Positions 1-64,000 of a DNA stretch of 64,000 bases are shown piece by piece. How positions within the stretch are numbered: position 1 is the stretch's first letter; each line of letters begins with the position of its first letter. The position numbers were made by a program, and so were the translations under genes. Under the pieces are notes generated by a model. The model worked only from the letters and a program-made list of their open reading frames with translations. It was not told where the DNA came from and ran no database searches. Origin of the DNA: an uncultured Actinomycetes bacterium (lineage in GTDB: Bacteria; Actinomycetota; Acidimicrobiia; IMCC26256; PALSA-555); assembly GCA_963731625.1 (NCBI GenBank), contig CAVSWH010000001.1, positions 200,570-264,569 on the forward strand, written 5' to 3'.

Positions 1-1721
1 ACCTCACGTCGACCGCCGCGGCCCGCTCGACCTCCCACCCCCTCGTCTACGCGATGACCCGCCTCCGCACGGTGCTCGCCCCGCCGAACACGACGAACGA
101 GGAACAGGCGCTGGTGCGGTCGTTCACCGTCCCGAGCGCACGCGACTTCGGGATCGTCGGCACGGCACGGCTCTCGCTCGACGCGCCCGACAACACCATG
201 GACGCGGCGCTCGGCCAGCCCGACGCGAGCAGCGGCGGCGTCACGGTCACCGCCTCGGAGCACATGACGACGACCGCCTCGGCGCGGGCGTCCTCGGCGA
301 TCGACGGTGACCCCACCACCGCGTGGAGCACCCAGGTCGGCGACACCGTCGGCCAGTGGCTCGACGTGCAGACGCCCCAACCGGTCACGTTCGACCACCT
401 GAACCTCCAGGTCGTCGCGGACGGGCGCCACTCGGTGCCGACCCAGGTGCGAATCGACGCCGGCGGCCAGAGCCGCACCGTCACCCTCCCCGCAGTCGCC
501 GACCAGGCGTCCCAGAACGCGGCGGTCCCCGCGCCGATCAGCTTCCCGGCGCTCACCGGCAACGACATCCGCGTGACGGTCACCGCGGTGCGCCCCGAGC
601 AGACGATCGAGTACTACTCGGACCTCCCGACCGACCTGCCGGTCGCGATCGCCGAGCTCGGGATCCCCGGCGTGGCGCGACCCGCGCTCCCCACCGACGT
701 GCCCTCGGCGTGTCGCAGCGACCTCGTCACCCTCGACGGCCGGCCGCTCCCCGTCCGCCTCGTCGGGACCACCGCGACCGCGGTGGCCGGCGGCCCGCTG
801 CAGGTGCAGGCCTGCAACCCCGACGGCGGCGCGCCGGCGCCGCTGCACCTCACCGTGGGCACGCACCTCCTGCGCGCCGTGCCCGGCACGACGACCGGGA
901 TCGATCTCGACGGGCTCGTCCTCGCCTCCGGCGCGGGTGGCGGCGCGGCGACGCTCACCGGGCCCGCGACGGCGCTCGCTGCGCCCGCGCCGGCGCCGCC
1001 CGCGCTGCACCTCACGTCGACCGGCCAGACCACCGTCCACGGCACCGTGCAGGGCGCGCACGGCCCCTTCTGGCTGGTGCTCGGCCAGAGCTTCAACAGC
1101 GGCTGGCACGCCGTGGTGAACGGCCACGATCTCGGCGCCCCCCAGCTCGTCGACGGGATGTCGAACGGCTGGCTCGTGCACCCGGGCCACGCCACGACGC
1201 TCGGCGTCACCCTGAAGTGGACCCCCCAGAACCGCGTCTGGGTCGCGCTGGCGATCTCGGGGCTCGCGATGCTCCTCTGCGCCCTGCTCGCCCTGTGGCC
1301 GCGTCGGCGGGTCGCCGTCGCGACGGTCGACAATCCCGACGGACCGGTCGAGCTCGCGTCGCCGTTCATCGCCGCCGGGTTCACCCCGACCCGGCGCGCC
1401 ATCGTCTCGACGACCGCGGCCGTCACCCTCGTCGCCGGGCTCATCGTGAACCCGCTCGTCGGAATCCTCGCGGGCGCCCTGACCGTCGGGGTGCTGCTGC
1501 GCCCGCGGCTGCGCTGGACCCTCACGGTCGGCGCGCCGGCCGCGCTCGCCGTCGCCGGCGGCTACGTCTTCATCCAGCAGTGGCGCTACATGTACCCGTC
1601 CATCTTCACGTGGCCGACGTTCTTCGACAGCGTCCACGTCATCGGCTGGCTGGCCGTCATCCTCCTGTCCGTCGACGCGCTGGTCGAGTTCGTGCGCACC
1701 CGCCACCGGACGGACACCTGA
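1..1721 (+). CDS. C-terminal part of a large membrane glycosyltransferase of the AftD/DUF3367 (arabinofuranosyltransferase-like) type with a discoidin (F5/8 type C) module. The 5' end lies outside the window.
   Basis: The frame of ORF 54..1721 stays open back to base 3, so the gene is cut by the window edge. It has a discoidin-like stretch (AIDGDPTTAWSTQVGDTVGQWLDV), an Ala/Pro linker, and then several hydrophobic helices (WVALAISGLAMLLCALLALW, AVTLVAGLIVNPLVGILAGALTVGVLL, GWLAVILLSVDALV). The family assignment is from memory of this architecture. Confidence 0.55.
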   Translation, partial: LTSTAAARSTSHPLVYAMTRLRTVLAPPNTTNEEQALVRSFTVPSARDFGIVGTARLSLDAPDNTMDAALGQPDASSGGVTVTASEHMTTTASARASSAIDGDPTTAWSTQVGDTVGQWLDVQTPQPVTFDHLNLQVVADGRHSVPTQVRIDAGGQSRTVTLPAVADQASQNAAVPAPISFPALTGNDIRVTVTAVRPEQTIEYYSDLPTDLPVAIAELGIPGVARPALPTDVPSACRSDLVTLDGRPLPVRLVGTTATAVAGGPLQVQACNPDGGAPAPLHLTVGTHLLRAVPGTTTGIDLDGLVLASGAGGGAATLTGPATALAAPAPAPPALHLTSTGQTTVHGTVQGAHGPFWLVLGQSFNSGWHAVVNGHDLGAPQLVDGMSNGWLVHPGHATTLGVTLKWTPQNRVWVALAISGLAMLLCALLALWPRRRVAVATVDNPDGPVELASPFIAAGFTPTRRAIVSTTAAVTLVAGLIVNPLVGILAGALTVGVLLRPRLRWTLTVGAPAALAVAGGYVFIQQWRYMYPSIFTWPTFFDSVHVIGWLAVILLSVDALVEFVRTRHRTDT

Positions 1722-1769
1722 CGCGACGACGCCAAACCGACGCGCGCGAGGTGGCAGACGCCGCGTGCC

Positions 1770-2534
1770 GTGCGCGACACTGTCGGCCGCCTCGACCGCA
1801 CCGGAGGGTCGGTGTCACCGCCTGACATCCCCGGGACCGCCCCCCGGTATCGCTCGCTCTCGGTCATCGTGCCCGTCTACAACGAGCGCAACACCGTCGC
1901 GGAGATCGTGCGCCGGATGCGGGCCGTCGAGCTCCCCCTCGAGCGTGAGATCGTTGTCGTCGACGACGGCAGCACCGACGGGACGCGCCAGGTCCTCTCC
2001 CAGCTCGCCGACTCGACGGTCCACGTCGTGCTCCACGAGCGCAACCAGGGCAAGGGCGCAGCCGTGCGCACCGGGCTCGCCCAGGTCACCGGCGACCTCG
2101 TGCTCATCCAGGACGCCGACCTCGAGTACGACCCCGACGACTGGCCGAAGCTGCTGGCGCCGGCGATGAAGGGCCGGGCCCGCGTCGTCTACGGCTCGCG
2201 CTTTACCGGCGAGCGGCGCAACATGCTGTTCGTCCACTGGGTCGGGAACCGGTTCCTGTCGCTCGTGACGAACGTGCTCTACAACACCACGCTCTCCGAC
2301 ATGGAGACCTGCTACAAGCTGTTCGAGCGCGACGTGATCCAGCGCCTCCGGCTGCGCGCCAAGCGCTTCGACTTCGAGCCTGAGGTCACCGCGAAGGTGC
2401 TGCGCCAGGGCATCCGCATCTACGAGGTCCCGATCTCGTACTCGGGCCGCGAGTTCGACGAGGGCAAGAAGATCACCTGGCACGACGGGTTCGCTGCGCT
2501 GTGGACCCTCGTGAAGTACCGCTTCGTCGACTGA
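1770..2534 (+). CDS. Family 2 glycosyltransferase (dolichyl-/polyprenyl-phosphate sugar transferase-like)
   Basis: GT-A signatures are present: SVIVPVYNERNTVAEIV, VVVDDGSTDGT and IQDADLEYDP (DXD). The start is uncertain: GTG 1770, or GTG 1812 with GGAGGG just upstream. Confidence 0.9.
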   Translation: MRDTVGRLDRTGGSVSPPDIPGTAPRYRSLSVIVPVYNERNTVAEIVRRMRAVELPLEREIVVVDDGSTDGTRQVLSQLADSTVHVVLHERNQGKGAAVRTGLAQVTGDLVLIQDADLEYDPDDWPKLLAPAMKGRARVVYGSRFTGERRNMLFVHWVGNRFLSLVTNVLYNTTLSDMETCYKLFERDVIQRLRLRAKRFDFEPEVTAKVLRQGIRIYEVPISYSGREFDEGKKITWHDGFAALWTLVKYRFVD

Positions 2535-2535
2535 C

Positions 2536-4488
2536 CTACGGGGCCGCGGTCGCGAGCTGGTCGAGCCGCGGGCCGAGCCACCGGACAACGAGCTCGGCGG
2601 CCGGCCCCTCGTAGTGCATGTCGTCCTCGCGCAGCGTGATCCCGTCGATGCTGGTCTGGCACTGGTTCGCCGGGCACACCAGATCGCGGAAGTCGACGAG
2701 GTAGACGTTGTGCATCGAGAGCGCGGCGCGGATCTCGTCGGCGCGCAGGCAGTTCATGTGCACCTCGTAGGTGACGTCGTAGGTCGGGGCGGGCAGCGCG
2801 ACCGCGACGCGCGCGCCGGCCGCGGTGAGCTCCCGGAGCCCGGCGGCGACCTGGGCCTCGTACCAGGCGTCGTAGCTCGGCTCGCACGGGTGCACCCACT
2901 GCCCGTTCAGCAGCCAGTCGCCGACGACTTGCCCGGCGAGGGACACGAACACGACGTCGGGGTGGTCGTGGGCGATCTCGTCGACCCAGTGCGCCGCGCA
3001 GTTGGGCGACGAGGTGGCCGTGGAGCCGTCCGGCAGCCGGTGCGCGCCCGAGCCGGCCTCGAGGCCGCAGCCCACGGTCGTCTGGTCGGTCACCGTGTAG
3101 CCGTAGGTCGCCTGCAGGTCCGTGAACGCCGGCATGAGCCGGAACGCGATCGAGTCGCCCGTCACCATCAGGTGGAACGGTGGGTTCGGGACGGTGCTCG
3201 TCGTCGTCGTCACGTCGGTGGCGGTCGGGTGGGCGAGCGCGGTCAGGTGGCGCAGCGCCGCGGCCGGGTTCGTGCGGGGCGGCGTGGGCGGGACGGTCGC
3301 GACGACCACGGCGGCCGCCGTGAGCCCCACCGCGACCGGGGTGAGCGTGCGGATGCGCCACCCGCGCAGCGCCCCGTGGCGGATCGGCTGCTCGACGAGC
3401 CGGTAGCTCGCGAGCGCGACGGCGAGCGTGATCGCCACCTGCACGCCGGTCAGCGCCCAGCCGCTCACGCCGACGCGCGCCGGGGTGACCACGAGGTCGA
3501 CGGGCCAGTGCCACAGGTAGACGCCGTAGGAGATGAGCCCAAGCGCGCAGAGCGGTCGCCACGAGAACAGCCAGGCGATCGGGCCGCGGCGGGGGTGCGC
3601 CGCCGCGGCGATGACGAGCGCGGCCGCGGCCGAGCAGGCGAGCAGCAAGCCCTCGTACACCGCCGGGGTGCTGCCCGAGAGCCGCCACCACGCCCAGGCG
3701 AGGAAGCCGAGCGCGATGACGCCCCCGGCCTCGAGCCCGACACGGGTCACGCGGCGGGGCGTCCAGCCCCGGTCGGCGATCAGCGCGGCGAGCGCCGCGC
3801 CGAGCAGGATCGACGAGGCGCGGGTGTCCGTGCCCATGTACACGCGCTGGGGGTCCGCGCCCGGTGTGTAGAGCAGCAGCATCGTCGCGAACGACGCCGC
3901 CGCGCCGACGAGCGCCGCGACGAGCACGCCGCGCACCGACCGACGCCACGCGAGCACAGCGACGACGACGAGCGGCCACAGCAGGTAGAACTGCTCCTCG
4001 ATCGCCAGGCTCCACGTGTGCTCCAAGGGCGACGGCGCGCGGAACAGATCCCAGTACGAGGTGCCGTGGGCGATCTGGTGCCAGTTCGCCACGTAGCCGA
4101 GGGTCGCCAGCCCGTCGGCGCGGATCTGGCTGAGCTCGGACGGCGCCGCGAACACCAGCGCGTACACGCCGACGCCGAGGAGCATCAGCAGCAGCGCCGG
4201 CAGGAGGCGACGCGCCCGTCGCGCCCAGAACGCACCGAGCCGGATCCCGCCGTGCGCGGCCCGCTCCTCGAGCAGCAGGGACGTGATGAGAAAGCCCGAC
4301 AGGACGAAGAAGAGGTCGACGCCGAGCCAGCCGCCGACGAGGTGCCCGGCGTGGAACAGCACGACGGCCGCCACCGCGGCGCCGCGGAGCCCGTCGAGCG
4401 CCCGGACGTGACGGCGCGGCCCGGGGACCCCGCCCTCGGGACGGGGCGCGGCACTCGTTGCTGTGGCCCGCGACACCGACTCCCCCAC
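2536..4488 (-). CDS. Acyltransferase family 3 (OafA/YrhL-like) membrane O-acyltransferase fused to a C-terminal SGNH/GDSL domain
   Basis: The N-terminus carries LDGLRGAAVAAVVLFHAGH and about 10 hydrophobic helices. The C-terminal soluble domain has the block-I motif MVTGDSIAF. It is convergent with the GT2 gene, with a 1-nt gap. Confidence 0.88.
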   Translation of the reverse strand: MGESVSRATATSAAPRPEGGVPGPRRHVRALDGLRGAAVAAVVLFHAGHLVGGWLGVDLFFVLSGFLITSLLLEERAAHGGIRLGAFWARRARRLLPALLLMLLGVGVYALVFAAPSELSQIRADGLATLGYVANWHQIAHGTSYWDLFRAPSPLEHTWSLAIEEQFYLLWPLVVVAVLAWRRSVRGVLVAALVGAAASFATMLLLYTPGADPQRVYMGTDTRASSILLGAALAALIADRGWTPRRVTRVGLEAGGVIALGFLAWAWWRLSGSTPAVYEGLLLACSAAAALVIAAAAHPRRGPIAWLFSWRPLCALGLISYGVYLWHWPVDLVVTPARVGVSGWALTGVQVAITLAVALASYRLVEQPIRHGALRGWRIRTLTPVAVGLTAAAVVVATVPPTPPRTNPAAALRHLTALAHPTATDVTTTTSTVPNPPFHLMVTGDSIAFRLMPAFTDLQATYGYTVTDQTTVGCGLEAGSGAHRLPDGSTATSSPNCAAHWVDEIAHDHPDVVFVSLAGQVVGDWLLNGQWVHPCEPSYDAWYEAQVAAGLRELTAAGARVAVALPAPTYDVTYEVHMNCLRADEIRAALSMHNVYLVDFRDLVCPANQCQTSIDGITLREDDMHYEGPAAELVVRWLGPRLDQLATAAP

Positions 4489-4646
4489 GAACGACGCCCG
4501 TCCCCCGCTTGAGGGGGGACAACGACGGGCAGCGCCCCAAAATTACAGCACGCCCGCCGCGGCGCTCCCAGGATTGCCCGAGCCGGTGCCGGGCGACACG
4601 CCGGGTCACGGGCCCGTGGACAGGGGCGCCGATAGGCTCGGGCGCC

Positions 4647-4973
4647 GTGCTGTGGTTCGAGCGCCAGGTCGTGACCCACCTCATCCGACCGGACCTCGAC
4701 GAGCGGGGGCGGGCCGACGTCGAGGACTACGTCGACAGCGCGCTGCGCGTCATGCCGCCGCACCTGCGGGCCGGCGTGGCCGCCGAATCGCTCGCGTTCG
4801 GCGCGTGGCCGTCCCTCCAGCGCGCGCTCGGGCACCTCGACCCCGCCACCGTCGACCGCGCGGTAGAGCGCTGCCGGACGAGTCGCATCGACGTGGTCCG
4901 CCAGTACGTCCGGCTGCTCGAGTCGCTCGTGCTCTTCGCCGAGAACGAGCTCGTTCCGGAGCCGGTCCCGTGA
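4647..4973 (+). CDS. Small hypothetical protein (108 aa) translationally coupled to the GMC oxidoreductase
   Basis: An in-frame GTG at 4647 gives VLWFERQVVTHLIRPDLDERGRADVEDYV.... Its TGA overlaps the GTG start of the next gene (GTGA at 4970-4973). The longer 171-aa track ORF adds a Pro/Arg-rich stretch antisense to the acyltransferase gene. No motif was recognised. Confidence 0.5.
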   Translation: MLWFERQVVTHLIRPDLDERGRADVEDYVDSALRVMPPHLRAGVAAESLAFGAWPSLQRALGHLDPATVDRAVERCRTSRIDVVRQYVRLLESLVLFAENELVPEPVP

Positions 4974-6397
4974 CCACCCTCGACACCGAAGTCCTGATCA
5001 TCGGGTCCGGCGCGGGCGGCGCCGTGACCGCCTCGGCGCTCGCCGCGGCGGGCAAGGACGTGACGATCGTCGAGGAGGGGCCGGCGGTCGACCCGGACGT
5101 GCACGAGCCCTTCTCGCTCGAGGAGATGGTCGCCAAGTACCGGCACCGGGGCCTCTCCGCGGCCCTCGGCTCGCCGGGCATCGCCTACGCCGAGGGGCGC
5201 TGCGTCGGCGGCAGCACCGAGATCAACAGCGGCCTGTACCACCGGCTCCCGAACGAGCTCGCCGAGGAGTGGCGGGCCCGGTACCGCATCGACGAGTTCT
5301 CGCCGGCGATCCTCGACCGCTACGCGGAGGCGATGGAGCGGGAGCTGTCGGTGTCGAAGCTCGCCGGGGCGCCCCCGCCGGCGTCCGCGGTGCTCGAGCG
5401 GGGCGCGACGAAGCTCGGGTGGCGGGCCGTGGAGTTCCCGCGGGTGTTCCGCCACGACGACGGCCTCCACCGCGGCGTGAAGCAGACGATGGCCCGCACG
5501 CTCATCCCCCGCGCGCAGGCCGACGGTGCTCGGCTCATCCCCGACTGCCGCGTCGGCCGGCTCGTCACCCACGCCGGCCGGGTCGTCGAGGTCACGGCCC
5601 GCCGCCGCCACGCCGGGCAGCGCGACGAGCCGCTGTCCATCCGCGCCGACGACGTCTTCGTGTGCGGCGGCGCCATCCAGACGCCTGCGCTCCTCCAGCG
5701 CAGCGGCATCCGGCACCGCATCGGCAACGGGCTCAAGCTGCACCCGACGATCAAGATCGCGGCGCGCTTCCCCCATCGCCTGAACCACGACGAGGTGCCC
5801 ATGCACCGCGTCACCGAGTTCGCGCCGAACCTCACGATCGGCGGCTCGGCGAGCAGCCGCGGCCACGTCGCGCTGGCCCTCGCCGACTCGTCGGCCGACT
5901 ACCGCGAGGCGCTGGCCGACTGGGAGCGCGTGACCGTCTACTACGCGGCGATCCGCAGCGACGGCGAGGGGCGCGTGCTCGCCGTCCCGGGCCTCCCCTA
6001 CCCGATCGTCACCTATCGGCTCACCGAATCCGACATGAGCCGCCTGGCGCGCGGGCTCGTGCACCTCGGTGAGGTCCTCCTCGCCGCCGGTGCCGAGGAG
6101 CTCTATCCCTCGGTCGGGGGCGCCCCGGTCGTCCGCCGCACCGACGAGCTCGGCGCGTGGTGGGACTCGGTCACGCGGTCCCGCACGAACCTGATGACGG
6201 TCCACCTCACGTCGACCGTGCGCATCGGCGAGGACCGCAACCTGACCGGCACCGACAGCTTCGGGCAGGTGTGGGGCTACGAGAACCTGCGCGTGAACGA
6301 CGCATCGCTGCTCCCCGACGCGCCCGGCGTGAACCCCCAGGCGGCGATCATGGCGATCGCCAGCCGCAACGCCGACCAGTACCTCACGGCGCGCTGA
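4970..6397 (+). CDS. GMC-family FAD-dependent oxidoreductase
   Basis: It has an N-terminal dinucleotide fold (VLIIGSGAGGAVTASALAAAGKDVTIVEEG) and a C-terminal GMC-like region (NLRVNDASLLPDAPGVNPQAAIMAIA). The part of track ORF 4463..6397 upstream of 4970 is an Arg/Pro-rich shadow frame. Confidence 0.85.
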   Translation: MTTLDTEVLIIGSGAGGAVTASALAAAGKDVTIVEEGPAVDPDVHEPFSLEEMVAKYRHRGLSAALGSPGIAYAEGRCVGGSTEINSGLYHRLPNELAEEWRARYRIDEFSPAILDRYAEAMERELSVSKLAGAPPPASAVLERGATKLGWRAVEFPRVFRHDDGLHRGVKQTMARTLIPRAQADGARLIPDCRVGRLVTHAGRVVEVTARRRHAGQRDEPLSIRADDVFVCGGAIQTPALLQRSGIRHRIGNGLKLHPTIKIAARFPHRLNHDEVPMHRVTEFAPNLTIGGSASSRGHVALALADSSADYREALADWERVTVYYAAIRSDGEGRVLAVPGLPYPIVTYRLTESDMSRLARGLVHLGEVLLAAGAEELYPSVGGAPVVRRTDELGAWWDSVTRSRTNLMTVHLTSTVRIGEDRNLTGTDSFGQVWGYENLRVNDASLLPDAPGVNPQAAIMAIASRNADQYLTAR

Positions 6398-6405
6398 CAC
6401 GCCCT

Positions 6406-7434
6406 TCAGGGCAGGCGCTTGAGGAGCCGGAGCAGCCCGAGGCGCGCCGGCGACTGATGGCGCGAGCCACCGGACCCGGCCAGCTCGTCGCGGTGGGCGA
6501 GGAACCAGTCGTAGGACTCGTTCAGCATCGAGATGTTCGAGTGCTCGGCACGCCAGCCGAGCTCGTCTTCGGCCCGGCTGATGTCGAACCAGAGCGACTC
6601 GCTGTACAGCAGCCAGTGGTACGGCGCGAACGGGGCGAGGCCCAGGCGGGCGAGCGCCTGCATCGCGGCGCGGGCGGGCGCGACGGGCAGCGAGCGGACG
6701 TGCGAGCCCGTGCCGGCGTGGTCCACGAGGGCCTGGAGGGTCTCGCGCATCGTCCCGAACTCGGCCGCGCCGACGTCATAGACCGCAGCGCCGGGGCGGT
6801 CGCCGGCGCGGAGGCACGCGTCGGCGAGGTCGTTGGCGTGCACGAACTGGTAGCGGTTCGTGCCCTTCCCGAGCAGGTAGACGGGCGCGCCGTCGGCGAC
6901 GAAGTCGAACAGTACGGCCATGATCCCGAGCCGGCCGTGGCCCATGATCGTCCGCGGCCGGATGATCGTGATGTCCTGGCCGGCCGCGACGGCCTCCTCG
7001 CAGAGGAGCTCGGCCTCGAGCTTGGCTCGGCCGTAGTCCTCGAGCGGATGGCGCGGGGAGTCCTCCCGCACCGGGTTGGATTCGGGGATCCCGAACACTG
7101 CGCTCGACGACGTGTGCACCACCTTCGCCACGCCAGCATCGCGCGCCGCGACGAGCAGGTTCGCGGTCCCGACGACGTTCACCGAGTGGAACAGCCGGCG
7201 GTCCTTCGCCAGGGGGACCTGGGCGACATTGTGGAACACGATGTCCACTCCCTCGCACGCGCCGCGCAGTGCCTCGCGGTCGCGCACGTCCCCGGGCGTG
7301 AACTCGACGATGTCCGGGCGGGCGGGCGACGCGAGGTCGAAGACGCGCACGATGTCCCCGCGCGCGTGCGCCAGGTCGACCAGGACCGACCCGAAGTAGC
7401 CCGAGCCGCCGGTGACGAGGACGCGCCACGTCAC
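6406..7434 (-). CDS. NAD-dependent epimerase/dehydratase (extended SDR)
   Basis: It has the Rossmann motif VLVTGGSGYFG and YxxxK (YGRAKLEAE). The GTG at 7434 overlaps the stop of the upstream epimerase gene (GTGA). Confidence 0.88.
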   Translation of the reverse strand: MTWRVLVTGGSGYFGSVLVDLAHARGDIVRVFDLASPARPDIVEFTPGDVRDREALRGACEGVDIVFHNVAQVPLAKDRRLFHSVNVVGTANLLVAARDAGVAKVVHTSSSAVFGIPESNPVREDSPRHPLEDYGRAKLEAELLCEEAVAAGQDITIIRPRTIMGHGRLGIMAVLFDFVADGAPVYLLGKGTNRYQFVHANDLADACLRAGDRPGAAVYDVGAAEFGTMRETLQALVDHAGTGSHVRSLPVAPARAAMQALARLGLAPFAPYHWLLYSESLWFDISRAEDELGWRAEHSNISMLNESYDWFLAHRDELAGSGGSRHQSPARLGLLRLLKRLP

Positions 7435-8489
7435 AGGCGCGCGCCGTGTTGGAGGCACCAGCGGACGCTCGTCCGCATCCCCTCGAGCAGGCCGACCGCG
7501 GGCTCGTAGCCGAGCTCGGCACGCGCCCGGCCGATGTCGCAGGCGATCGTGTCGCGCAGCTCACCGAGCACGTGGATCGCCTGGACGTAGCGGCCCTGGC
7601 TCTGGAGCACCTGGTCGACGCGGGCCGCGAACGCTGCGGCGCTGACCGGGAGATGCGGCTGGTGGGACGAGACGCGCAGGCCCTCGGCCTGGAGCGCGCT
7701 GCGCACCGTGGCGAGCACGGTGCGCAGCTCGACGGGCTCGGCGTCCGCGATCCAGTAGGCCCGGCCGGGCGCGGCGGCCGCGACCTCGGCGCGCAGCAGC
7801 CCGTCGACGAGGTTGCCGGTGTAGACGAGCGACCGGCGGTTCGTGCCGGGGCCCGGGATCGGGAAGCGGCCCCGCCGCACCGCGGCGAAGAAGCGCGTCT
7901 GGCGAGCGGGCTGGTACGGGCCGTAGAACCAGGGCGGGCGCACGATGACCGTGGCCAGGTCGCCGCGGTCGTGGCTGCGCTGCACCAGCAGCTCGGCCTC
8001 GTACTTCGACTGCCCGTACCCGAGATAGGGGTGGTACGGGGAGTCCTCGGTGAAGCGGTCGGTGCGCGTCGGGTTCGCCCCGAACGGCGAGTTCGACGAC
8101 ACGTGCACGAATTGGGTCGCGCCGGCCCGGCGGGCCCGGTCCAGCACGAGCTGGGTGCCGCCGACGTTCACGTCGAAGAGCTCGCGGGTGCCGTGCTCGG
8201 GATGGATCACGCCCGCGGCGTGGAACACGGTCGCCGCCCCGACCCCGTCGAAGAGGCGGTCCGCGGCCCCGGGGTCCCGCACGTCGCCGGCGATCGCCTC
8301 GACCGTCGGCGAGAGGTTCTCGAGGACGGCCGCCTCGTCGCCGCTGCGCACCAGGCATCGGACCCGCGTGCGGGTCCGCGCCAGGTTCCGGACGAGGTGC
8401 TGGCCCAGCCACCCGGCGCCGCCGGTGACGACGACGACCGGCGGCGGCGCGACGTCGGGGCCCACGCCGGGCACGCCCTCGAAGCTCAC
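7431..8489 (-). CDS. NAD-dependent epimerase/dehydratase (extended SDR)
   Basis: It has VVVVTGGAGWLGQHL and YGQSKYEAE (YxxxK). It is co-directional with and coupled to the gene at 6406..7434. Confidence 0.88.
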   Translation of the reverse strand: MSFEGVPGVGPDVAPPPVVVVTGGAGWLGQHLVRNLARTRTRVRCLVRSGDEAAVLENLSPTVEAIAGDVRDPGAADRLFDGVGAATVFHAAGVIHPEHGTRELFDVNVGGTQLVLDRARRAGATQFVHVSSNSPFGANPTRTDRFTEDSPYHPYLGYGQSKYEAELLVQRSHDRGDLATVIVRPPWFYGPYQPARQTRFFAAVRRGRFPIPGPGTNRRSLVYTGNLVDGLLRAEVAAAAPGRAYWIADAEPVELRTVLATVRSALQAEGLRVSSHQPHLPVSAAAFAARVDQVLQSQGRYVQAIHVLGELRDTIACDIGRARAELGYEPAVGLLEGMRTSVRWCLQHGARL

Positions 8490-8535
8490 GGGCCCTTCTT
8501 CTAGTCGAGATGGTCGCGGCGGCGGCCATCGTCGC

Positions 8536-11115
8536 TCACTCCGTGGCGATGGCCTCCAGGACGTCGAGGCGAGCGGCGCGCCACGCGGGGGCCAGCGCGG
8601 CGACCACGCCCGCGACGACCGACAGGGCGACGAAGGCCACGAGCTCGACGGTCGGGAACCGCAGCACGGTGAGGCCCTCGGCCCGGAGCGCGCGTGTGAA
8701 CACCCAGCCCCACAGGACGCCGAGGCCGGTGCCGACGAGCCCGCCGAGGAGCGCGACGACGACCGACTCGCCCCGGATCATGCGGCGCAGCTGGCGGCGC
8801 GTCATCCCGACGACGCGGAGCAGCCCGAGCTCGCGGGTCCGCTCGAAGACCGAGAGGGCCAGCGTGTTCACGATCCCGAGCACGGCGATGATCTCGGACA
8901 GCATGAGCAGCGCGACCGTCACCGCCAGGACGCGGTCGACCGTCTGCTCCTGCGCGTGGGCGTATTCGGCGCGTGTGTACACGCTGATGTTGGGGAAGCT
9001 CGTGGCGAGTGCCCGGTGCAGCGCCGCCGCGGCGGCCGCCGTCTGCCCCGGGCGCGCGCGCACGTACACGAGCGTGTCCCCCGTCGCCGTGCCGAAGCCC
9101 TGCTCGTAGGCCGGCGCGGCGACGATGAAGCCAACGGGGAAGCCGCCGGTGAAGTCGCGCTGGGTGTAGATCCCCACCACGCGCAGGGTCACCGGCCCGG
9201 CGTTGGGGAACTGCATCCCGACGAGGCTCCCGATACCCAAGTGGTATTGGCGGCTCGCGTCCTGCGCGACGAGCACACCGTCGCTCCCCATCGCGGCGAT
9301 GCTGCCCTGGCGCAGCCCGAGGTCGGCGACCTGGGAGAGGTCGGCGGGCGACGCGCCTGCCACCGTCTCCTGGTTGCCGCCGATCGGGACCCGCACGTTC
9401 CCGAACCGGAACGCCGTGACCGCGGCGACCGAGTCGAGCTGCGCGACGCGCTGGGCGACCGTCGGCGAGAACGACGCGAACTGCTGGGCCTTCAGGATGA
9501 GGTCGGCGCGGATTCCGCCGCTCACCGCCCGGGAGATCGACGCCTTCGCGGACGCGCCGAAGATCGCGACGAGCCCGACGAGCGCGAGGCCGATGACGAG
9601 CGCCGAGGCGGTCGCCGCGGTGCGGCGGGGGTTGCGGGTCGCGTTCCCGCGGGCGAGCGTCCCGACCACGCCGGCGGCGCGCAGCGGGCGGGCGAGGAAA
9701 CCGGCGAGCGGGCCGGCGACCGCGGCGAGCAGTACAAGCACGCCGGCGAGGACGAGCACCGCGCCGGCCGCCACCCACCAGACCTCGCGCAGCGTGTTCG
9801 ACTGGTACTGGGTCCGGTGCAGCCCGATGAGGATGGCGGGCACCCCGAGGCCCGCGACGACGAGGCCGACGACGGCGCGGCGGGCGAGGGGTCGGCGCGC
9901 CTCGGTCCGGGCGTCGGTCACGGCGGCGAGCGGCGACACGCGGGCGGCGCGCAGCCCGGGCCACAGCGACGAGAGCACGGTCACGCCGAGCCCGACGCCG
10001 AACGCCGCGAGGACCGTGCGGGTCTCGAGCACCGCGGTCTGGCTCGGCACGGCGAAGCCGAGTCGGTCGGCGAGCCCGAGGAGCGCGACCGCGAGTCCGT
10101 ACCCGATGCCGACGCCCGCGGCCGCGCCGGCGGCGCCGATGACCGCCGCCTCGCCGAGCACCGAGGCGATCACCTGGGGCCCGCTCGCACCGAGCGCGCG
10201 GAGCAGCCCGAGCTCGTGGAGCCGCTGCGTCACGAGGATGGTGAAGGTGTTGAAGATGATGAACGCGGCGACGACCATCCCGATCGCGGTGAAGCCGAGG
10301 AGCAGGTCACCGAGGAGGGTCACGAAGTTCAGGACCACCTGCCCCCGGCTGGTGGCCACCTGCGCCGGGAGGTCCACCTCGTAGAAGGGGCCGAGGGCGC
10401 CGGTCAGGCGCGACTGCACCCGGTCGAGGCTGGCGTGGGGCGCGAGCGTCACGTACGCCGCGTCGAGCTGCCCGGGGGCGCCGAAGACCCGCTGCGCCGT
10501 GCGCAGGTCGAACGCCGCGAACGTGATCGGGCCGAGGTCCGCCTGGTCGCCGAGCGCGAAGAGCCCGACGATCTCGAACTGCTGCTTGGGCCCCTGAAGG
10601 AGCACGTCGACGCGGTCCCCGACGTGGAACCCGTAGCGCCGGGCCGTCCCGTCGTCCATCGCTACCTCGCCCGGGCGGGTCGGCGCGCGGCCGCGGCGGA
10701 CGCCGTCGGCGACGAGGTGCAGCGGGCCCTCCGAGCCGTGGTCCGCCCAGTTGATGCCGACCGTGGGCGCGCCCGAGCTGGAGATGGCGTGGCCGGACCG
10801 GTCGACGAACTGGGCGTAGCCGGTCACGAAACTCGTGGCGCTGCCGACGCCCGGGACGGCACGGGCCTGCGCGGTGACGGTGTCGGGGAACCGCTGGAGG
10901 AAGGCGCCGCCCCCGCCCCCGGGCGGGGGCCGGGCGCGGACGACGAGATCCACCCCGGCGAGGGTCTGGCGGTAGACGCCCTGGAAGGAGGTGGTCAGCG
11001 TGTCGGTGAGCACGAACGTCCCGGTGACGAACGCGACTCCGAGCACCACGGCGAGGCCGGTGAGGGCCAGGCGGACGCGCCGCCCGACGATCCCCTTGAC
11101 GGTGGCCTTCCACAT
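8536..11115 (-). CDS. ABC-transporter permease with two FtsX-type domains (MacB/FtsX-like, 860 aa)
   Basis: The start is set at ATG 11115 (MWKATVKGIVGRRVRLALTGLAVVLGVAF). Two modules, each with four helices, are separated by large extracytoplasmic regions. The upstream 157 codons of track ORF 8536..11586 are low-complexity and overlap the SDR gene region. Confidence 0.8.
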   Translation of the reverse strand: MWKATVKGIVGRRVRLALTGLAVVLGVAFVTGTFVLTDTLTTSFQGVYRQTLAGVDLVVRARPPPGGGGGAFLQRFPDTVTAQARAVPGVGSATSFVTGYAQFVDRSGHAISSSGAPTVGINWADHGSEGPLHLVADGVRRGRAPTRPGEVAMDDGTARRYGFHVGDRVDVLLQGPKQQFEIVGLFALGDQADLGPITFAAFDLRTAQRVFGAPGQLDAAYVTLAPHASLDRVQSRLTGALGPFYEVDLPAQVATSRGQVVLNFVTLLGDLLLGFTAIGMVVAAFIIFNTFTILVTQRLHELGLLRALGASGPQVIASVLGEAAVIGAAGAAAGVGIGYGLAVALLGLADRLGFAVPSQTAVLETRTVLAAFGVGLGVTVLSSLWPGLRAARVSPLAAVTDARTEARRPLARRAVVGLVVAGLGVPAILIGLHRTQYQSNTLREVWWVAAGAVLVLAGVLVLLAAVAGPLAGFLARPLRAAGVVGTLARGNATRNPRRTAATASALVIGLALVGLVAIFGASAKASISRAVSGGIRADLILKAQQFASFSPTVAQRVAQLDSVAAVTAFRFGNVRVPIGGNQETVAGASPADLSQVADLGLRQGSIAAMGSDGVLVAQDASRQYHLGIGSLVGMQFPNAGPVTLRVVGIYTQRDFTGGFPVGFIVAAPAYEQGFGTATGDTLVYVRARPGQTAAAAAALHRALATSFPNISVYTRAEYAHAQEQTVDRVLAVTVALLMLSEIIAVLGIVNTLALSVFERTRELGLLRVVGMTRRQLRRMIRGESVVVALLGGLVGTGLGVLWGWVFTRALRAEGLTVLRFPTVELVAFVALSVVAGVVAALAPAWRAARLDVLEAIATE

Positions 11116-11182
11116 GGCGGCCGTGCTCCCGACCTCGACCGAGCGACCATCATGGTCGGCGACGGCGAGCAGGGAGCGGCAG

Positions 11183-11974
11183 GTGGGGCGACTCGACGGG
11201 GGGCGGGCGGTGGTGACGGGCGGCGCGTCCGGCATCGGACGGGCGGCGTGTCGCGCCCTGCACCGGGAGGGCGCGACGGTCGCGGTCCTGGACCTCGACG
11301 AGGCCGGCGCCGCCGTGACCGCCAAGGAAGTGGACGGGCGCGCGTTCGGTGTCGACGTCACCGACGCCGCCGCGCTCGAGGTGGCGGTCCGCGACGCGGC
11401 CGACCGCATGGGTGGGTTGACCATGTTGTTCAACAACGCCGGCGGGTCGAACATGGCGGGGATCCACGAGTGGGACCCCGCCGAGTGGGACCGCATCGTG
11501 CGCCTCAACCTCGGCGGTGTGTTCCACGGGATGCGGGTCGGCGCCCCGCTCATCGTCGAGAGCGGTGGCGGCGCGGTCGTCAACACGGCGTCGATCAGTG
11601 GGACCCGGCCGGCGGCCGGCGAGGCCCCCTACGCGGCCGCGAAGGCCGCGGTCGCCGCCCTCACCGCCAGCGCCGCCCTCGAGTACGCCCCGACGGTGCG
11701 GGTGAACGCGGTCTCGCCGGGGATGATCCACACCGGGCTCACCGACATCCTCCTCACCGGGTTCGACTGGACGGTGCCCCACATGGAGGCCAAGACCCCG
11801 CTCGCCCGGATCGGCACCCCGGAGGACATCGCCGACGTCGTCGCGTTCCTCTGCTCCGACGCCGCCCGCTTCGTGACCGGCCAGAACCTCGTCGTCGACG
11901 GGGGCATGACCCTGCACGGCTCCGGGGTCGACGGCCTCCTCGACCGGTTCCGGGCGATGCTCCCGCCCCGGTAG
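11183..11974 (+). CDS. Short-chain dehydrogenase/reductase
   Basis: It has AVVTGGASGIGRA, NNAG and YAAAKAAV (YxxxK). The start is taken as GTG 11183, and upstream track residues are not SDR-like. Confidence 0.88.
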   Translation: MGRLDGGRAVVTGGASGIGRAACRALHREGATVAVLDLDEAGAAVTAKEVDGRAFGVDVTDAAALEVAVRDAADRMGGLTMLFNNAGGSNMAGIHEWDPAEWDRIVRLNLGGVFHGMRVGAPLIVESGGGAVVNTASISGTRPAAGEAPYAAAKAAVAALTASAALEYAPTVRVNAVSPGMIHTGLTDILLTGFDWTVPHMEAKTPLARIGTPEDIADVVAFLCSDAARFVTGQNLVVDGGMTLHGSGVDGLLDRFRAMLPPR

Positions 11975-12009
11975 CCGGGCGAGCACTCAAGGTTCGAGCC
12001 GCCAGGTCC

Positions 12010-12039
12010 GATCCTCCCGTGACGGTTCGCGGGAGGATC
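12010..12039 (+). promoter_or_regulatory. Perfect 10-bp hairpin that sequesters the Shine-Dalgarno sequence of the CAP-domain gene
   Basis: GATCCTCCCG (12010-12019) pairs perfectly with CGGGAGGATC (12030-12039) across a 10-nt loop. The 3' arm contains the SD GGGAGGA, and the ATG is at 12041. Confidence 0.6.
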
Positions 12040-12040
12040 G

Positions 12041-12514
12041 ATGGGCAAGCTTCGATGGTGGGCCGGGATCCTCACCGCGACCGTCTCGCTCAGCGTGGTC
12101 GGCGCCGCCTGCGCCGCGCCCCCGCCGCCGCAGTGCGGGATGGACCCGACGAGCGCCGCGATCCTCAACGACGTGAACGTGTCACGGGCCCAGAACGGCT
12201 TGCCGGCCCTGGCGGCCAACGGCCAGCTGACCTGCCTGGCCCAGGGCTGGAGCGCGTACATGGCCGCCACGAACACCTTCTCGCACCGCAACCTGGCGGC
12301 CGTCCTCGCCTCCCCGGGCTACGGCGGCTACCACACCCTCGGCGAGAACATCCTCGAGGGGCCGGCGTCGATGAGCGCCGACGCGATGCACACCGCGTGG
12401 ATGAACTCGCCCGACCACCGGGCGAACATCCTCTCGGGCGCCTACTCGTCGCTCGGGATCGGGCTCGCGTACGCCAACGGGCAGGTGTGGGCCACCGAAG
12501 ACTTCGGCGGCTGA
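12041..12514 (+). CDS. Secreted CAP/SCP (cysteine-rich secretory protein, YkwD-like) domain protein
   Basis: It has a signal-peptide-like N-terminus (LRWWAGILTATVSLSVVGAACAAP). CAP motifs are present: FSHRNL, GENI, SPDHRANIL and GIGLAY. Confidence 0.85.
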   Translation: MGKLRWWAGILTATVSLSVVGAACAAPPPPQCGMDPTSAAILNDVNVSRAQNGLPALAANGQLTCLAQGWSAYMAATNTFSHRNLAAVLASPGYGGYHTLGENILEGPASMSADAMHTAWMNSPDHRANILSGAYSSLGIGLAYANGQVWATEDFGG

Positions 12515-12652
12515 CCCGGCGCCGGCCCGCGGGTCGTCGCCCACCAGAGGCTGGGGCCGGCGATCGCGCCGCTCGGCACGACGGCGCCGCACGATCAGCG
12601 CGAGCCCACACGCCACGACCACCGCCCCGAACACGGGGCGACGGGGGACTCG

Positions 12653-12988
12653 CTAGGGCGTCGGGCGACTCGCCTGGCGATCGAGCTCCTCGAACTCGTC
12701 CGCGGAGACGAGAAACGCCCACCACATCCCGAAGAACACCCCGGCGATGATGCCGATGCCGCCGGCCACGGGGAGCGCCACCTCGAAGTTCCCGCTGCCG
12801 GCGAGGGCGAGCGCGACCGCCACGATGCCGAGCCAGATCACGACGCAGACCGGGACCGCGACGAGCGACGACACCACGACCTTGTGCATGAGCGTCCGCT
12901 CCGCGGCGCGGGCCTGCTCGAGACGCCCGGCGACGGTGTCGCTCGGGGCGACGACGACGTCGCCGGCGACCTCCACCTCGGTGCTCAT
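12653..12988 (-). CDS. Small membrane protein, hypothetical (111 aa)
   Basis: It has two clear hydrophobic helices (VVVSSLVAVPVCVVIWLGIVAVALALA and PVAGGIGIIAGVFFGMWWAFLV) and GC-rich third codon positions. No family was recognised. Confidence 0.55.
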   Translation of the reverse strand: MSTEVEVAGDVVVAPSDTVAGRLEQARAAERTLMHKVVVSSLVAVPVCVVIWLGIVAVALALAGSGNFEVALPVAGGIGIIAGVFFGMWWAFLVSADEFEELDRQASRPTP

Positions 12989-13010
12989 CGGGTCCGCTCC
13001 ATCGCTCCGA

Positions 13011-13628
13011 TCATGCCACGGCCCCTCGGGCCCGCAGCGCCTCGAGGATCTCGGCCGCCGCCGCCGGCGGCGCCGTCGCGGCGGCGTCGAGCACGAGGTC
13101 CGGGTGCTCCGGCGCCTCGTACGGGTCGTCGACCCCGGTGAACCCCGTGAGCTCGCCGGCGCGTGCCCGCCGGTAGAGGCCCTTCGGGTCGCGCGCCTCG
13201 CAGACTGCGAGCGGCACGTCGACGAACACCTCGAGGAACACGAGGTCGCTGGCCTCGTGGATCGCCCGAGCGTGGGCCCGCCCGGCGCGATAGGGGCTGA
13301 TGACGGGGACGCTCACCACGAGCCCGGCGTCGGCGCAGAGGCGCGCCACCTCCGCGACGCGCCGCACGTTCTCGGCGCGATCGTCGGCCGAGAACCCGAG
13401 GTCGCCGTTCAGGCCGTGGCGCAGGTTGTCGCCGTCGAGCGTGTAGGCGAGCACGCCCCGGCTGCTGAGCGCGACGGTGAGCGCCGACGCGACCGTCGAC
13501 TTCCCGGAGCCGGAGAGGCCGGTGAGCCAGACCGTCGCGCCGTGCGCCCCGGCCGCGTCCCAACGCGCCACGCGGGCCAGCTCGCCCTCCTGCCAGACCA
13601 CGTCCGGGCTGACGGGCGGGCCGGTCAC
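13011..13628 (-). CDS. cysC: Adenylylsulfate (APS) kinase
   Basis: It has the P-loop WLTGLSGSGKSTVA and LDGDNLRHGLN. The GTG at 13628 overlaps the cysN stop (GTGA at 13625-13628). Confidence 0.92.
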   Translation of the reverse strand: MTGPPVSPDVVWQEGELARVARWDAAGAHGATVWLTGLSGSGKSTVASALTVALSSRGVLAYTLDGDNLRHGLNGDLGFSADDRAENVRRVAEVARLCADAGLVVSVPVISPYRAGRAHARAIHEASDLVFLEVFVDVPLAVCEARDPKGLYRRARAGELTGFTGVDDPYEAPEHPDLVLDAAATAPPAAAAEILEALRARGAVA

Positions 13629-14881
13629 GGCGCGGGCACGCCCAGCACCATCCCGGCGCCGACCGTCTCGAAGGTCGACTCGTCGATGAGGATGAACGAC
13701 CCGGTGACCCGGTTGCGGCGGTACTCGTCGAGGAAGAGCGGGGCCGTGGACCGGAGGCTCACCCGCCCGATGTCGTTCATCTCGAGGGTGTCCTGCTGCT
13801 CGTCGCGGTGCAGCGTGTTGACGTCCAGGCGGTAGTGCAGCTGCTGGACGCGAGCGCGGGCGGCGCGCGTCGTGTGCTTGAGCGCATAGACGGCGCCCTC
13901 CCGCAGCGGCCGCTCGTTGAACCAGCAGACCATCGCGTCGACGTCCTGGGTGACGGCGGGGGCGTTGTTCGGCCGGCACAGCAGGTCGCCGCGACCCACG
14001 TCGAGGTCGTCACTGAGCCGGATGCTCGCGGACATCGGGGGGATGGCCTCCTCGACCGACTCCCCGAACTCGTCGATCGCCGCGATCGTGCTCGTGAAGC
14101 CGCTCGGGAGCACGAGGACTTCGTCGCCCGGGCGGAACATGCCGCTCGCAACCTGCCCGGCGTAGCCGCGGTAGTCGTGGAAGTCGTGGCTCATCGGCCG
14201 GATCACGTACTGCACGGGGAAGCGTGCGTCGATCAGGTTGCGGTCCGAGCCGATATAGACGTGCTCGAGGTGGTGCAGCAGCGTCGGCCCCTCGTACCAG
14301 GGCGTGTTCGGCGAGTGGGACACCACGTTGTCGCCGAGCAGCGCCGACACGGGGATGAACGTCAGGTCGTCGATGTCGAGCTTCGCGGCGAAGTCGGTGA
14401 ACTCGGCGCAGATCTCGTCGAAGCGGCCCTCGTCGAAGTCGACCAGGTCCATCTTGTTCACGCAGAGGACGAGGTGCTTCACCTGGAGCAGCGACGTGAT
14501 GACCGCATGGCGACGCGACTGCTCGAGCACGCCCTTGCGGGCGTCGACGAGCACGAGCGTGAGGTCCGCGGTCGACGCACCGGTCACCATGTTGCGCGTG
14601 TACTGGATGTGGCCTGGGGTGTCGGCGATGATGAACTTGCGGCGTGGCGTCGCGAAGTAGCGGTACGCGACGTCGATCGTGATGCCCTGCTCGCGCTCGG
14701 CTCGCAGCCCATCGGTGAGCAGGGCCAGGTTCGTGTAGTCGAAGCCGCGGTCGCGGCTCGTCCGCTCGACCGCCTCGAGCTGGTCCTCGAAGATCTGCTT
14801 CGTCTCGAGGAGCAGCCGGCCGATCAGCGTGCTCTTGCCATCGTCGACCGAGCCGGCCGTGGCGAAGCGCAGGAGCTCCAT
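13625..14881 (-). CDS. cysN: Sulfate adenylyltransferase subunit 1 (GTPase)
   Basis: The start is ATG 14881 (MELLRFATAGSVDDGKSTLIGRLL). G motifs are present: GSVDDGKST, DTPGH and NKMD. The upstream part of track ORF 13625..15322 is a shadow of cysD. Confidence 0.92.
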   Translation of the reverse strand: MELLRFATAGSVDDGKSTLIGRLLLETKQIFEDQLEAVERTSRDRGFDYTNLALLTDGLRAEREQGITIDVAYRYFATPRRKFIIADTPGHIQYTRNMVTGASTADLTLVLVDARKGVLEQSRRHAVITSLLQVKHLVLCVNKMDLVDFDEGRFDEICAEFTDFAAKLDIDDLTFIPVSALLGDNVVSHSPNTPWYEGPTLLHHLEHVYIGSDRNLIDARFPVQYVIRPMSHDFHDYRGYAGQVASGMFRPGDEVLVLPSGFTSTIAAIDEFGESVEEAIPPMSASIRLSDDLDVGRGDLLCRPNNAPAVTQDVDAMVCWFNERPLREGAVYALKHTTRAARARVQQLHYRLDVNTLHRDEQQDTLEMNDIGRVSLRSTAPLFLDEYRRNRVTGSFILIDESTFETVGAGMVLGVPAP

Positions 14882-14883
14882 CG

Positions 14884-15789
14884 CTAGAAGTAGCCCTCCC
14901 GCTTGCGGTCCTCCATCCCCGCCTCGGAGATGCGGTCGTCGGCGCGCGTCGCTCCCCGCTCGGTGACGCGGGCGGCGGCGACCTCGGCGATCACGTGCTC
15001 CACCGTCGCGGCCGGCGATTCGACGGCGCCCGTGCAAGTGGCGTCGCCGACGGTGCGGAACCGCACGAGGAGCTCCTCGGGGACCTCCCCGTCGAGGCGG
15101 CCGAGGTGCGGGGTGACCGCGAGCAGCATCCCGTCGCGGCGCACCACGGGGCGGCGGTGCGCGAAGTAGATCGAGGGGATCTCGAGCCCGTCGACGGCGA
15201 TGTACTGCCAGATGTCGAGCTCGGTCCAGTTCGACAGGGGGAACACCCGGATGTGCTCCCCGGCGCGGTGGCGTCCGTTGTAGAGGCTCCACACCTCGGG
15301 CCGTTGCGCCTTCGGGTCCCACTGCCCGAACTCGTCACGAAACGAGTAGACGCGCTCCTTCGCGCGGGCCTTTTCCTCGTCGCGGCGCCCGCCGCCGAAC
15401 ACGGCGTCGAAGCGGTGCTCGGCGATCGCGTCGAGAAGGGTCGTGGTCTGGAGCCGGTTGCGCGACGCGCGGGGGCCCGTCTCGTCGACCACCCGACCGA
15501 CGTCGATCGAGGCCTGCACCGAGGCGACGACGAGCTGGACGTCGAGCTCGGCGACGCGGCGATCCCGGTACTCAAGGACCTCCTCGAAGTTGTGCCCGGT
15601 GTCGACGTGCATCACCGGGAACGGGAGGCGCGCCGGCCAGAAGGCCTTCTCCGCGAGGCGGAGCATGACGGCCGAGTCCTTGCCGCCGGAGAAGAGGAGG
15701 ACGGGCCGCTCGAACTCGGCGGCCACCTCCCGGATGATGTGGACGGATTCGGCCTCGAGGGTGTCGAGGTGCGACAGCTGGGTGGGCAT
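14884..15789 (-). CDS. cysD: Sulfate adenylyltransferase subunit 2
   Basis: It has the PAPS-reductase-fold motif LLFSGGKDSAVML and typical CysD length. It lies 2 nt upstream of cysN. Confidence 0.92.
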   Translation of the reverse strand: MPTQLSHLDTLEAESVHIIREVAAEFERPVLLFSGGKDSAVMLRLAEKAFWPARLPFPVMHVDTGHNFEEVLEYRDRRVAELDVQLVVASVQASIDVGRVVDETGPRASRNRLQTTTLLDAIAEHRFDAVFGGGRRDEEKARAKERVYSFRDEFGQWDPKAQRPEVWSLYNGRHRAGEHIRVFPLSNWTELDIWQYIAVDGLEIPSIYFAHRRPVVRRDGMLLAVTPHLGRLDGEVPEELLVRFRTVGDATCTGAVESPAATVEHVIAEVAAARVTERGATRADDRISEAGMEDRKREGYF

Positions 15790-15843
15790 GGGCCGCCCAG
15801 TTTGGCCGACCGCCGGCCCGGGGCCGGCCCGGACCGCCGGCGG

Positions 15844-16044
15844 TCAGGCGGTGTCGACGAGCAGCTGGGGGCGGCGGTACAGCGAGGAGCCCTCCCCCAT
15901 CACCAGGGTGCGCTCGCCGCAGTCGACCACGAGCCGGCGGTCGTGGTGGCCGAGGGGACGGAGGGCGTGCGCCATGCCGCAGCAGGGGCACGGAACGATG
16001 TGCCCAGTCAGCGAGACGGTGGCAGCGCTGAGGAGCTGAACCAT
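15844..16044 (-). CDS. Small Cys-rich protein (66 aa) heading the cysDNC operon, function unknown
   Basis: A strong SD (GGGAGG) lies 6 nt before the ATG at 16044. GC-rich third positions are consistent with coding. Four Cys are present (CPCCG...C). It ends 54 nt before cysD. Confidence 0.5.
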   Translation of the reverse strand: MVQLLSAATVSLTGHIVPCPCCGMAHALRPLGHHDRRLVVDCGERTLVMGEGSSLYRRPQLLVDTA

Positions 16045-16108
16045 CGTGACCTCCCAGTCGGTTCCTACCCTCTCAACGTCGGCAGGCCGATCTTGGTTCT
16101 GTAGGCCT

Positions 16109-17725
16109 TCAGCCGCTCAGGGACGCCCGGATTCGGGGGTAGTCCGGCTTCCCGGCGGCGAGGCGAGGGACGGCGTCGACGAGCTCGAGGCGCCGCGGCA
16201 CCTTGTAGCCGGCGAGACCGGCCCGGCAGTGCGCCTGGAGGTCCTCGAGGGTCGGCGGGGCATCCGTGGGCGCGACGACGGCGACGACCCGCTCCCCCCA
16301 CGTCTCGTCCGGCACCCCGACCACCACGGCGTCGGCAACGCCCGGGTGGGTCTTCAGGACGGCTTCGACCTCCTCGGGGTAGACCTTCTCCCCACCCGTG
16401 TTGATCGTCATGGACCCGCGCCCGAGCAGGCGGATCGATCCGTCGGCCTCGACCATCGCCATGTCGCCGGGCAGGGTCCAGCGGCGGCCGTCGATCTCGA
16501 CGAACGTCGCCGCGCTCTTCGCTTCGTCCTTGTAGTAGCCGAGCGGCGTGCGCCCGGTGGTGGCGAGGCGCCCCACCTCGCTCGACCCCGGCGGGATCGG
16601 CTGCAGCGCGTCGTCGACGACCATCGTCGTGTCCCGCGGCGCGAAGTGCAGCGATTCTGCGGCGCGGCCGCGGGGCGCGAGCAGCGCCAGCGCCTGGACC
16701 GGCGCCTCCGACGAGCCGACGGCCTCCATGACGGTGAGCACCGTCGGCAGCTCGGACAGCAGCCCTGCCTTCACCTCGGCCGACAGCATGCTGCCGCCCG
16801 AGCCGAGGAGCCGGAGCGAGGAGGTGTCGTGACGGCCCGGTGCGCGGCGGAGCGTGTCGAGGAGGGGTCGACCGCTCGCGTCCCCGACGAGGTTCAGCAT
16901 CGCGACCTGCTCGCCCTCGACGAGGGCGAGCACGGCGTCGAGGTCGACGTGCCGCTCGGTGTAGAGCACGACGCGGGCACCGCCGAGCAGCGTCCCGAAC
17001 GCCGACCACTGGCCGCTCGCGTGGCCAAGCGGCCCGAGGGCGAGGCAGATGAACTGGTCGGGGCCGGGGTCGCCGGCCGGCAGGAACGGCCCGAGGCGCT
17101 GCGCGCGGTTCGTCCGCGCGCTCGGCCCGATGGCCTCCGGGGTGTCGATCGGGGGCCCGCCGGCGTTCCCGCCGCCCATCGCGCCGAAGAAGATGTCCTC
17201 GTGGCGCCACATCACGCCCTTCGGCTTCCCGGTGGTGCCACCGGTGTAGAGGATGTAGTGGTCGTCGCCGGAGCGTGGCGCGAAGCCGCGCAACGGGTCG
17301 GCCGCGGCGAGGCGACGCTCGTACTCGTCACCGCCGACCTCGAAGGCGACGCGCAGGCTGGGCACCCGGGCGGGCTGGGCGGCGGCGAGGGAGGCCCGTT
17401 CTGGGTCGGCGAGGAGCGCGACGGCGTCGGCGTCCTCACAGAGGTAGGCGACCTCGTCGGCGGTGTAGCGATCGTTCACGTTGACGGGGACGGCGCGCAG
17501 CTTGAAGCACGCCAGCATGACCTCGAGGTACGCCGTACTCGTGTGGAGGTAGCACGCCACGTGCTCGCCCGGCGCGACGCCGAGGTCGGCGAGGACGTGC
17601 GCCAGCCGGGTGGCCCGGTCGTCGAGCGCCCGGTACGTGAGCTGGCGGCCGTCGGCGCAGACGGCGACGCGGTCGGGCACGTGATCGACGACGCATTCGA
17701 AGAGGTCGGCGACGTTGAACTCCAT
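16109..17725 (-). CDS. Acyl-CoA synthetase / AMP-dependent ligase (FadD-type)
   Basis: It has the AMP-binding motif YTGGTTGKPKGV and the C-terminal GEKVYPEEVE. The start is taken at ATG 17725 (MEFNVADLFE). Confidence 0.9.
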   Translation of the reverse strand: MEFNVADLFECVVDHVPDRVAVCADGRQLTYRALDDRATRLAHVLADLGVAPGEHVACYLHTSTAYLEVMLACFKLRAVPVNVNDRYTADEVAYLCEDADAVALLADPERASLAAAQPARVPSLRVAFEVGGDEYERRLAAADPLRGFAPRSGDDHYILYTGGTTGKPKGVMWRHEDIFFGAMGGGNAGGPPIDTPEAIGPSARTNRAQRLGPFLPAGDPGPDQFICLALGPLGHASGQWSAFGTLLGGARVVLYTERHVDLDAVLALVEGEQVAMLNLVGDASGRPLLDTLRRAPGRHDTSSLRLLGSGGSMLSAEVKAGLLSELPTVLTVMEAVGSSEAPVQALALLAPRGRAAESLHFAPRDTTMVVDDALQPIPPGSSEVGRLATTGRTPLGYYKDEAKSAATFVEIDGRRWTLPGDMAMVEADGSIRLLGRGSMTINTGGEKVYPEEVEAVLKTHPGVADAVVVGVPDETWGERVVAVVAPTDAPPTLEDLQAHCRAGLAGYKVPRRLELVDAVPRLAAGKPDYPRIRASLSG

Positions 17726-17735
17726 GTGGCGGCGC

Positions 17736-17747
17736 GACGCTACCGTT
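17736..17747 (+). promoter_or_regulatory. Copy 1 of the shared motif GAC[AG][CT]NAC[CT]GTT, a candidate operator
   Basis: GACGCTACCGTT lies in the 28-bp gap between the divergent acyl-CoA ligase start (17725) and Rieske oxygenase start (17754). Confidence 0.4.
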
Positions 17748-17753
17748 CTCCTC

Positions 17754-19040
17754 ATGCCGGTCATCGCCGCCGACGGCGTGATCCCGAAGGAGCGCTACAT
17801 CTCACCGGCCTTCCTCGAGCTCGAGCTCGACCGGCTCTGGTCCCGCGTCTGGCAGGTGGCGTGCCGTGAGGAGCAGCTCGGCTCGGTCGGCGACTACTGC
17901 GAGTACTCGATCGGCGTCGAGTCGATCCTCGTGGTGCGCTCCGGGCCCGACGACATCCGGGCGTTCTGCAACGCGTGCCTGCACCGGGGGACCCGCCTCG
18001 TCGACGGCTGCGGCCACGCGGCCGACGGGTTCACCTGCCCGTTCCACGCCTGGCGCTATGGGCTCGACGGGCGGCTCCTGGAGGTGGTCGACGCGCACGA
18101 GTTCGGGGCCCTCCCCGAGGGGCTCGGGCTGCGGGAGGTGCGCTGCGAGCGCTGGGGCGGGTTCGTGTTCGTGAACCTGGACCCCGAGGCCGAGCCGCTG
18201 CTCGAGTTCCTCGACCCGCTTCCCCGCGTGCTCGCCCCGTTCCGACTCCACGAGCTGCGGCTCCGCTCGTACCAGACGACGATCCTCCCCGCGAACTGGA
18301 AGGTCGTCATCGACGCCTTCAACGAGGCGTACCACGTGCAAGGCACGCACCCGCAACTGCTCCCGTGGACCGACGACGTGAGCATCGAGTACGAGCAGCT
18401 CGGCAAGCACGCGCACTACGGCCGCCTGCCGACGGCGCGCCGCCAGCTCCGCCCCAGCCCACGCCTCGGTCTCCGCGACGAGGAGTGGGACGAAGGCGAG
18501 ATCCTGGCCGGGCTCGTCGGCGGGCTCGGTGGCGCGTTCCTGAAAGAGGAGCGTGCCCTCGTCGACGAGCTGCGCGCCGCGACGCTGCCCGAGGGCACCA
18601 CGCTGCTCGAGGCGTACCAGCAGCGTCGCGTCGAGCTGCTCGCAGGCCGCGGCTTCGACGTGAGCGGCCTCGACCCCGACCAGATGACGAGCGCCGATGA
18701 CGTCTACGTGTTCCCCAACCTCGTCGGCCCGATCTATCCGGGCAGCGCCATCCTCTTCCGCGTCCGGCCCCACGGCGTCGCCGTCGACGAGGCGGTGAAG
18801 GACACCTGGGTCCTCGAGTGGCCCCGCGAGGACCGCGAGTGGCGCCTCCCCGAGCACCGCTCCTACGAGGACTGGCGCGACAAGGACTGGGGCGAGATCA
18901 CCAATCAGGACTACGCCAACATGGCCCGCGTGCAGGCCGGCATGCAGTCCCGCGGGTTCCATGGCCTGCGCCTCAACCCGCGCCAGGAATCGAACCTGCT
19001 GCACATGCACGAGGTCATCGACCAGTACCTCGACGCGTAG
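17754..19040 (+). CDS. Rieske [2Fe-2S] aromatic-ring/steroid-type hydroxylating oxygenase, alpha subunit
   Basis: Rieske ligands are CNACLHRG...FTCPFHAWRYG. The mononuclear iron motif is NEAYHVQGTHP. The start is taken at ATG 17754 (MPVIAADG). Confidence 0.88.
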   Translation: MPVIAADGVIPKERYISPAFLELELDRLWSRVWQVACREEQLGSVGDYCEYSIGVESILVVRSGPDDIRAFCNACLHRGTRLVDGCGHAADGFTCPFHAWRYGLDGRLLEVVDAHEFGALPEGLGLREVRCERWGGFVFVNLDPEAEPLLEFLDPLPRVLAPFRLHELRLRSYQTTILPANWKVVIDAFNEAYHVQGTHPQLLPWTDDVSIEYEQLGKHAHYGRLPTARRQLRPSPRLGLRDEEWDEGEILAGLVGGLGGAFLKEERALVDELRAATLPEGTTLLEAYQQRRVELLAGRGFDVSGLDPDQMTSADDVYVFPNLVGPIYPGSAILFRVRPHGVAVDEAVKDTWVLEWPREDREWRLPEHRSYEDWRDKDWGEITNQDYANMARVQAGMQSRGFHGLRLNPRQESNLLHMHEVIDQYLDA

Positions 19041-19061
19041 CCGCGACTCGGCGCCGCGACG

Positions 19062-20483
19062 TCAGCCGGGGGTGCGCCGCGATCCCGTGCGGCGAGGCGA
19101 CGCCGCCGGCTGGTCCCCGCTCGCCGTGTCGGCGTCCGTGGGGGCCGGCGAGGGCGTCGAGGCTCGCCGGCGAGCAAGCGAGAACCGCGGAAGGCGGATC
19201 CGTCGCCGGCGCGGCGCGTCGGGAACGGTCAGGTTGGTCTCGATGACCTCCTGCTCGTCGGTGTAGGTCGACAGCAGCGCCTGCACGATGGCCGTGGCCG
19301 GCAGCGCGAGCAGCGCGCCGACCGGCCCAAAGAGCAACACCCCAGCGAACGCGCAGCCGATGGTCAGCGCGGGGTGGATCTTCAGGGTCCGGCGGGCGAT
19401 GCGCGGGCCGAGGAGGTAGTTCTCGAACTGCTGGTAGCCGACGAGGAACGCGATCACCCAGATCGCGTCGACGGGCGAGTACAGCAGCGCCACGAGGGCG
19501 GGGAGGATCAGGGCCAGATACGTCCCGAAGGTGGGGACGAACTGCGACACCACCCCGACGAAGATGGCCAGCGCCAACGACGACGGGATCCCGAGCAGGA
19601 AGAAGAACACCCAAACGACCGCGGTGCAGATCACCGCCTGCAGCGCCCGCGAGTAGAGATAGGCGCCGGTCTTGTCGACGGCGAGCTCCCACGTGTCGAG
19701 CACGATCTGCTGACGGTGTGGTGGCAGCCGCGAGCAGATGGTGCGGCGAAACTTCTGCGAATCGGCTGTCAGGTAGTAGGCGAAGATGAACGTCACGACG
19801 ATCTCGAGCAGGCTCTTGCCGATCGTGATCGCGACGTTCGGCGCATCCTTCGCCAGGCTCCGCGCGAACTTCTGCACCGCGCCGTTCGGGTTCTGCAGGT
19901 TGCGGATCAGCCCGTTCGCGTTGATGTGCGCCCCGAAGTCGCGGTTCAGGAACGACACGACGTTGCGGACGTAGTGCGCCGTGTTGTTGACGAGCTGCGA
20001 CGTCTGTTGGAACGCGACCGCCCCGAACGCGGCCACGAACCCGATCGTGCCGAGCAGGAAGAGGCCCCACACGAGCCCCGTGGCACCGTGGCGCGGCCAC
20101 CCGCGCTTGACGAGCAGGTTGACCGGCGGCTCCATCGCGAGGGAGAGGAACAGCGCCACCGCCAGCATCAAGATGACGACCCGCAGCTTCTGGACGATCC
20201 AGTACGCGACGACCAGGCCGATCACCCACGTGAAGAACAGCGCGATGGCGCGGCGCACCCAGGGCGGGACCTGGGTCTCATCCGACCCGTCGGATCCGGG
20301 CGAGGCGCCGTCGGCCGCCGGTGCCGGCGCGACCGCGGGCGCCTCAACGGCCGTCGGCTTTTCCCCGTTCCCCCCGACGAGCGCCGGGGCGCCTGGCCCG
20401 TCCGTTTCGCGCCCTTCCGCGTGCTCGAGGCGCCGCGCTTCGAGCGGGCGGCGGGCTGGCGCGGCATGGGCCCAGTGTCGCAC
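19062..20483 (-). CDS. AI-2E family (PerM/UPF0118) transporter
   Basis: It is a multi-pass membrane protein with the conserved C-terminal stretch IHPALTIGCAFAGVLLFGPVGALLALPATAIV. The N-terminal 70 aa are Ala/Pro-rich, so the true start is uncertain. Confidence 0.75.
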   Translation of the reverse strand: MRHWAHAAPARRPLEARRLEHAEGRETDGPGAPALVGGNGEKPTAVEAPAVAPAPAADGASPGSDGSDETQVPPWVRRAIALFFTWVIGLVVAYWIVQKLRVVILMLAVALFLSLAMEPPVNLLVKRGWPRHGATGLVWGLFLLGTIGFVAAFGAVAFQQTSQLVNNTAHYVRNVVSFLNRDFGAHINANGLIRNLQNPNGAVQKFARSLAKDAPNVAITIGKSLLEIVVTFIFAYYLTADSQKFRRTICSRLPPHRQQIVLDTWELAVDKTGAYLYSRALQAVICTAVVWVFFFLLGIPSSLALAIFVGVVSQFVPTFGTYLALILPALVALLYSPVDAIWVIAFLVGYQQFENYLLGPRIARRTLKIHPALTIGCAFAGVLLFGPVGALLALPATAIVQALLSTYTDEQEVIETNLTVPDAPRRRRIRLPRFSLARRRASTPSPAPTDADTASGDQPAASPRRTGSRRTPG

Positions 20484-20606
20484 CAGGCACTCCGTTCATC
20501 GCTGCTTCACCCCGAACCCCCTGCGCCGCCCGAGGGGGGGTGCCGGTGGTCACAACCCAGCCGCCCAGCGCCAGTCGGGCGGCGGGCGCGCTGTAGAAAA
20601 GGCGGG

Positions 20607-22865
20607 ATGCGCCGGGCGAGCGACTCCCCTCCCGCAGGCACCCCCGCGGCGCGCACCTGGCTCGGGCGCCTCGCGCAGTCCTGCTACGACCACCGTCGGC
20701 GCGTCTTCGTCGTGTGGGTCGTGGCGCTCGTCGTGCTGATCGCGTTCGGCGCGTTCATCGTCACCGGCCGCTTCGACAACAAGCTGAGCGGCGGCCACTC
20801 GGAATCGCAGACTGCGCAGGATTTGCTGAGCGCCCGGTTCCCGCGCCAGGCCGGCGACCCCGCCGACATCGTCTTCCACACGGCGTCGGACATCCGATCG
20901 CCCGCGAACCAGCAGGCCATCGCGGCGGTCGTCGCCTCCGTGCGACCGCTGCCCACGGTGAGCAGCGTCCTCGGCCCCTTCGACCCCGGCGTCGAGGGAC
21001 AGGTCGCGTCGAACGGCCACACCGCCTACGCCCAAGTCCAGTTCGACGCGACGACCGACAACCTCGCCGCGGCGGACGTCACCCGGGTTCTGGACACGGC
21101 GCGCGCTGCCGACCGCGCCGGCTTCCAGGTCGAGCTCGCGGGTCAGCCGATCACGAAGGCCGAGACGGCGAGCCCGGGCTCCAGCGAGGCGATCGGCGTG
21201 CTCGCGGCCATCGTCATCCTGCTCCTCGCTTTCGGGTCCGTCATCGCGATGGGGCTGCCGATCCTCACCGCGCTCTTCGGCATCGGCGTGGGCGTCGGCA
21301 TCATCGACCTGTTCAGCAGGTTCGTCACCGTCCCCACGTTCGGCACCGAGCTCGCCGCGATGATCGGGATCGGCGTCGGGATCGACTACGCCCTCTTCAT
21401 CGTCACGACCTACCGGCAGCGGCTGCACAACGGGCTCGACCCGCGCGACGCCGTCACGGAGGCCCTTGCGACGTCGGGACGGGCGGTGCTCTTCGCGGGC
21501 TGTACGGTCGTGATCTCGCTGCTGGGCATGCTGTTGCTCGGCGCCTCGTTCGTGTACGGCCTCGCGTTCGGGGCGATCGCCGCGGTGCTCGCCGTGATGG
21601 CCGCCGCGCTCACGCTGCTGCCCGCGGCGCTCGGCGCTGCAGGGCGCGCCATCGATCGGTTCCACGTCCCGCGCCTGCTGCACCGCGAGGTCGACCCCCG
21701 CCGCACCTTCTGGTACCGCTGGAGCCGCCTCATCCAGCGTCACCCCATCAACGCCGCGGTCATGGCCGTCTTCGTGCTCGTCGTCCTCGCGGTGCCGCTG
21801 TTCTCGATGCACCTCGCGTTCACCGACCAGGGCAACGACGCGACGAACCTCACGACCCGGCGCGCCTACGACCTCCTTGCGTCCGGGTTCGGCCCGGGCG
21901 TGAACGGACCGCTGGTCCTGGCCTCCGACGTGCCGCGCCCGGCCGACCAGGCCGTCGTGGAGGCGCTCGCCGCCAAGATCCGCGAGACCCCCGACGTCGC
22001 GTTCGTCGTCCCGCCCCAGTTCAACCGGGTCGGCGGTGACGCCGCGGTCACGATCGTGATCCCGAAGACCTCACCCCAGGATCAGGCCACCGAGCAGCTG
22101 GTCCACACGCTGCGCAACCAGGTCGTGCCCGCCTCCGACGCGAGCTCCGGGGTGCGCACGTACGTGGGTGGCGTGACCGCCGCAGCCATCGACACGTCCG
22201 CGCAGTTCTCGCGACGGCTCCCGTGGGTCATCGGCGGCGTCGTGCTGCTGTCGTTCCTCCTGCTCATGGCGGTGTTCCGATCCCTCGCCGTGCCGCTCAA
22301 GGCCGCGGTGATGAACCTCCTGTCGGTCGGCGCGGCGTACGGCGTCATCGTCGCCGTGTTCCAGTGGGGATGGGGAGGCTCGTTCTTCAACATCGGTAGG
22401 ACCGGGCCGATCGACCCGTGGATCCCGCTGATGCTGTTCACGATCCTGTTCGGGCTCTCGATGGACTACGAGGTCTTCCTGCTGACGCGGATTCGAGACG
22501 AGTGGCGCCGCACGGGCGACAACGCCACCGCGGTCGCCGACGGACTGGCGTTCACCGGTCGGGTCATCACCGCCGCGGCGGCGATCATGGTCTGCGTCTT
22601 CGGGTCCTTCGTGCTCGGCGACCTGCGGATCCTGAAGGTCTTCGGGCTCGGCCTCGCGGTCGCGGTCTTCATCGACGCGACCGTGGTGCGATCCGTGCTC
22701 GTCCCGGCCACGATGGAGCTCCTCGGCCGAGCCAACTGGTGGTTCCCGGCCTGGCTCGATCGGATCGTCCCGCGCGTCAGCGTTGAGGTCGCCGTCGACG
22801 GCGACGACGGGATCGGCGGGCCGGCCGTCCCGACCCCCGAGCCCGTGTCCGTGGGCGGCACCTGA
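20607..22865 (+). CDS. MMPL-family (RND-type) membrane transporter
   Basis: The start is ATG 20607 (MRRASDSPPAGT...). Two transmembrane bundles carry GIGVGIDYALFIV and LFGLSMDYEVFLLTRI. The first 411 codons of track ORF 19374..22865 are antisense to the AI-2E gene. Confidence 0.88.
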   Translation: MRRASDSPPAGTPAARTWLGRLAQSCYDHRRRVFVVWVVALVVLIAFGAFIVTGRFDNKLSGGHSESQTAQDLLSARFPRQAGDPADIVFHTASDIRSPANQQAIAAVVASVRPLPTVSSVLGPFDPGVEGQVASNGHTAYAQVQFDATTDNLAAADVTRVLDTARAADRAGFQVELAGQPITKAETASPGSSEAIGVLAAIVILLLAFGSVIAMGLPILTALFGIGVGVGIIDLFSRFVTVPTFGTELAAMIGIGVGIDYALFIVTTYRQRLHNGLDPRDAVTEALATSGRAVLFAGCTVVISLLGMLLLGASFVYGLAFGAIAAVLAVMAAALTLLPAALGAAGRAIDRFHVPRLLHREVDPRRTFWYRWSRLIQRHPINAAVMAVFVLVVLAVPLFSMHLAFTDQGNDATNLTTRRAYDLLASGFGPGVNGPLVLASDVPRPADQAVVEALAAKIRETPDVAFVVPPQFNRVGGDAAVTIVIPKTSPQDQATEQLVHTLRNQVVPASDASSGVRTYVGGVTAAAIDTSAQFSRRLPWVIGGVVLLSFLLLMAVFRSLAVPLKAAVMNLLSVGAAYGVIVAVFQWGWGGSFFNIGRTGPIDPWIPLMLFTILFGLSMDYEVFLLTRIRDEWRRTGDNATAVADGLAFTGRVITAAAAIMVCVFGSFVLGDLRILKVFGLGLAVAVFIDATVVRSVLVPATMELLGRANWWFPAWLDRIVPRVSVEVAVDGDDGIGGPAVPTPEPVSVGGT

Positions 22866-22930
22866 GACCTCGCCCAGGGACGACCCGTCCGTGTCGCTGA
22901 TTCGGCGACCGCGGCGGCCACAATGACGCC

Positions 22931-23137
22931 ATGAGCTACGTCGGACTGCTGATCGCCATCGGGCTCGGCGTGTGGACCTACCTCGACGCGAAGAAGCTGG
23001 CGGCCCGCGGCATCACGGTCGGGTCGATCCCACCCGCGGCGTGGGGAATCCTCGTGTGCCTCGTCGCGATCGTGTTCGGGATCCTCTACCTGATCCTTCG
23101 CCCTCGAGCCATCCGCCGCGCCGCGCTCGGACCCTGA
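22931..23137 (+). CDS. Small two-helix membrane protein (68 aa), hypothetical
   Basis: It has two hydrophobic helices (YVGLLIAIGLGVWTY and AAWGILVCLVAIVFGILYLIL) and an ATG start. Confidence 0.5.
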   Translation: MSYVGLLIAIGLGVWTYLDAKKLAARGITVGSIPPAAWGILVCLVAIVFGILYLILRPRAIRRAALGP

Positions 23138-23197
23138 CCCGGCCTACCGGAGGGGGACCCGACTCATCGGTGCTCCCGCGGGCGTGACCGCGCCCGT

Positions 23198-24694
23198 TCA
23201 CGCGGGCGATGCATAGCGCTGCGGTCGACCCTCGAGGATCACCGTCTTGGTCTCGAGGAACGGCAACAGTCCTTCCCGGCCACCTTCCCGTCCGATCCCC
23301 GACTGCTTGAACCCACCGAAGGCCATGCCGAAATCCGTACGAAACGCGTTGTGGCCGACGGTGCCGCTGCGAAGCTGCGCAGCAACGTCCCGGGCACGGT
23401 CGGTGTCGTTCGTGAACACCGACGCGTTGAGGCCGTAGACGGTGTCGTTGGCGATCCGTACGGCGTCCTGCTCGTCTGCCGCGGGGATCACGGTGAGGAC
23501 CGGCCCGAAGATCTCCTCGCGGGCGATCGTCGACGCGTTGTCGGCGTTCCCGAAGACTGTCGGCTCGACGTACCAGCCGCGATCGAGGTCCTTCGGGCGA
23601 CCGCCTCCAGTGGCGAGGGTCGCGCCCTCGTCGATGCCCTTCGCGATGTAGCCCTCCACACGGTCCCGCTGTCGCTCCGCGACGAGCGGGCCCATCTGCG
23701 TCGGCTCGTCGAAGGGATCGCCGACGCGCACCTTGGAGAACGTGCCGGCGAGCGCGTCGACGAACTCGTCGTGGCGGTTCCTCGTGACCACGACCCGAGT
23801 CAACGAGGAGCAGATCTGGCCGGTCAGCGTGCACTCGGCACGAGCGATCGTCTTCGCCGCCGTCGCAAGGTCCATGTCGTCGAGCACCACTGCCGCCGAC
23901 TTGCCACCCAGCTCGAGCGTGCAGCGGGCGATCCGCTCACCGCACAACGACGCGATCCGCTTGCCGGCCGCCGTCGAGCCGGTGAAGGTGATCTTGTCGA
24001 CGGCCGGATCCCGGACGAGCAGCTCGGACACCTCGCGGTCCGCCGTGACCACGTTGAGCACACCCGGCGGCAGCCCGATCTCCTCGGCGACCTCCGCGAA
24101 CACGTAGCCCGCTCCTGGTGCTTCCGGCGACGACTTGAGCACGACCGTGCAGCCCGCGAGCAGCGCGGGCCCCACCTTGTGGCAGATGAGCGCCACCGGC
24201 GCGTTCCAGGGGATGATCGCGCCGACGACCCCGACGGGCTCACGGACCAGCAAGCCGAACTCGCCGCCACTCGTCGGCGGGCACTCCTCCTCGAACGCGA
24301 ACGTGTCGGCGAGCGCCGCGTACGACTCGAGCGCCCCCGAGCCGATCCGCCCCGCGAACTGCGCCACCTTGAAGAGCGCCCCCGACTCACGCGGCCACAG
24401 CTGGCCCAGGACCTCACCGCGCTCCTGCACGCCCGCGCCGAGCGCACGGAGGTACTGCGCGCGCTCGGCATGCGTCAGGCGCGGCCACGGACCCTCGTCG
24501 AACGCGTGGCGCGCCGCGGTGACGGCGCGGGACATGTCGGCGGGCGCCGCGTCGGCGATCCGGTAGTAGAGCTCCTCGGTCCCCGAGTCGACGACGTCGA
24601 TCGTCGTGTCCGACGAGGGTCGGATCCACTCGCCACCGATGAAGAACCGGTCCGCGTGATGAACCGGTGCAGTCGTTGCCCGTGCGGCGCTCAT
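23198..24694 (-). CDS. NAD(P)-dependent aldehyde dehydrogenase
   Basis: It has LELGGKSAAVV and the catalytic Cys region LTGQICSS. The start is ATG 24694 (MSAARATTAPVHHADRFFIGGEW). Confidence 0.9.
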   Translation of the reverse strand: MSAARATTAPVHHADRFFIGGEWIRPSSDTTIDVVDSGTEELYYRIADAAPADMSRAVTAARHAFDEGPWPRLTHAERAQYLRALGAGVQERGEVLGQLWPRESGALFKVAQFAGRIGSGALESYAALADTFAFEEECPPTSGGEFGLLVREPVGVVGAIIPWNAPVALICHKVGPALLAGCTVVLKSSPEAPGAGYVFAEVAEEIGLPPGVLNVVTADREVSELLVRDPAVDKITFTGSTAAGKRIASLCGERIARCTLELGGKSAAVVLDDMDLATAAKTIARAECTLTGQICSSLTRVVVTRNRHDEFVDALAGTFSKVRVGDPFDEPTQMGPLVAERQRDRVEGYIAKGIDEGATLATGGGRPKDLDRGWYVEPTVFGNADNASTIAREEIFGPVLTVIPAADEQDAVRIANDTVYGLNASVFTNDTDRARDVAAQLRSGTVGHNAFRTDFGMAFGGFKQSGIGREGGREGLLPFLETKTVILEGRPQRYASPA

Positions 24695-24695
24695 C

Positions 24696-25928
24696 TCATC
24701 TCCCTGTTGTTCGGTATCGGATCGGCAGGTGCTTGATGCTGCCGTTGGTGATCGAGCTGAGGCGCTCGACGAGGCCGGACACCTCAAACGACGCCAGCCG
24801 GGTTAGCAAATGCCCGAAGATCGTCTCGAGCTCGACCCGTGCGACGTGTGCGCCCATGCAGAAGTGCTCGCCGAAGCCGAACGCCAGGTGCGGGTTGGGC
24901 CGTCGATCGACCCGGAAGCTGAAGGGATCGTCGAACACCTCCTCGTCGCGGTTCGCTGACGCGAAGTACAACGCAACCTGATCCCCCGCTCGGATCGTGA
25001 CGCCCCGCAGGTCGAAGTCCTCGGTGGCGGTGCGGGTGAAGTGGCTGATGGGCGTGACCCAGCGCAGGATCTCCTCGACGGCGTCCGGCAGCAGCGCCAG
25101 TTCCTCCCGCAACTTCTCCCACTCCGCGGGATGCTTGTCAAAGGCCAGGAGGCCGCCGCTGATCGCGTTGCGCGTGGTCTCGTTGCCCGCCTCGACCAGG
25201 AGCTCACAGTAGGAGACCAGTTGCTCCTCGCTGAGCGCCGATCCCTCGATCTCGGCACCGATCAGCTCGCTCACCAGGTCGTCGCGGGGCTCGAGGCGAC
25301 GCTCGGCGATCAAGCGCCGGAAGTACCCGTGCACATCACGGCGAGCGCGCTTGATGGTCTGGCCTGGCGTCTCGCCGGGGCGTCGGTACTCGGGGTCGTC
25401 CTTGCCGATCACCTCGTTGGTCCAGCGGAACAGCAGCTCCCAGTCGTCGCTCGGGACGCCGAGGATCCAGGCGATCACGCCGAGCGGGAAGGGCGCGGCG
25501 ATCCCCTTGACGAAGTCCAGCTCGCCCGTGGCGTCGGAGGGCGCGGCGGCGTCGAGGACCTGCGCGCTGATCCGGTCGATGTCGGCGCGCTGGGCCCGCA
25601 CGGCGCGTGGGGTGAACCGCGGGTTCGCAACCCGACGCATCGGCCCGTGCCGCGGCGGATCGAGCATGACCACCATCTCCGACGGCGGGAACGCGACACC
25701 CGCAGGCCGCAGCGAGATGCCCTGCGCGCTCGAGAATCGGAGCGGCTGCCGCGCGATCTCGAGCACATCGGCGTGCTTCGTGATCGCCCAGAACGGCTCG
25801 AACCCGTCCGGCTCGAAGTACGCGACCGGCGCTTCGGCGCGCAGTCTCGTCCAGACGTCTTCCGGATAGCCGCGGCGTGCATAGCGCTCAGGATCGATGA
25901 GCTCGAGCACGTCGACATCGATGGTCAT
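24696..25928 (-). CDS. Cytochrome P450
   Basis: The heme loop is FGFGEHFCMGAHVAR, the I-helix is AGNETT and ExxR is EEILRW. The start is ATG 25928 (MTIDVDVLEL). Its stop lies 1 nt from the ALDH start. Confidence 0.92.
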   Translation of the reverse strand: MTIDVDVLELIDPERYARRGYPEDVWTRLRAEAPVAYFEPDGFEPFWAITKHADVLEIARQPLRFSSAQGISLRPAGVAFPPSEMVVMLDPPRHGPMRRVANPRFTPRAVRAQRADIDRISAQVLDAAAPSDATGELDFVKGIAAPFPLGVIAWILGVPSDDWELLFRWTNEVIGKDDPEYRRPGETPGQTIKRARRDVHGYFRRLIAERRLEPRDDLVSELIGAEIEGSALSEEQLVSYCELLVEAGNETTRNAISGGLLAFDKHPAEWEKLREELALLPDAVEEILRWVTPISHFTRTATEDFDLRGVTIRAGDQVALYFASANRDEEVFDDPFSFRVDRRPNPHLAFGFGEHFCMGAHVARVELETIFGHLLTRLASFEVSGLVERLSSITNGSIKHLPIRYRTTGR

Positions 25929-25938
25929 CGGACGCGCC

Positions 25939-27111
25939 TCACTTCCTCGGCTCCCTCGGAAGCCCGAGGAGACGCTCGCCGATGATGTTGCGCTGGATCT
26001 CGCTCGTCCCGCCCATGATGGAGTTTGCGAGCGAGGTGAGCAGGCCCAGCGGCCAGCGTCCCTGGTCAATGGCGGATTCGTCGCACGCCATGAGGAGGGC
26101 GTCGGGACCGACGACCGCGACAGCGGTGTCGTACAGCCGCTGGCTCATCCCCGCCCAGAACAGCTTCACGACGCTCGACTCCGATCCGAGCTCCTCGCCA
26201 CGCGCGAGACGCGCGAGCGTGCGCTCGTTGTGGAGGCGGAAGATCTCGACCTCGAGCCACGCCTGCGCCAGTCGCTGGCGTGCAATCGGGTCGCGGACCC
26301 GCCCTGAGCGTGCACAGGACTTCAACAGCAGATCCAACGCCTGTGCGAGCAGGACCTGCTCCTTCCACACGAACGTGGCCCCGCGCTCGTTGGCGAGCGT
26401 CGTGCTCGCGACGGCCCAGCCCTCGTTCTCCGCGCCGATGAGGTGCCCGACGGGGATCTCTACACCGCCGAGGAAGACCTCGTTGAACTCGCTCTCACCG
26501 GTGATCTGGCGCAGCGGACGGACGTCCACGCCCGTCGCCGTCATCGGGATCGCCAACATGGAGATGCCCTCGTGCTTGGGCCCGGTTGGATCCGTACGAA
26601 CCAGGGCGATTCCCCAGTCAGCGAAGCGCGCGTGCGATGACCACACCTTCTGGCCCGTGACGACGTAGACCCCACCCCGCTTCTCCGCGATCGTCGAGAG
26701 TGCGGCGAGGTCGCTCCCCGCGTCGGGCTCGCTGAACAGCTGACACCAGATGTCGTCACCGGACACGATCCTCTGCATCCAACGCTGCCGTTGCTCCTCG
26801 CTGCCGTGCGCCATCAACGTCGGCCCGACGAGGCTCACGCCGGCGCGCCCGAGGATCTGCGGCGCGCCCGCGCGCGCGAGCTCCTCGTTGTAGATAGCGA
26901 CCTGCGTCAGCGTCGCGCCGCGTCCTCCGTACTCGACCGGCCAGTTGATGCCGACCCAGCGTCCCGAGTGCAGCGTCCGCTGCCACTCGCGCAGCACGTC
27001 GGCATCCTCGGGGGTCGCCGCGACCTCGACCTCAGGCGGGACGTGCTCCGCGAGCCAGCCGCGCAACTCGTCGCGGAACTGGTCGTCGCGCTCTGACATC
27101 TCGAGCTCCAA
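25939..27111 (-). CDS. Acyl-CoA dehydrogenase
   Basis: It has ACAD length and a C-terminal signature (GGTSEIQRNIIGERLLGLP). The middle domain has WCQLFSEPDAGSDLA. Confidence 0.9.
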   Translation of the reverse strand: MELEMSERDDQFRDELRGWLAEHVPPEVEVAATPEDADVLREWQRTLHSGRWVGINWPVEYGGRGATLTQVAIYNEELARAGAPQILGRAGVSLVGPTLMAHGSEEQRQRWMQRIVSGDDIWCQLFSEPDAGSDLAALSTIAEKRGGVYVVTGQKVWSSHARFADWGIALVRTDPTGPKHEGISMLAIPMTATGVDVRPLRQITGESEFNEVFLGGVEIPVGHLIGAENEGWAVASTTLANERGATFVWKEQVLLAQALDLLLKSCARSGRVRDPIARQRLAQAWLEVEIFRLHNERTLARLARGEELGSESSVVKLFWAGMSQRLYDTAVAVVGPDALLMACDESAIDQGRWPLGLLTSLANSIMGGTSEIQRNIIGERLLGLPREPRK

Positions 27112-27138
27112 AACTCGCGACCGCCGGTCCCCGGGCGC

Positions 27139-28419
27139 CTAGCCGACGGCGGTGAACTCGAGATGCAGGCGATCCAGACCGCGCATCAGGTAGATCGGGG
27201 TGTACTCGTAGCGGCGGGCACCGGCTGGGCCGTGCGCCACCTCGGAGATCCTGATGTCGGACATGCGCTCGAAGAGGCGTTCGGTGCTGACGTAGGCCTC
27301 GGCCCGGGCGAGCGGCGCCCCGGCGCACAGGTGGAGGCCGAACCCAAACCCGAGGTGCTGGCGCCCGTTCGGTCGATCGAGGCGGAGCTCGTCGGGGGAC
27401 TCGAACTGGCGCGGATCACGGTTGGCCGCACCCGGCATCACGAACACGCTGTCACCCGGGACGATGTCGACGCCGCCAAGCGTCGAGGCGACGCGTGCCA
27501 GTCGGAACTGTCCCTGGAGCGGGCTCTCGAGCCGCAGGCACTCCTCGACGAACGGCGGGATGAGCGCCCGGTCGTCCCGCAGCCGCTGCTGGAGCTCGGG
27601 GCGCTCGCCGATCAGCCGCAGCATCGTGCCCAAGAGGCGCGCCGTCGTCTCTTGGCCCGCCGCGAACAGGTTCGAGGCGATCAACATGACGTCGTTGACC
27701 TCGGGCAACGAACCGTCAGGGAACGGCGCGGTGGCGAGCTTCGTCATGACGTCGTCGCGCGGCTCACGCCGACGGTCCTCGATGTACACCGTGAACCGGT
27801 CATAGAGGAACCCAAGTGGCTTGTGGACCAACGGGCCGCTCGTCGGTCGGCTGTCGCCTTGCAGCTCCTCGCGGAACGCCGGTTGGTCGGCTTCCGGCAC
27901 GCCGAGCAGATCGGCGATCACAAGCAGCGTGAAGGCGCTGGCGTAGTCGTGCACGAACTCGCACTCACCGCGGTCGGCGAACTCGTCGATCTGGCGATCG
28001 GCGAGCTGCCACATGAACTCCTCATTCTCCTTGAGGCGCTTCGGGGTGATTAGCCGCATCAACAGCGCTCGGTGCGCGGTGTGCTTCGGCGGATCGAAAC
28101 TCGGAAGCTGGTCACTGAACGGCAGTACGTCGCGGTGCTGCTCGATGATCTCGCTGATGTCGTCGCCCTCGAACGGGACCGGCCACTCGGTGAAGGGCCC
28201 AGCCACCGTGTTGCAGTTCGAGAACCGCTCGGTGTCGTGGTACACCGCCATCGCTTCCTCGTAGCCGGTGACCATGACCGCGCCGTGATGCGGCTCGCGC
28301 CACACAGGCCCATGCGAGCGGAGCCACTCGTAGTACGGGTACGGGTCCTGGTACAGGGCCCTGGCGCGGAACCAGTCGATCTCGTCGAAGTCTGTCGTGT
28401 TGAAGTCGGTCGTGGTCAC
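27139..28419 (-). CDS. Cytochrome P450
   Basis: The heme loop is FGFGLHLCAGAPLAR, the I-helix is AGQETTA and ExxR is ECLRLESP. Confidence 0.92.
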   Translation of the reverse strand: MTTTDFNTTDFDEIDWFRARALYQDPYPYYEWLRSHGPVWREPHHGAVMVTGYEEAMAVYHDTERFSNCNTVAGPFTEWPVPFEGDDISEIIEQHRDVLPFSDQLPSFDPPKHTAHRALLMRLITPKRLKENEEFMWQLADRQIDEFADRGECEFVHDYASAFTLLVIADLLGVPEADQPAFREELQGDSRPTSGPLVHKPLGFLYDRFTVYIEDRRREPRDDVMTKLATAPFPDGSLPEVNDVMLIASNLFAAGQETTARLLGTMLRLIGERPELQQRLRDDRALIPPFVEECLRLESPLQGQFRLARVASTLGGVDIVPGDSVFVMPGAANRDPRQFESPDELRLDRPNGRQHLGFGFGLHLCAGAPLARAEAYVSTERLFERMSDIRISEVAHGPAGARRYEYTPIYLMRGLDRLHLEFTAVG

Positions 28420-28439
28420 AGATCCTCCAATCGGAAGCG

Positions 28440-29732
28440 TCAGCGGCCCAGGAGTCCTCGCTCGATGATCGCGGCAGCCGCCTCGATCGAGGTCGCCGGT
28501 CGGGGGCGCGCCCCGAAGACCCCGAGGAGCGCGACGAGCACCACAGCCTCCATGTCGCTGTCGCCGAAGCCCCGACGTTCCAGGTACCGAGACATCCGCC
28601 GCCGGCCCCAGTCCAGCGGCGGCGCGGACGCCTCGCGGAGCGCTGGGTCTTGGAGGGCAGCGTCGACCCAGACCTGCAGCATCGCGGCCTCGTTAGCGTG
28701 GGCTGCGTTGTATCGGCGCAACCACCGGCGGAGATCCGCCCGGCCCGTCGAATCCCCGAGCGTCGTAACATCGGGGATCTCACCGACGACGCGCCCGACG
28801 GTCTGCATCGCCGTCGCGTCGAGGATGCGCGCCAACTCGCCCTTGTTCTTGAAGTACCGATAGAACGCGCCATGGGACACGCCCGCGCCTGCGACCAAAT
28901 CGTCGACCCGGGTGTTGTGGTAGCCACGGCTGACAAAGACGTCCCGCGCTGACGCCAGCAGCGCGGCGTAGGCGTGGTTGGTGCCGGTCGGCGGTGCACC
29001 GGAACGCTGGAACGTCTCGAGCATGGCGAGGTCGAACTCGAGGGCCGGTGCCGACGGGCCGTCGCTGGAGTGCACGTTGATGTCGGCCCGCAGGCCAAAG
29101 AGCGTTCGGTGCATGACATCGGTGAGCGCACGCTCGACGCGGTCGACCGAGTACGCGTTGGGCGTCGCCGATCGAAGCGTGCCCGCGACATCGAGCGTGT
29201 GGTTCGTGCACTCGAGGAGCAAGCGGATCACTGGGTCGAGCTGGCGCGGGGGAAGCGTGGTCGTGACGACGCGCGCCCGGATGCGCGCGACGACGTCCTC
29301 GCCGGTGATCGCGGCAACGGACGCGAGCACCTCGTCGGCCTCGTAGGCGTGGTAGATCGATTCGTAGCGAGCGTGGATCTCCGCGTAGCGGCCGACCCAG
29401 GCCCGCATCGCCGCCCAGCCGGTCGCGTCGGGGCTGAGCGGGTCCATGGTCTCGACGGACGCGGTCACCTGCCGGGCGAGCTGCCCGGCCAGGTGTCGGT
29501 AGACGTCCTCTTTGCTGGCGAAGTACTGGTAGAACGAGACCCTCGAGCAGCCGCCGAGCTTGGCGATCCGGTCGACGCTCGCACGGTGGTACCCGACGTC
29601 GGCGAAGACCCGCAGCGCCGCGTCGAGGATGCGCTGCTGCGTCTGCTGGCCCCGCGCGCCGACCCGGGGGTTGTCCGAGAACGGCGCGCGGCGTTGGACG
29701 GTCGCGCCGCTGTGGACGCCCTGCGGAGCCAT
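28440..29732 (-). CDS. TetR-family regulator made of two complete tandem TetR units (430 aa)
   Basis: Two separate HTH regions are present: ILDAALRVFADVGYHRASVDRIAKLGGCSRVSFYQYFASKEDVY and LLASARDVFVSRGYHNTRVDDLVAGAGVSHGAFYRYFKNKGEL. Each is followed by about 150 aa. It is the first gene of the P450-ACAD-P450-ALDH string. Confidence 0.88.
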   Translation of the reverse strand: MAPQGVHSGATVQRRAPFSDNPRVGARGQQTQQRILDAALRVFADVGYHRASVDRIAKLGGCSRVSFYQYFASKEDVYRHLAGQLARQVTASVETMDPLSPDATGWAAMRAWVGRYAEIHARYESIYHAYEADEVLASVAAITGEDVVARIRARVVTTTLPPRQLDPVIRLLLECTNHTLDVAGTLRSATPNAYSVDRVERALTDVMHRTLFGLRADINVHSSDGPSAPALEFDLAMLETFQRSGAPPTGTNHAYAALLASARDVFVSRGYHNTRVDDLVAGAGVSHGAFYRYFKNKGELARILDATAMQTVGRVVGEIPDVTTLGDSTGRADLRRWLRRYNAAHANEAAMLQVWVDAALQDPALREASAPPLDWGRRRMSRYLERRGFGDSDMEAVVLVALLGVFGARPRPATSIEAAAAIIERGLLGR

Positions 29733-29739
29733 CGACCTG

Positions 29740-29754
29740 TGACACTACCGTTAG
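29740..29754 (+). promoter_or_regulatory. Copy 2 of the shared motif, a candidate operator
   Basis: TGACACTACCGTTAG lies 8 nt upstream of the TetR start codon (29732, minus strand). Confidence 0.4.
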
Positions 29755-29814
29755 CAGCCTCGCTGATGGGCACCCGCTCCGAGCGACAGGACCGAGCCGG
29801 GTGCTACGGTCCGA

Positions 29815-29829
29815 TGACATCACCGTTAG
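29815..29829 (+). promoter_or_regulatory. Copy 3 of the shared motif, a candidate operator
   Basis: TGACATCACCGTTAG lies 35 nt upstream of the AKR ATG (29864). Confidence 0.4.
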
Positions 29830-29863
29830 TTGCGCGGCGCGACGCGCGAGGGAAGGGCAATCG

Positions 29864-30862
29864 ATGGACCGTCGACCGTTCGGACGGACGGGGCTCGAGG
29901 TGTCGTCGGTGGGCTTTGGCTGCTGGGAAGTCGGCGGCGGCTACGGCGACGTCGAAGAGGCACAGTTCGCTCGCGCCGTCGGCCGCGCCCTCGACCTGGG
30001 GATCAACTGCTTCGACACGGCGGAGGGGTACGGGATGGGGGCGTCCGAGCAGGCCCTCGGCCGGGCGCTCGGCCGGCGCCGCGACGAGGCAGTGGTCGTC
30101 ACCAAGTTCGGTATGAACTACCGCGACAAGCCGAACCTCCGAGACAGCAGCCGCGCGCGCGTCCTCGCGTCGATCGACAAGAGTCTCAAGAACCTCGGCA
30201 CCGACTGGGTCGACGTGTACATGATCCACTGGCCCGACCGGGTGACGCCGTTCGCCGAGACGATGGAGGCGCTCGAAGAGGTCGTGCGCGACGGCAAGGC
30301 GCGCTTCGTCGGCGTGTCCAACTTCAAGCTGGACGAGATCGAGGCCTGCATGCGCACGCGGCGCGTCGACGTCGTGCAATACGGCTGGAACATGTTCGAC
30401 CGGCGGATGCAACGCGAGATCCTCCCGTACTGCGAGCAGCATGGCATCGGGTTCATGGCCTATGGCTCGCTCGCGTTCGGCTTACTCACCGGGACCTTCA
30501 CCGAAGACATGGACTTCGGCGGCCAGGACTGGCGGGCGCGCCGGGGCAAGATGGGCTCGATCAAGATGTTCCAGGCGATCTTCGGACCTGACTCGTTTCC
30601 CCAGAACCTGCGCGTCGTCGAGGAGCTGAAGGGCATCGCGGCGAAGTACGACAAGAGCCTCCCGCAGCTCGCGCTCCGGTGGGCGACGTCGAACCCCGTC
30701 ATCAGTACCGCCCTTGCGGGGTGCCGCAACGTCGCTGAGCTCGAGGACAACGCCGGCGCGGTCGGCTGGTCGATCGACGACGCCGATCTTCGCGACATCG
30801 ACGCGGTCTTCGAGCACCACGGCGTGGACCCCGTGCCCGAGTTCTGGATCGAGGAAGACTGA
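29864..30862 (+). CDS. Aldo/keto reductase
   Basis: The N-terminus MDRRPFGRTGLEVSSVGFGCWEVGG is typical of AKRs. GAGGGAAGGG lies upstream of ATG 29864. Confidence 0.9.
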   Translation: MDRRPFGRTGLEVSSVGFGCWEVGGGYGDVEEAQFARAVGRALDLGINCFDTAEGYGMGASEQALGRALGRRRDEAVVVTKFGMNYRDKPNLRDSSRARVLASIDKSLKNLGTDWVDVYMIHWPDRVTPFAETMEALEEVVRDGKARFVGVSNFKLDEIEACMRTRRVDVVQYGWNMFDRRMQREILPYCEQHGIGFMAYGSLAFGLLTGTFTEDMDFGGQDWRARRGKMGSIKMFQAIFGPDSFPQNLRVVEELKGIAAKYDKSLPQLALRWATSNPVISTALAGCRNVAELEDNAGAVGWSIDDADLRDIDAVFEHHGVDPVPEFWIEED

Positions 30863-30885
30863 CTCCAAGCCACGAGGGAACGACG

Positions 30886-31680
30886 ATGGGTCACGAGCTC
30901 GAGGGCAGGGTCGCAATCGTCACTGGCGGCGCCAGCGGCATCGGTCGCGGGACCGTCGACGTCTTCGTTGGCGAGGGCGCGCAGGTCGTGGTGGCGGATA
31001 TCGACGCGGACCGCGGCGCGGCGGTCGCGGACGAGCTCGGCCCCGCCGTGGCGTTCAAGCGCACCGACGTCAGCGAGCCGGATGAGGTGCAGGCGCTGGT
31101 GGACTTTACGGTCGAGCGCTTCGGCGGCCTCCACGTGGTCTTCAACAACGCCGGGATCTCGGTACCGCGCCGCGGCTTCCTCGACGACGACTTCGACGAG
31201 TTCGATCTCGCGATGCGCGTGAACCTCCTCGGCATCATGCTCGGGACCCAGCGCGCCGCCCGGGTCATGGCGACCCAGGGCGGTGGGTCCATCGTCAACA
31301 CCACCTCCATCGGTGGGATCAACGCCGGCGGGGGGCTCATGACCTACCGGGCCGCGAAAGCCGCCGTCATCCACGTCACCCGATGCACGGCGGTTGAGCT
31401 GGCGAGACACGGCATTCGTGTCAACTGCGTCGCGCCGGCCCACATCCCGACGCCCATCAACACGGACTACGACGTCACCCAAATCATCGAGCTCATGCAG
31501 CCGCTGCAGCGGGTGGGATCGCCACGCGACGTTGCGAACGCCGTCGTCTTCCTCGCGAGCGATCGATCGGCCCAGATCACGGGCGTCGTCCTCCCGGTGG
31601 ACGGCGGGACCACGGCCGGCCACCGTCCCCCGAATCTGAAGGACGTGCTGGCGCCCCGACCCGGCACGGGATCGTCGTGA
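30886..31680 (+). CDS. Short-chain dehydrogenase/reductase
   Basis: It has AIVTGGASGIGRG, NNAG and YRAAKAAV. Confidence 0.9.
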   Translation: MGHELEGRVAIVTGGASGIGRGTVDVFVGEGAQVVVADIDADRGAAVADELGPAVAFKRTDVSEPDEVQALVDFTVERFGGLHVVFNNAGISVPRRGFLDDDFDEFDLAMRVNLLGIMLGTQRAARVMATQGGGSIVNTTSIGGINAGGGLMTYRAAKAAVIHVTRCTAVELARHGIRVNCVAPAHIPTPINTDYDVTQIIELMQPLQRVGSPRDVANAVVFLASDRSAQITGVVLPVDGGTTAGHRPPNLKDVLAPRPGTGSS

Positions 31681-32792
31681 CCGTGCCGGCGGACCCGAGC
31701 GTCTACTCCTGCGACGACCACCTCGACCTCTTCGCGGTCCCGCGCGACGTCTGGACATCGCGTCTGCCGCGGGCGCAGACCGATCACGGGCCACACGTCG
31801 AGATGCGCGACGGCACCCCGTTCTGGATCTGCGAGGACCGCGTGCTGGGGCGCAGCGGCATGGGCACGAGTGCCGTCGCCCGGAGCCTCGAGCGCGATCG
31901 GCCGGGCCGGGATCGAGGACGACGGCTTTCGCGCCGGGACACCTGCGCTGCGACTCCAGGACATGGATCGCGACGGGCTGGCCGCATCGGTCATCTACGG
32001 CCCGCTGTCCCTGGGCTTTCCCATTGCCGACCCGGATCTTCAGACGGCGTGCTTCGCTGCGTGGAATGACTGGGCCATCGACGAGTTCAACGCCGCGAAC
32101 CCCGATCGGCTGTGCGTCCTGGCGTTCCTCCCGGGCCACTCGCCGGACGCCGCGGCGGCTGAGCTCGAGCGTTGCGCGGCGCGGGGGCATCGCGGTGCCA
32201 TCATCGGTGCCTTCGACGTCGACCTCGGCGACCCCGCCTGGGACCGACTGTGGCGCGCGGCGGAGCACACGACGTTGCCCATCAGCTTCCACATCCGGGG
32301 CGGGACGTCGTCTCAGCTGAGGTACCGGCTCGGGAAGTGGCAGTCCGCGGCGTACACGAGCGTGCTCCCGCTCCAGCTCGACGAGCCCCTAGCCATCGTC
32401 ATGTTCTCGGGGGCGCTGGAGCGCCACCCCGGCTTCAAGCTGGTGCTGGCGGAGTCCGGTGTCGGCTGGCTCCCCTACTTCCTCGCGGCATGGACCTCGA
32501 ATGGGCGGCCATGCGCGACAAGCTCGATTACGCCACCAGCTCACCGCCGAGCGAGCTCTTTCGTCGTCAGGTCACAGCGACCTTCGAAGAGGAGCCCCTG
32601 GCGAGTGAGCTGATCGGGCTGCTCGGCGCCGACTCGTGCATGTGGGCGTCGGACTATCCGCACACCGACAGCACCTTCCCGCACTCCCTGCACACGATCG
32701 AGGAGACGCTCGGGACCCTGGCCGACGCGGATCGCCGCAAGATCACCGCGACCACCTGCGCGCGGCTGTACGGGTTTGGCGATGTCACCTGA
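31677..32792 (+). pseudogene. Amidohydrolase-2 family gene (ACMSD/LigW-like) broken by two single-base indels
   Basis: Family-like translation runs through three track ORFs. The first is 31677.. (SVYSCDDHLDLFAVPRDVW...GRSGMG). The second is 31870.. (DMDRDGLAASVIYGP...FAAWNDWAIDEF...LPISFHI...ESGVGWLPYFL). The third is 32172.. (MDLEWAAMRDKLDY...MWASDYPHTDSTFP). The frame goes 0 to +1 and back to 0. The intact paralogue at 39120..40334 shows the same order of motifs. Confidence 0.75.
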
Positions 32793-33213
32793 CGACGTCG
32801 GAGCTGTGCACGGCTTCGACCACGTCTCGCTCCCGATGCGCGACTCCGACGCCATGGTGGCGTTCTACCGGGCGCTCGGGTTCGATGTCGTCGAGCATCG
32901 ACCCGTCGTGTCCGTGTACGTCGGCGATCAGATGATCAACCTCCACCGCCCCGAGACGTGGCAACGCGAGGACTTCTCGCTGCGCGCGCCCGCGGCGCGG
33001 CCGCCCTGTGGGGACCTGTGCTTCGTCTGGGACGGGTCAGCTGCGTCGCTGCGCCGGCGGCTGGACGCCGTCGGAGCCGAGATCGTCGAGGGCCCGGTGG
33101 AGCGGCCGGGTGCTCGACGCGCCGCGGCGTCGAGCACCTACGTCCGCGACCCGGACGGCAACCTGCTCGAGTTCATGATCTACCCGACGAAGCGGGGCTC
33201 CGATGCCCGCTGA
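32782..33213 (+). CDS. VOC/glyoxalase-bleomycin-resistance family protein
   Basis: It has FDHVSLPMRDSDAMVAFYRALGF and DPDGNLLEF. The start is ATG 32782, with an alternative TTG at 32776. Confidence 0.8.
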   Translation: MSPDDVGAVHGFDHVSLPMRDSDAMVAFYRALGFDVVEHRPVVSVYVGDQMINLHRPETWQREDFSLRAPAARPPCGDLCFVWDGSAASLRRRLDAVGAEIVEGPVERPGARRAAASSTYVRDPDGNLLEFMIYPTKRGSDAR

Positions 33214-34852
33214 CCTCGTCATCCGCGGCGGAACGGTCTTCGACGGCCGCGGGACCCCCGGGCGGGCCGCGGACGTCGCGATCGACGACGGCGTCGTCAG
33301 CGAGATCGGGCCGAGCCTGCACGGCACAACGGAGCTCGACGCGTCCGGGTGCGCGGTCACGCCAGGGTTCATCGACATCCACACGCACTACGACGCGCAG
33401 GTCTTCTGGGATCCCGCGCTGCGGCCATCGTCGTCTCACGGCGTCACGACGGTGGTCGCCGGCAACTGCGGGTTCGCCATCGCGCCGACCCGACCGGAGC
33501 ACCACGACGTGATCGTCGGAACGCTCGAGAACGTCGAGGACATGAACCCGGCGACGCTGGCCGCGGGCATCGCGTGGGACTTCGAGACGTTTCCGGAGTA
33601 CCTGGCGTCGGTCCATCGACGCGGGACCCTGCTGAACTTCACGGCGTATTGCGGGCACTCGGCGCTGCGCCTCTATGTGCTCGGCGACGCCGCCTACGAG
33701 CGAGCCGCCACCGCCGACGAGACCGAGCGGATGTGCACGCTGCTCGACGAGGCGATCGCCGCGGGCGCCGCGGGCTTCTCAACGAGCTTCTCCTTCGCCC
33801 ACCGCGGTGTCGACGGCAAGCCGGTTCCGAGCCGCTTCGCAGACCGCAACGAGGTCGAGGCGCTGTTTCGAGCGATCGGACGAGCCGGCAAGGGGGTCGT
33901 GCTGATCACACCCGGCAAGCAGTGCAGCTACGCCGACGTCTACGAATGGCAGCCACGCGTCGGACGACCGTTCACCTATCCGCTGTTCGCGAGCCCCGGC
34001 GGGCGGCACCTCGAGCCGGTGGCGCTCCACGACGCCGGCCTGGCGCGCGGCGCCGACGTGTGGCCACAGGTCACGCCCCGTCCGCTCACGATGCAGTTCA
34101 CGCTCGCCGACCCGTACAGCCTCAACGTCGGGACGGTGTTCGGCGAGCTGCTGCAGCGCGACCGCGACGCCCGCGTCGCGGCCTACCGGGACCCCGACTG
34201 GCGGGCACGCGCGGCCGCTGACCTGGCCCAGGCGCCGATGCCGCCCCGCTGGGAGACGTTCGAGTTCGCCGAGTCCGCGGGATTTCCCGAGCTCGTGGGT
34301 CGCCGGGTCGTGCAGCTGGCGAGCGAACGCGGGGTGCGCCCGCTGGACGTGATGTGCGAGGTGGCGGTTGCCGAGGACCTCACCACGAGGTTCCGTGCCT
34401 ATATCGCCAACGACGACGTGGATGCCGTCGCGCAGCTGCTCACGTCGGAGCACGTCGTGCTCGGTCTCTCGGACGCCGGCGCGCATGTCGCGCAGCTGTG
34501 CGACGCGCCGCTTCCCACCGATCTCCTCGGCACTTGGGTCCGGGATCGACAGGTCATGCCTCTCGAACGGGCGGTGCGCAAGCTGACCGGCGAGCCCGCG
34601 GACATGTTCGGGCTCGTGCGCCGCGGCTACCTGGGAGCGGGGGATCGGGCCGATGTCTGCGTGTTCGATCCGGCGTCCGTCGGGACGGGCCCGTTGCGAC
34701 GCGTGCACGACTTCCCCGCGGGCGGCGAGCGCCTCACGGCGGAGGAGCCGAGTGGCGTGCGACACGTGCTCGTCAACGGCACGCCGATCCGCCGCGACGA
34801 GGCGCAGGTCTCGCTCGAGCAGCTTCCTGGGATGCAGCCCGAGATCGGGTGA
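33203..34852 (+). CDS. D-aminoacylase / N-acyl-D-amino-acid deacylase-type amidohydrolase
   Basis: It has DLVIRGGTVFDGRG and the metal site TPGFIDIHTHYD. The length is 549 aa. Confidence 0.85.
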   Translation: MPADLVIRGGTVFDGRGTPGRAADVAIDDGVVSEIGPSLHGTTELDASGCAVTPGFIDIHTHYDAQVFWDPALRPSSSHGVTTVVAGNCGFAIAPTRPEHHDVIVGTLENVEDMNPATLAAGIAWDFETFPEYLASVHRRGTLLNFTAYCGHSALRLYVLGDAAYERAATADETERMCTLLDEAIAAGAAGFSTSFSFAHRGVDGKPVPSRFADRNEVEALFRAIGRAGKGVVLITPGKQCSYADVYEWQPRVGRPFTYPLFASPGGRHLEPVALHDAGLARGADVWPQVTPRPLTMQFTLADPYSLNVGTVFGELLQRDRDARVAAYRDPDWRARAAADLAQAPMPPRWETFEFAESAGFPELVGRRVVQLASERGVRPLDVMCEVAVAEDLTTRFRAYIANDDVDAVAQLLTSEHVVLGLSDAGAHVAQLCDAPLPTDLLGTWVRDRQVMPLERAVRKLTGEPADMFGLVRRGYLGAGDRADVCVFDPASVGTGPLRRVHDFPAGGERLTAEEPSGVRHVLVNGTPIRRDEAQVSLEQLPGMQPEIG

Positions 34853-35995
34853 TCAGCGCAGCGGCCGGAAGAACGACCGCACGTCCTCGACGAGGAGCTC
34901 GGGCTGCTCCATCGCCGCGAAATGACCCCCGCGCGGCATGTCCGTCCAGTGCGTCACGTTGTAGCGGCGCTCCACCCACGGCCGCGGGAAGCGGAGCACC
35001 TCCTTGGGGAAGCGGGCCACCCCGGTGGGGACGTTGACGAACGCGGGGTTGCCCCGGCCCGAATCGTGCAGGTGCTCCCAGTAGAGCCGGGCCGAGGACG
35101 TCATCGTCTGCGTGACCCAATACATCATGGCGTTGGTGATCATCTGGTCCCGGGTGAACACCCGCTCCGGATCGCCGTCGCAGTCGCTCCAGCCGCGCAG
35201 CTTCTCGACCGTCCATGCCAGGAGGCCGGCCGGCGAGTCGTTGAGTGAGACACCGACCGTCTGCGGCTTCGTCCCCTGCTCGAGCGCGTAGCCGGATTCC
35301 TCGCGCTGGAAGTGCTGCAGCGCCACGAGGCCCGCGCGGTCGTCGTCACTGAGCACCACGCGCTCGTCAGGCGGGTCCGCGACCGGCATGTTGAGATGGA
35401 TCCCCGCGCACTGCGGGTCATCCAGCACCGCGAGCCGAGTCGCGATCTGCGCGCCCCAGTCGCCGCCCTGCGCGCCATAGCGCGCGTAACCGAGCCGCGC
35501 CATCAGCACGCGGAAGGCCTCGGCGATGCGCCACGCGTTCCAACCCCTTGTCCGGGTGGGCTCCGAGAAGCCATACCCCGGCAACGAGGGCACCACCACG
35601 TGGAAGGCATCGCCGGGGTCGCCGCCGTATGCCTCGGGCGTCGTGAGCCTCGGGATGACGTCGAGGAACTCGACGACGGAGCCGGGCCATCCGTGCAACA
35701 CGAGCAGCGGTAGCGCGTCCTCGTCCGTCGCTCGTGCGTGGATGAAGTGGATCGACTGTCCGTCGAGGTCCGTTCGGGAGTGCGCCAGCTCGTTCAGCCG
35801 CGCCTCCTGGGCCCGCCAGTCGTAGTCGGCGCGCCAGTACTCCACCAGGCGCCGGAGGTAGTCGACCGGGATCCCATACTCCCAGGCGGTCCCGTCGATC
35901 TGGTCGGGGAACCGTGTCTGCGCCAGACGCCGATCCAGGTCGTCGAGGACCGCGTCGTCGACGTGGATCTCGAACGGGTCGACGGTCTCCGTCAC
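34853..35995 (-). CDS. Epoxide hydrolase (alpha/beta fold with N-terminal EHN domain)
   Basis: It has FEIHVDDAVLDDLDRRLAQTRFP, the oxyanion motif HGWPGS and GGDWGA. Confidence 0.88.
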   Translation of the reverse strand: MTETVDPFEIHVDDAVLDDLDRRLAQTRFPDQIDGTAWEYGIPVDYLRRLVEYWRADYDWRAQEARLNELAHSRTDLDGQSIHFIHARATDEDALPLLVLHGWPGSVVEFLDVIPRLTTPEAYGGDPGDAFHVVVPSLPGYGFSEPTRTRGWNAWRIAEAFRVLMARLGYARYGAQGGDWGAQIATRLAVLDDPQCAGIHLNMPVADPPDERVVLSDDDRAGLVALQHFQREESGYALEQGTKPQTVGVSLNDSPAGLLAWTVEKLRGWSDCDGDPERVFTRDQMITNAMMYWVTQTMTSSARLYWEHLHDSGRGNPAFVNVPTGVARFPKEVLRFPRPWVERRYNVTHWTDMPRGGHFAAMEQPELLVEDVRSFFRPLR

Positions 35996-36002
35996 GGGCG
36001 GA

Positions 36003-37204
36003 TCACGGGACGACGACCGGCAGCGTCTCCCATCCCCGGACGGTGGACGTCGGCGAGAGCATCGCGTGGTCCCGGTCGACCACCCAGTTCGGGAATCGGT
36101 CGAGGACCTCGTCGAGCGCGATGCGCCCCTCGAGGCGGGCGAGCGCCGCGCCCAGGCAGAAGTGCGTGCCGTAGCCGAACGTGAGGTGCTGGCCGACCTC
36201 CCGGTGGAGGTCGAAGCGGTCGCCGTCGCGGTACCGGCGATCGTCGCGGTTGGCCGCGGCGACCAGGAACAGCATGACGCTGCCTTCGGGCACCGCCTGG
36301 CCGTAGTGCTCGACGTCTCTCGTCACGAAACGGGCCACGTGGGGCGCCGGCGGCTCATACCGGAGCAGCTCCTCGATCGTGTTCGGGATCAGCGAGCGAT
36401 CGGCGACGACGTCGCGACGCTGGTCCGGGTGATCTCCGAGCACCTTGCCGGCCCATCCGATCAGGCGCGTGGTCGTCTCGTTGCCCGCGCCTGCGATGAC
36501 GTCGATGTACGTGAGCACCTCCTCGCGGGTGAGGCGCCGCGTCGTGCCGGTCTCGTCCTCGAATTCGGCCTGGAGCATCTCCGTCATCAGGTCGTCCGAC
36601 GGGTGCTCTGCCCGCCAGTCGACGTACTCGGCGAAGGCCTCGCCGGTGACGAAGCGGTCGTCGGAGTACTTCATCGGCTCGCCCGGCCGCGTTCGCAGGC
36701 TGGCGTCGGCGTGATCGCGGATCGCCTCCTGGTCCTGGTCCGGGATGCCCAGCAGCATCCCGATGACGCGCATCGGCATCTGCGCGCCGAGGTCGCGCAC
36801 GAAATCGAAGCTCCCGGTCCCGCGCAGCGGATCCAGGCTGCGGGCGCAGAACTCGCGGATCTGGGGCTCGAGCGCGTTCATCTTCTTCGGCGTGAACACC
36901 GCGAGAGGAGGCCGCGGTGGACCGTGTGGATGGGCGGATCCTCGAAGATGATGACGCCCGGAGGCATCGTGATGTCGGCCTTGATCAGCTCGAGGATGGC
37001 GCCACGACCCGAGATGTAGGTCTCCCGGTCGACGAGGCCCTGCTCGACGTCCTCGAAGCGGCTGAGCGCGAAGAAGTCGTACTGGTCGTTGCGGTACAGC
37101 GGCGCCTCGTCCCGCAGCCTCCGGTACACGGGGTACGGGTCGGCATTGATCTCGACGTCGTACGGGTCGTACTTCAGATCCGTCGTGGTCGCGTCCATCA
37201 CCAC
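36003..37204 (-). pseudogene. Cytochrome P450 split by one frameshift
   Basis: The N-terminal ORF 36878..37204 ends ...PPIHTVHRGLLSR followed by out-of-frame residues and a stop. The C-terminal ORF 36003..36899 begins VFTPKKMNALEPQIREF and carries EELLRYEPP and FGYGTHFCLGAALAR. The junction ...tcgcggtgttcacg... (about 36895-36905) reads as one missing base. Confidence 0.75.
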
Positions 37205-37217
37205 ACCTCGCTCTCCG

Positions 37218-37958
37218 TCAGGCCACTTGGGCGATCCACCCGCCGTCGACCGGGATGACCGCCCCGGTCACGAACGACGCACGATCCGAGGCCAGGAACG
37301 CCGCCACCTCGGCGACCTCGTCCGGGCGACCGGCGCGGCGCAGCGCCGCCTTCTTCTCGATCCCGGCGAAGGTCGCGAGCCCGGCTTGCCCCATGATCTC
37401 GGTGAGGATGAAGCCCGGACAGATGGCGTTGGCGCGAATGCCTCTCGACCCGTACTCGACGGCGGCCGCCTTCGTGACCGCGATGACGCCGGCCTTGGCC
37501 GCCGAGTAGACGCTTGTCCCCGGCGACGCGTTGAGCCCGCCGATCGACGACCAGTTGATCACCGATCCGCCACCCGTCTCGAGCATGGCGCGGATGCCGT
37601 GCTTCATCCCGAGCAGGACCCCTCGGAGGTCCACGTCGAGCGTCCGGTCGTAGTCCTCCATCGTGACGTCCGCGACGAGCCCGCCGGTGCCGATCCCGGC
37701 GACGTTGCAGAGGACGTCCAGGCGCCCGAACGTCGAGACGGCGTGCCGGATCATCGCCTCCACGTCGGCCTCCCGGCTGACGTCGGCGTGGAACGGCACG
37801 ACGGCGTCGCCGACCTCGGCGGCCGTCTCGCGCTCGGCGCCGCTGATGTCGACGGCGACCACGCGCGCCCCTTCGCGCACGAAGACCTTCGTGGACTCCT
37901 TCGCCATCCCGGACCCGGCCCCGGTGATCACGGCGACCCGCCCGTCGAGCACGCCCAC
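37218..37958 (-). CDS. Short-chain dehydrogenase/reductase
   Basis: It has AVITGAGSGMAKE and YSAAKAGV, with a GTG start at 37958. Confidence 0.9.
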   Translation of the reverse strand: MGVLDGRVAVITGAGSGMAKESTKVFVREGARVVAVDISGAERETAAEVGDAVVPFHADVSREADVEAMIRHAVSTFGRLDVLCNVAGIGTGGLVADVTMEDYDRTLDVDLRGVLLGMKHGIRAMLETGGGSVINWSSIGGLNASPGTSVYSAAKAGVIAVTKAAAVEYGSRGIRANAICPGFILTEIMGQAGLATFAGIEKKAALRRAGRPDEVAEVAAFLASDRASFVTGAVIPVDGGWIAQVA

Positions 37959-37959
37959 G

Positions 37960-38154
37960 TCAGCGGACCCCGTCCATCGGGACGATCGCGTCGCGGACGA
38001 CGTGTGCCCTGCGCATCCCGTAGAGCCCCGCCTCGTCGATCTTGAGCCGCAGCCACGGCACCGCGACTCGCAGGTGGTGGTACCTGTCGTCGGGATCGGA
38101 GAAGCACTTCTCCGCGTGCGGATCGCATGCGACGCCCGCCGGGCTCGTGGTCAT
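37960..38154 (-). CDS. Small hypothetical protein (64 aa) wedged between two SDR genes
   Basis: Its ATG overlaps the stop of the upstream SDR (ATGA at 38151-38154). Its stop is 1 nt from the GTG of the downstream SDR. No motif was recognised. Confidence 0.5.
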   Translation of the reverse strand: MTTSPAGVACDPHAEKCFSDPDDRYHHLRVAVPWLRLKIDEAGLYGMRRAHVVRDAIVPMDGVR

Positions 38155-38909
38155 CGTTGGTCCTCCCTATGGGGACGTGGGGCCACCGTGATCGAAGGGA
38201 TCGACAAGCTCGCGCCGTGGCGCAGCAGGGTGTCGACGACCGACACGAGCTCCCCGACGTCGATCAGGTTGCCGCTGATCAACCCGCGCTCCACCCATCC
38301 CGACCCCAGCTCGGTCGCGAGCTCGTGGTCCCAGCCCTGGTTGAAGCTCGTCTGGGACTCGCCCTCCCCGCCCGCGCAGTCGCCGACGACGAGGCGCGTG
38401 AAGGCGATGGCGGGGTGCTCGACACGCCAGGCCTCGACGAGCTTGTCCAGCGCGGCCTTGCTGACGATGTACGCGCCGAGACCGGGCCAGGGCGGCGTGA
38501 GCGAGGCGCTGACCGAGGAGAGGAACGCGGCGATGCCGCCCGCCTCGGCGAGATGAGGGATCGCCGCGGCGGTGATGCGAGCGGCACCCGTCACGTTGGT
38601 GTCGAACACGCGTCGCCAGGTTTCGGCATCTGTGTCGACGAGCCGTGCGAGCGGGCCGATCGCAGGGGCGTAGACCAACGCGTCGAAGCCGTCCATCGCG
38701 GACGCGGCCTCGCCGATCGCGCGACGACACGACGCCTCGTCCGTGACGTCGCACGCGATCGCGACCGTCCCGCCGCCCGCTTCCTGCGCGGCCCGCTCGA
38801 GCCGGTCCTGGCGGCGCGCGAGGAGCGCGACCTGGGCCCCGCGCTGTGCGAGGCCGATCCCGATGCATCGCCCCAGGCCACTCGAGGCGCCGACGACGAC
38901 CGTGCGCAC
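38151..38909 (-). CDS. Short-chain dehydrogenase/reductase
   Basis: It has VVVGASSGLGRC and YIVSKAAL. Confidence 0.88.
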   Translation of the reverse strand: MRTVVVGASSGLGRCIGIGLAQRGAQVALLARRQDRLERAAQEAGGGTVAIACDVTDEASCRRAIGEAASAMDGFDALVYAPAIGPLARLVDTDAETWRRVFDTNVTGAARITAAAIPHLAEAGGIAAFLSSVSASLTPPWPGLGAYIVSKAALDKLVEAWRVEHPAIAFTRLVVGDCAGGEGESQTSFNQGWDHELATELGSGWVERGLISGNLIDVGELVSVVDTLLRHGASLSIPSITVAPRPHREDQR

Positions 38910-39033
38910 CGTTCAGGCTCCCCCGCGACCGCTGCCACCGGCGCCGGTGCCGATCGCCCGCTTGGGACGGCCGCCGATCATCCGTCGAGCCTCCGGGGGC
39001 TCCGCGCCAGGTGTCGCACCCGCGTAGGATAGA

Positions 39034-39048
39034 TGACACGACTGTTAG
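39034..39048 (+). promoter_or_regulatory. Copy 4 of the shared motif, a candidate operator
   Basis: TGACACGACTGTTAG lies in the 210-bp gap between the divergent SDR operon (start 38909) and the amidohydrolase gene (39120). Confidence 0.4.
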
Positions 39049-39119
39049 ATTTCCTGCCTGGGGCCCAGGGCGGTGATCGCCGCGTGGCCAGTCGGCAGAC
39101 GGTCCCCTGAGCGAGGCCA

Positions 39120-40334
39120 GTGACAGCGCAGGACCTGTTCCTCCCGGACCCGTCGCCCCGCGACGTCGCGTACACGGTCATCTCGGTCGACGACCACGTC
39201 GTCGAACCGCCCCACACGTTCGAGGGACGGCTCCCCACGGCGCTGCAGGCGCGGGCGCCCAAGATCGTCGAGACGCCGAAGGGCCATCAGGTCTGGGAGT
39301 TCGAAGGGCACCGCTACACCCAGGTCGGGATGAACGCCGTCGCCGGACGACGCCCGGAGACCGTGAAGCTCGAGCCGTTCCGCTTCGACGAGATGCGCCC
39401 CGGCTGTTACGACGTCGACGCCCGCGTGCGCGACATGGACATCAACGGCGTGTGGGCGTCGGTGAACTTCCCCTCGGCGATCACGGGATTCTGTGGCCGC
39501 GTGTTCTTCGACGCCGAGGACCGCGAGCTCGGCGCGGCCTGCGTCCGCGCGTGGAACGACTGGCTGTTCGAAGAGTGGTACGCGCCCTACCCCGACCGGA
39601 TCGTCCCGCTCGGGATCACCGATCTCGCCGACCCAGCGAGCGCCGCAGCCGAGATCCGTCGGAACGCGGCGCGTGGGTTCCGGTCCGTGACCCTGCCCGA
39701 GCGACCGCACGCGATCGGCCTGCCGTCGCTCTGGGATCGCCAGCATTGGGATCCGATCATCGCGGCGTGCGACGAGACCGACAGCGTGATCTCGCTGCAC
39801 GTCGGCAGCTCGGGGAACTACCCGGCCCCGCCGGGCGCGCCGACGCAGCAGCTGTCCGCGACGTTGTTCAGCCAGCTGGCGCTCAGCGCCTGTGCCGAGT
39901 GGCTGTGGTCGGGCTACGCCGCGTCGCACCCAAACTTGAAGATTGCGATGAGCGAGGGCGGCATCGGCTGGGTCGCCATGCTGCTGGACCGGCTCGACTA
40001 CATCGTCGACCAGTCCGGTTACGGCCTCGGCTGGGACGAGCGGCCCGCCGACGTGCTCCAGCGGAACTTCTGGTTCTGCACGCTCGACGATCCGTCGGCG
40101 ATCGAGACCCGTCAGCGCATCGGCGTCGAGAACATCATGGTCGAGGTCGACTATCCGCACGGGGACACGACGTGGCCGGATACCCAGGAGGCGATCCACA
40201 AGGCCTGGGGCCATGTGCCCGTCGACGAGCTGCGGGCGGTGTGCTGCGAGAACGCGTCCTTGCTGTACCGCCACCCGCTCCCTGCCGTCGTCGTCCCGAG
40301 CGAACCGGCAAGCGCCACGAAGAGCGGCCGGTGA
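39120..40334 (+). CDS. Amidohydrolase-2 family protein (ACMSD/LigW-like decarboxylase/hydratase)
   Basis: It has VISVDDHVVEPP, AWNDWLFEEW and EVDYPHGDTTWP. It is an intact paralogue of the broken gene at 31677..32792. Confidence 0.85.
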   Translation: MTAQDLFLPDPSPRDVAYTVISVDDHVVEPPHTFEGRLPTALQARAPKIVETPKGHQVWEFEGHRYTQVGMNAVAGRRPETVKLEPFRFDEMRPGCYDVDARVRDMDINGVWASVNFPSAITGFCGRVFFDAEDRELGAACVRAWNDWLFEEWYAPYPDRIVPLGITDLADPASAAAEIRRNAARGFRSVTLPERPHAIGLPSLWDRQHWDPIIAACDETDSVISLHVGSSGNYPAPPGAPTQQLSATLFSQLALSACAEWLWSGYAASHPNLKIAMSEGGIGWVAMLLDRLDYIVDQSGYGLGWDERPADVLQRNFWFCTLDDPSAIETRQRIGVENIMVEVDYPHGDTTWPDTQEAIHKAWGHVPVDELRAVCCENASLLYRHPLPAVVVPSEPASATKSGR

Positions 40335-41823
40335 GACCGAGCCGAGCGGCGCTGTTCGGACCGGCGGGCACGCCACGCGTCGTCGTGGTGGGCGCCGGAT
40401 TCGGCGGGATCGCCGCCGGCGTCGCGCTGCAGCGAGGGGGCATCCACACCTTCACGATCTACGAATCGTCGCTCGGAATCGGCGGCACATGGTGGGACAA
40501 CACCTACCCGGGCGCCGAGGTCGACGTGGGATCCCATCTGTACTGCTTCTCGTTCAAGCCCCACGACTGGACGCGGACACACGCCCGACAGCCCGAGCTC
40601 CAGAAGTACCTCGAAGAGACGGTCGACGAGTTCGGTCTCCGGTCGCATCTGCAGCTCGGCGTGACGGTCGAGTCCGCGGCGTGGGACGAGCGCCGCCACG
40701 TCTGGGAGGTCCGGCTCGACGACGGGGCGGTCGACGAATGCCACGTGCTCGTGAGCGGCGTCGGGTTCCTGAACGTGCCCCGCTATCCGAGCTGGCCCGG
40801 GCTGGAGGACTTCGGCGGGCCCGTCTTCCACACGGCCCGCTGGGAGCACCAGCACGACCTCACCGACAAGGTCATGGCTGTCGTGGGCACCGGCTCGTCG
40901 GCGACCCAGATCGTGCCGGCCATCCAGCCGCTCGTGCGGCAGCTCTACGTGTTCCAACGGGAGCCCGGTTGGATCATGCCGAAAGGCGAGCGGGACTTCA
41001 GCGACGAGGAGCGCGCGTCGCTCACGAGGCCGTGGAGGCGTCGGCGCGAGCGCTGGCGGCTCAAGTGGCTGCTCGAGAAGAACCTGCGAGGCGGTGACCT
41101 CTTCCGGCCCGGCACGAGACGCAACGAGGCGCGCCGACAGTTCTGCCTCGCCTACATCGGTCGCCAGTTCGCCGACCATCCCGAGCTCCGCGAGGCCGTG
41201 ACGCCGACGTATCCGTATCCGGGTAAGCGCCCGGTCTTCGCCAGCACCTTCTATCCACGCTGAAGAAGGAGAACGTCGAGCTCGTCCCGAAGGCGGTGGC
41301 GTCGGTCACCCCAACGGGGATCGTCGACGCCGACGGGGTGGAGCGGGCCGTCGACGTCATCGTCATGGCGACGGGCTTCCAGCCGACCAACTACCTCGCG
41401 CGCCTCCCCGTAGTGGGGCGTGCGGGGCTGACGCTGCAGGCGCAGTGGGCGGATGAGCCACGCGCGTTCCTCGGGATCACCATGCCGGGGTTCCCGAACT
41501 TCTTCATGCTGTATGGCCCGGGCACGAACGGCGGCGAGATCGTCACGATGCTCGAGGGCCAGGCGAGCTACGTCGTCCGGGCGGTGAAGCGCATGATGCG
41601 AGCCCGCGTGACCGCGATCGAGGTCAAGCCGCGATTCGAGGCTTTATGGTTTCGCTGGCTGCAGCACCGGATGAAGGGCACGTCCTGGACGATGAGCCGG
41701 AACTACTTCACGTCACCGAGGGGCACGGTCGTGACCCAGTGGCCCTACGGCAACACGCTCTACCGACTGCTGACGAAGAGCCTGGGGCCCGCCTCCGAGG
41801 TGACGCGGCGGCGCAGCGTCTGA
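40331..41823 (+). pseudogene. Baeyer-Villiger / flavin-containing monooxygenase split by one frameshift
   Basis: The GTG at 40331 overlaps the upstream stop (GTGA). It has FAD motif VVVVGAGFGGIAAG, GGTWWDNTYPG and NADP motif VVGTGSSATQ. The frame ends ...KRPVFASTFYPR-stop at 41263. In the next frame the text continues LKKENVELVPKAVASVTPTGIVDADG...MATGFQP to 41823. Confidence 0.75.
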
Positions 41824-41912
41824 TCTCGAGGTTCGTCGTCACCGGCGCCAGGACCAGGACATCTCGCAGCTCCACGACCCCGCGAGGCCTGCGCCTTCGA
41901 CCCGGCCCCAGT

Positions 41913-41930
41913 GGTCATGAGAACATGACC
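41913..41930. promoter_or_regulatory. 7-4-7 inverted repeat upstream of the sulfatase gene
   Basis: GGTCATG-AGAA-CATGACC is perfect and lies 52 nt upstream of ATG 41983. Confidence 0.35.
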
Positions 41931-41982
41931 GCGCGCGACCTTCGGCGTCGTTGAGCGCCCCCGAGCCGGTTGGGAGAAGGCG

Positions 41983-44337
41983 ATGGGATCAGCGAAGGAG
42001 TTCAAGGGCACCGTCGGCATCGACATCAAGGACTCCGTTCCCGACTGGGCACCCTTCACGCAACCGATCGCGCCGCCAGGCGCGCCGAACGTCCTCCTTG
42101 TCGTGCTCGACGACGTCGGCTTCTCGGCGATGGAGCCGTATGGCGGGCTCATCGAGACGCCGAACGTGCGGCGCATCGCCGACCGCGGGGTGCGCTACAC
42201 CAACTTCCACACCACGGCGCTGTGCTCGCCGACGCGGTCATGTCTCGTCACCGGCCGCAACCACACGACCAACGGGATGGGGTGCATCACCGAGGCGACG
42301 TCGGGGTTCCCGAACGCGAACGGCCACGTCCCGTTCGAGTGTGCGAACATCGCTGAGGTCGTCGGCGGGCTTGGTTGGAATACCTACCTCGTCGGGAAGT
42401 GGCACCTCTGCGCCGAGGACGAGATGAACCTGGCGTCCTCCAAGCGGCAATGGCCGCTCGGGCGGGGCTTCGAGCGCTTCTATGGCTTCCTCGGCGGTGA
42501 GACGAACCAGTGGTACCCGGACCTCGTCTACGACAACCACCAGGAGCAGCCGCCGCGCACTCCCGAAGCGGGGTACCACCTCTCGGTCGATCTCACCGAC
42601 AAGGCGATCGAATTCGTCCAAGACGCCAAGTCGATCGCGCCCGACAAGCCGTTCTTCCTCTACTACGCCCCGGGTGCCAGCCACGCCCCGCACCACGTCC
42701 CGAAGGAGTGGGCCGACCGGTACAAGAGCAAGTTCGACATGGGATACGAGGCGTACCGGGACCTCGTCCTCGAACGGCAAAAGCAGCAGGGCATCCTGCC
42801 CAGCCAGACGGAACTCTCCCCGATCAACCCGTACGCCGAATCGACCAGCCACGACGGCAAACCGTGGTCAGAGGGCGACCGAGCCCGGCCGTGGGACACG
42901 CTCTCAGCCGACGAACGACGACTCTTCGCCCGCATGGCCGAGGTCTACGCCGGGTTCCTCAGCCACGCTGATCACGAGCTGGGGCGCCTCCTCGACTACC
43001 TCGAGGACAGTGGCCAACTCGACAACACGATCATCATGCTCCTCTCGGACAACGGCGCCTCGGGAGAAGGCGGCCCGAACGGCTCGGTCAACGAAAACAA
43101 GTTCTTCAACGCTGTCCCCGACACGATCGAGGAGAACCTCAAGCAACTCGACGAGCTCGGGAGCCCGCGCACGTACAACCACTACCCGATCGGGTGGGCA
43201 TGGGCATTCAACACGCCGTTCAAGATGTGGAAGCGCTACGCGAACTACGAGGGCGGGACGGCTGATCCGCTCATCGTCGCCTGGCCGAACGGCATGACAG
43301 CCAACGGTGGTGCCATTCGTCGTCAGTACACCCACGCCATCGACATCGCGCCGACCCTGTACGACTGTCTCGGTGTCGAGCTTCCCGACGTTGTCAACGG
43401 GTACACCCAGAAGCCTCTCGAGGGGGTGAGCTTCAAGGACAGCCTCGATGACCCTGACGCGCCGACGCGCCGGGAGACGCAGTTCTATTCGATGCTCGGT
43501 ACGCGCGCGATCTGGCATCAGGGCTGGAAGGCCGCTACCGCCGTCCCCGCTGCACCCGAATCATGGGGCGACTTCCATCAGCAGCCCTGGGAGCTGTTCG
43601 ACACGGAGGCCGATCCGAGCGAGTGTCACAACCTCGCTGAGCAGAATCCCGTCAAGCTCCAAGAGCTGATTGCGCTGTGGTGGACGGAGGCGGGCAAGTA
43701 CCAGGCGCTTCCACTCGAGTCGCGGGGCGCGATCGAGATCCTCGGGACGGAACGGCCGCAGCTGTCACGGCCGCGCAGCCGCTACACCTTCTATCCCGGT
43801 GGGGCGGAGATCCCCGAGTCGGTCGCCCCGAACATCCGCAACCGCTCGTACACCATCGCGGCCGAGATGGAGATCGAGACACCCGAAGCAGGCGGCGTCA
43901 TCTTCTCTCAGGGGTCACGGTTCGGCGGCCACGCGCTGTACGTCCGTGACGGCAAGCTCAAGTACGTCTACAACTTCGTCGGTGAGCTCGTCCAGATCGT
44001 GGAGTCCGAAGACACGATCCCCACCGGTCACGTCGTGCTCTCGGCCTCCTTCGAGAAGCGGGGAGACTCGATGCCCACCCAGGGGGCGCTCACCCTCCAC
44101 ATCCGCGACAAGACGGTCGGAGAAGCCGATATCACAACCCAGCTGGGCAAGTTCGGCCTCGGTGGAGGTGGCCTCATCGTCGGACGCTCCGGCGCTGAAC
44201 CCGTCACGGACGACTACGTGGGTGACGCGCCCTGGTCGTTCGTCGGCGGAACGATCAAGCGGGTCCTGATCGACGTGAGCGGCGACGCCTTCGTTGATCT
44301 CGCGAGGGAAGCTCGCGCGGCGTTCGCCCGCCAGTAG
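41983..44337 (+). CDS. Arylsulfatase (Cys-type, formylglycine-dependent sulfatase family)
   Basis: The active-site signature is LCSPTRSCLVTGRNH (CxPxR). It also has VVLDDVGF and LSDNGAS. GGGAGAAGG lies before the ATG. Confidence 0.92.
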   Translation: MGSAKEFKGTVGIDIKDSVPDWAPFTQPIAPPGAPNVLLVVLDDVGFSAMEPYGGLIETPNVRRIADRGVRYTNFHTTALCSPTRSCLVTGRNHTTNGMGCITEATSGFPNANGHVPFECANIAEVVGGLGWNTYLVGKWHLCAEDEMNLASSKRQWPLGRGFERFYGFLGGETNQWYPDLVYDNHQEQPPRTPEAGYHLSVDLTDKAIEFVQDAKSIAPDKPFFLYYAPGASHAPHHVPKEWADRYKSKFDMGYEAYRDLVLERQKQQGILPSQTELSPINPYAESTSHDGKPWSEGDRARPWDTLSADERRLFARMAEVYAGFLSHADHELGRLLDYLEDSGQLDNTIIMLLSDNGASGEGGPNGSVNENKFFNAVPDTIEENLKQLDELGSPRTYNHYPIGWAWAFNTPFKMWKRYANYEGGTADPLIVAWPNGMTANGGAIRRQYTHAIDIAPTLYDCLGVELPDVVNGYTQKPLEGVSFKDSLDDPDAPTRRETQFYSMLGTRAIWHQGWKAATAVPAAPESWGDFHQQPWELFDTEADPSECHNLAEQNPVKLQELIALWWTEAGKYQALPLESRGAIEILGTERPQLSRPRSRYTFYPGGAEIPESVAPNIRNRSYTIAAEMEIETPEAGGVIFSQGSRFGGHALYVRDGKLKYVYNFVGELVQIVESEDTIPTGHVVLSASFEKRGDSMPTQGALTLHIRDKTVGEADITTQLGKFGLGGGGLIVGRSGAEPVTDDYVGDAPWSFVGGTIKRVLIDVSGDAFVDLAREARAAFARQ

Positions 44338-44340
44338 GAG

Positions 44341-44361
44341 TCGCGATCTTGAGGATCGCGA
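44341..44361. terminator. Hairpin between convergent genes (sulfatase and LapA-like)
   Basis: TCGCGATC-TTGAG-GATCGCGA is a perfect 8-bp stem 4 nt after the sulfatase stop. There is no clear U-tract. Confidence 0.45.
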
Positions 44362-44387
44362 GTCACGCGGGACGACCTGAGCGCAGA

Positions 44388-44654
44388 TCAGTCGCGTCGG
44401 CCCTCGCGGCGCGCCACGCGCCGCCGATGACGACGCAGCACGCCCAACCCGAACCAGACGAGCGCGCCGATCGCGGCGGTCACGATGGTGTAGAGCCACA
44501 GCGGCCACGTGAAGTGCCAAAAGAGGAAGTCGAACCTGACGTCCTCGGTGTTCTGGAGGACGAAGATGAGCAGCACCGCGCCGCCTGTGAGCGACGCGAT
44601 CATCCCGCCGCTCACCTGACGACCGGCTCGTGGAGATGGCACCTGTTGAGTCAC
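44388..44654 (-). CDS. LapA/DUF1049-type small inner-membrane protein
   Basis: It has two helices and the characteristic NTEDVRFDFLFWHFTWPLWLY stretch, with a basic C-terminal tail. Confidence 0.7.
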   Translation of the reverse strand: MTQQVPSPRAGRQVSGGMIASLTGGAVLLIFVLQNTEDVRFDFLFWHFTWPLWLYTIVTAAIGALVWFGLGVLRRHRRRVARREGRRD

Positions 44655-44959
44655 AACCAGCTCCCTCGCATCGCCGGTACTTGAGCCGAGCGCACCCCGG
44701 CCTCGGCCAGCGTGTCACAACGAGACGCACACCGCATGGCCGACGCGGCGGGACGGCGACGCGAAGGAGGTCCGCTCGCTCCGAGCTGAGCACGAGCCAC
44801 ACCCGTTGCTTTTCCGCTCGACTCCGTCTATGCATCTGAGAGAACCACGAGGAGGTCGCCGTGACCGCTCCGTACGAGCAGGGTCGCACCGCCGCCAACG
44901 CGCCGGGCGTTCCCGGTCGAGCGCCGGCCACCTCACGAGTCGTCATGTCGGACGACTAG

Positions 44960-45145
44960 GAAGGTGAACGGGATGCCAGGACGGGCGGTCGCAATCGGGA
45001 ACGGTTACCCTTTACGCTCGGCAACTTCCCGCAGGCCTTCACGCCTCTCTCGCTCATCTCCGCAGCCGTGAGCCTCGACGGAGAGTTCGATGCTGCGAAG
45101 CCCGGGGCGCCCTTCGCAATACCGGGAGGCAGCTCGGGGTCCTGA
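44960..45145 (+). pseudogene. C-terminal remnant of a GH15 (glucoamylase/trehalase-like) glycoside hydrolase
   Basis: Translation gives ...LGNFPQAFTPLSLISAAVSLD..., the conserved C-terminal GH15 motif. Only about 60 codons are open. An in-frame TAG at 44957 separates it from a 32-codon ORF (GTG 44861, SD GAGGAGG). Confidence 0.55.
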
Positions 45146-45240
45146 GCCACGACGGTGGTCGCGACATGCCGCCCGGGGTGGCGGTCGTCCTGGCCACCAG
45201 GAAACACACCTACGACTCGACAACCCAGGGGAGATACAAC

Positions 45241-45561
45241 GTGTTGGCGTCGAACTTCGGCACCGGACAGGTATTCCTGTCGATGCTCTACTTCTTTCTG
45301 TTCATCATTTGGATCTGGCTACTCATCGTCGTCTTCTCCGATATCTTTCGGAGTCCCGACCTCGGTGGATTCGCAAAGGCACTCTGGGTCCTGTTCGTTT
45401 TCATCGTTCCGTATCTCGGCGTGTTGGTGTATCTCATCGCGCGCGGCGGCAAGATGCACGAGCACGCGCTTCAGGCCCAAGCCGCGCAGGACGCAGCGAT
45501 GCGCCGCTATATCCAAGACGCCGTGAAGGACTCACCGTCGTCTGGAGCGCCTCCCGGCTGA
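45241..45561 (+). CDS. PLDc_N-domain small membrane protein (phospholipase_D-nuclease N-terminal family)
   Basis: It has LYFFLFIIWIWLLIVVFSDIFRSPDLGGFAKALWVLFVFIVPYLGVLVYLIARG. The GTG at 45241 is preceded by GGGGAGA. Confidence 0.75.
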   Translation: MLASNFGTGQVFLSMLYFFLFIIWIWLLIVVFSDIFRSPDLGGFAKALWVLFVFIVPYLGVLVYLIARGGKMHEHALQAQAAQDAAMRRYIQDAVKDSPSSGAPPG

Positions 45562-45574
45562 ACGGCCCTCCGGA

Positions 45575-46930
45575 ATGCTCGATGTGAGGCGTCGACTCGC
45601 TGCGATCGGTGCGCTGCTCGCGCTGGCCCTCGCGTTGGTCGTCGCGGTCGTCGCGCTGCGTTCGAGTCTCGTGCGCATGGGTCTGTGTCTCGTACTGGTG
45701 ATCAGCGCAGCGGTGGCGGGTTGGTACATCGCGACGAGACGTGGTCCCCTGCGAGTCGCCGGGTCGGTCGTCGCGCTGGTCAGCGTGGCACTGATCATCG
45801 TTGTGACGTTGCGGGCCAAACACTCCGGCCTTGCCATCGTCGCGCTGGTGGCACTGATCGGACTCTCGGCCTCGATGACGAGGTATGCGCTCGGGCGTGA
45901 CCGCCGGAGCGTAAAAGAGGCAAGGGCCCCAGGCGTGACCGTGCGTCCTGCTCGTCGCGGTTCGCTCATCGTCAACCCGAAGTCCGGTGGCGGCAAGGTG
46001 GAACAATTCGGCATCGTCGATGAGGCGCGACGACGAGGCATCGAACCGATCGTCCTCGGACCCGGCGACGATCTGCTCCAACTTGCGGAGCGGGCGATCG
46101 AGGGTGGCGCAGACGTGATCGGAATGGCAGGGGGCGACGGATCACAGGCGCTGGTGGCGTCAGTGGCGATGCGTCACGACGTTGCGCATGTCTGCATACC
46201 TGCGGGGACGCGCAACCACTTCGCGCTCGATGTCGGCCTGGATCGTGATGACGTGGTGGGTGCCCTGGACGCGTTCGGCGACGCGATCGAACGGCGTATC
46301 GACCTTGCCGAGGTGGGCGGACGAGTCTTTGTGAACAACGCCTCACTCGGCGTGTATGCGAAGATCGTCCAGTCGCCTGAGTACCGTGACGCGAAGCGTC
46401 AGACGACCGCGGCGATGCTTCCCGAGCTCCTGGGCCCCGACGCTGAGCCGTTCTCGTTGCGCTTCGTCGGGCCCGATGGCGCGACACACGAGTCACCCGT
46501 TCTGGTGTTGGTATCGAACAACCCATATGTCGTGACACGCCTCGCCGGGTTCGGGACTCGGGCACGGCTCGATACGGGCCAGTTGGGCATCTCTGCTGTG
46601 GAGATCCGCGGGCCGGCGGACGTCTCCCAGCTCGTGGCGGCTGAAGCGGCCGGGCAGCTGCAGCGCTACCACGGGTTCCTGGAGTGGTCGGCCGGAACGT
46701 TCACCCTCGATTCGGACGGGCCGGTTGAGGTCGGGATCGATGGGGAGGCGCTGCGCCTCCCGCCGCCGCTCGAGTTTCGGTCGCTCCCGGGTGCGGTGCG
46801 CCTCCGCGTACCGCTGCATGCGCCCGGTTGGTCGCCGGCCGCGCTGTCGTCCTCGCCGTGGTGGACGGTGACCGCGCTGTGTCGCGCCGTCGCAGGTCGA
46901 GCGACTCCGATCGACGAGCCAAGCGCGTGA
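45575..46930 (+). CDS. Diacylglycerol-kinase-family lipid kinase (YegS/BmrU-like) with N-terminal membrane helices
   Basis: Three N-terminal helices are followed by the DAGK catalytic region LIVNPKSGGGK...GMAGGDGSQALV. Confidence 0.82.
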   Translation: MLDVRRRLAAIGALLALALALVVAVVALRSSLVRMGLCLVLVISAAVAGWYIATRRGPLRVAGSVVALVSVALIIVVTLRAKHSGLAIVALVALIGLSASMTRYALGRDRRSVKEARAPGVTVRPARRGSLIVNPKSGGGKVEQFGIVDEARRRGIEPIVLGPGDDLLQLAERAIEGGADVIGMAGGDGSQALVASVAMRHDVAHVCIPAGTRNHFALDVGLDRDDVVGALDAFGDAIERRIDLAEVGGRVFVNNASLGVYAKIVQSPEYRDAKRQTTAAMLPELLGPDAEPFSLRFVGPDGATHESPVLVLVSNNPYVVTRLAGFGTRARLDTGQLGISAVEIRGPADVSQLVAAEAAGQLQRYHGFLEWSAGTFTLDSDGPVEVGIDGEALRLPPPLEFRSLPGAVRLRVPLHAPGWSPAALSSSPWWTVTALCRAVAGRATPIDEPSA

Positions 46931-46946
46931 GCGAGGACGGCGCGCC

Positions 46947-47840
46947 ATGAGCAAGAAGAAGAGGAAGAAGAAGCGGCACGGTCAGCAGGCGACCAATCGG
47001 CCGGCTTCGGGGAGGGTCACGGTGGACACGAGTCGGGATCAGGACGTCGGTGAACCGCCCGTGGCATCGAAGATGCCCCGGAAGGACTACGAACGGGAAT
47101 TGACGCGCTTGCAGGTTGAGCTCGTCCACCTCCAGCAATGGGTGGTACAGGAGGGCGCGAAGGTGTGTGTCCTCTTCGAGGGGCGAGATGGTGCCGGCAA
47201 GGGCGGCGTCATCAAGCGCATGACTGAGCGTGTGAGCCCGCGCGTGTTTCGCGTCGTCGCCCTCCCGGCGCCGAGCGATCGGGAGAAGACGCAGATGTAC
47301 ATCCAGCGCTACCTGCCACACCTGCCGGCAGGAGGTGAGATCGTCCTGTTCGACCGGAGCTGGTACAACCGTGCCGGTGTCGAACGCGTCATGGGCTTTT
47401 GCACGGATGATGAGGTGCGACGTTTCCTCGCGTTGACGCCCTTCACCGAGCAGGCCATCGTCGACTCGGGCGTCATCTTGCTCAAGTACTGGCTCGACGT
47501 CAGCGCCGATGAGCAGACCCGGCGACTCGAGGCACGGATGGACGACGGTCGCAAGACTTGGAAACTCTCCCCAATGGACCTGCAGTCGTACAGCCGGTGG
47601 TACGACTACTCCCACGCGCGCGACGACATGTTCGCGGCAACCGATACCAAGTTTGCGCCCTGGTTCGTCGTCGACTCGAACGACAAACGGCGTGCCAGGC
47701 TCAACATCATCAGTCATTTCCTCGATCAGATCCCATACAAGGCGCTGCCATCGGTGAAGGTCGTCCTCCCGGCTCGTCAAGAGCCTGGCGGCTACCGTGA
47801 ACCAGCCCGCCCGCCCCATCTCGTTCCGCAACAATTCTGA
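46947..47840 (+). CDS. Polyphosphate kinase 2
   Basis: It has FEGRDGAGKGGVIKR (Walker A), FDRSWYNRAGVERVMGF and the lid region. The N-terminus is polybasic (MSKKKRKKKRHG). Confidence 0.9.
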   Translation: MSKKKRKKKRHGQQATNRPASGRVTVDTSRDQDVGEPPVASKMPRKDYERELTRLQVELVHLQQWVVQEGAKVCVLFEGRDGAGKGGVIKRMTERVSPRVFRVVALPAPSDREKTQMYIQRYLPHLPAGGEIVLFDRSWYNRAGVERVMGFCTDDEVRRFLALTPFTEQAIVDSGVILLKYWLDVSADEQTRRLEARMDDGRKTWKLSPMDLQSYSRWYDYSHARDDMFAATDTKFAPWFVVDSNDKRRARLNIISHFLDQIPYKALPSVKVVLPARQEPGGYREPARPPHLVPQQF

Positions 47841-48134
47841 CCACACATGGAATCGCCCGCGCACACCCCCGCAGCTGACGTCGCTCAGAAGCCGCGGGTG
47901 GAACGAATCACTGTGCGGTCGACGCCGCGATCAGGGCACACGGCGAACGGAGCATCGTGCGCTCGCCGGAGGTGACGAGGATGCCGGGACCCCGCGGCGT
48001 TCGCCAGCCCGCGGCCGCGGGGCGCAGCCCCGTCCATCGTGCAGATCGCTCGGTTGCGGCTACGCGTATGGCCGCTCGGTCTCAAGCGCGGCGGACACAC
48101 TTCTCGGGTCGGCGGTCGACGTGGAGAAGTCATC

Positions 48135-49544
48135 GTGGCTAGTCCGCCCGACCAGGAACAAGACAGTGGCTCGCTGAGAAGGATGCTGATCCCGCTGGCC
48201 TTGGCCCAGTTCATCTGCAGCTTTGCCGGCTCGAACATGAACGTGATGATCAATGACATCAGCAAGGACCTGAACACCACCGTCCAAGGGGTTCAGGTCT
48301 GCATCACCTTGTTCTTGCTGGTGATGGCAGCCCTGATGATCCCCTGTGGGAAGCTGACCGACCGCCTCGGCCGCAAACGCTGCTTCACGATCGGCCTCTC
48401 CGTCTACGGCGTAGGCGCGCTGCTCAGCGCAGCCGCACCGGGGCTTGGCGTGCTCATCCTGGGCAACTCGATCCTCGAGGGAGTGGGCACCGCGCTGTTG
48501 ATCCCGCCCGTCTACATCCTCACCACCATTCTGTTCCGCGACATGGGATCCAGAGTTCGGGCCTTCGGGATCATCAGCGGGATGGGAGGCATCGGTGCCG
48601 CGGCCGGACCGTTGATCGGCGGTCTGATCACGACGGCGATTACGTGGCGCGCCGCCTTCGTCTTTCAGGCCGGAATCATCGTGATCATCTTGTTTCTGGC
48701 GCGCCACATCAACGACCCGGTGCCAGCCGACCCGACGCGGCCCTTCGACACGGTTGGCGCGGTCCTGTCCGCTACTGGTCTGGTCGTCTTCGTCGGGGGG
48801 ATCATGGCGGCCGACAGCAGCGTGTCGCTGATGGTGTTCCTGCTGCTCCTCGGAGCGCTCATCCTGGCCGCGTTCTTTGCCTGGATCCGCAGCCGCGAGC
48901 GTGCCGGAAGAGAGGCCCTGCTCTCGACCGCTCTGTTCCGCAACCGCACCTCGAACCTGGCGATGGTCACCCAGAACCTGCAATGGCTCATGCTCATGGG
49001 GTCAGCATTCGTCGTCTCCGCGTACCTGCAGGTCGTGCGGCATTACAACGCCATCCAGACGGGCGTGATCTTCACGGCCGCCACTTTCGGCATCTTGGCT
49101 TCCTCGCTCGCGGCCGGCCCCCTCGCCAAGAAGTTCCAGCAGCGAACGCTCATCCTGGTCGGCTTTCCGACGACGATCACCGGGATCGTCCTCCTGCTCG
49201 CTCTCGTCGCAGGCCACCCGGGCCCGTGGGCTTTCGCCCCAGGACTGCTCCTGATCGGCTTGGGCATCGGCGTCATGCTCACCCCATCGGTCAACGTCGT
49301 TCAATCCGCCTTTCCCGAAGCCCTCCAAGGTGAAATCTCCGGGCTCTCGCGCAGCGTGTCCAACCTGGGGTCCACGTTCGGCACCGCGATCGCCGGCACC
49401 ATCCTCGTCTCCGGCCTCACCGACCCCCAGCGTGCCTACGGCGCCGCCATGATCGTCCTGGCAGTCATCGGTCTCGTCGGCCTCGGCGCCGCCGTCCTGC
49501 TTCCCCACACCAAATCCACCGCTGCATCCGACGCGGCTACATAG
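48135..49544 (+). CDS. MFS transporter, 14-TM DHA2 (EmrB/QacA-like)
   Basis: GTG 48135 has GGAGAAG 5 nt upstream. It has LAQFICSFAGSNMNVMINDISKDL and GKLTDRLGRKR (motif A). Confidence 0.85.
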   Translation: MASPPDQEQDSGSLRRMLIPLALAQFICSFAGSNMNVMINDISKDLNTTVQGVQVCITLFLLVMAALMIPCGKLTDRLGRKRCFTIGLSVYGVGALLSAAAPGLGVLILGNSILEGVGTALLIPPVYILTTILFRDMGSRVRAFGIISGMGGIGAAAGPLIGGLITTAITWRAAFVFQAGIIVIILFLARHINDPVPADPTRPFDTVGAVLSATGLVVFVGGIMAADSSVSLMVFLLLLGALILAAFFAWIRSRERAGREALLSTALFRNRTSNLAMVTQNLQWLMLMGSAFVVSAYLQVVRHYNAIQTGVIFTAATFGILASSLAAGPLAKKFQQRTLILVGFPTTITGIVLLLALVAGHPGPWAFAPGLLLIGLGIGVMLTPSVNVVQSAFPEALQGEISGLSRSVSNLGSTFGTAIAGTILVSGLTDPQRAYGAAMIVLAVIGLVGLGAAVLLPHTKSTAASDAAT

Positions 49545-50030
49545 CAGACGCTGCTCATGCTCCGTCCCGCTGGCGTCCTGCCCGACGACCGGGCGGGAGC
49601 CGTCGTGGTCACACCCGAGTCCACGGGTAGGACTGTTCTGCTTCAGGAGTTGGAGCGCGCCCCTGGACGCTGACGGTGCGCGGATGCGCCTGCGCCCATG
49701 GGGTGGCATAGCGGCATCACTAGCCAGCCCACCTGTTGAGCTGACCTCAATCGACTGCCGGTGCCGCGCCATGGCGGCCCCACGTTCGACGGGCATTCTG
49801 CCTACGCATATTCGACACAGACCGTGGGGCAGACCGCGATCGGTCGGCTCACTGACCGTGACGCGCTGCCGTGGGCGTGAATCCCAAGAGGCCCTCGGAG
49901 CTCATCGTGGAGCGGGAGCGGTCCTCGGGACACAACGCATACCGACTGGCGATTTGCACACCGGCGGCGCCCAATCCCAGCAGCGCCTATCGTCAATCCC
50001 CTCCGCTCCTGCCGAGACGAGAGACCGACG

Positions 50031-50969
50031 ATGGCCGCCAATGCAGCAGTAGCTTCAACCTTGACGATCCAGCCGGCGACGAACGTCATCGGCGCGCATG
50101 TTGATGGCATCGATCTCCGCCGGCCACTCGATGCGGGCTCCGTCCGTACACTCCGCGACGCACTGCTGCAATGGAAGGTGCTGTTCTTCCGAAACCAGCC
50201 GATCTCGCAGGACGACCACGTCCGCCTCGGGCAGTACTTCGGCGAGATCACGCCTGCGCATCCGATCCAGGCGGCGCTCGAAGGAAGGCCGGAAATTTAT
50301 GCGGTGGACACCCGCGAGGAGCGGATCCTCTTCGGTCACGGGACCCAGCGCCCGCCGTTCGCGCCGCCGCGCGTGACCCGCGCCGGCTGGCACACCGACA
50401 TCACGTTCGTCGCGAATCCCGCGATGGCCTCGATCTTGCGCGGGTTAGCGGTCCCGAACCACGGCGGCGACACCCTCTGGACGAACTTGGTGGCCGCTTA
50501 CGAGGACCTCTCGGCGCCCATCCGCGAACTCGTCGACGGGCTCCAAGCGGTGCACCGATGGCACGGCCAGGACGGACGGACGCGTGAAGGGTACGACCCG
50601 TCCGGTCCGCCACCAGCAGCGGTGCACCCAGTCGTCCGCGTCCACCCCGAGAGCGGTGAGCGGGCCCTGTTCGTGAACCCGGTGTTCACCCGCTATCTCG
50701 TCGGTCTCAGCGACCAAGAGAGCAGCCAGATCCTCGACCTTCTCTACGGCCAGATCGCTCGGCCCGAGTTCACGGTGCGGTTCCGTTGGGAGCCGGAGAG
50801 TATTGCGTTCTGGGACAACCGATCGACAGCTCATCTCGGTCCGGTCGACCTTGCTTCCATCGAGGTGGACCGGCGAGTCGAACGCGTCACGATCGCTGGC
50901 GACATCCCGGTCGGTCCGGACGGCTTCCGTTCAGTCCCGCTCAAGGGTGCGCTCTTCGGCTGGGCTTAG
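50031..50969 (+). CDS. TauD/TfdA-family Fe(II)/2-oxoglutarate dioxygenase
   Basis: It has the WHTDITF (HxD) iron site, WDNRSTAH, and typical length. Confidence 0.88.
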   Translation: MAANAAVASTLTIQPATNVIGAHVDGIDLRRPLDAGSVRTLRDALLQWKVLFFRNQPISQDDHVRLGQYFGEITPAHPIQAALEGRPEIYAVDTREERILFGHGTQRPPFAPPRVTRAGWHTDITFVANPAMASILRGLAVPNHGGDTLWTNLVAAYEDLSAPIRELVDGLQAVHRWHGQDGRTREGYDPSGPPPAAVHPVVRVHPESGERALFVNPVFTRYLVGLSDQESSQILDLLYGQIARPEFTVRFRWEPESIAFWDNRSTAHLGPVDLASIEVDRRVERVTIAGDIPVGPDGFRSVPLKGALFGWA

Positions 50970-50987
50970 CAGACCAAAGGCACTCGA

Positions 50988-52037
50988 TTGCGCGCGTGGC
51001 GTGTCCACGACTTCGGTGAGCCGTCAGACGTCTTCCGGCTCGAGGAGGTCGAAGAGCCGTCGGCGACTGGTCTCGCACGCCTTGGGATGAGCCTTGGTGG
51101 GTGGGTCCAATTGGAAGAGGCGCCCTTTCCGGTGACCCCCGAGTGGGCCATCGTGGACATGCGGGCCGCCGCCCTGGCGCTGCCCGACGTGACGATGGCT
51201 CGAGGCACCTATCCAGTCCCGGTGCCCCGTCCCTACATCTCCGGTCAGGAGGGCGTCGGCGTCGTCCGCGAGGCCTCTGACACGCTCGCGCACCTCGTCG
51301 GATCGCGGGTCGTCGGGGTCTTCATCCAGCCGTGGGGCAGCCTGGCAGACACCGCCGTCGCCGTCGGACCGAGCATCATGCCGGCGCCGGCCGCACTCGA
51401 TGACATCGAGGCGGCAGCCTTCGTCATCCCCGCACACACGGCGTACCACGCGGTCATTCGGCGCGGGCAGGTCCAGGCAGGCGAGACCGTGCTCGTGACC
51501 GGAGCGGCCGGCGGGCTGGGATCGGCGTGCGTACAGCTCGCTGCTGCACAAGGCGCTCGTGTCATCGCCGTCGTCGGCAGCTCCGCGAAAGCGGAGCACT
51601 GCCGCCGGCTCGGCGCTGCGTACGCCATCGATCACTCAGCCGGAGATGTCCTCGATGGAATTAGGTCCGCGGTCGGGGATCAACCGCTCGACGTCATCAT
51701 CGATCCCGTCCAGGGCCCGACTGGCGGCCGGCTGCGACACCTTCTGGCTCCGGGCGGCCGGCACGTTCTCTGTGGGCACGCCGGTGGGCTCGAGCCCATC
51801 GACCCGCATTTCTATGTCGCAAACGTGACCCTCGTCGGGGCGACGCTCGGCGGCTATCCACCAGACGTGATGGCGGCGATGTTCGAAAGCGCCTCCGCCG
51901 ACCTGACGCGGATGCTCGCCGATGGGACGTTCCGGCCCACACCCTCTCAGGTGGTCGACTTCGACAACGTCCCGTCGGTTCTCACCGAGATGGCCGAGCG
52001 TCGGACCATCGGTCGGCCCGTGGTCAAACTCGCGTAA
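50988..52037 (+). CDS. Zinc-type alcohol dehydrogenase / NADPH:quinone oxidoreductase family
   Basis: The nucleotide fold is VTGAAGGLGSACVQLAAAQGARVIAVV. It has the MDR architecture. The start is a TTG. Confidence 0.85.
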   Translation: MRAWRVHDFGEPSDVFRLEEVEEPSATGLARLGMSLGGWVQLEEAPFPVTPEWAIVDMRAAALALPDVTMARGTYPVPVPRPYISGQEGVGVVREASDTLAHLVGSRVVGVFIQPWGSLADTAVAVGPSIMPAPAALDDIEAAAFVIPAHTAYHAVIRRGQVQAGETVLVTGAAGGLGSACVQLAAAQGARVIAVVGSSAKAEHCRRLGAAYAIDHSAGDVLDGIRSAVGDQPLDVIIDPVQGPTGGRLRHLLAPGGRHVLCGHAGGLEPIDPHFYVANVTLVGATLGGYPPDVMAAMFESASADLTRMLADGTFRPTPSQVVDFDNVPSVLTEMAERRTIGRPVVKLA

Positions 52038-52539
52038 CGGAGTTGGCTCGGAGAACGCGGCTCGACGGCTCCCCGAGCCGGGTGCACGCTGCCTCTGCCG
52101 TCGATGCGACGACTCTCTGACAGTCAGAGCAGCACAACCACGGACGCCAGAGGACGAGGGAGATCGGCGCGGGACGTGGACCTGCGGCTTCCCGCCCGTC
52201 GCAACGACCCGCCGGGGCCGCCCCCGACCTCGCCGTGACCTTGCGCACGCCAGGATCAGTCGCGTGTCCTGTCTGGCCGGCGAACATCGGGTGCTCGGGA
52301 ACCCCACTTCGAATGAGTTCAGCCATGACCACACCCACATCCGATCTCCCCGAGCTCGACCTTGGCGACCCAAATCGGGTCCCAGGACTTCGAACAGGCG
52401 TCGACCGATCAGTCGGTCGCGATCGCCGGTTTCGGAAGGCCACCGTCAGCGTCGCGAAAGAGCGCCGGGAAAGGCGGGACGGGCGTTCCTGGACATGACG
52501 TAGTACACATCGTGTGTTGGGGGAAGTGGGGGCCGCGCT

Positions 52540-53106
52540 TTGCTGGATGTTTCGACCGTCCGCGGCGCCAAGAATCACGGACAGAACAGGCCTGTGTGCT
52601 TAGAGAGGCATCCATGTTGCACACAAGACGAAGGACGATCCGAGTCGCTGGCATGGCTGGCCGTGCTCGTCATGACCGCTGGTTCCGCCGCGGCCGCGAA
52701 CCGCGGCACAGCCACCGCGCTGGCGCCTCAGAAGCCGCGCACGGTCCCGTACACCGCGACCGCTACCTGCGCGCAGATCAGCCAAACCGGGTCTGCACAC
52801 GTGATCGTCTGTGCCGGTACCAGCTCGATCGATGGAGACGGTGCGGCCGTGGCCACGTTCACGATCAACGGCACCAGCGGCACCGGCACCGCGATCGGAT
52901 ACTTCGCCGGTGGCGTTCGCAGGTCCAAGGAGACCTTCACCGTTGCAGCGGGTGCCAACGGCATGGTCGCGCTTACCGGAAGCGGCACCTGCACCGGGGG
53001 AACGGGCGTGTACAAGCACGCGAAATGCAGCTACACCCTCACCGGCACGACAAATCCTCAGACCAACGTGGGCCCCAGCATGGAAGTCGGCACGATCACC
53101 CGATGA
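52540..53106 (+). CDS. Secreted Gly/Thr-rich hypothetical protein. The N-terminus is probably frame-disrupted.
   Basis: The hydrophobic core and AxA site (LAWLAVLVMTAGSAAAAN) are in this frame. The only good start (ATG 52614, SD GAGAGG, basic MLHTRRRTIR) is in the neighbouring frame. The mature part has paired Cys and GT-rich beta-like repeats. Confidence 0.5.
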   Translation: MLDVSTVRGAKNHGQNRPVCLERHPCCTQDEGRSESLAWLAVLVMTAGSAAAANRGTATALAPQKPRTVPYTATATCAQISQTGSAHVIVCAGTSSIDGDGAAVATFTINGTSGTGTAIGYFAGGVRRSKETFTVAAGANGMVALTGSGTCTGGTGVYKHAKCSYTLTGTTNPQTNVGPSMEVGTITR

Positions 53107-53185
53107 CCCGAGGGTCACGCGCGCCGGGGACTCATCCCGTGGGTGGGAACCGGTCCCGCACCGCGCTCGCATAAGGCCGATGATG

Positions 53186-53236
53186 TGGAGCGGACGACGG
53201 ATTCGAACACCCGCCACTCTCACCTTGGCGAGGTGA
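53186..53236 (-). pseudogene. 3' fragment of a tRNA-Gly(GCC): anticodon arm, decayed T-arm, acceptor strand and CCA. It is not a functional tRNA.
   Basis: The minus-strand reading is TCACC-TCGCCAA-GGTGA (anticodon GCC, C at position 33), GAGTG, GCGGGTGTTCGAATCCGT, CGTCCGC, T, CCA. There is no matching 5' acceptor strand or D-arm upstream, and the T-stem has 2 mismatches. It shares its last 14-15 nt with the units at 56.4 kb. Confidence 0.7.
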
Positions 53237-53250
53237 TGAACGCTTCCGGT

Positions 53251-53327
53251 GGAGACCGCTGGAACCGCTGGAGTCCAGGTCAGCGGCTTGCGTTCTCCGC
53301 TGGAGACCGCGGGAACCGCTCCAGTCC
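53251..53327 (+). repeat. Two 26-nt direct repeats (3 mismatches) next to the tRNA fragment
   Basis: GGAGACCGCTGGAACCGCTGGAGTCC lies at 53251-53276 and GGAGACCGCGGGAACCGCTCCAGTCC at 53302-53327. Further on, AGTAGCAGG occurs twice (53338, 53350) and there is a hairpin AGCAGGA-TTTGT-TCCTGCT (53353-53371). Confidence 0.7.
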
Positions 53328-53548
53328 GCTGGATTCGAGTAGCAGGTTCAGTAGCAGGATTTGTTCCTGCTCAGGCCGCCTCGCCGCGCTCAACACAAGG
53401 CTTCCTACGGGCATCTCGGCGAGTCTCAAGCACAAGCGTGCTGGCGGCGGGCCACCAGGCCGTGCCTCCACCACCTTCTTCTCCCGCGCGCGACCGTCGT
53501 CCTACGATAAGACGCGTCGGTGGCTCGCCGACCAGGAACGAGGGGGCC

Positions 53549-54571
53549 GTGGTAGATGCTTCGGCGCCTTTTTGGGCGCCTGATCCGACGGGCCGCTTCA
53601 GCCAGCGGTACTGGAGCGGCTCGGCGTGGACCGAGTGGGTCGCGGGCCCCGGCGGAGGCGACGCCTCTCGCGACCCCTTGCGGCCCGACGATCCCCAGGT
53701 CCCACCCGGCACGGCAGCAAAGCCGCAAGGCGCCGAAGCGACACCGGCCCCGGCCGGTGCGCCCCAACCGCCGCGCCAAACCGATACGTCGGACCTCGTC
53801 GTGCCCGGCCTCGCGGACTACGCCGCGCGGGCGGGGTGGCAGCCGCTCGGACCGCAGCCGTTCCCGTCGCCGTTCGACCGCTCCGTGAGCGGCTTTTCAC
53901 TGCTCTTCGTCCACGAAGCCGGTACCGGCGGGGCCCAGAACCCGGTGTCGGGGACCAGCTACCACAGCGCCTACGGCGGCGACCTCGACGGGAGCGCGTT
54001 CACCGTCGCCAACGCGTTCACCGCCGGGTGGCGGGGCTCCCGGGTCTCGGCTGCGCAGTTCTGGTTCCCCGTGATGTGCGGCGTCGAGGTCACGCCCCGC
54101 CGCCACGCCCTGCCCCGGTTCGGGGGCTTCACGACCGGCGACGCAGCGTTCGACGACCAGTTCACCGTTGAGACCCGTGACAAGGAGCTGGCGCATCGAC
54201 TCCTCACACCGGCGATACGGTCGCTCTTGTCGCAACGGGACGACTGGGCGTTCTGGATGTTCGGCTACACGGTGCTCTGCGTGTGCGGTGAGCCCTTTGG
54301 CGCCGTCGACGACGTGGCGGATCGACTGCGCTTCCTCCAGTCGCTCGGCCGCGCTATCCCACCCGAGCTCGGATCGAGCGAGCCGGCACCGACACCGCAC
54401 CTGACCCTGCCCGACGGCACACCGATCGACCTCACGCATCCCGAGCAGCTCAAGGCCGCTGTCGAGCGGCTCACGCCCGACCAGCAGGCTCAACTGCTCC
54501 AGCAGTTCCAGCAGCTGGACCCGAAGCTGCGCGAGCAGCTGCTCGTCCAGTTCGTGCAGCACAAGCACTGA
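53549..54571 (+). CDS. DUF2510-type N-terminal motif protein (340 aa), function unknown
   Basis: GTG 53549 is preceded by GAGGGGG. The N-terminus is FWAPDPTGRFSQRYWSGSAWTEWV (the WxPDPxGxxxxRYWDGxxWT-type motif). A Pro-rich linker and a roughly 230-aa unknown domain follow. The tail is Gln-rich (QQAQLLQQFQQLDPKLREQLLVQFVQHKH). Confidence 0.65.
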   Translation: MVDASAPFWAPDPTGRFSQRYWSGSAWTEWVAGPGGGDASRDPLRPDDPQVPPGTAAKPQGAEATPAPAGAPQPPRQTDTSDLVVPGLADYAARAGWQPLGPQPFPSPFDRSVSGFSLLFVHEAGTGGAQNPVSGTSYHSAYGGDLDGSAFTVANAFTAGWRGSRVSAAQFWFPVMCGVEVTPRRHALPRFGGFTTGDAAFDDQFTVETRDKELAHRLLTPAIRSLLSQRDDWAFWMFGYTVLCVCGEPFGAVDDVADRLRFLQSLGRAIPPELGSSEPAPTPHLTLPDGTPIDLTHPEQLKAAVERLTPDQQAQLLQQFQQLDPKLREQLLVQFVQHKH

Positions 54572-54703
54572 CGGCGCCGCCGGACCGTGCCCTCGGGGCC
54601 CGGAGGCTCGAGCCGACCCGCTGCGCGCGCGACCTGCATGGCCCGCACTGTCCTGATCGACGACCATCTGCTGCTCGGCGTTCTCGGGCAAGAGCGCTGA
54701 GCA

Positions 54704-54725
54704 GATGTCTGAATATATAGACATC
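54704..54725. promoter_or_regulatory. Candidate HipB operator/promoter: inverted repeat around an AT-rich -10-like box
   Basis: GATGTCT (54704-54710), GAATATAT, AGACATC (54719-54725). Related half-sites ATATCGACAT (54752-54761) and ATATGCAGACATC (54788-54800) follow. The last one overlaps the hipB ATG. Confidence 0.5.
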
Positions 54726-54789
54726 ACTGCAGAATACCGCTGTGTCGGGAAATATCGACATGCGCGCCGTCTGGTGCTAAAGTCGGGAT

Positions 54790-55041
54790 ATGCAGACATC
54801 TCGCGACCGTGGCAAAGAGCAACCGTTCCGGGTCTATACGCCCGGGTCCCTCGGAGCTGCCATACGCCACTACCGGCGGGAGGCCGGCTTGTCCCAAGCG
54901 GAGGTGGCCGAACGGGCCGGTCTCCACCGGTCATACCTCTCCGACCTTGAGCAAGGAAAGGAGACCGAGCAGGTCCGCCGGATCCTGCGGATCCTCAAGC
55001 AGTTAGGCGTTCGCATGACGCTCGAGAAGGCGGATTGGTGA
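54790..55041 (+). CDS. hipB: HipB-like XRE-family antitoxin/repressor
   Basis: The HTH is IRHYRREAGLSQAEVAERAGLHRSYLSDLEQGK. It is 83 aa, and its stop overlaps the hipA start region (TGATG). Confidence 0.85.
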   Translation: MQTSRDRGKEQPFRVYTPGSLGAAIRHYRREAGLSQAEVAERAGLHRSYLSDLEQGKETEQVRRILRILKQLGVRMTLEKADW

Positions 55042-56267
55042 TGGCGGACGCACTTGCGGTCTGGCTGTACGGGAGCCACCTGGCGACTGTCGAGCAGGAA
55101 CGAGGCCGTGTCCGACTCACGTACACCGACGAAGCACTGCAGACGTTTCCACTCGGAACACCGCTTCTGTCGCTATCACTTCCGTTGAGAGAAGAGAGGT
55201 ACACGCAAGGAGCTGTTCTTCCATTCCTTGACGGATTGCTTCCGGAGGGAGCGCCTCGCCGCGCCGCCGCTGAGGACTTCAATGTTCCAGCTGCTGAAAC
55301 CTACGCCCTGATCCGCGAGCTCGGCCGTGAATGCGCGGGTGCCGTTGTCATCCAACCCGTCATGGAGCCACCACCCCCGCAGCCGAGGACGAGCACGGCT
55401 CGACGCCTCTCCGAGATAGAGATTGATGAACTCGTTCGCAATCTGCGCAGCGCACCCCTCGGGATCGCTCAGCGCGTGCGCATCTCCCTTGCAGGTGTGC
55501 AAGAGAAGCTCGTGCTCACCCGCATGCTCGATGGCTCGTGGGGTAGCCCGGTCGATGGCACACCGTCGACGCACATTCTCAAGCCCGAACTCGCCGAGTA
55601 CCCCAAGATCGTTGAAACCGAGGCGTTTTGCATGCGCTTTGCGACGCACCTCGGCTTGCGCGTTGCAGACGTCCAGACAACGACCATCGGTGATCGCCGC
55701 CTGCTCGTTGTTGAGCGGTACGACCGCGTCGTTCACGACGATGGCTCTGTCGATCGCGTCCATCAAGAGGACATGTGCCAAGCGCGGGGTATTCCGCCGG
55801 TAAAGAAGTACCAGGAGGACGGTGGCCCCTCATTGCGGACAATCGCCGAGGTTGTTCAAACCGCCGCCGAACCACAAGCTGTTGAGATGCTGCTTCGGAT
55901 GACGACGGCAAACGTCCTCGTCGGAAACGGCGACGCTCACGGCAAGAACTTCTCACTCCTCCACGAGAGGAGCGGCGGGCTTCGACTCACGCCTCTCTAT
56001 GACGTGGTGTCGACACTCCACTATGGCCAGGATCGCCTCGCCATGTACATCGACGACGTGCGCCGTACAAACCGAGTCACACGCGAACGATTGCTCAACG
56101 AGGCAAGGACGTGGGGGCTCTCCGCGCGACGAGCATCCGCGGTCATCGACGATCTGCTCGAACGAGCCCCCGCGGCCCTTGAATCCGCGGCAGAGGAAAC
56201 GCCCGAATTGCCAGTGGAGATCCCCGCTCTTGTGACCGCACAGCGGAAGCAGCTTTTCGGCTCGTAG
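55041..56267 (+). CDS. hipA: HipA-family serine/threonine kinase toxin
   Basis: The N-terminal coupling domain has LAVWLYGSHLATVEQ and LPFLDGLLPEG. The kinase core has SLAGVQEKLVL, and the catalytic loop is VGNGDAHGKNFSLL. Possible starts are ATG 55041, GTG 55038 or TTG 55035. Confidence 0.88.
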   Translation: MADALAVWLYGSHLATVEQERGRVRLTYTDEALQTFPLGTPLLSLSLPLREERYTQGAVLPFLDGLLPEGAPRRAAAEDFNVPAAETYALIRELGRECAGAVVIQPVMEPPPPQPRTSTARRLSEIEIDELVRNLRSAPLGIAQRVRISLAGVQEKLVLTRMLDGSWGSPVDGTPSTHILKPELAEYPKIVETEAFCMRFATHLGLRVADVQTTTIGDRRLLVVERYDRVVHDDGSVDRVHQEDMCQARGIPPVKKYQEDGGPSLRTIAEVVQTAAEPQAVEMLLRMTTANVLVGNGDAHGKNFSLLHERSGGLRLTPLYDVVSTLHYGQDRLAMYIDDVRRTNRVTRERLLNEARTWGLSARRASAVIDDLLERAPAALESAAEETPELPVEIPALVTAQRKQLFGS

Positions 56268-56336
56268 GGCGGCCGCCGTTGTCTACGCGGCGACGGCCGC
56301 GATCACCTCCGACGGACGCGCCCTGATGGTCTGGAG

Positions 56337-56580
56337 ACACGAAGGAACGGGGCCGGGGCGAAACCGCGCCTAACGCGAACACCCGGGCCCCGCGGGTTCG
56401 AGTCCCGTCGTCCGCTCCAAGTCGTTGCACACGAGGGAACGGGGCCGGGGCGAAACAGGGGGAAACCCGGACACCCGGCCTCAGCGGGGTTCGAGTCTCG
56501 TCGTCCGCTCCAAGTCGTTGCACACCCGGAGGGACAGGCGGGGCGAAACGGCGCGAGCGGCGGACACAGCGGGACGGGCA
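56337..56580 (+). repeat. 2.5 tandem ~92-93-bp units. Units 1 and 2 end in a tRNA T-arm/acceptor/CCA module and are a candidate structured ncRNA array or att scars.
   Basis: Unit starts (ACAC) are at 56337, 56429 and 56522. The tRNA-like 3' blocks are at 56392-56419 and about 56484-56512, with encoded CCA at 56417-56419 and 56510-56512. A 9-bp helix lies at 56349-56357/56382-56391 and at 56441-56449/56474-56482. The inner hairpins are at 56365-56377 and 56459-56468. Confidence 0.85.
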
Positions 56581-56765
56581 ACGGCGAATCAGATACTCGC
56601 CGACCTCGTCGCCAACGGCATCGTGCTCAGGGTCATCTTGGACGCAGTTCAACGCGGACGAGAGCGGCGCCAGTCAACGAACAGCGAACAGCAGGGCGCA
56701 GCCTGAACCGGCGAAGGCGGACATCCGGCTGGCCCGGGCTCGCGTGCTCTCAATGCCGAGTTCGC

Positions 56766-57323
56766 TTAGGCCTTTCGCAGCTCTCGGACTTCGAGGCTCG
56801 CGACGATCTCAACGATGCCATAGACGATCATCCCCACCCCGATGATCACACAGATGATCGACAGCGAAAGAGACGGGTAGACGAGGCAAAGGATGCCGAT
56901 GGTCGTCGCGATCAGGCCGAGGAGCACAATGCCCCAACTCACCTTGCCGTCGTTCGCGCTGAAGCCGTGAAACAACTGCGTCACGCCACCGATCGTCCAG
57001 AAGATGCCGATGATGAATCCGAGGACTGCGACGGTCGTGGTCGTGTGGTGGAGCAGAAGCAGTGCGATGAGGATGGCGAGTAATCCCGCGAGGATGAGCC
57101 CGGTGCGCTCACCCGTTGCGCCGATCGCCTGGATAAGCCGAACGACGCCGAGGATGAAGAGCCAGATGCCGAAGATCACTGCGATCGCGTGCACAGAGTT
57201 GCTCGGCTTGAACGTCAATACGATTCCAAAGCCGAGCGTGACAACTCCAAACAGCGCGAACAACCACCATGCTCGCCCGACTGCTCGAATGCTTGCCGCC
57301 GGGTCGTCAGTCATCATGGACAT
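56766..57323 (-). CDS. HdeD/DUF308-family membrane protein
   Basis: It has six helices with the repeated GxxxxxxG pattern and WWLFALFGVVTLGFGIVLTFKP. Codon usage is AT-richer than in the core genes. Confidence 0.75.
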   Translation of the reverse strand: MSMMTDDPAASIRAVGRAWWLFALFGVVTLGFGIVLTFKPSNSVHAIAVIFGIWLFILGVVRLIQAIGATGERTGLILAGLLAILIALLLLHHTTTTVAVLGFIIGIFWTIGGVTQLFHGFSANDGKVSWGIVLLGLIATTIGILCLVYPSLSLSIICVIIGVGMIVYGIVEIVASLEVRELRKA

Positions 57324-57407
57324 TCCGCCCTCTCCGATGGGGTCTTGCAGGTTCAGGTCGAACCTATGACCCCACAGGGTAGTTACTTTTCACCTCCACG
57401 GGGGTGA

Positions 57408-57794
57408 GTTGACTCCGATGAGCAGCGACGTCCACGCTCCGACCGGCAACTCGCCCGGGCCGCCGCCGCGATTGGCGAGTACGAGCAAGCCGAAGAGCGG
57501 TTCATGATCGTGCTCGACATCCACACTCAGCTTCAGGCGCCGTTTCGGATCGCGCTCACTCAGCTTGACCACGCCGACCTGTACCTTGCCCGCCGCGGCG
57601 ACGACGACCTCACCCGCGCGCGCCACCTCACAACCAGCGCGGTGGCAGCGGCGGCCGAATTCGGCTTCGCGGACTCACCAAACGAACGGCAACCGTCCTC
57701 GCCGACATCTGGCCCCGGGTCTTCTGCCTGCCGCCCGCGTTGTCCGCCGCGGCGGGACGGGCGCCACTGGCACCGGGGAGCTAGGCAGCTCTGA
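57408..57794 (+). pseudogene. Orphan C-terminal TPR-like remnant of a large (LAL/adenylate-cyclase-type) regulator
   Basis: The frame is open only from 57408. It reads ...LARAAAAIGEYEQAEERFMIVLDIHTQLQAPFRIALTQLDHADLYLARRGDDDLTRARHLTTSAVAAAAEFGF. It has no N-terminal domain, no SD and no plausible start. Confidence 0.4.
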
Positions 57795-57980
57795 CCCCGG
57801 AGCGCGTTCCTCGCGTGGGCGACTGGCTTCAAATGACACGCCGACAGGGCACAGGAGCATGAGCAGCCCCATCAGGGGCCGCGTAAGCGAGTCGATGGAA
57901 GCTCGTCGGATGGGCGGCGGTCCGCATCGTCGGGCCGCCGTTTTCGTGGTGACCCCCTACTGCTGGACCTTGGTGGGTAG

Positions 57981-58622
57981 TTATGAACGGTGGAACAGCA
58001 GCCGTCTGACGTCACGGAACGGAACAACCAGATACAGCGCGAGACCGAAGTACAACGCCACCGCCACGCCAGGCAGGAAGAGCCCGATGCCGATCGCCGT
58101 CACATAGCCGATGACGACGGGTAGAAGTTGTCGTCCTTCGCGTTGGAGCTCCGCGCCTTCTCCTTGCGGCTTGTAGAGATGCTCGCGTTGCGCATACGCA
58201 TCCAGGGCGACTCCCAGGACGCGGATCACCAAGAGGGTCAGCCCGTACATCGTGACGGCAACACGTTCGGCTCCGAAATGCTGCAGGGCGTCCGCGACGA
58301 GGCGAGTCGGGAACGGCAGGAACGCCACGACGAGCAGAACGAGCAGGTTCAGCCGTAGGAAGATCGGATCTGTCCGCTCCAGCCGGTCGGTCAATGCGCT
58401 GTGGGAGAGCCATCCCGCGCCGATCGTGAGGAAGCTGACGAGGTACGCGAGGTACGCGGGCCAAGCATGAAGGACCTGCTCGAGCGGTGTACCGGGCGGA
58501 TGCACCGCGATGTCGAGGACGAGCAGCGTGGCGGCGATGGAGAACACGCCGTCGCTGAACGCTTCCAGCCGACCCTTGCCGAGAGATCGCCGCGCCCCCG
58601 GTGTGCTTTCATCGGTGGACAA
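57981..58622 (-). CDS. TMEM175/DUF1211-family potassium channel-like membrane protein
   Basis: It has the signature RLEAFSDGVFSIAATLLVLDI and six helices. The start is proposed at TTG 58622, with GGAGG 7 nt upstream. The track ORF extends to 58736. Confidence 0.75.
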   Translation of the reverse strand: MSTDESTPGARRSLGKGRLEAFSDGVFSIAATLLVLDIAVHPPGTPLEQVLHAWPAYLAYLVSFLTIGAGWLSHSALTDRLERTDPIFLRLNLLVLLVVAFLPFPTRLVADALQHFGAERVAVTMYGLTLLVIRVLGVALDAYAQREHLYKPQGEGAELQREGRQLLPVVIGYVTAIGIGLFLPGVAVALYFGLALYLVVPFRDVRRLLFHRS

Positions 58623-58968
58623 CGGAGCGCCTCCATCGCGTCGAACGATAGGAGCGATGTTGCGGGACGCGAACGAGCCCTCGACCGAAAAGTAATTGGC
58701 AAGACCACCCGTGTCCACCGAGCGTGCTCGCGCCACGCTTGCCTTTCGGGCTTGGGCACAGCCACCGCGGGGATCTCGAGATCACCGTGCTGCACGGTGC
58801 GACGTCGAGGCCATCCACCAAGCGCTCGATCGGCCTCCCGGGCTCGTTGCATTGGTCATAGACGACGCACGCAAGGAACCCAGGGTGGACCTTTTCGTCG
58901 AACGTCACCGTGATCGTGTCGACCAACGAAGCCGCCGTTCGACCGATCGGTTCACGGCACTGCGGTGA

Positions 58969-59535
58969 TTACAGCGAGTTCTTCACGGCTTTGCACGTAG
59001 ACGAGTTCTGGAGTGCCTTCTGGAGTTCCCCGTTCGGCGTCAGGCCCTTGAGCGTGGTGGCCGCCGACTTTGTCTGACTGACACCTCTCTGGATGGTGCT
59101 GCCGATCTGGGCGAACGTCGCCGCGATATCGCCGGGGTTCGTCGGAGGTGGTGACAGCGACTGTTGGATGCTGTTGATGTCGCTGCCCAGCTGAGTCGAG
59201 AGGTTCTGGACGGCGCTCTGCGCCTTTGCGCCGTCCGACGTCGAAGGCTTGCCCAGTTTCTGCAGCGAATCGTTGAACTGGCTGAGAGCGGTGCTGAGCC
59301 CGGTCGTGGCTGTCTGGCTTGCCGCCGCCACCGAACCTGAGCCTTTGAGACTCGAAATGGTGGAGTTGACTGATTGGCCGAAAGTCTGGAGTGCGGAACA
59401 CATACCGTCGGCCCACTGCTGAGCGGATGTGCCCTGCGAACTCGCGCCGACCGGAGCAGCAATCCACGTGCACAGGGCGATACCGGCGATCGCAATGCCC
59501 GAAACCAACCGTCGCGTGCCCGCTAATCCCGTCAT
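58969..59535 (-). CDS. Secreted Ser/Thr/Gln-rich hypothetical protein
   Basis: ATG 59535 gives a signal peptide (MTGLAGTRRLVSGIAIAGIALCTWIAAPVGA-SSQG). The body is low-complexity and helical-looking, and codon usage is AT-richer. Confidence 0.6.
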   Translation of the reverse strand: MTGLAGTRRLVSGIAIAGIALCTWIAAPVGASSQGTSAQQWADGMCSALQTFGQSVNSTISSLKGSGSVAAASQTATTGLSTALSQFNDSLQKLGKPSTSDGAKAQSAVQNLSTQLGSDINSIQQSLSPPPTNPGDIAATFAQIGSTIQRGVSQTKSAATTLKGLTPNGELQKALQNSSTCKAVKNSL

Positions 59536-59650
59536 GCCCTCTCGATCCTTCCGTCGCTCAATCAACCTGGCCGAACCCAGCTTGGGTTTGGGTTTGCACC
59601 GCCCACCGAAGTGCTTCAGCACTGTCAGCGGTGTGCGGGTAGAACCACCG

Positions 59651-59887
59651 CTAGCGAGTTACGACAACCTCAACCTCGCGTGGCCGGGTAATGATGTAGG
59701 CGATCACACCGATGACGGGGACGAACACGATGAACAGTGTCCACATCGCCTTCGCGAAACCGCCGTGATCTCGACGCTCGAAGTTGTCGATGAACACCCT
59801 AATGACGATGATGATCCAAATGACCAAGACCGCGAACTCGAGCAGGCTCCAGAACACCCCGAGCAGGGGAAAGTCATACGCCAACAT
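59651..59887 (-). CDS. PLDc_N-domain small membrane protein, a paralogue of 45241..45561
   Basis: It has LLEFAVLVIWIIIVIRVFIDNFERRDHGGFAKAMWTLFIVFVPVIGVIAYIITRP. The start is ATG 59887. Confidence 0.75.
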   Translation of the reverse strand: MLAYDFPLLGVFWSLLEFAVLVIWIIIVIRVFIDNFERRDHGGFAKAMWTLFIVFVPVIGVIAYIITRPREVEVVVTR

Positions 59888-59972
59888 GGAACGCTCCAAA
59901 CTGTGCCGCCCGCCCGTCAAGCTCGGCGGTCACCTCGATGAACACCCGCGGGTGACACCGCGGCCAACTCTG

Positions 59973-59990
59973 TCTCTCTCTCTCTCTTCT
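59973..59990. repeat. (TC)n dinucleotide microsatellite
   Basis: tctctctctctctcttct lies about 85-100 nt upstream of the PLDc_N gene start (59887, minus strand). Confidence 0.8.
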
Positions 59991-60167
59991 AAAACACCCG
60001 CGCGACTCCTCGCGGAGGTTCGATCCTTGCAGGAAGTCAGCCGAAGCGACGCGTTGTTCTATGGCGAAACACGCTGCTAGCTGGGGAGCGCGTCGAGCTC
60101 GCCGACATTCGCGCACCGTACCGCGAGTGCCCCCGCCGGTCGATGAAAACGGGGGGGATCTATGCAA

Positions 60168-60187
60168 GTCACCCGGTCGCGGGTGAC
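60168..60187 (-). terminator. Hairpin downstream of the LuxR-family gene
   Basis: GTCACCCG-GTCG-CGGGTGAC is a perfect 8-bp stem. It is preceded on the mRNA by the palindrome GGCGCC-GCCCG-GGCGCC (60190-60206). A C-run and then TTTT follow on the minus strand. Confidence 0.5.
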
Positions 60188-60210
60188 ACGGCGCCGCCCG
60201 GGCGCCGAAG

Positions 60211-62805
60211 TCAGAAGAGGCCCAGGCGGCGTGCTTCGGTCACCGCTTCCATGCGAGACGAAACCTCAAGCTTACGGTAGATCCGCTTGACGTGTGTCTT
60301 GAGCGTGTTGTTCGAAACGAAGAGCTCCGCCGCGATCTCCTTGTACGTGAGTCGGGACGCGAGATATCGAACGACGGTGAGCTCGCGGCTGCTGAGTGGT
60401 CCCGAGGTGCTGCCGTTCGCGACCCGGAGGGTCGGATCGCGTTCGAGGCGATCGAGCACAGCCTGCTCGTATTTCTCGATGCGTCCTGACCGTAGAAGCA
60501 GAGTGACGCGCGGTCGGAGTTCGACCAGGTCGTCGGCGACGGCCACGACGAAGCCTTCGATCTTCGCGACAGCGAGCGCCTCCGCGAGCAACGGATCTGC
60601 GGCATCAGATCCCCGGAGGTGCGCGACCCGGGCGGAAAGCAGCGCTAAGTCGAGGCGCTCGCGCACTGTTGCCGGCGTGCATCGAGCGAGGGCGTCGTCG
60701 GCGCGGTCTAGCTCACTTCGGGCGATCTCGATCCGAGCCTGAAGCAGAGGCACTCGGTTTCCCGGCTGGAGGCTCTGCGCGCATCGGTTGGCGCGGTCCA
60801 GGTCGCCTATCTCGATTGAGATGCGACCTTCCAATGCGTGACAGAGGCTGAGGAGCGGACTGGTGGAGCCAGGCCGCAGGAACGCTCGCGCTCGCTCAAC
60901 GCCAGAGAGTGCCTCGCCTACTCGGCCATCGGCGAGCCAAACTCTCGAGAGCGACAGTTGGCTCACAAGCGCGAACGCGGGACGCACGTCCTCACTCATC
61001 GAGAGCGACTGCTCGAGCACGCGTTCCGCCGTAACGAGATCGCCGCGCTCGAACGCCACTCGCCCCAGCGTGCGAACCGCATCGACCATCGCCGGATGCG
61101 CGGCCATTCCTATTGATTCGGCACCCGTGAGCGCGTCTTCCGCGAGGTGCTCGGCCTCGGTGAGCAGACCTTCGACGCACGCAACCCAGGCGAGTGCGCC
61201 AGTCATTGCGACCTGCTGCAGGCTTGGTGCGGCGAGCGGATCCAAGGTTTGTTCGCATATCTCGCGTGCGCCGTTGAGATCCCCGAGCCACAGCCGAGTG
61301 CGCGCGACGAGGGTGGGCCCGTACTGAGCGATCTCGTCGTTGGGGAGGTCCTTCGGTCCGAGATAGTCGGTCAGCGCTCGTTCGACCTCGTCAGCTTCTC
61401 CGTACTGCACTCCGACGAGAGCGCGCGCGATCACGAGTCGGGCGCGGTCGGACTCGTCGAAGTCGCCGGCGCGGTTGTTCGCGCGGATGATCCACGGCGC
61501 CGCCTGGCCGGCCGGGGCACTCGCGGCCAACGCGAGCGCAAGGTTGGCGAGGCGACCGGGTTCGCCTGTTACGGCCTCCGTTCCCACCTTGGCAGCAAGG
61601 CGATGCAGCACGCGACCGTCGCCTTGGATGAAGGCGTCGACGAGGCCGCTTCGGAGCAAGTCGAATGCTTTTGCTTCCTCACCTGCCATCAAGAGGTGCC
61701 CGAACGCATTCTCGACGTCATCCCTATCGATGAAGAAGTCGGCGGCGCGTCGATGTAGGGCCTGCTCGCGGTCCGGATCGTCCGCGTGGAGTCGGTGCCG
61801 CACCAACTCTCCGAACAGATGGTGGTACCGGTATGTATCTCGGGCCAACTCGATGAGGAAGAGGTGCCGGTCGTCGACACGGCTGAGCAATGCGCCGGCG
61901 TCGCTGCGGTCGGTTACGGCCGCGCAACTCTCCGGGCTAAGTATGTCGAGGATCGAAGTCGCGAGCAGGAAGTCGAGGATCTCAGCGGGTTGGCGGTCGA
62001 GTACCTCCGTTCCGAGGAAGTCTGTGATGGAGCGAGGCGTTTTCGCGAACTCTGTAAGGAATAGATCGGGGACCGATTCGTCACGAAGGGAAACGGCCGC
62101 CATCTGGACACCGGCGGCCCAACCCTCAGTGCGGGCCGTGAGTAGCTCGACCTCGGTCTCGTTCAGCTCGATTCCGAACTCAAGCATGACGGCGGCAACT
62201 TCGGCTCGCGTGAGTCGGAGTTCGGCCTCGCGCACCTCGAGCAGCTGCCCATGCGCGCGAAGTCGGTGCAGCGCGAGTTGGGGCTCAGTTCGGCTGCCCA
62301 TGATCACACGACAGCTGGAAGGGAGGCGCTCGATGAACGTGGTCAAACTAGGTGCCGCAGCCGAGGCGAACTGGACGTCGTCGATCACGATCACGACAGG
62401 TTCACCGAGCGCCGCGAGGTCGTTCACGATCGCGATCGCGACATCGCCGAGCTCGGGCTCCGCCTCGCAGAGCAAGTCGATCGCGTCGAGCGGGCGGTCG
62501 GGCCACCGGCGAGCAAGCGCGGCGGTAAGCGCGGACCAGAAGGTTGCCGGATCGGCATCGCGCTCGTCGCATGAAAGCCAGATCGACGCAAGCTCGGGGC
62601 GATCGTGCAGCCAGGATCCGAGCACCACGCTCTTGCCTGTCCCGGGCGCGCCGACGACGACCGTCAGCGGCACTTGCGCACCTGCGTCGAGGGCCGTATG
62701 AAGGCGATGGCGCGGAACGTGCCAACTCGGAAGCTCGGGCGGCGAAAACTTCGTCGCGGCCAAGAGGCGCGGAGTCAGAATCCCGTTCCTTTGTTCGCAG
62801 GTCAC
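60211..62805 (-). CDS. LAL-type (MalT-like) LuxR-family transcriptional regulator with N-terminal AAA ATPase
   Basis: It has Walker A GAPGTGKS, a long TPR-like middle region, and the C-terminal HTH LSSRELTVVRYLASRLTYKEIAAELFVSNNTLKTHVKRIYRKLEV. Confidence 0.9.
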   Translation of the reverse strand: MTCEQRNGILTPRLLAATKFSPPELPSWHVPRHRLHTALDAGAQVPLTVVVGAPGTGKSVVLGSWLHDRPELASIWLSCDERDADPATFWSALTAALARRWPDRPLDAIDLLCEAEPELGDVAIAIVNDLAALGEPVVIVIDDVQFASAAAPSLTTFIERLPSSCRVIMGSRTEPQLALHRLRAHGQLLEVREAELRLTRAEVAAVMLEFGIELNETEVELLTARTEGWAAGVQMAAVSLRDESVPDLFLTEFAKTPRSITDFLGTEVLDRQPAEILDFLLATSILDILSPESCAAVTDRSDAGALLSRVDDRHLFLIELARDTYRYHHLFGELVRHRLHADDPDREQALHRRAADFFIDRDDVENAFGHLLMAGEEAKAFDLLRSGLVDAFIQGDGRVLHRLAAKVGTEAVTGEPGRLANLALALAASAPAGQAAPWIIRANNRAGDFDESDRARLVIARALVGVQYGEADEVERALTDYLGPKDLPNDEIAQYGPTLVARTRLWLGDLNGAREICEQTLDPLAAPSLQQVAMTGALAWVACVEGLLTEAEHLAEDALTGAESIGMAAHPAMVDAVRTLGRVAFERGDLVTAERVLEQSLSMSEDVRPAFALVSQLSLSRVWLADGRVGEALSGVERARAFLRPGSTSPLLSLCHALEGRISIEIGDLDRANRCAQSLQPGNRVPLLQARIEIARSELDRADDALARCTPATVRERLDLALLSARVAHLRGSDAADPLLAEALAVAKIEGFVVAVADDLVELRPRVTLLLRSGRIEKYEQAVLDRLERDPTLRVANGSTSGPLSSRELTVVRYLASRLTYKEIAAELFVSNNTLKTHVKRIYRKLEVSSRMEAVTEARRLGLF

Positions 62806-62807
62806 CC

Positions 62808-62838
62808 CCGATTGGGTGACAGCCGCTCACCCCATCGG
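62808..62838. promoter_or_regulatory. 12-bp inverted repeat (1 mismatch) abutting the LuxR-family start codon
   Basis: CCGATTGGGTGA (62808-62819), a 7-nt spacer, then TCACCCCATCGG (62827-62838). It begins 3 nt upstream of GTG 62805. Confidence 0.4.
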
Positions 62839-63060
62839 TCCGCATACTGCGAACGCTGCGGTTCAAGGCATCGCGGGAGAGCGTAGTCCCAGTCACAGAA
62901 TTCGGACCTCGGGAGTGCCGACCGAGAGTGACCAGGCGCGGGCACCGCGATCGCTCAGTTCCTCGTCTCCTCTACCACGGGAGCGGCGAAGCCCTCGCGG
63001 CCCCGACGATGTCAGCAAGAGGGACGCTGAACCCGAACAGGGCCGACAGGTAGGTGGGTG

Positions 63061-64000
63061 ATGAGCACCTCGGCGAGCAAGGCTGGGGCGGCGCTGGTCG
63101 CCTTGGCGACGGCGCAGTTCCTTATGGTGCTCGATCAGTCCGTGATGAATGTCTCGATCAGCCAGCTGGTCAAGGACTTCCACACCACGGTGACCACGAT
63201 CCAGGCCGTCATCACCCTCTACTGCCTGGTGATGGCCATGCTGATCCTCACCGGAGCCAAGATTGGCGACATCATCGGCCGCCGACGGGCGTTCGTCATC
63301 GGCTTGATCATCTACGCCTGCGGCTCGGCGTTGACCGCGGCGTCCCAGACGGTGCCCGTCCTCGCTCTTGGATGGTCGGTGCTCGAAGGCGTCGGGGCCG
63401 CGCTCGTCTTCCCCGCGCTCGCGGCGTTGATTGCCGGCAACTTTGAAGGAACCCGACGCAAGGCGGCCTACGCGGTGATCGGTGGCGTCGCGGGTGCGGG
63501 GATCGCGGTCGGTCCCATCGTGGGCGGCTGGGCGACGACCGCGCTCACGTGGCGGGTCGTGTTCGTCGGCGAGGTCTTCATCGCTGGCTTCATCCTGTTC
63601 ATGACCCGCAGGGTGGAAGACGCCCCCGGTCCCACTCCCACGCCGAAGCTCGACGTCGTTGGCTCGGTGCTCTCGGCCGCCGGTCTAGGACTGTTCGTGT
63701 TCGGCGTGCTCGAATCGAGTACCTGGGGATGGGTCAAACCCAAGAACTCGCCCATCACGATCTTCGGCTTCTCACTCACCCTCTTCGTCATCGCCGCCGG
63801 TTGCGTTGTGCTCTGGGGGTTTGTGAGATGGCAGGGCCACCGCGAGGCGACGAAGCGCGACCCACTCGTCCACCTCTCGCTGGCCCGGATCCCACCGGTC
63901 CGGTCCGGAGTCATTGGGCTCTTCAGCCAGAACCTGATCCTGATGGGCACCTTCTTCGTCGTCCCGCTCTATCTCCAACTGGTGCTCGGACTCGATGCCC
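63061..64000 (+). CDS. MFS transporter, DHA2 (EmrB/QacA-like). The 3' end lies outside the window.
   Basis: This gene is not in the ORF track because no stop occurs in the window. My own translation from ATG 63061 is MSTSASKAGAALVALATAQFLMVLDQSVMNVSISQLVKDF...GAKIGDIIGRRRAF...LEGVGAALVFPA..., open to base 64000. Confidence 0.85.
   Translation, partial: MSTSASKAGAALVALATAQFLMVLDQSVMNVSISQLVKDFHTTVTTIQAVITLYCLVMAMLILTGAKIGDIIGRRRAFVIGLIIYACGSALTAASQTVPVLALGWSVLEGVGAALVFPALAALIAGNFEGTRRKAAYAVIGGVAGAGIAVGPIVGGWATTALTWRVVFVGEVFIAGFILFMTRRVEDAPGPTPTPKLDVVGSVLSAAGLGLFVFGVLESSTWGWVKPKNSPITIFGFSLTLFVIAAGCVVLWGFVRWQGHREATKRDPLVHLSLARIPPVRSGVIGLFSQNLILMGTFFVVPLYLQLVLGLDA

Follow-up and report, generated by a model that had tools for sequence, protein, structure and literature searches.

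A classical attP has sites on both of its arms, and in phage lambda the integrase Int binds the arm sites. Mycobacteriophage L5 targets a tRNA-Gly gene and pSAM2 a tRNA-Pro gene; in both, each arm of attP carries arm-type Int sites, and the integrase encoded beside attP has an arm-binding domain.

An element that enters a tRNA gene in its 3' part supplies DNA that makes the gene whole again, and the original 3' end comes to lie at the far border of the insertion (PMC4383910). For Islander, an island must contain an integrase gene, and its att sites must be intact (PMC4383910). An attP class centred on the anticodon is credited there to Williams 2002 (PMC100330). In a cis-mobilizable element (CIME), the att sites are kept while the integration and transfer genes have been lost; CIMEs and tandem accretion are reviewed for ICESt1-related elements and Streptomyces pathogenicity islands (PMC5704250).

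The window analysed here is a stretch of 64,000 nt (C1:200570-264569) from the assembly of an uncultured actinomycete (4.0 Mb, 24 contigs, 94% complete). An earlier reading of the same DNA (the original prediction) had proposed an att site made up of a tRNA fragment and clustered direct repeats. We consider it probable that 53186-53359 is a fossil attR-type junction (P arm, core and displaced tRNA end) of a 13.4-kb, integrase-less, CIME-like island in tRNA-Gly(GCC).

The tRNA Fragment and the Genuine Gene

On the minus strand, 53238-53186 (C1 253755-253807) reads CATCACC-TCGCCAA-GGTGA-GAGT-GGCGGGTGTTCGAATCCGTC-GTCCGC-T-CCA. The original prediction had described a tRNA-Gly(GCC) 3' fragment with small indels in the T arm and no 5' half; with a shift of a few bases, the fragment corresponds to nt 25-76 of the genuine gene. 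The two differ by three substitutions, a 2-nt insertion and a 1-nt deletion, both indels lying in the T arm (89% identity over 54 alignment columns; BLAST E-value 2e-6 to 3e-6 in the 4-Mb source genome). U33 in the anticodon loop has mutated to C, giving TCGCCAA versus the unmutated TTGCCAA. The 5' half is indeed absent, and neither ARAGORN nor the Rfam tRNA model (E<=1) calls a tRNA at the fragment; ARAGORN calls none in the entire window.

Across the whole source assembly, ARAGORN finds one credible tRNA-Gly(GCC), at C1 c[267187-267262]; a second GCC call, 95 nt long, is implausible as a tRNA, and there are no others. The credible gene scores 71.8 bits with Rfam and lies 2.6 kb beyond the window end. 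On comparison, its 3' end is the same as that of the fragment, a point on which the original prediction had depended. Gene and fragment are on the same strand, the fragment being 13.4 kb downstream in the RNA sense and in direct orientation; because it is a same-strand fragment downstream of the gene, an insertion in the 3' part of the tRNA is indicated. Two inverted copies of the T-arm/acceptor end (Table 1) both continue into the same ~50 nt as come after the genuine tRNA, and are junction debris within the island.

Table 1. Features at the tRNA-Gly(GCC) fragment and in the adjoining island (window coordinates)
Feature	Position	Strand	Basis or remark
Whole ~175-nt conserved module (fragment and putative P-arm repeats), degenerate copy	53185..53359	+	Model R1, 159 bits
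Displaced tRNA-Gly(GCC) 3' part, anticodon stem to CCA	53186..53238	-	Alignment to genuine gene
Anticodon stem-loop TCACC-TCGCCAA-GGTGA, presumed core	53220..53236	-	5-bp inverted repeats and 7-nt loop
Repeat cluster 1, three tandem CCGCTGGAR units	53246..53274	+	Starts 53246 (CCGGTGGAG, mutated), 53256, 53265
Spacer between clusters, poorly conserved	53275..53296	+	Mean pairwise identity 0.59, ~1 bit/position
Repeat cluster 2	53297..53334	+	Starts 53297, 53307 (CCGCGGGAA, mutated), 53316 (CCGCTCCAG variant), 53326
Two 10-nt (G)AGTAGCAGG repeats, 12-nt period, consensus GGAGTAGCAG	53337..53358	+	Module stops sharply after
7-bp hairpin AGCAGGA-TTTGT-TCCTGCT	53353..53371	+	Local to source-genome copy
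Island cargo	53360..64000, on to ~66617 outside window	.	Pfam scans, tRNA, GC
DUF2510-like gene	53549-54571	+	Pfam scan
hipB	54790-55041	+	Pfam scan
hipA	55035-56267	+	Pfam scan
Two inverted tRNA-Gly T-arm/acceptor end copies	56391-56419, 56487-56512 (span 56391..56512)	+	BLAST, source genome
DUF308 gene, TMEM175-like gene	Within island		Pfam scan
LuxR/MalT-type regulator, 864 aa	60211-62805	-	Pfam scan
MFS transporter	63058-64545	+	Pfam scan
MBL-fold gene, 347 aa, adjoins tRNA-Gly	Beyond window		Pfam scan
Intact tRNA-Gly(GCC), right island border	66618-66693	-	ARAGORN, Rfam

The fragment and its repeats lie in a gene-free gap, predicted to be 440 bp long and measuring 442 nt (53107-53548); the next gene starts with GTG at 53549 behind GAGGGGG. 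A pair of direct repeats, first noticed as 26-nt units, extends to 32 nt (53245-53276 and 53296-53327; 28 of 32 positions identical, 51 nt apart), each composed of three 9-10-nt CCGCTGGAR units. Six such units (<=1 mismatch) fall on one strand in 81 nt, the densest such cluster in the genome; ~0.005 windows with at least six units are expected genome-wide, before a further 1/32 for single-strand placement. As to genome-wide dispersal, the alternative that the original prediction had named, a BLAST search found the repeats to be unique in the source genome. The predicted 9-nt direct repeat (AGTAGCAGG, 53338-53346 and 53350-53358) and 7-bp hairpin are likewise present. A second cluster of the motif, at 54462-54577, was rejected as a chance occurrence because it is on mixed strands and inside a coding region.

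The Island and Its Cargo

GC content in the island is 61%–66%, and both GC and third-position GC (GC3) are below those of the flanking genes. The prediction that no integrase gene is left agrees with our scans: no tyrosine integrase was found in the island or window (Pfam scan of ORFs; genome PF00589 scan, C1 253-267 kb). The Pfam scan also detected no conjugation, replication or relaxase genes or remnants among the island ORFs, among which neither int-xis next to attP nor FtsK-like transfer genes were found.

The right flank and the tRNA are conserved in 30 of 30 relatives searched. Downstream of tRNA-Gly, each relative examined has different DNA, and an empty site was not found; in G008, this region maps to other contigs of the source genome. 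Among the relatives searched, the left flank (52380-53185) is common only to G001, the closest relative (94% identity in the right flank). G001 shares the left flank, the module described below, the tRNA and 60 nt past the tRNA, and differs directly past the repeats; the G001 contigs stop short of the remaining insert. It follows that cargo beside the module has been turned over between close relatives while the ends were kept.

A Module That Recurs in Other Genomes

When 51000-53600 was compared with ten relatives, only 53178-53358 matched repeatedly and in several places. The repeated unit is a ~175-nt module comprising the tRNA 3' half with the anticodon stem-loop, two CCGCTGGAR clusters and two GGAGTAGCAG repeats. 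Three congeners of the source genome carry it: G001 on contig C211 (87% identity, together with the left flank), with a second match on C251; G002 as two modules, 4 kb and 6 kb apart, downstream of its tRNA-Gly; and G007 in three copies. One module is found in G023, a genome of another family, where the repeat units are kept and the spacer is unrelated. Aligned copies share everything from the tRNA end to the closing GGAGTAGCAG, with completely different DNA beyond both ends. Model matches up to position 103 had hinted that the arm might also be homologous to the tRNA 5' half; this was rejected, as none of the copies matches the real tRNA beyond nt 25.

An exact-pattern scan located the block in 11 contigs from genomes and 31 from metagenomes. 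The pattern itself contained cluster 2 and one GAGTAGCA, which partly forces their conservation; it did not select for cluster 1, for the tRNA part or for the copies that came from BLAST. The genome contigs are labelled as Acidimicrobiia or other Actinomycetota MAGs, except for one Acidobacteriaceae. Searching with a sequence model (R1) built from five copies yielded 36 distinct full-length copies. The distribution is patchy (13 of 264 genomes of the order, 6 of 75 genera, three families), and the module would seem to be a recombination site spreading among some Acidimicrobiia. On contigs that also include tRNA-Gly(GCC), 2.4-11 kb separate the gene from the module, which is downstream and has its fragment in direct orientation. 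The module is always at the tRNA-distal side of DNA inserted at the gene, and arrays of two or three modules in a row are common. Other element families occupy tRNA-Gly(GCC) in G004, G030, G025, G021 and G016. Their arms are unrelated, hence the module arm is specific to its own family; their tRNA identity ends at the anticodon loop or a few bases past it, which is evidence for an exchange of strands within the loop.

Modules bound about ten cassettes (0.7-6.5 kb) that hold accessory genes only. Examples of their cargo are TetR with a glycosyltransferase; a methyltransferase with AbiEi/AbiEii; SnoaL; MFS; and the set of GH15, aldolase, MMPL and an AraC/DJ-1 regulator. Because most segments hold only accessory genes, an integrase-bearing element that later lost its integrase is not the sole model. 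The module could instead be the only site at which integrase-less cassettes recombine; these would be captured, stacked and reshuffled at tRNA-Gly(GCC) by an integrase whose gene lies elsewhere, in trans or at the array's far end. Such arrays would be somewhat integron-like and anchored at a tRNA, and the source-genome copy would be a cassette end, possibly usable if the enzyme arrives, or an array dead end. We regard this as unlikely, although several features of the cassettes speak for it. Only one end is conserved: when 16 cassettes were compared, their tRNA-proximal ends had no sequence in common (37% column identity, no invariant column), and a conserved P' arm, sought among these ends, was rejected. 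Modules within an array are 66%–94% identical, less alike than each is to its best matches elsewhere, and the same MBL-fold gene occupies different array positions and orientations.

Conservation and Decay of the Module

Among the 36 copies, mean pairwise identity is 0.89 in the tRNA part, 0.46 in the 5-nt linker next to the core, 0.90 in repeat cluster 1, 0.59 in the 21-nt spacer, 0.89 in repeat cluster 2 and 0.87 in the GGAGTAGCAG pair, and it falls sharply past the last repeat. The repeats, seven CCGCTGGAR units in two clusters and two GGAGTAGCAG repeats, are distinct from the core sequence, and since they are far better conserved than the spacers they count as sites rather than debris. The alternation of conserved repeats with free spacers looks like a protein-binding footprint rather than a neutral scar. 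The 7-bp hairpin is missing from the other copies in the module alignment and is unconserved, because the module ends at 53359.

That the fragment is nevertheless a neutral scar, its repeats being products of local slippage or duplication with no function as a site, is hardly credible. The source-genome copy is unique and degenerate, and the 32-nt pair could stem from a 51-nt tandem duplication. This would leave the repeat architecture unexplained in 36 copies from three families, with repeats conserved far above spacers and the densest such cluster of the genome; the divergent spacers also argue against recent descent of all copies from a single duplication.

The tRNA part raises the question of an encoded RNA, either a tRNA-Gly-like molecule without a D arm or a regulatory RNA. 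With the Rfam tRNA model, undecayed copies reach 39-40 bits, above the gathering score of 29, and ARAGORN calls tRNA-Gly genes of 72-73 nt in them; GCGGAAG, from the first repeat, can form 6 of 7 pairs with the acceptor 3' strand. We nonetheless think this very improbable: the module alignment yields neither a consensus RNA structure nor covariation, copies changed in the 5' strand have no compensating change, the conserved 9-10-nt direct repeats reach 100 nt past any tRNA-like fold, and the source-genome copy is called by neither program.

It is also very improbable that the repeats are subterminal transposase sites terminating a DDE transposon or insertion sequence with the tRNA as its target. 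IS481-like DDE genes stop ~45 nt from the tRNA-Gly CCA at one locus (L039) and from a module fragment at another (L063), the DNA abutting, and an IS3-type gene adjoins a truncated module in G001. Those insertion sequences, however, are on the side of the fragment that faces away from the repeats and have different terminal repeats of their own, and no segment carries an inverted copy of the repeat block at its other end. A 52-nt target duplication that rebuilds the tRNA is moreover a signature of site-specific recombination rather than of transposition (PMC4383910).

Decay distinguishes the source-genome copy: of 117 highly conserved columns it deviates at 7, the highest number for any copy retaining the tRNA part. 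In the tRNA part, the changes fall in the anticodon loop and the T arm; in the arm, they fall in the first unit of cluster 1, in two of the cluster 2 units and in both terminal repeats. This copy is decaying. Ten copies from different contigs have 0 deviations at the 117 columns while their spacers differ. This implies continuing selection on sites that lack an adjacent integrase, and is the strongest point in favour of cassettes mobilized in trans. The decay of the source-genome copy counts against them, as does the module alignment, which gave no attC-like hairpin.

Integrases near the Module

Pfam scans of ~60 ORFs around modules at 12 loci were mostly integrase-negative. Scans around modules for the motifs H-D-L-R-H and H-x-L-R-H were negative as well; both motifs are blind to the one recurring integrase lineage, because its motif is HDLRRT. 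In G125, a 6.2-kb segment running from tRNA-Gly to the module contains an intact tyrosine integrase of 318 aa; the tRNA-proximal unit of G002, whose host belongs to a different family, has a frameshifted integrase with 83% protein identity to it. A scan for HDLRRT located the lineage only in the G002 and G125 elements; within the genus it occurs only in G002, where both copies are broken, and it is absent from the source genome (94%-complete assembly). A 55% homologue lies directly after a tRNA-Arg. The 318-aa integrase is a two-domain protein whose core-binding domain begins at residue 14; with 13 residues ahead of that domain, it cannot bind arm sites in the fashion of lambda Int. A conserved gene between integrase and arm in G125 and G002 was considered and rejected, as similarity stops just before the integrase stop codon.

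A different integrase, in G023, abuts the fragment of a full module and lies outside the 2.5-kb cassette, a placement that agrees with mobilization in trans. It has SAM-like (at residue 100), core-binding and catalytic domains, with an N-terminal extension of ~65-100 residues (depending on the start) before the SAM-like domain; its link to the module is positional only. A search for close relatives of this integrase matched mostly tRNA-Gly genes, one of the query peptides being a translated tRNA; of 35 Acidimicrobiia/Actinomycetota loci searched, none has a module. The best homologue in the source genome adjoins tRNA-Met and a weaker one is ~400 bp from tRNA-Thr(tgt), and for this reason the source assembly is without an evident cognate enzyme.

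G132 has an undecayed module, and its only full-length PF00589 matches are two proteins that we read as Xer-like (high score, 312-357 aa); one short fragment also matches. This too favours an enzyme acting in trans, but the G132 assembly is 75% complete and most module contigs are short. No conserved trans-acting integrase was found, and two module-bounded elements carry their own, a pattern that fits ordinary elements and their decayed derivatives (PMC5704250).

A Possible Mechanism

Under the fossil-junction reading, a circular element would carry the module, that is, the repeats, the anticodon stem-loop and the tRNA 3' half, and would recombine with the chromosomal tRNA inside the anticodon loop. 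The element-borne 3' half would rebuild the tRNA, and the resident 3' half would be displaced to the far end, beside the repeats (53186-53238). The CCGCTGGAR and GGAGTAGCAG repeats might be bound by the recombinase itself, or by an accessory protein with the role of assembling the complex. Afterwards the site would have decayed, and with no cognate integrase left it would now be a fixed fossil. The homology and its geometry, the recurrence and conservation footprint of the module, its decay and the missing integrase are observed; what we infer in this scheme is that strands are exchanged in the loop, that a protein binds the repeats, and which recombinase acts.

What the repeats bind is less certain than the junction itself. 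Arm-type Int sites are plausible, and integrase arm sites are our tentative first choice, at somewhat less than even chances. An arm-binding domain would not fit into the recurring integrase, so that an accessory protein rather than the integrase may bind the repeats, and sites for another DNA-binding partner are a somewhat weaker possibility; the remaining chance, similar in size, falls to something else. The original prediction of an att site with arm-type sites therefore stands in part: the genuine tRNA 13.4 kb away and the recurring module identify an att remnant, but classical arm sites bound by an integrase do not follow.

Implications

The right part of the window (53.2-64 kb, continuing to 66.6 kb) can be read as an acquired and now immobile island with hipBA and regulators, which also explains the tRNA debris in the region. 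As a single locus it is ordinary; the noteworthy part is a module family that closes many small integrase-less cassettes. Together with its model, the ~175-nt module is a precise marker with which to delimit accessory-gene cassettes at tRNA-Gly(GCC) in uncultured Acidimicrobiia, and its footprint points to putative protein-binding repeats. If mobilization in trans were true, this would be a gene-capture system of new design in Acidimicrobiia, functionally parallel to integrons and built from a tRNA half and tandem protein-binding repeats, and a source of a tRNA-targeting recombination module whose site is defined.

Comparison with Known Systems

The arrays are not integrons: there is no integrase at the array head, which here is the tRNA, and the modules show no consensus fold of the attC type. 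The island also differs from a pSAM2-type ICE in lacking int-xis, replication and FtsK-like transfer genes. With horizontally acquired islands of another phylum it shares site-specific integration at one small-RNA gene, a mechanism described by the title of that account as common in the genus concerned; the target gene is a different one.

The attP sites of pSAM2 and L5 resemble the module in their identity from the anticodon loop to the tRNA 3' end and in clusters of short repeats beside the core. They differ in that only one arm is conserved here and the recurring integrase has no arm-binding domain. At the level of sequence only, the 5-bp anticodon stem inverted repeats flanking a 7-nt loop are like the core of a lambda-type attP or attR, and multiple conserved short direct repeats in one arm, distinct from the core, are a further likeness; unlike in the lambda-type site, no conserved P' arm sites were found at the 16 tRNA-proximal cassette ends.

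With the tDNA islands found by Islander, the geometry is shared. As in these, an intact tRNA and a 3' fragment in direct orientation mark the ends, identity runs from the anticodon arm to the 3' end, and the tRNA is a hot spot for several families, with tandem arrays. Unlike them, the island contains no integrase, and its att site is not intact, with 3 substitutions and 2 indels in the fragment and 7 deviations in the module; Islander would filter it out, because it has no integrase and a decayed fragment.

The island also fits the definition of a CIME (PMC5704250), with possible descent from a conjugative or mobilizable element. CIMEs differ from the present units in that none of the units seen has conjugation or replication genes, and that the units are small (0.7-13 kb) and numerous, with one conserved end; related units with an integrase exist in G002 and G125. 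As in a CIME, attL and attR flank the island (the attR side being decayed) and integration and transfer genes are absent. The arrays of relatives extend the likeness, with integrase-less units standing in tandem with an integrase-bearing one in G002, G023 and G125.

Junction copies and the extent of the arrays

Coordinates of the recurring features are collected in the table. In the tandem units within the 13.4-kb integrase-less island at tRNA-Gly(GCC), the tRNA-derived part is 97% identical to the tRNA-Gly T-arm/acceptor end at 56391–56419 and 92% at 56487–56512, and the CACGAGGGAACGGGGCCGGGGCGAAAC that comes after it also lies 3' of the genuine tRNA-Gly (82%–88% over ~50 nt). These units are the tRNA-proximal junction, copied in inverted orientation within the island.

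Features around tRNA-Gly and its modules, with coordinates in the window or on individual contigs
Feature	Location	Strand	Description
Tandem ~93-nt units (n = 2.5)	window 56340–56560	+	each tRNA-Gly T-arm/acceptor end, then CACGAGGGAACGGGGCCGGGGCGAAAC
IS481-like DDE transposase genes	L039:2289–3851; L063:2932–4127		metagenome/MAG contigs; HTH_32 + rve + rve_3
MBL-fold gene, 347 aa	L001:14474–15517 (window-equivalent 65474–66517); L028:8513–9556; L024:10597–11655; L053:4219–5262		
Undecayed modules scored with the Rfam tRNA model	L056:5357–5416; L063:4132–4191; L068:392–451; L042:4682–4741		

The gene to the left of the displaced tRNA fragment (window 52362–53174) has no Pfam match and, among the ten relatives searched, is common only to the congener G001; the chromosomal sequence that truly flanks the array may therefore be further left than this gene. 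The array of another congener, G002 (C1 91835–135125), seems to be more than two units long; it has an extra tRNA-Gly fragment at 91835–91883, and past the outer module, at 112652–113594, the 318-aa-type tyrosine integrase occurs a second time, again broken.

Genes that accompany the modules

The same MBL-fold gene adjoins modules or the tRNA in several genomes, and its array position varies, with both orientations found; the copy in the congener G007 is 88% identical and that in G002 is frameshifted. The first gene past the repeat arm points away from the module in 5/6 Pfam-supported cases (G000, G007, L056, L063, G023, L050), a count that is not significant (one-sided p ~0.11). The two IS481-like transposases share 73% protein identity, and their genes end ~45 nt from a CCA end, that of a genuine tRNA-Gly in one case (L039) and that of a module fragment in the other (L063). 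The DNA end of these elements bears two CGATGTCTCGCGACA repeats, with the CCA end at most 4 nt away, and the element may be an insertion sequence with the tRNA-Gly end as its target.

Structure and variation of the modules

Against the Rfam tRNA model, which has a gathering score of 29, the undecayed modules reach 30–40 bits. ARAGORN called those of L056, L063, and L068 as 72–73-nt tRNA-Gly genes and made no tRNA-Gly call on that of L042. GCGGAAG from the first repeat unit pairs with the acceptor 3' strand at 6/7 positions, giving a pseudo-tRNA that lacks a D-arm; no compensatory changes for this pairing were seen among modules.

In the alignment of module copies, CTGGAG alternates with CTCCAG between copies at one unit of each CCGCTGGAR cluster (cluster 1 unit 2 and cluster 2 unit 3), window 53316–53324 being one case. 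The GG to CC swap converts the hexamer CTGGAG to the reverse complement of itself, as though the unit core were flipped in orientation. At L046:1450–1491, a tRNA 3' half truncated exactly within the anticodon loop (...CACCTTGG) directly abuts the next full module, an arrangement consistent with breakage and joining in that loop.

In G023, from another family, the C91 integrase frame (L074:2945–4390) is open across the tRNA fragment and the entire repeat arm and stops at the TAG within GGAGTAGC, which is conserved. The C-terminal tail of the enzyme may thus be encoded by the att site.

What the first reader, a model, noticed from the sequence alone, without database searches (positions are those of the whole stretch)
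56269..56580. Array of 2.5 tandem ~92-93-bp structured units ending in tRNA T-arm/acceptor/CCA modules, fused to the 3' end of hipBA
A GC hairpin (GCGGCCG...CGGCCGC, 56269-56300) follows the hipA stop. After it come head-to-tail units starting at 56337, 56429 and 56522.

**tRNA-like 3' ends.** Units 1 and 2 each end in a textbook tRNA 3' end. Unit 1 has T-stem/loop GCGGG-TTCGAGT-CCCGT (56392-56408), and unit 2 has GCGGG-GTTCGAGT-CTCGT. Both then have acceptor strand CGTCCGC, discriminator T and an encoded CCA. From memory this matches the end of bacterial tRNA-Gly(GCC), for example E. coli ...GAGTTCGAGTCTCGTTTCCCGCTCCA.

**Non-tRNA 5' part.** The 5' two-thirds are not tRNA-like. A 9-bp GC helix (GGGGCCGGG with CCCGG(G)CCCC or CCCGGCCTC, including a G-C to G-U change between copies) encloses an invariant GGGGCGAAAC and a small hairpin. 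That hairpin's sequence is completely different in the two copies yet still pairs: CGCG-CCTAA-CGCG versus GGG-GAAA-CCC. Near-identical flanks with a swapped but still-paired hairpin suggest selection on RNA structure rather than neutral decay. With only two full copies this is weak statistics. Unit 3 retains only GGGGCGAAAC...GGACAC.

**Possible disrupted tRNA gene.** Upstream, ACGGACG (56312-56318) could pair 6/7 with the unit-1 acceptor strand and is followed by a D-loop-like GATGGTCT. So 56312-56419 (108 nt) may be a tRNA-Gly gene whose anticodon domain was replaced.

**Hypotheses.** (a) It is a tRNA-acceptor mimic RNA working with the HipA kinase, whose family targets aminoacyl-tRNA synthetases. 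It might be a decoy or RNA antitoxin, comparable in layout to the repeat-array antitoxins of type III TA systems. (b) It is a tRNA-like 3' processing or stabilising element for the hipBA mRNA. (c) It is stacked att scars from serial integration at a tRNA-Gly.
Basis: partly seen in the sequence, partly recalled or inferred. Interest (0 to 1): 0.85.

Follow-up and report, generated by a model that had tools for sequence, protein, structure and literature searches.

The report
Duplicated tRNA-Gly end scar beside hipBA
The repeats after the hipBA toxin-antitoxin genes are real, but they are most likely a decaying, locally duplicated leftover of a tRNA-Gly gene end at a hotspot where mobile DNA inserts, not an RNA that works with the HipA toxin.

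Summary
**Observation: confirmed.**
- There are 2.4 tandem copies of a 92-93 bp unit at 56337-56554.
- Units 1 and 2 end in the last 26-29 nt (T-arm, 3' acceptor strand, discriminator, CCA) of the tRNA-Gly(GCC) of close relatives.

**Link to hipA: positional only.**
- In relatives whose hipBA cassette is 91-92% identical, the homology stops exactly at window 56336.
- There it runs into an intact tRNA-Gly(GCC) gene (L094) or a displaced 3' fragment of it (L034, L035).
- Those pieces lie on the opposite strand, and none of these relatives has the array.
- The window carries another decayed tRNA-Gly fragment with its arm at 53186-53357.
- hipBA is therefore cargo of a small islet at a tRNA-Gly integration hotspot.

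**No sign of a functional RNA.**
- The unit was found nowhere except in the same species.
- It matches no Rfam family and no tRNA call.
- Its folding energy is no better than shuffled sequence.
- There is one compensatory pair, which is not significant.
- Unit 2 has an insertion at the T-loop, and unit 3 is about 62% identical to the others.
- Units 1 and 2 differ by about the neutral amount.

**Best reading:** a lineage-specific tandem duplication of a tDNA-fragment (att-type) scar.

**Caveats:** no integrase was found, and the inverted orientation is unexplained.

**Interest:** low.

The parts
54704..56336 (+). hipBA cassette: a block shared at 91-92% identity with relatives L034, L035 and L094. 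It has sharp ends. It starts at the palindrome GATGTCT-N8-AGACATC (54704-54725).
   Evidence: blastn; sequence
54790..55041 (+). hipB, an HTH antitoxin of 83 aa. Its stop codon overlaps the hipA start codon.
   Evidence: precomputed Pfam HTH_3/HTH_31 hits on the identical gene in L032
55041..56267 (+). hipA, a kinase toxin of 408 aa
   Evidence: Pfam Couple_hipA and HipA_C, E = 4e-54; exact product found on two further contigs
56269..56300 (+). Imperfect GC hairpin after the hipA stop codon. It has no T-run, and its 5' arm is not conserved in relatives.
56301..56331 (+). Conserved cassette flank. In relatives it lies directly against the CCA end of a minus-strand tRNA-Gly(GCC) gene or fragment.
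   Evidence: alignment
56332..56336 (-). TGGAG, the reverse complement of CTCCA. It aligns with the CCA end of the minus-strand tRNA-Gly seen at this spot in L034, L035 and L094, and may be all that is left of it here. Homology to relatives ends at this point.
56337..56428 (+). Unit 1. It has 54 nt of non-tRNA sequence (the GGGGCCGGG...CCCGGGCCCC helix around GGGGCGAAAC and a small hairpin). The tRNA-Gly 3' fragment follows at 56391-56419 (positions 48-76, 28/29). The spacer AGTCGTTGC is at 56420-56428.
56429..56521 (+). Unit 2, 86% identical to unit 1. Its tRNA-Gly 3' fragment is at 56487-56512 (24/26) and has an extra G at the T-loop and a C-to-T change in the T-stem. The spacer AGTCGTTGC follows.
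56522..56600 (+). Unit 3, decayed (about 62% identical to units 1 and 2). It keeps ACAC...GGGGCGAAAC...GGACAC but has no recognisable T-arm or CCA. The covariance model does not detect it.
56601..56754 (.). The rest of the species-specific spacer. Homology to DUF308 relatives begins at 56755.
56766..57323 (-). DUF308/HdeD-family membrane protein gene, convergent with hipA. It is conserved in Acidimicrobiales.
53186..53357 (-). Second tRNA-Gly(GCC) remnant. The decayed 3' two-thirds (positions 25-76, 89% identity) lies at 53186-53238. A ~120-nt arm with direct repeats lies at 53239-53357. The same arm-plus-core module occurs twice in L047.

Best explanation
**What it is.** The array is non-coding, lineage-specific DNA. 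A ~92-bp segment has been duplicated in tandem, giving two full copies and one decayed copy. The segment consists of about 63 bp of non-tRNA sequence plus the last 26-29 nt of a tRNA-Gly gene (T-arm, 3' acceptor strand, discriminator, CCA). This tRNA piece is the kind of displaced tDNA 3' fragment (att core) that site-specific integration leaves at the borders of islands inserted in tRNA genes.

**Where it sits.** It lies at the junction where, in relatives, the hipBA cassette abuts the tRNA-Gly(GCC) gene or a displaced fragment of it. The proximity to hipA therefore reflects integration-site architecture, not function.

**Shown here:**
- the repeat itself and its identity to a tRNA-Gly 3' end;
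- the cassette boundaries;
- the tRNA-Gly gene or fragments next to hipA in relatives;
- the absence of the array in those relatives;
- unit divergence at about the neutral level.

**Inferred:**
- A fragment that starts at the T-stem (the 'T/J sublocation' type of attachment site) was created by an integrase-borne event.
- A non-site-specific rearrangement (inversion or deletion) then removed the minus-strand tRNA-Gly piece, leaving only TGGAG, and brought the plus-strand fragment next to it.
- Slippage or unequal crossing-over between the short direct repeats multiplied the unit.
- The copies have been decaying since.

No present function is proposed beyond a possible residual role as a recombination hotspot.
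For: **The repeat and its tRNA-Gly identity**
- The tandem repeat is reported by TRF.
- The unit ends match tRNA-Gly(GCC) positions 48-76 and 51-76 of relative L034.
- Phage and plasmid searches hit only tRNA 3' ends.

**Comparative context**
- The hipBA block 54704-56336 is shared at 91-92% identity, and the homology ends exactly at TGGAG.
- L094 has the full tRNA-Gly(GCC) gene on the minus strand right after that point.
- L034 has a fragment there (positions 31-76), a second fragment at 416-453 and the intact gene at 3216-3291.
- The L035 contig ends inside the same fragment.
- The window has another decayed fragment plus arm at 53186-53357. Its ~190-nt module recurs twice in L047 and carries direct repeats.
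- A tDNA paired with its displaced fragment is the standard mark of island ends. Both T-stem-type and anticodon-type sites occur, and tandem arrays are known (PMC4383910; PMC3146451).

**Against a function**
- ARAGORN finds no tRNA in the window.
- Nothing reaches any Rfam gathering score, and the best permissive match is 15 bits at E = 9.9.
- Folding z-scores are -0.1 to -0.9.
- There is one compensatory pair, and 241 of 500 shuffles do as well.
- No promoter-like or terminator-like site lies in the array.
- The overlapping ORFs have no Pfam hit, and no gene was called there on L032/L033.
- The unit is absent from 185,579 representative genomes, JGI metagenomes and IMG/VR for the patterns tried.
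- The covariance model finds only the two units and ordinary tRNA-Gly pieces.
- Units 1 and 2 are 86% identical. This compares with 84.8% at hipA third codon positions and 79-81% in the non-coding flank between the window and its relatives.
Against: - No integrase was found in the tested ORFs of the window or in any of the tRNA-Gly-bounded islets examined. Integrase involvement therefore rests on general knowledge only.
- The window contains no intact tRNA-Gly gene.
- The array fragments are in the opposite orientation to the tRNA-Gly pieces seen in relatives. This needs an extra, unobserved rearrangement.
- The cores are only 63 bp apart, so they cannot each mark a separate island.
- Differences between units 1 and 2 are clustered: 7 of the 13 differences fall in the 14-nt inner hairpin. 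GGGGCGAAAC is invariant in all three copies. Both observations are not what uniform neutral decay predicts. Template-switch mutation in a quasi-palindrome could produce the cluster, but this was not tested.
- The array T-loop is TTCGAGT, whereas every relative's tRNA-Gly or fragment has TTCGAAT. The donor tRNA-Gly gene is therefore unidentified.
- The collection scans needed exact pattern matches, so diverged copies elsewhere would have been missed.
Confidence: 0.6

Rival explanations
1. Decayed tandem tRNA(-like) gene copies. The units would be pseudogenes from a tandem tRNA-Gly gene cluster (about 79 nt from GGGAACG to CCA, plus a 13-nt spacer) whose 5' two-thirds were scrambled before the last duplication. 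They would not be integration scars.
For: - The 92-93 bp period is close to a tRNA length plus a short spacer.
- MAFFT places the unit's GGAACG-GGGC opposite the tRNA's GCGGACG-TGGC.
- The 5' GGGAACG of unit 2 could pair 5/7 with the 3' acceptor strand (direct reading).
- This reading needs no integrase, and none was found.
Against: - Similarity of the 5' part to tRNA-Gly is at background level for 67% GC DNA. ARAGORN and Rfam do not see even a pseudo-tRNA.
- tRNA identity starts abruptly at position 48, as in T-stem-type att fragments.
- The locus is demonstrably an integration hotspot full of tRNA-Gly 3' fragments.
- No tandem tRNA-Gly cluster was seen in any relative.
Confidence: 0.13
2. 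Still-usable secondary attachment sites. The repeated cores would serve as a multi-copy landing pad (pseudo-attB sites) for integrases that target the T-stem and acceptor end of tRNA-Gly. The array would then be kept because it captures or exchanges islets such as hipBA.
For: - The cores of units 1 and 2 are nearly intact through the CCA.
- The region is mosaic, with hipBA found in at least 5 different contexts.
- Integrase-less cassettes bounded by tRNA-Gly fragments recur in relatives.
- Integrase-less mobilisable elements with working att sites are documented elsewhere (PMC3146451).
Against: - No integrase was found nearby.
- All three other contigs of this species carry the same array and no inserted cargo.
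- Unit 2's core is damaged and unit 3's is gone.
Confidence: 0.1
3. Functional tRNA-like RNA linked to hipBA. The units would be transcribed with or after hipBA and act as acceptor-arm mimics (a decoy or antitoxin for HipA or its aminoacyl-tRNA synthetase target), or as 3' processing or stabilising modules.
For: - The units are on the same strand as hipBA and immediately downstream of it, with no canonical terminator between.
- The T-arm, acceptor strand and CCA of unit 1 are intact.
- A 9-bp GC helix can form in both units.
- There is one compensatory pair, and GGGGCGAAAC is invariant.
Against: - The array is absent from every relative with 91-92% identical hipBA.
- It was not found anywhere else.
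- No 5' acceptor strand is present, so there is no acceptor helix for RNase P, the CCA-adding enzyme or a synthetase.
- Unit 2 has an insertion at the T-loop, and unit 3 has decayed.
- Folding is not better than for shuffled sequence, and covariation is not significant.
- hipBA already has its protein antitoxin, HipB.
Confidence: 0.05

Closest known systems
Displaced tDNA 3' fragments (attR/attL cores) at the borders of genomic islands integrated in tRNA genes, as used by the Islander method (PMC4383910; Williams 2002, cited there)
   Same: - The units carry an exact copy of the 3' end of a tRNA gene running through the CCA.
- tRNA identity starts abruptly, here at the T-stem, which corresponds to the 'T/J' class of attachment site.
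- The array lies at the edge of accessory cargo (hipBA).
- Relatives show the matching configuration of an intact tRNA-Gly gene plus fragments.
   Different: - Two cores lie only 63 bp apart, with no cargo between them.
- The orientation is opposite to the tRNA-Gly gene and fragments seen at this junction in relatives.
- No intact cognate tRNA gene and no integrase was found in the 64-kb window.
Tandem islands with repeated tDNA-end direct repeats, including integrase-less mobilisable remnants, e.g. the Dehalococcoides ssrA genomic islands (PMC3146451)
   Same: - Several copies of a t(m)RNA gene 3' end are strung along a highly variable region.
- Some bounded segments lack their own integrase.
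- Conserved sequence lies next to the repeats.
   Different: In Dehalococcoides the repeats are kilobases apart and each bounds an island. Here the array units are 92 bp apart and are duplicates of one another.
   Same: A short tandem repeat lies next to a toxin gene on the same strand.
   Different: - ToxI-type repeats lie upstream of an endoribonuclease toxin, have many near-identical ~36-nt units, and are conserved with the toxin.
- Here the repeat is downstream of a kinase toxin that has its own protein antitoxin.
- It has only 2 good copies, at 86% identity.
- It is missing from close relatives.
Canonical tRNA-Gly(GCC) gene
   Same: The T-arm, 3' acceptor strand, discriminator U and CCA match at 28/29 in unit 1.
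   Different: There is no 5' acceptor strand, D-arm or anticodon arm. ARAGORN and Rfam do not call the units.

Membership tests
tRNA gene (tRNA-Gly) | Full cloverleaf detectable by a tRNA finder or covariance model | tested here: not met
   ARAGORN finds 0 genes in the window. Rfam gives only a tRNA-Sec match of 15.3 bits at E = 9.9, against a gathering score of 47.
tRNA gene (tRNA-Gly) | 7-bp acceptor stem formed by the 5' and 3' strands | tested here: not met
   The 3' strand CGTCCGC is present. The best 5' candidates pair 4/7 (unit 1) and 5/7 (unit 2) by direct reading. ACGGACG at 56312-56318 is conserved hipBA-cassette flank.
tRNA gene (tRNA-Gly) | T-arm, discriminator and CCA matching a tRNA-Gly | tested here: met
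   28/29 (unit 1) and 24/26 (unit 2) to positions 48-76 and 51-76 of the L034 tRNA-Gly(GCC) gene. Unit 2 has an extra G at the T-loop.
Displaced tDNA fragment / att scar of a tRNA-integrated island | End fragment of a tDNA, identical through the gene's 3' end, outside conserved coding sequence | tested here: met
   The overlapping ORFs have no Pfam hit, and no gene was called there on L032/L033.
Displaced tDNA fragment / att scar of a tRNA-integrated island | Cognate intact tDNA on the same replicon, upstream and in the same orientation | tested here: inconclusive
   There is no tRNA in the 64-kb window. Relatives have tRNA-Gly(GCC) at this junction, but on the opposite strand. The rest of the genome was not available.
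Displaced tDNA fragment / att scar of a tRNA-integrated island | Integrase gene inside the bounded island | tested here: not met
   No Phage_integrase hit among 23 ORFs tested between 43 and 64 kb. None was found in the islets of L034, L047 or L041.
Type III TA RNA antitoxin array | Repeat array conserved together with its toxin gene across relatives | tested here: not met
   Four relatives with 91-92% identical hipA (L034, L035, L093, L094) lack the array.
Type III TA RNA antitoxin array | Endoribonuclease toxin that processes the repeats; the repeats lie upstream of the toxin gene | tested here: not met
   The toxin is a HipA kinase (Pfam) with HipB upstream. The repeats lie downstream.
Structured RNA family supported by covariation | Helices supported by compensatory changes beyond controls, and folding more stable than shuffled sequence | tested here: not met
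   One compensatory pair, and 241 of 500 shuffles do as well. Folding z-scores are -0.13 to -0.87. Only two sequences exist, so statistical power is minimal.
hipBA type II toxin-antitoxin module (the neighbour, not the array) | HipA N-terminal and C-terminal kinase domains, with an overlapping upstream HTH antitoxin gene | tested here: met

The most novel reading that the evidence does not exclude
The units are transcribed as the tail of the hipBA mRNA and cut out as ~80-90-nt RNAs. These RNAs would present a tRNA-Gly-like T-arm, 3' acceptor strand and CCA on a GC-rich helix. They would then act as acceptor-end mimics that titrate HipA, its aminoacyl-tRNA synthetase substrate or a CCA/3'-end processing enzyme. 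This would be a young, lineage-specific RNA layer on a type II toxin-antitoxin system.
Probability: 0.04. Interest if true: 0.8.

Novelty: new member of a known kind. Interest (0 to 1): 0.2.

Why it matters
- **Mainly a cautionary result.** A tRNA-like 3' end next to a toxin gene looked like a functional RNA. Comparison with relatives shows the toxin-antitoxin cassette is cargo parked at a tRNA-Gly integration hotspot, and the tRNA-like modules are debris from that hotspot.
- **Evidence of mobility.** The hipBA module moves as a sharply bounded 1.6-kb unit between contexts in Acidimicrobiales.
- **Possibly more interesting than the array.** Small islets with no integrase found, bounded by a conserved arm plus tRNA-Gly half-gene module, recur in these genomes.
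- **If the tandem cores proved to be active attachment sites or expressed RNAs, the finding would matter more.** Nothing here supports that.

Tried and rejected
**Searches that found nothing related**
- Rfam at permissive E-values on the region, and at gathering scores on the whole window: nothing relevant.
- ARAGORN on the window: no tRNA.
- Phage and plasmid blastn: only generic tRNA 3' ends.
- Genome-contig scan for GGGGCGAAAC...GGTTCGAGTC: 31 hits, about my own rough estimate of the chance number, and none resembling the unit.
- Metagenome-contig scan for GGCGAAAC...TTCGARTCYCGTCGTCCGCTCCA: 9 hits, all ordinary tRNA-Gly(GCC) fragments of unrelated marine islands.
- Three IMG/VR scans: nothing related.
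- A covariance model built from units 1 and 2, searched over 258 kb of held sequence: only the units themselves and tRNA-Gly pieces.

**Ideas rejected or left without support**
- The non-tRNA 5' part of the unit as a homologue of the arm next to the L034 fragment, or as a reverse-complemented T-arm: similarity of about 46%, which is background for this GC content.
- Site-specific inversion between inverted cores as the origin of the orientation: rejected, because it would leave both cores intact, whereas only TGGAG remains at 56332-56336.
- Protein-coding repeats: rejected, because a 92-nt period breaks the reading frame and the ORFs have no Pfam hit.
- An integrase in a marine tRNA-Gly island (L041) to serve as a positive example: none found.

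Full report

Tandem Repeats Finder reports 56337-56554 with period 93, 2.4 copies and 82% matches. Reading the sequence confirms:
- the imperfect GC hairpin at 56269-56300, just after the hipA stop codon (TAG, 56265-56267);
- unit starts at 56337, 56429 and 56522;
- in unit 1, GCGGG-TTCGAGT-CCCGT (56392-56408), followed by CGTCCGC, T and CCA up to 56419.

The 25-nt 3' module occurs twice in the window and in none of 100 shuffles. GGGGCGAAAC occurs three times against 0.18 expected.

hipB (54790-55041) and hipA (55041-56267) are genuine. Pfam finds Couple_hipA and HipA_C with E = 4e-54.

Some details need correcting:
- The two inner hairpins share 7 of 14 positions and differ by a single compensatory pair.
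- Unit 2 has an extra G at the T-loop and a C-to-T change in the T-stem.
- Neither unit has a 5' acceptor strand.
- Unit 3 is only about 62% identical to the others.

**2. What are the 3' modules?**

A close relative (L034, a JGI metagenome contig) has a bona fide tRNA-Gly(GCC) gene (ARAGORN). Unit 1 matches positions 48-76 of that gene at 28/29, and unit 2 matches positions 51-76 at 24/26. The phage and plasmid collections return only tRNA 3' ends.

The units are not tRNA genes and not members of a known RNA family:
- ARAGORN finds no tRNA in the whole window.
- Rfam has nothing at gathering scores. At permissive thresholds it gives only a 15-bit tRNA-Sec match with E = 9.9.

**3. The decisive evidence is comparative.**

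The exact HipA protein is encoded on two further contigs (L032, L033) whose intergenic region is 100% identical. A third contig, L050, is 99.8% identical. These are the same species and give no useful variation.

HipA homologues at 91-92% identity are informative. The window shares a block, 54704-56336, with L034, L035 and L094, and the homology stops exactly at TGGAG, 56332-56336. What follows in each relative is:

| Relative | What follows TGGAG or the hipA stop |
|---|---|
| L094 | TGGAG continues as the complete tRNA-Gly(GCC) gene on the minus strand |
| L034 | A minus-strand 3' fragment (positions 31-76) at 2301-2346, then a 0.87-kb RibD_C islet, then the intact gene at 3216-3291. A further fragment (positions 39-76) lies on the other side of hipBA at 416-453 |
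| L035 | The contig ends inside the same fragment |
| L093 | The sequence diverges immediately after the hipA stop codon |

None of these relatives has the array.

The window itself carries a second, decayed minus-strand fragment (positions 25-76, 89% identity) at 53186-53238, with a ~120-nt arm up to 53357. This arm-plus-core module recurs twice in L047 at 84-89% identity and contains 32-nt and 9-nt direct repeats.

A tRNA gene paired with displaced 3' fragments of it, with accessory genes in between, is the textbook signature of site-specific integration at tRNA genes. Tandem arrays and two classes of crossover site (anticodon-centred and T-stem/junction) are documented (PMC4383910). Strings of such repeats, including segments without their own integrase, are described for Dehalococcoides ssrA islands (PMC3146451).

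So hipBA is cargo of a small islet at a tRNA-Gly hotspot.

**4. What is special about this genome?**

The 418 bp at 56337-56754 are unique to this species. They lie between the end of the cassette homology (56336) and the start of homology to DUF308/HdeD relatives at 56755.

The array's tRNA-Gly ends point the opposite way from the tRNA-Gly gene and fragments that relatives have at this junction. They begin at the T-stem rather than at the anticodon loop. Their T-loop is TTCGAGT, whereas every relative has TTCGAAT.

Units 1 and 2 share both their upstream sequence (27 of the first 28 nt identical) and their downstream spacer (AGTCGTTGC). They are therefore copies of each other and not independent scars.

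**5. Tests for a functional RNA.**

- Folding energies of the units are indistinguishable from those of shuffled sequence (z = -0.13 to -0.87).
- On the proposed structure, 94% of cells pair. But there is only one double change, and 241 of 500 shuffles do as well.
- No promoter-like or terminator-like site lies in the array.
- The overlapping ORFs have no Pfam match, and a 92-nt period is not a multiple of three.
- Exact-pattern scans found no second instance of the unit. The collections were 185,579 representative genomes (31 hits, about my own rough estimate of the chance number, none related), JGI metagenomes (9 ordinary tRNA-Gly fragments) and IMG/VR.
- A covariance model of units 1 and 2 finds only the units themselves (108-110 bits) and tRNA-Gly pieces (30 bits or less) in 258 kb of related sequence. 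It does not detect unit 3.
- Units 1 and 2 are 86% identical. This is about the same as hipA third-codon identity between the window and L034 (84.8%), and no lower than the non-coding flank identity (79-81%). The copies have diverged at roughly the neutral rate.

**6. Most likely history (inferred).**

1. An integration event at a tRNA-Gly left a T-stem-type 3' fragment with adjacent element DNA.
2. A non-site-specific rearrangement removed the minus-strand tRNA-Gly piece next to hipA, leaving only TGGAG, and joined it to this fragment. A site-specific inversion can be excluded, because it would have kept both cores intact.
3. Slippage or unequal crossing-over between short direct repeats produced the tandem copies, which are now decaying.

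I put this at about 0.6. The weak points are:
- No integrase was found in the tested ORFs of the window or in any islet examined.
- No intact tRNA-Gly gene lies within the 64 kb.
- The donor of the TTCGAGT core is unknown.
- Differences cluster in the inner hairpin, and GGGGCGAAAC is invariant. Neither fits uniform neutral decay.

**7. Rival explanations.**

- Decayed tandem tRNA-like pseudogenes (0.13).
- Still-usable secondary attachment sites (0.10).
- A functional tRNA-mimic RNA tied to HipA (0.05).

The last of these is contradicted by the absence of the array from all close hipBA relatives, the lack of an acceptor helix, and the damage to units 2 and 3.

**8. Verdict.**

Its tRNA-Gly assignment is correct, and hypothesis (c) is nearest the mark. 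The feature is an unusual-looking but ordinary by-product of tRNA-targeted integration, so interest is low.

Two side observations may deserve a look of their own: the recurrent arm-plus-tRNA-Gly-half modules that bound islets in which no integrase was found, and the sharply bounded, context-hopping hipBA module.

Noticed in passing
window 53186-53357 (minus sense); L047 3180-3349 and 5606-5782: A conserved ~190-nt module made of an arm plus the 3' two-thirds of tRNA-Gly(GCC). The arm carries 32-nt x2 and 9-nt x2 direct repeats. The module recurs at 84-89% identity in different genomes and bounds small islets. No integrase was found in those islets (window 53.2-56.3 kb, L047, L034, and an unrelated marine one in L041). 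They may be mobilisable cassettes that depend on an integrase encoded elsewhere.
   Followed up: partly
window 54704-56336; L034 672-2305; L035 2707-4328; L094 1-1280; L093 1-1039: The hipBA module has sharp homology boundaries. Across five contigs it has at least three different left and three different right neighbours. It begins at a perfect palindrome, GATGTCT-N8-AGACATC (54704-54725), whose half-site recurs at the hipB start. This looks like a HipB operator.
   Followed up: partly
L034 2301-3291: A 0.87-kb islet carrying only a RibD_C-domain gene lies between the intact tRNA-Gly(GCC) gene and a displaced fragment. The motif CAYCAGGGCAGGTC follows the CCA at both sites, and a diverged version (GCGCGTC in place of GCAGGTC) lies next to the TGGAG remnant in the window. 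The conserved att sequence therefore seems to extend past the tRNA end.
   Followed up: no
window 53249-54700: About 1.4 kb lies between the decayed tRNA-Gly fragment and hipBA. It has overlapping ORFs on both strands (53249-54571 on +, 53897-54934 on -) with no convincing Pfam match (only weak DUF2510 and DUF3137). The + ORF would start inside the repeat-bearing arm, so its annotated start is doubtful.
   Followed up: no
L049 3168-7597: In an 80%-identical DUF308 relative, the other side of the DUF308 gene holds tRNA-Asp and tRNA-Phe genes. These are followed by a Mu-transposase C-terminal fragment, an HTH_17 (excisionase-like) gene and a 76-aa integrase fragment. The DUF308 neighbourhood is therefore an island-prone region in several lineages.
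   Followed up: no
L041 6877-13613 (marine metagenome): An intact tRNA-Gly(GCC) gene and its 3' fragment (anticodon loop to CCA) bracket 6.6 kb of purely metabolic genes (SDR, luciferase-like monooxygenase, P450, ABC transporter). None of the six ORFs of at least 200 aa that I tested matches an integrase (a seventh, 7935-8657 on the + strand, overlaps two of them and was not tested). Eight further marine-metagenome loci returned by the same scan carry a near-identical fragment plus arm.
   Followed up: partly
window 56678-56692: A small perfect tandem repeat, CGAACAG x2, in the species-specific spacer downstream of the array.
   Followed up: no
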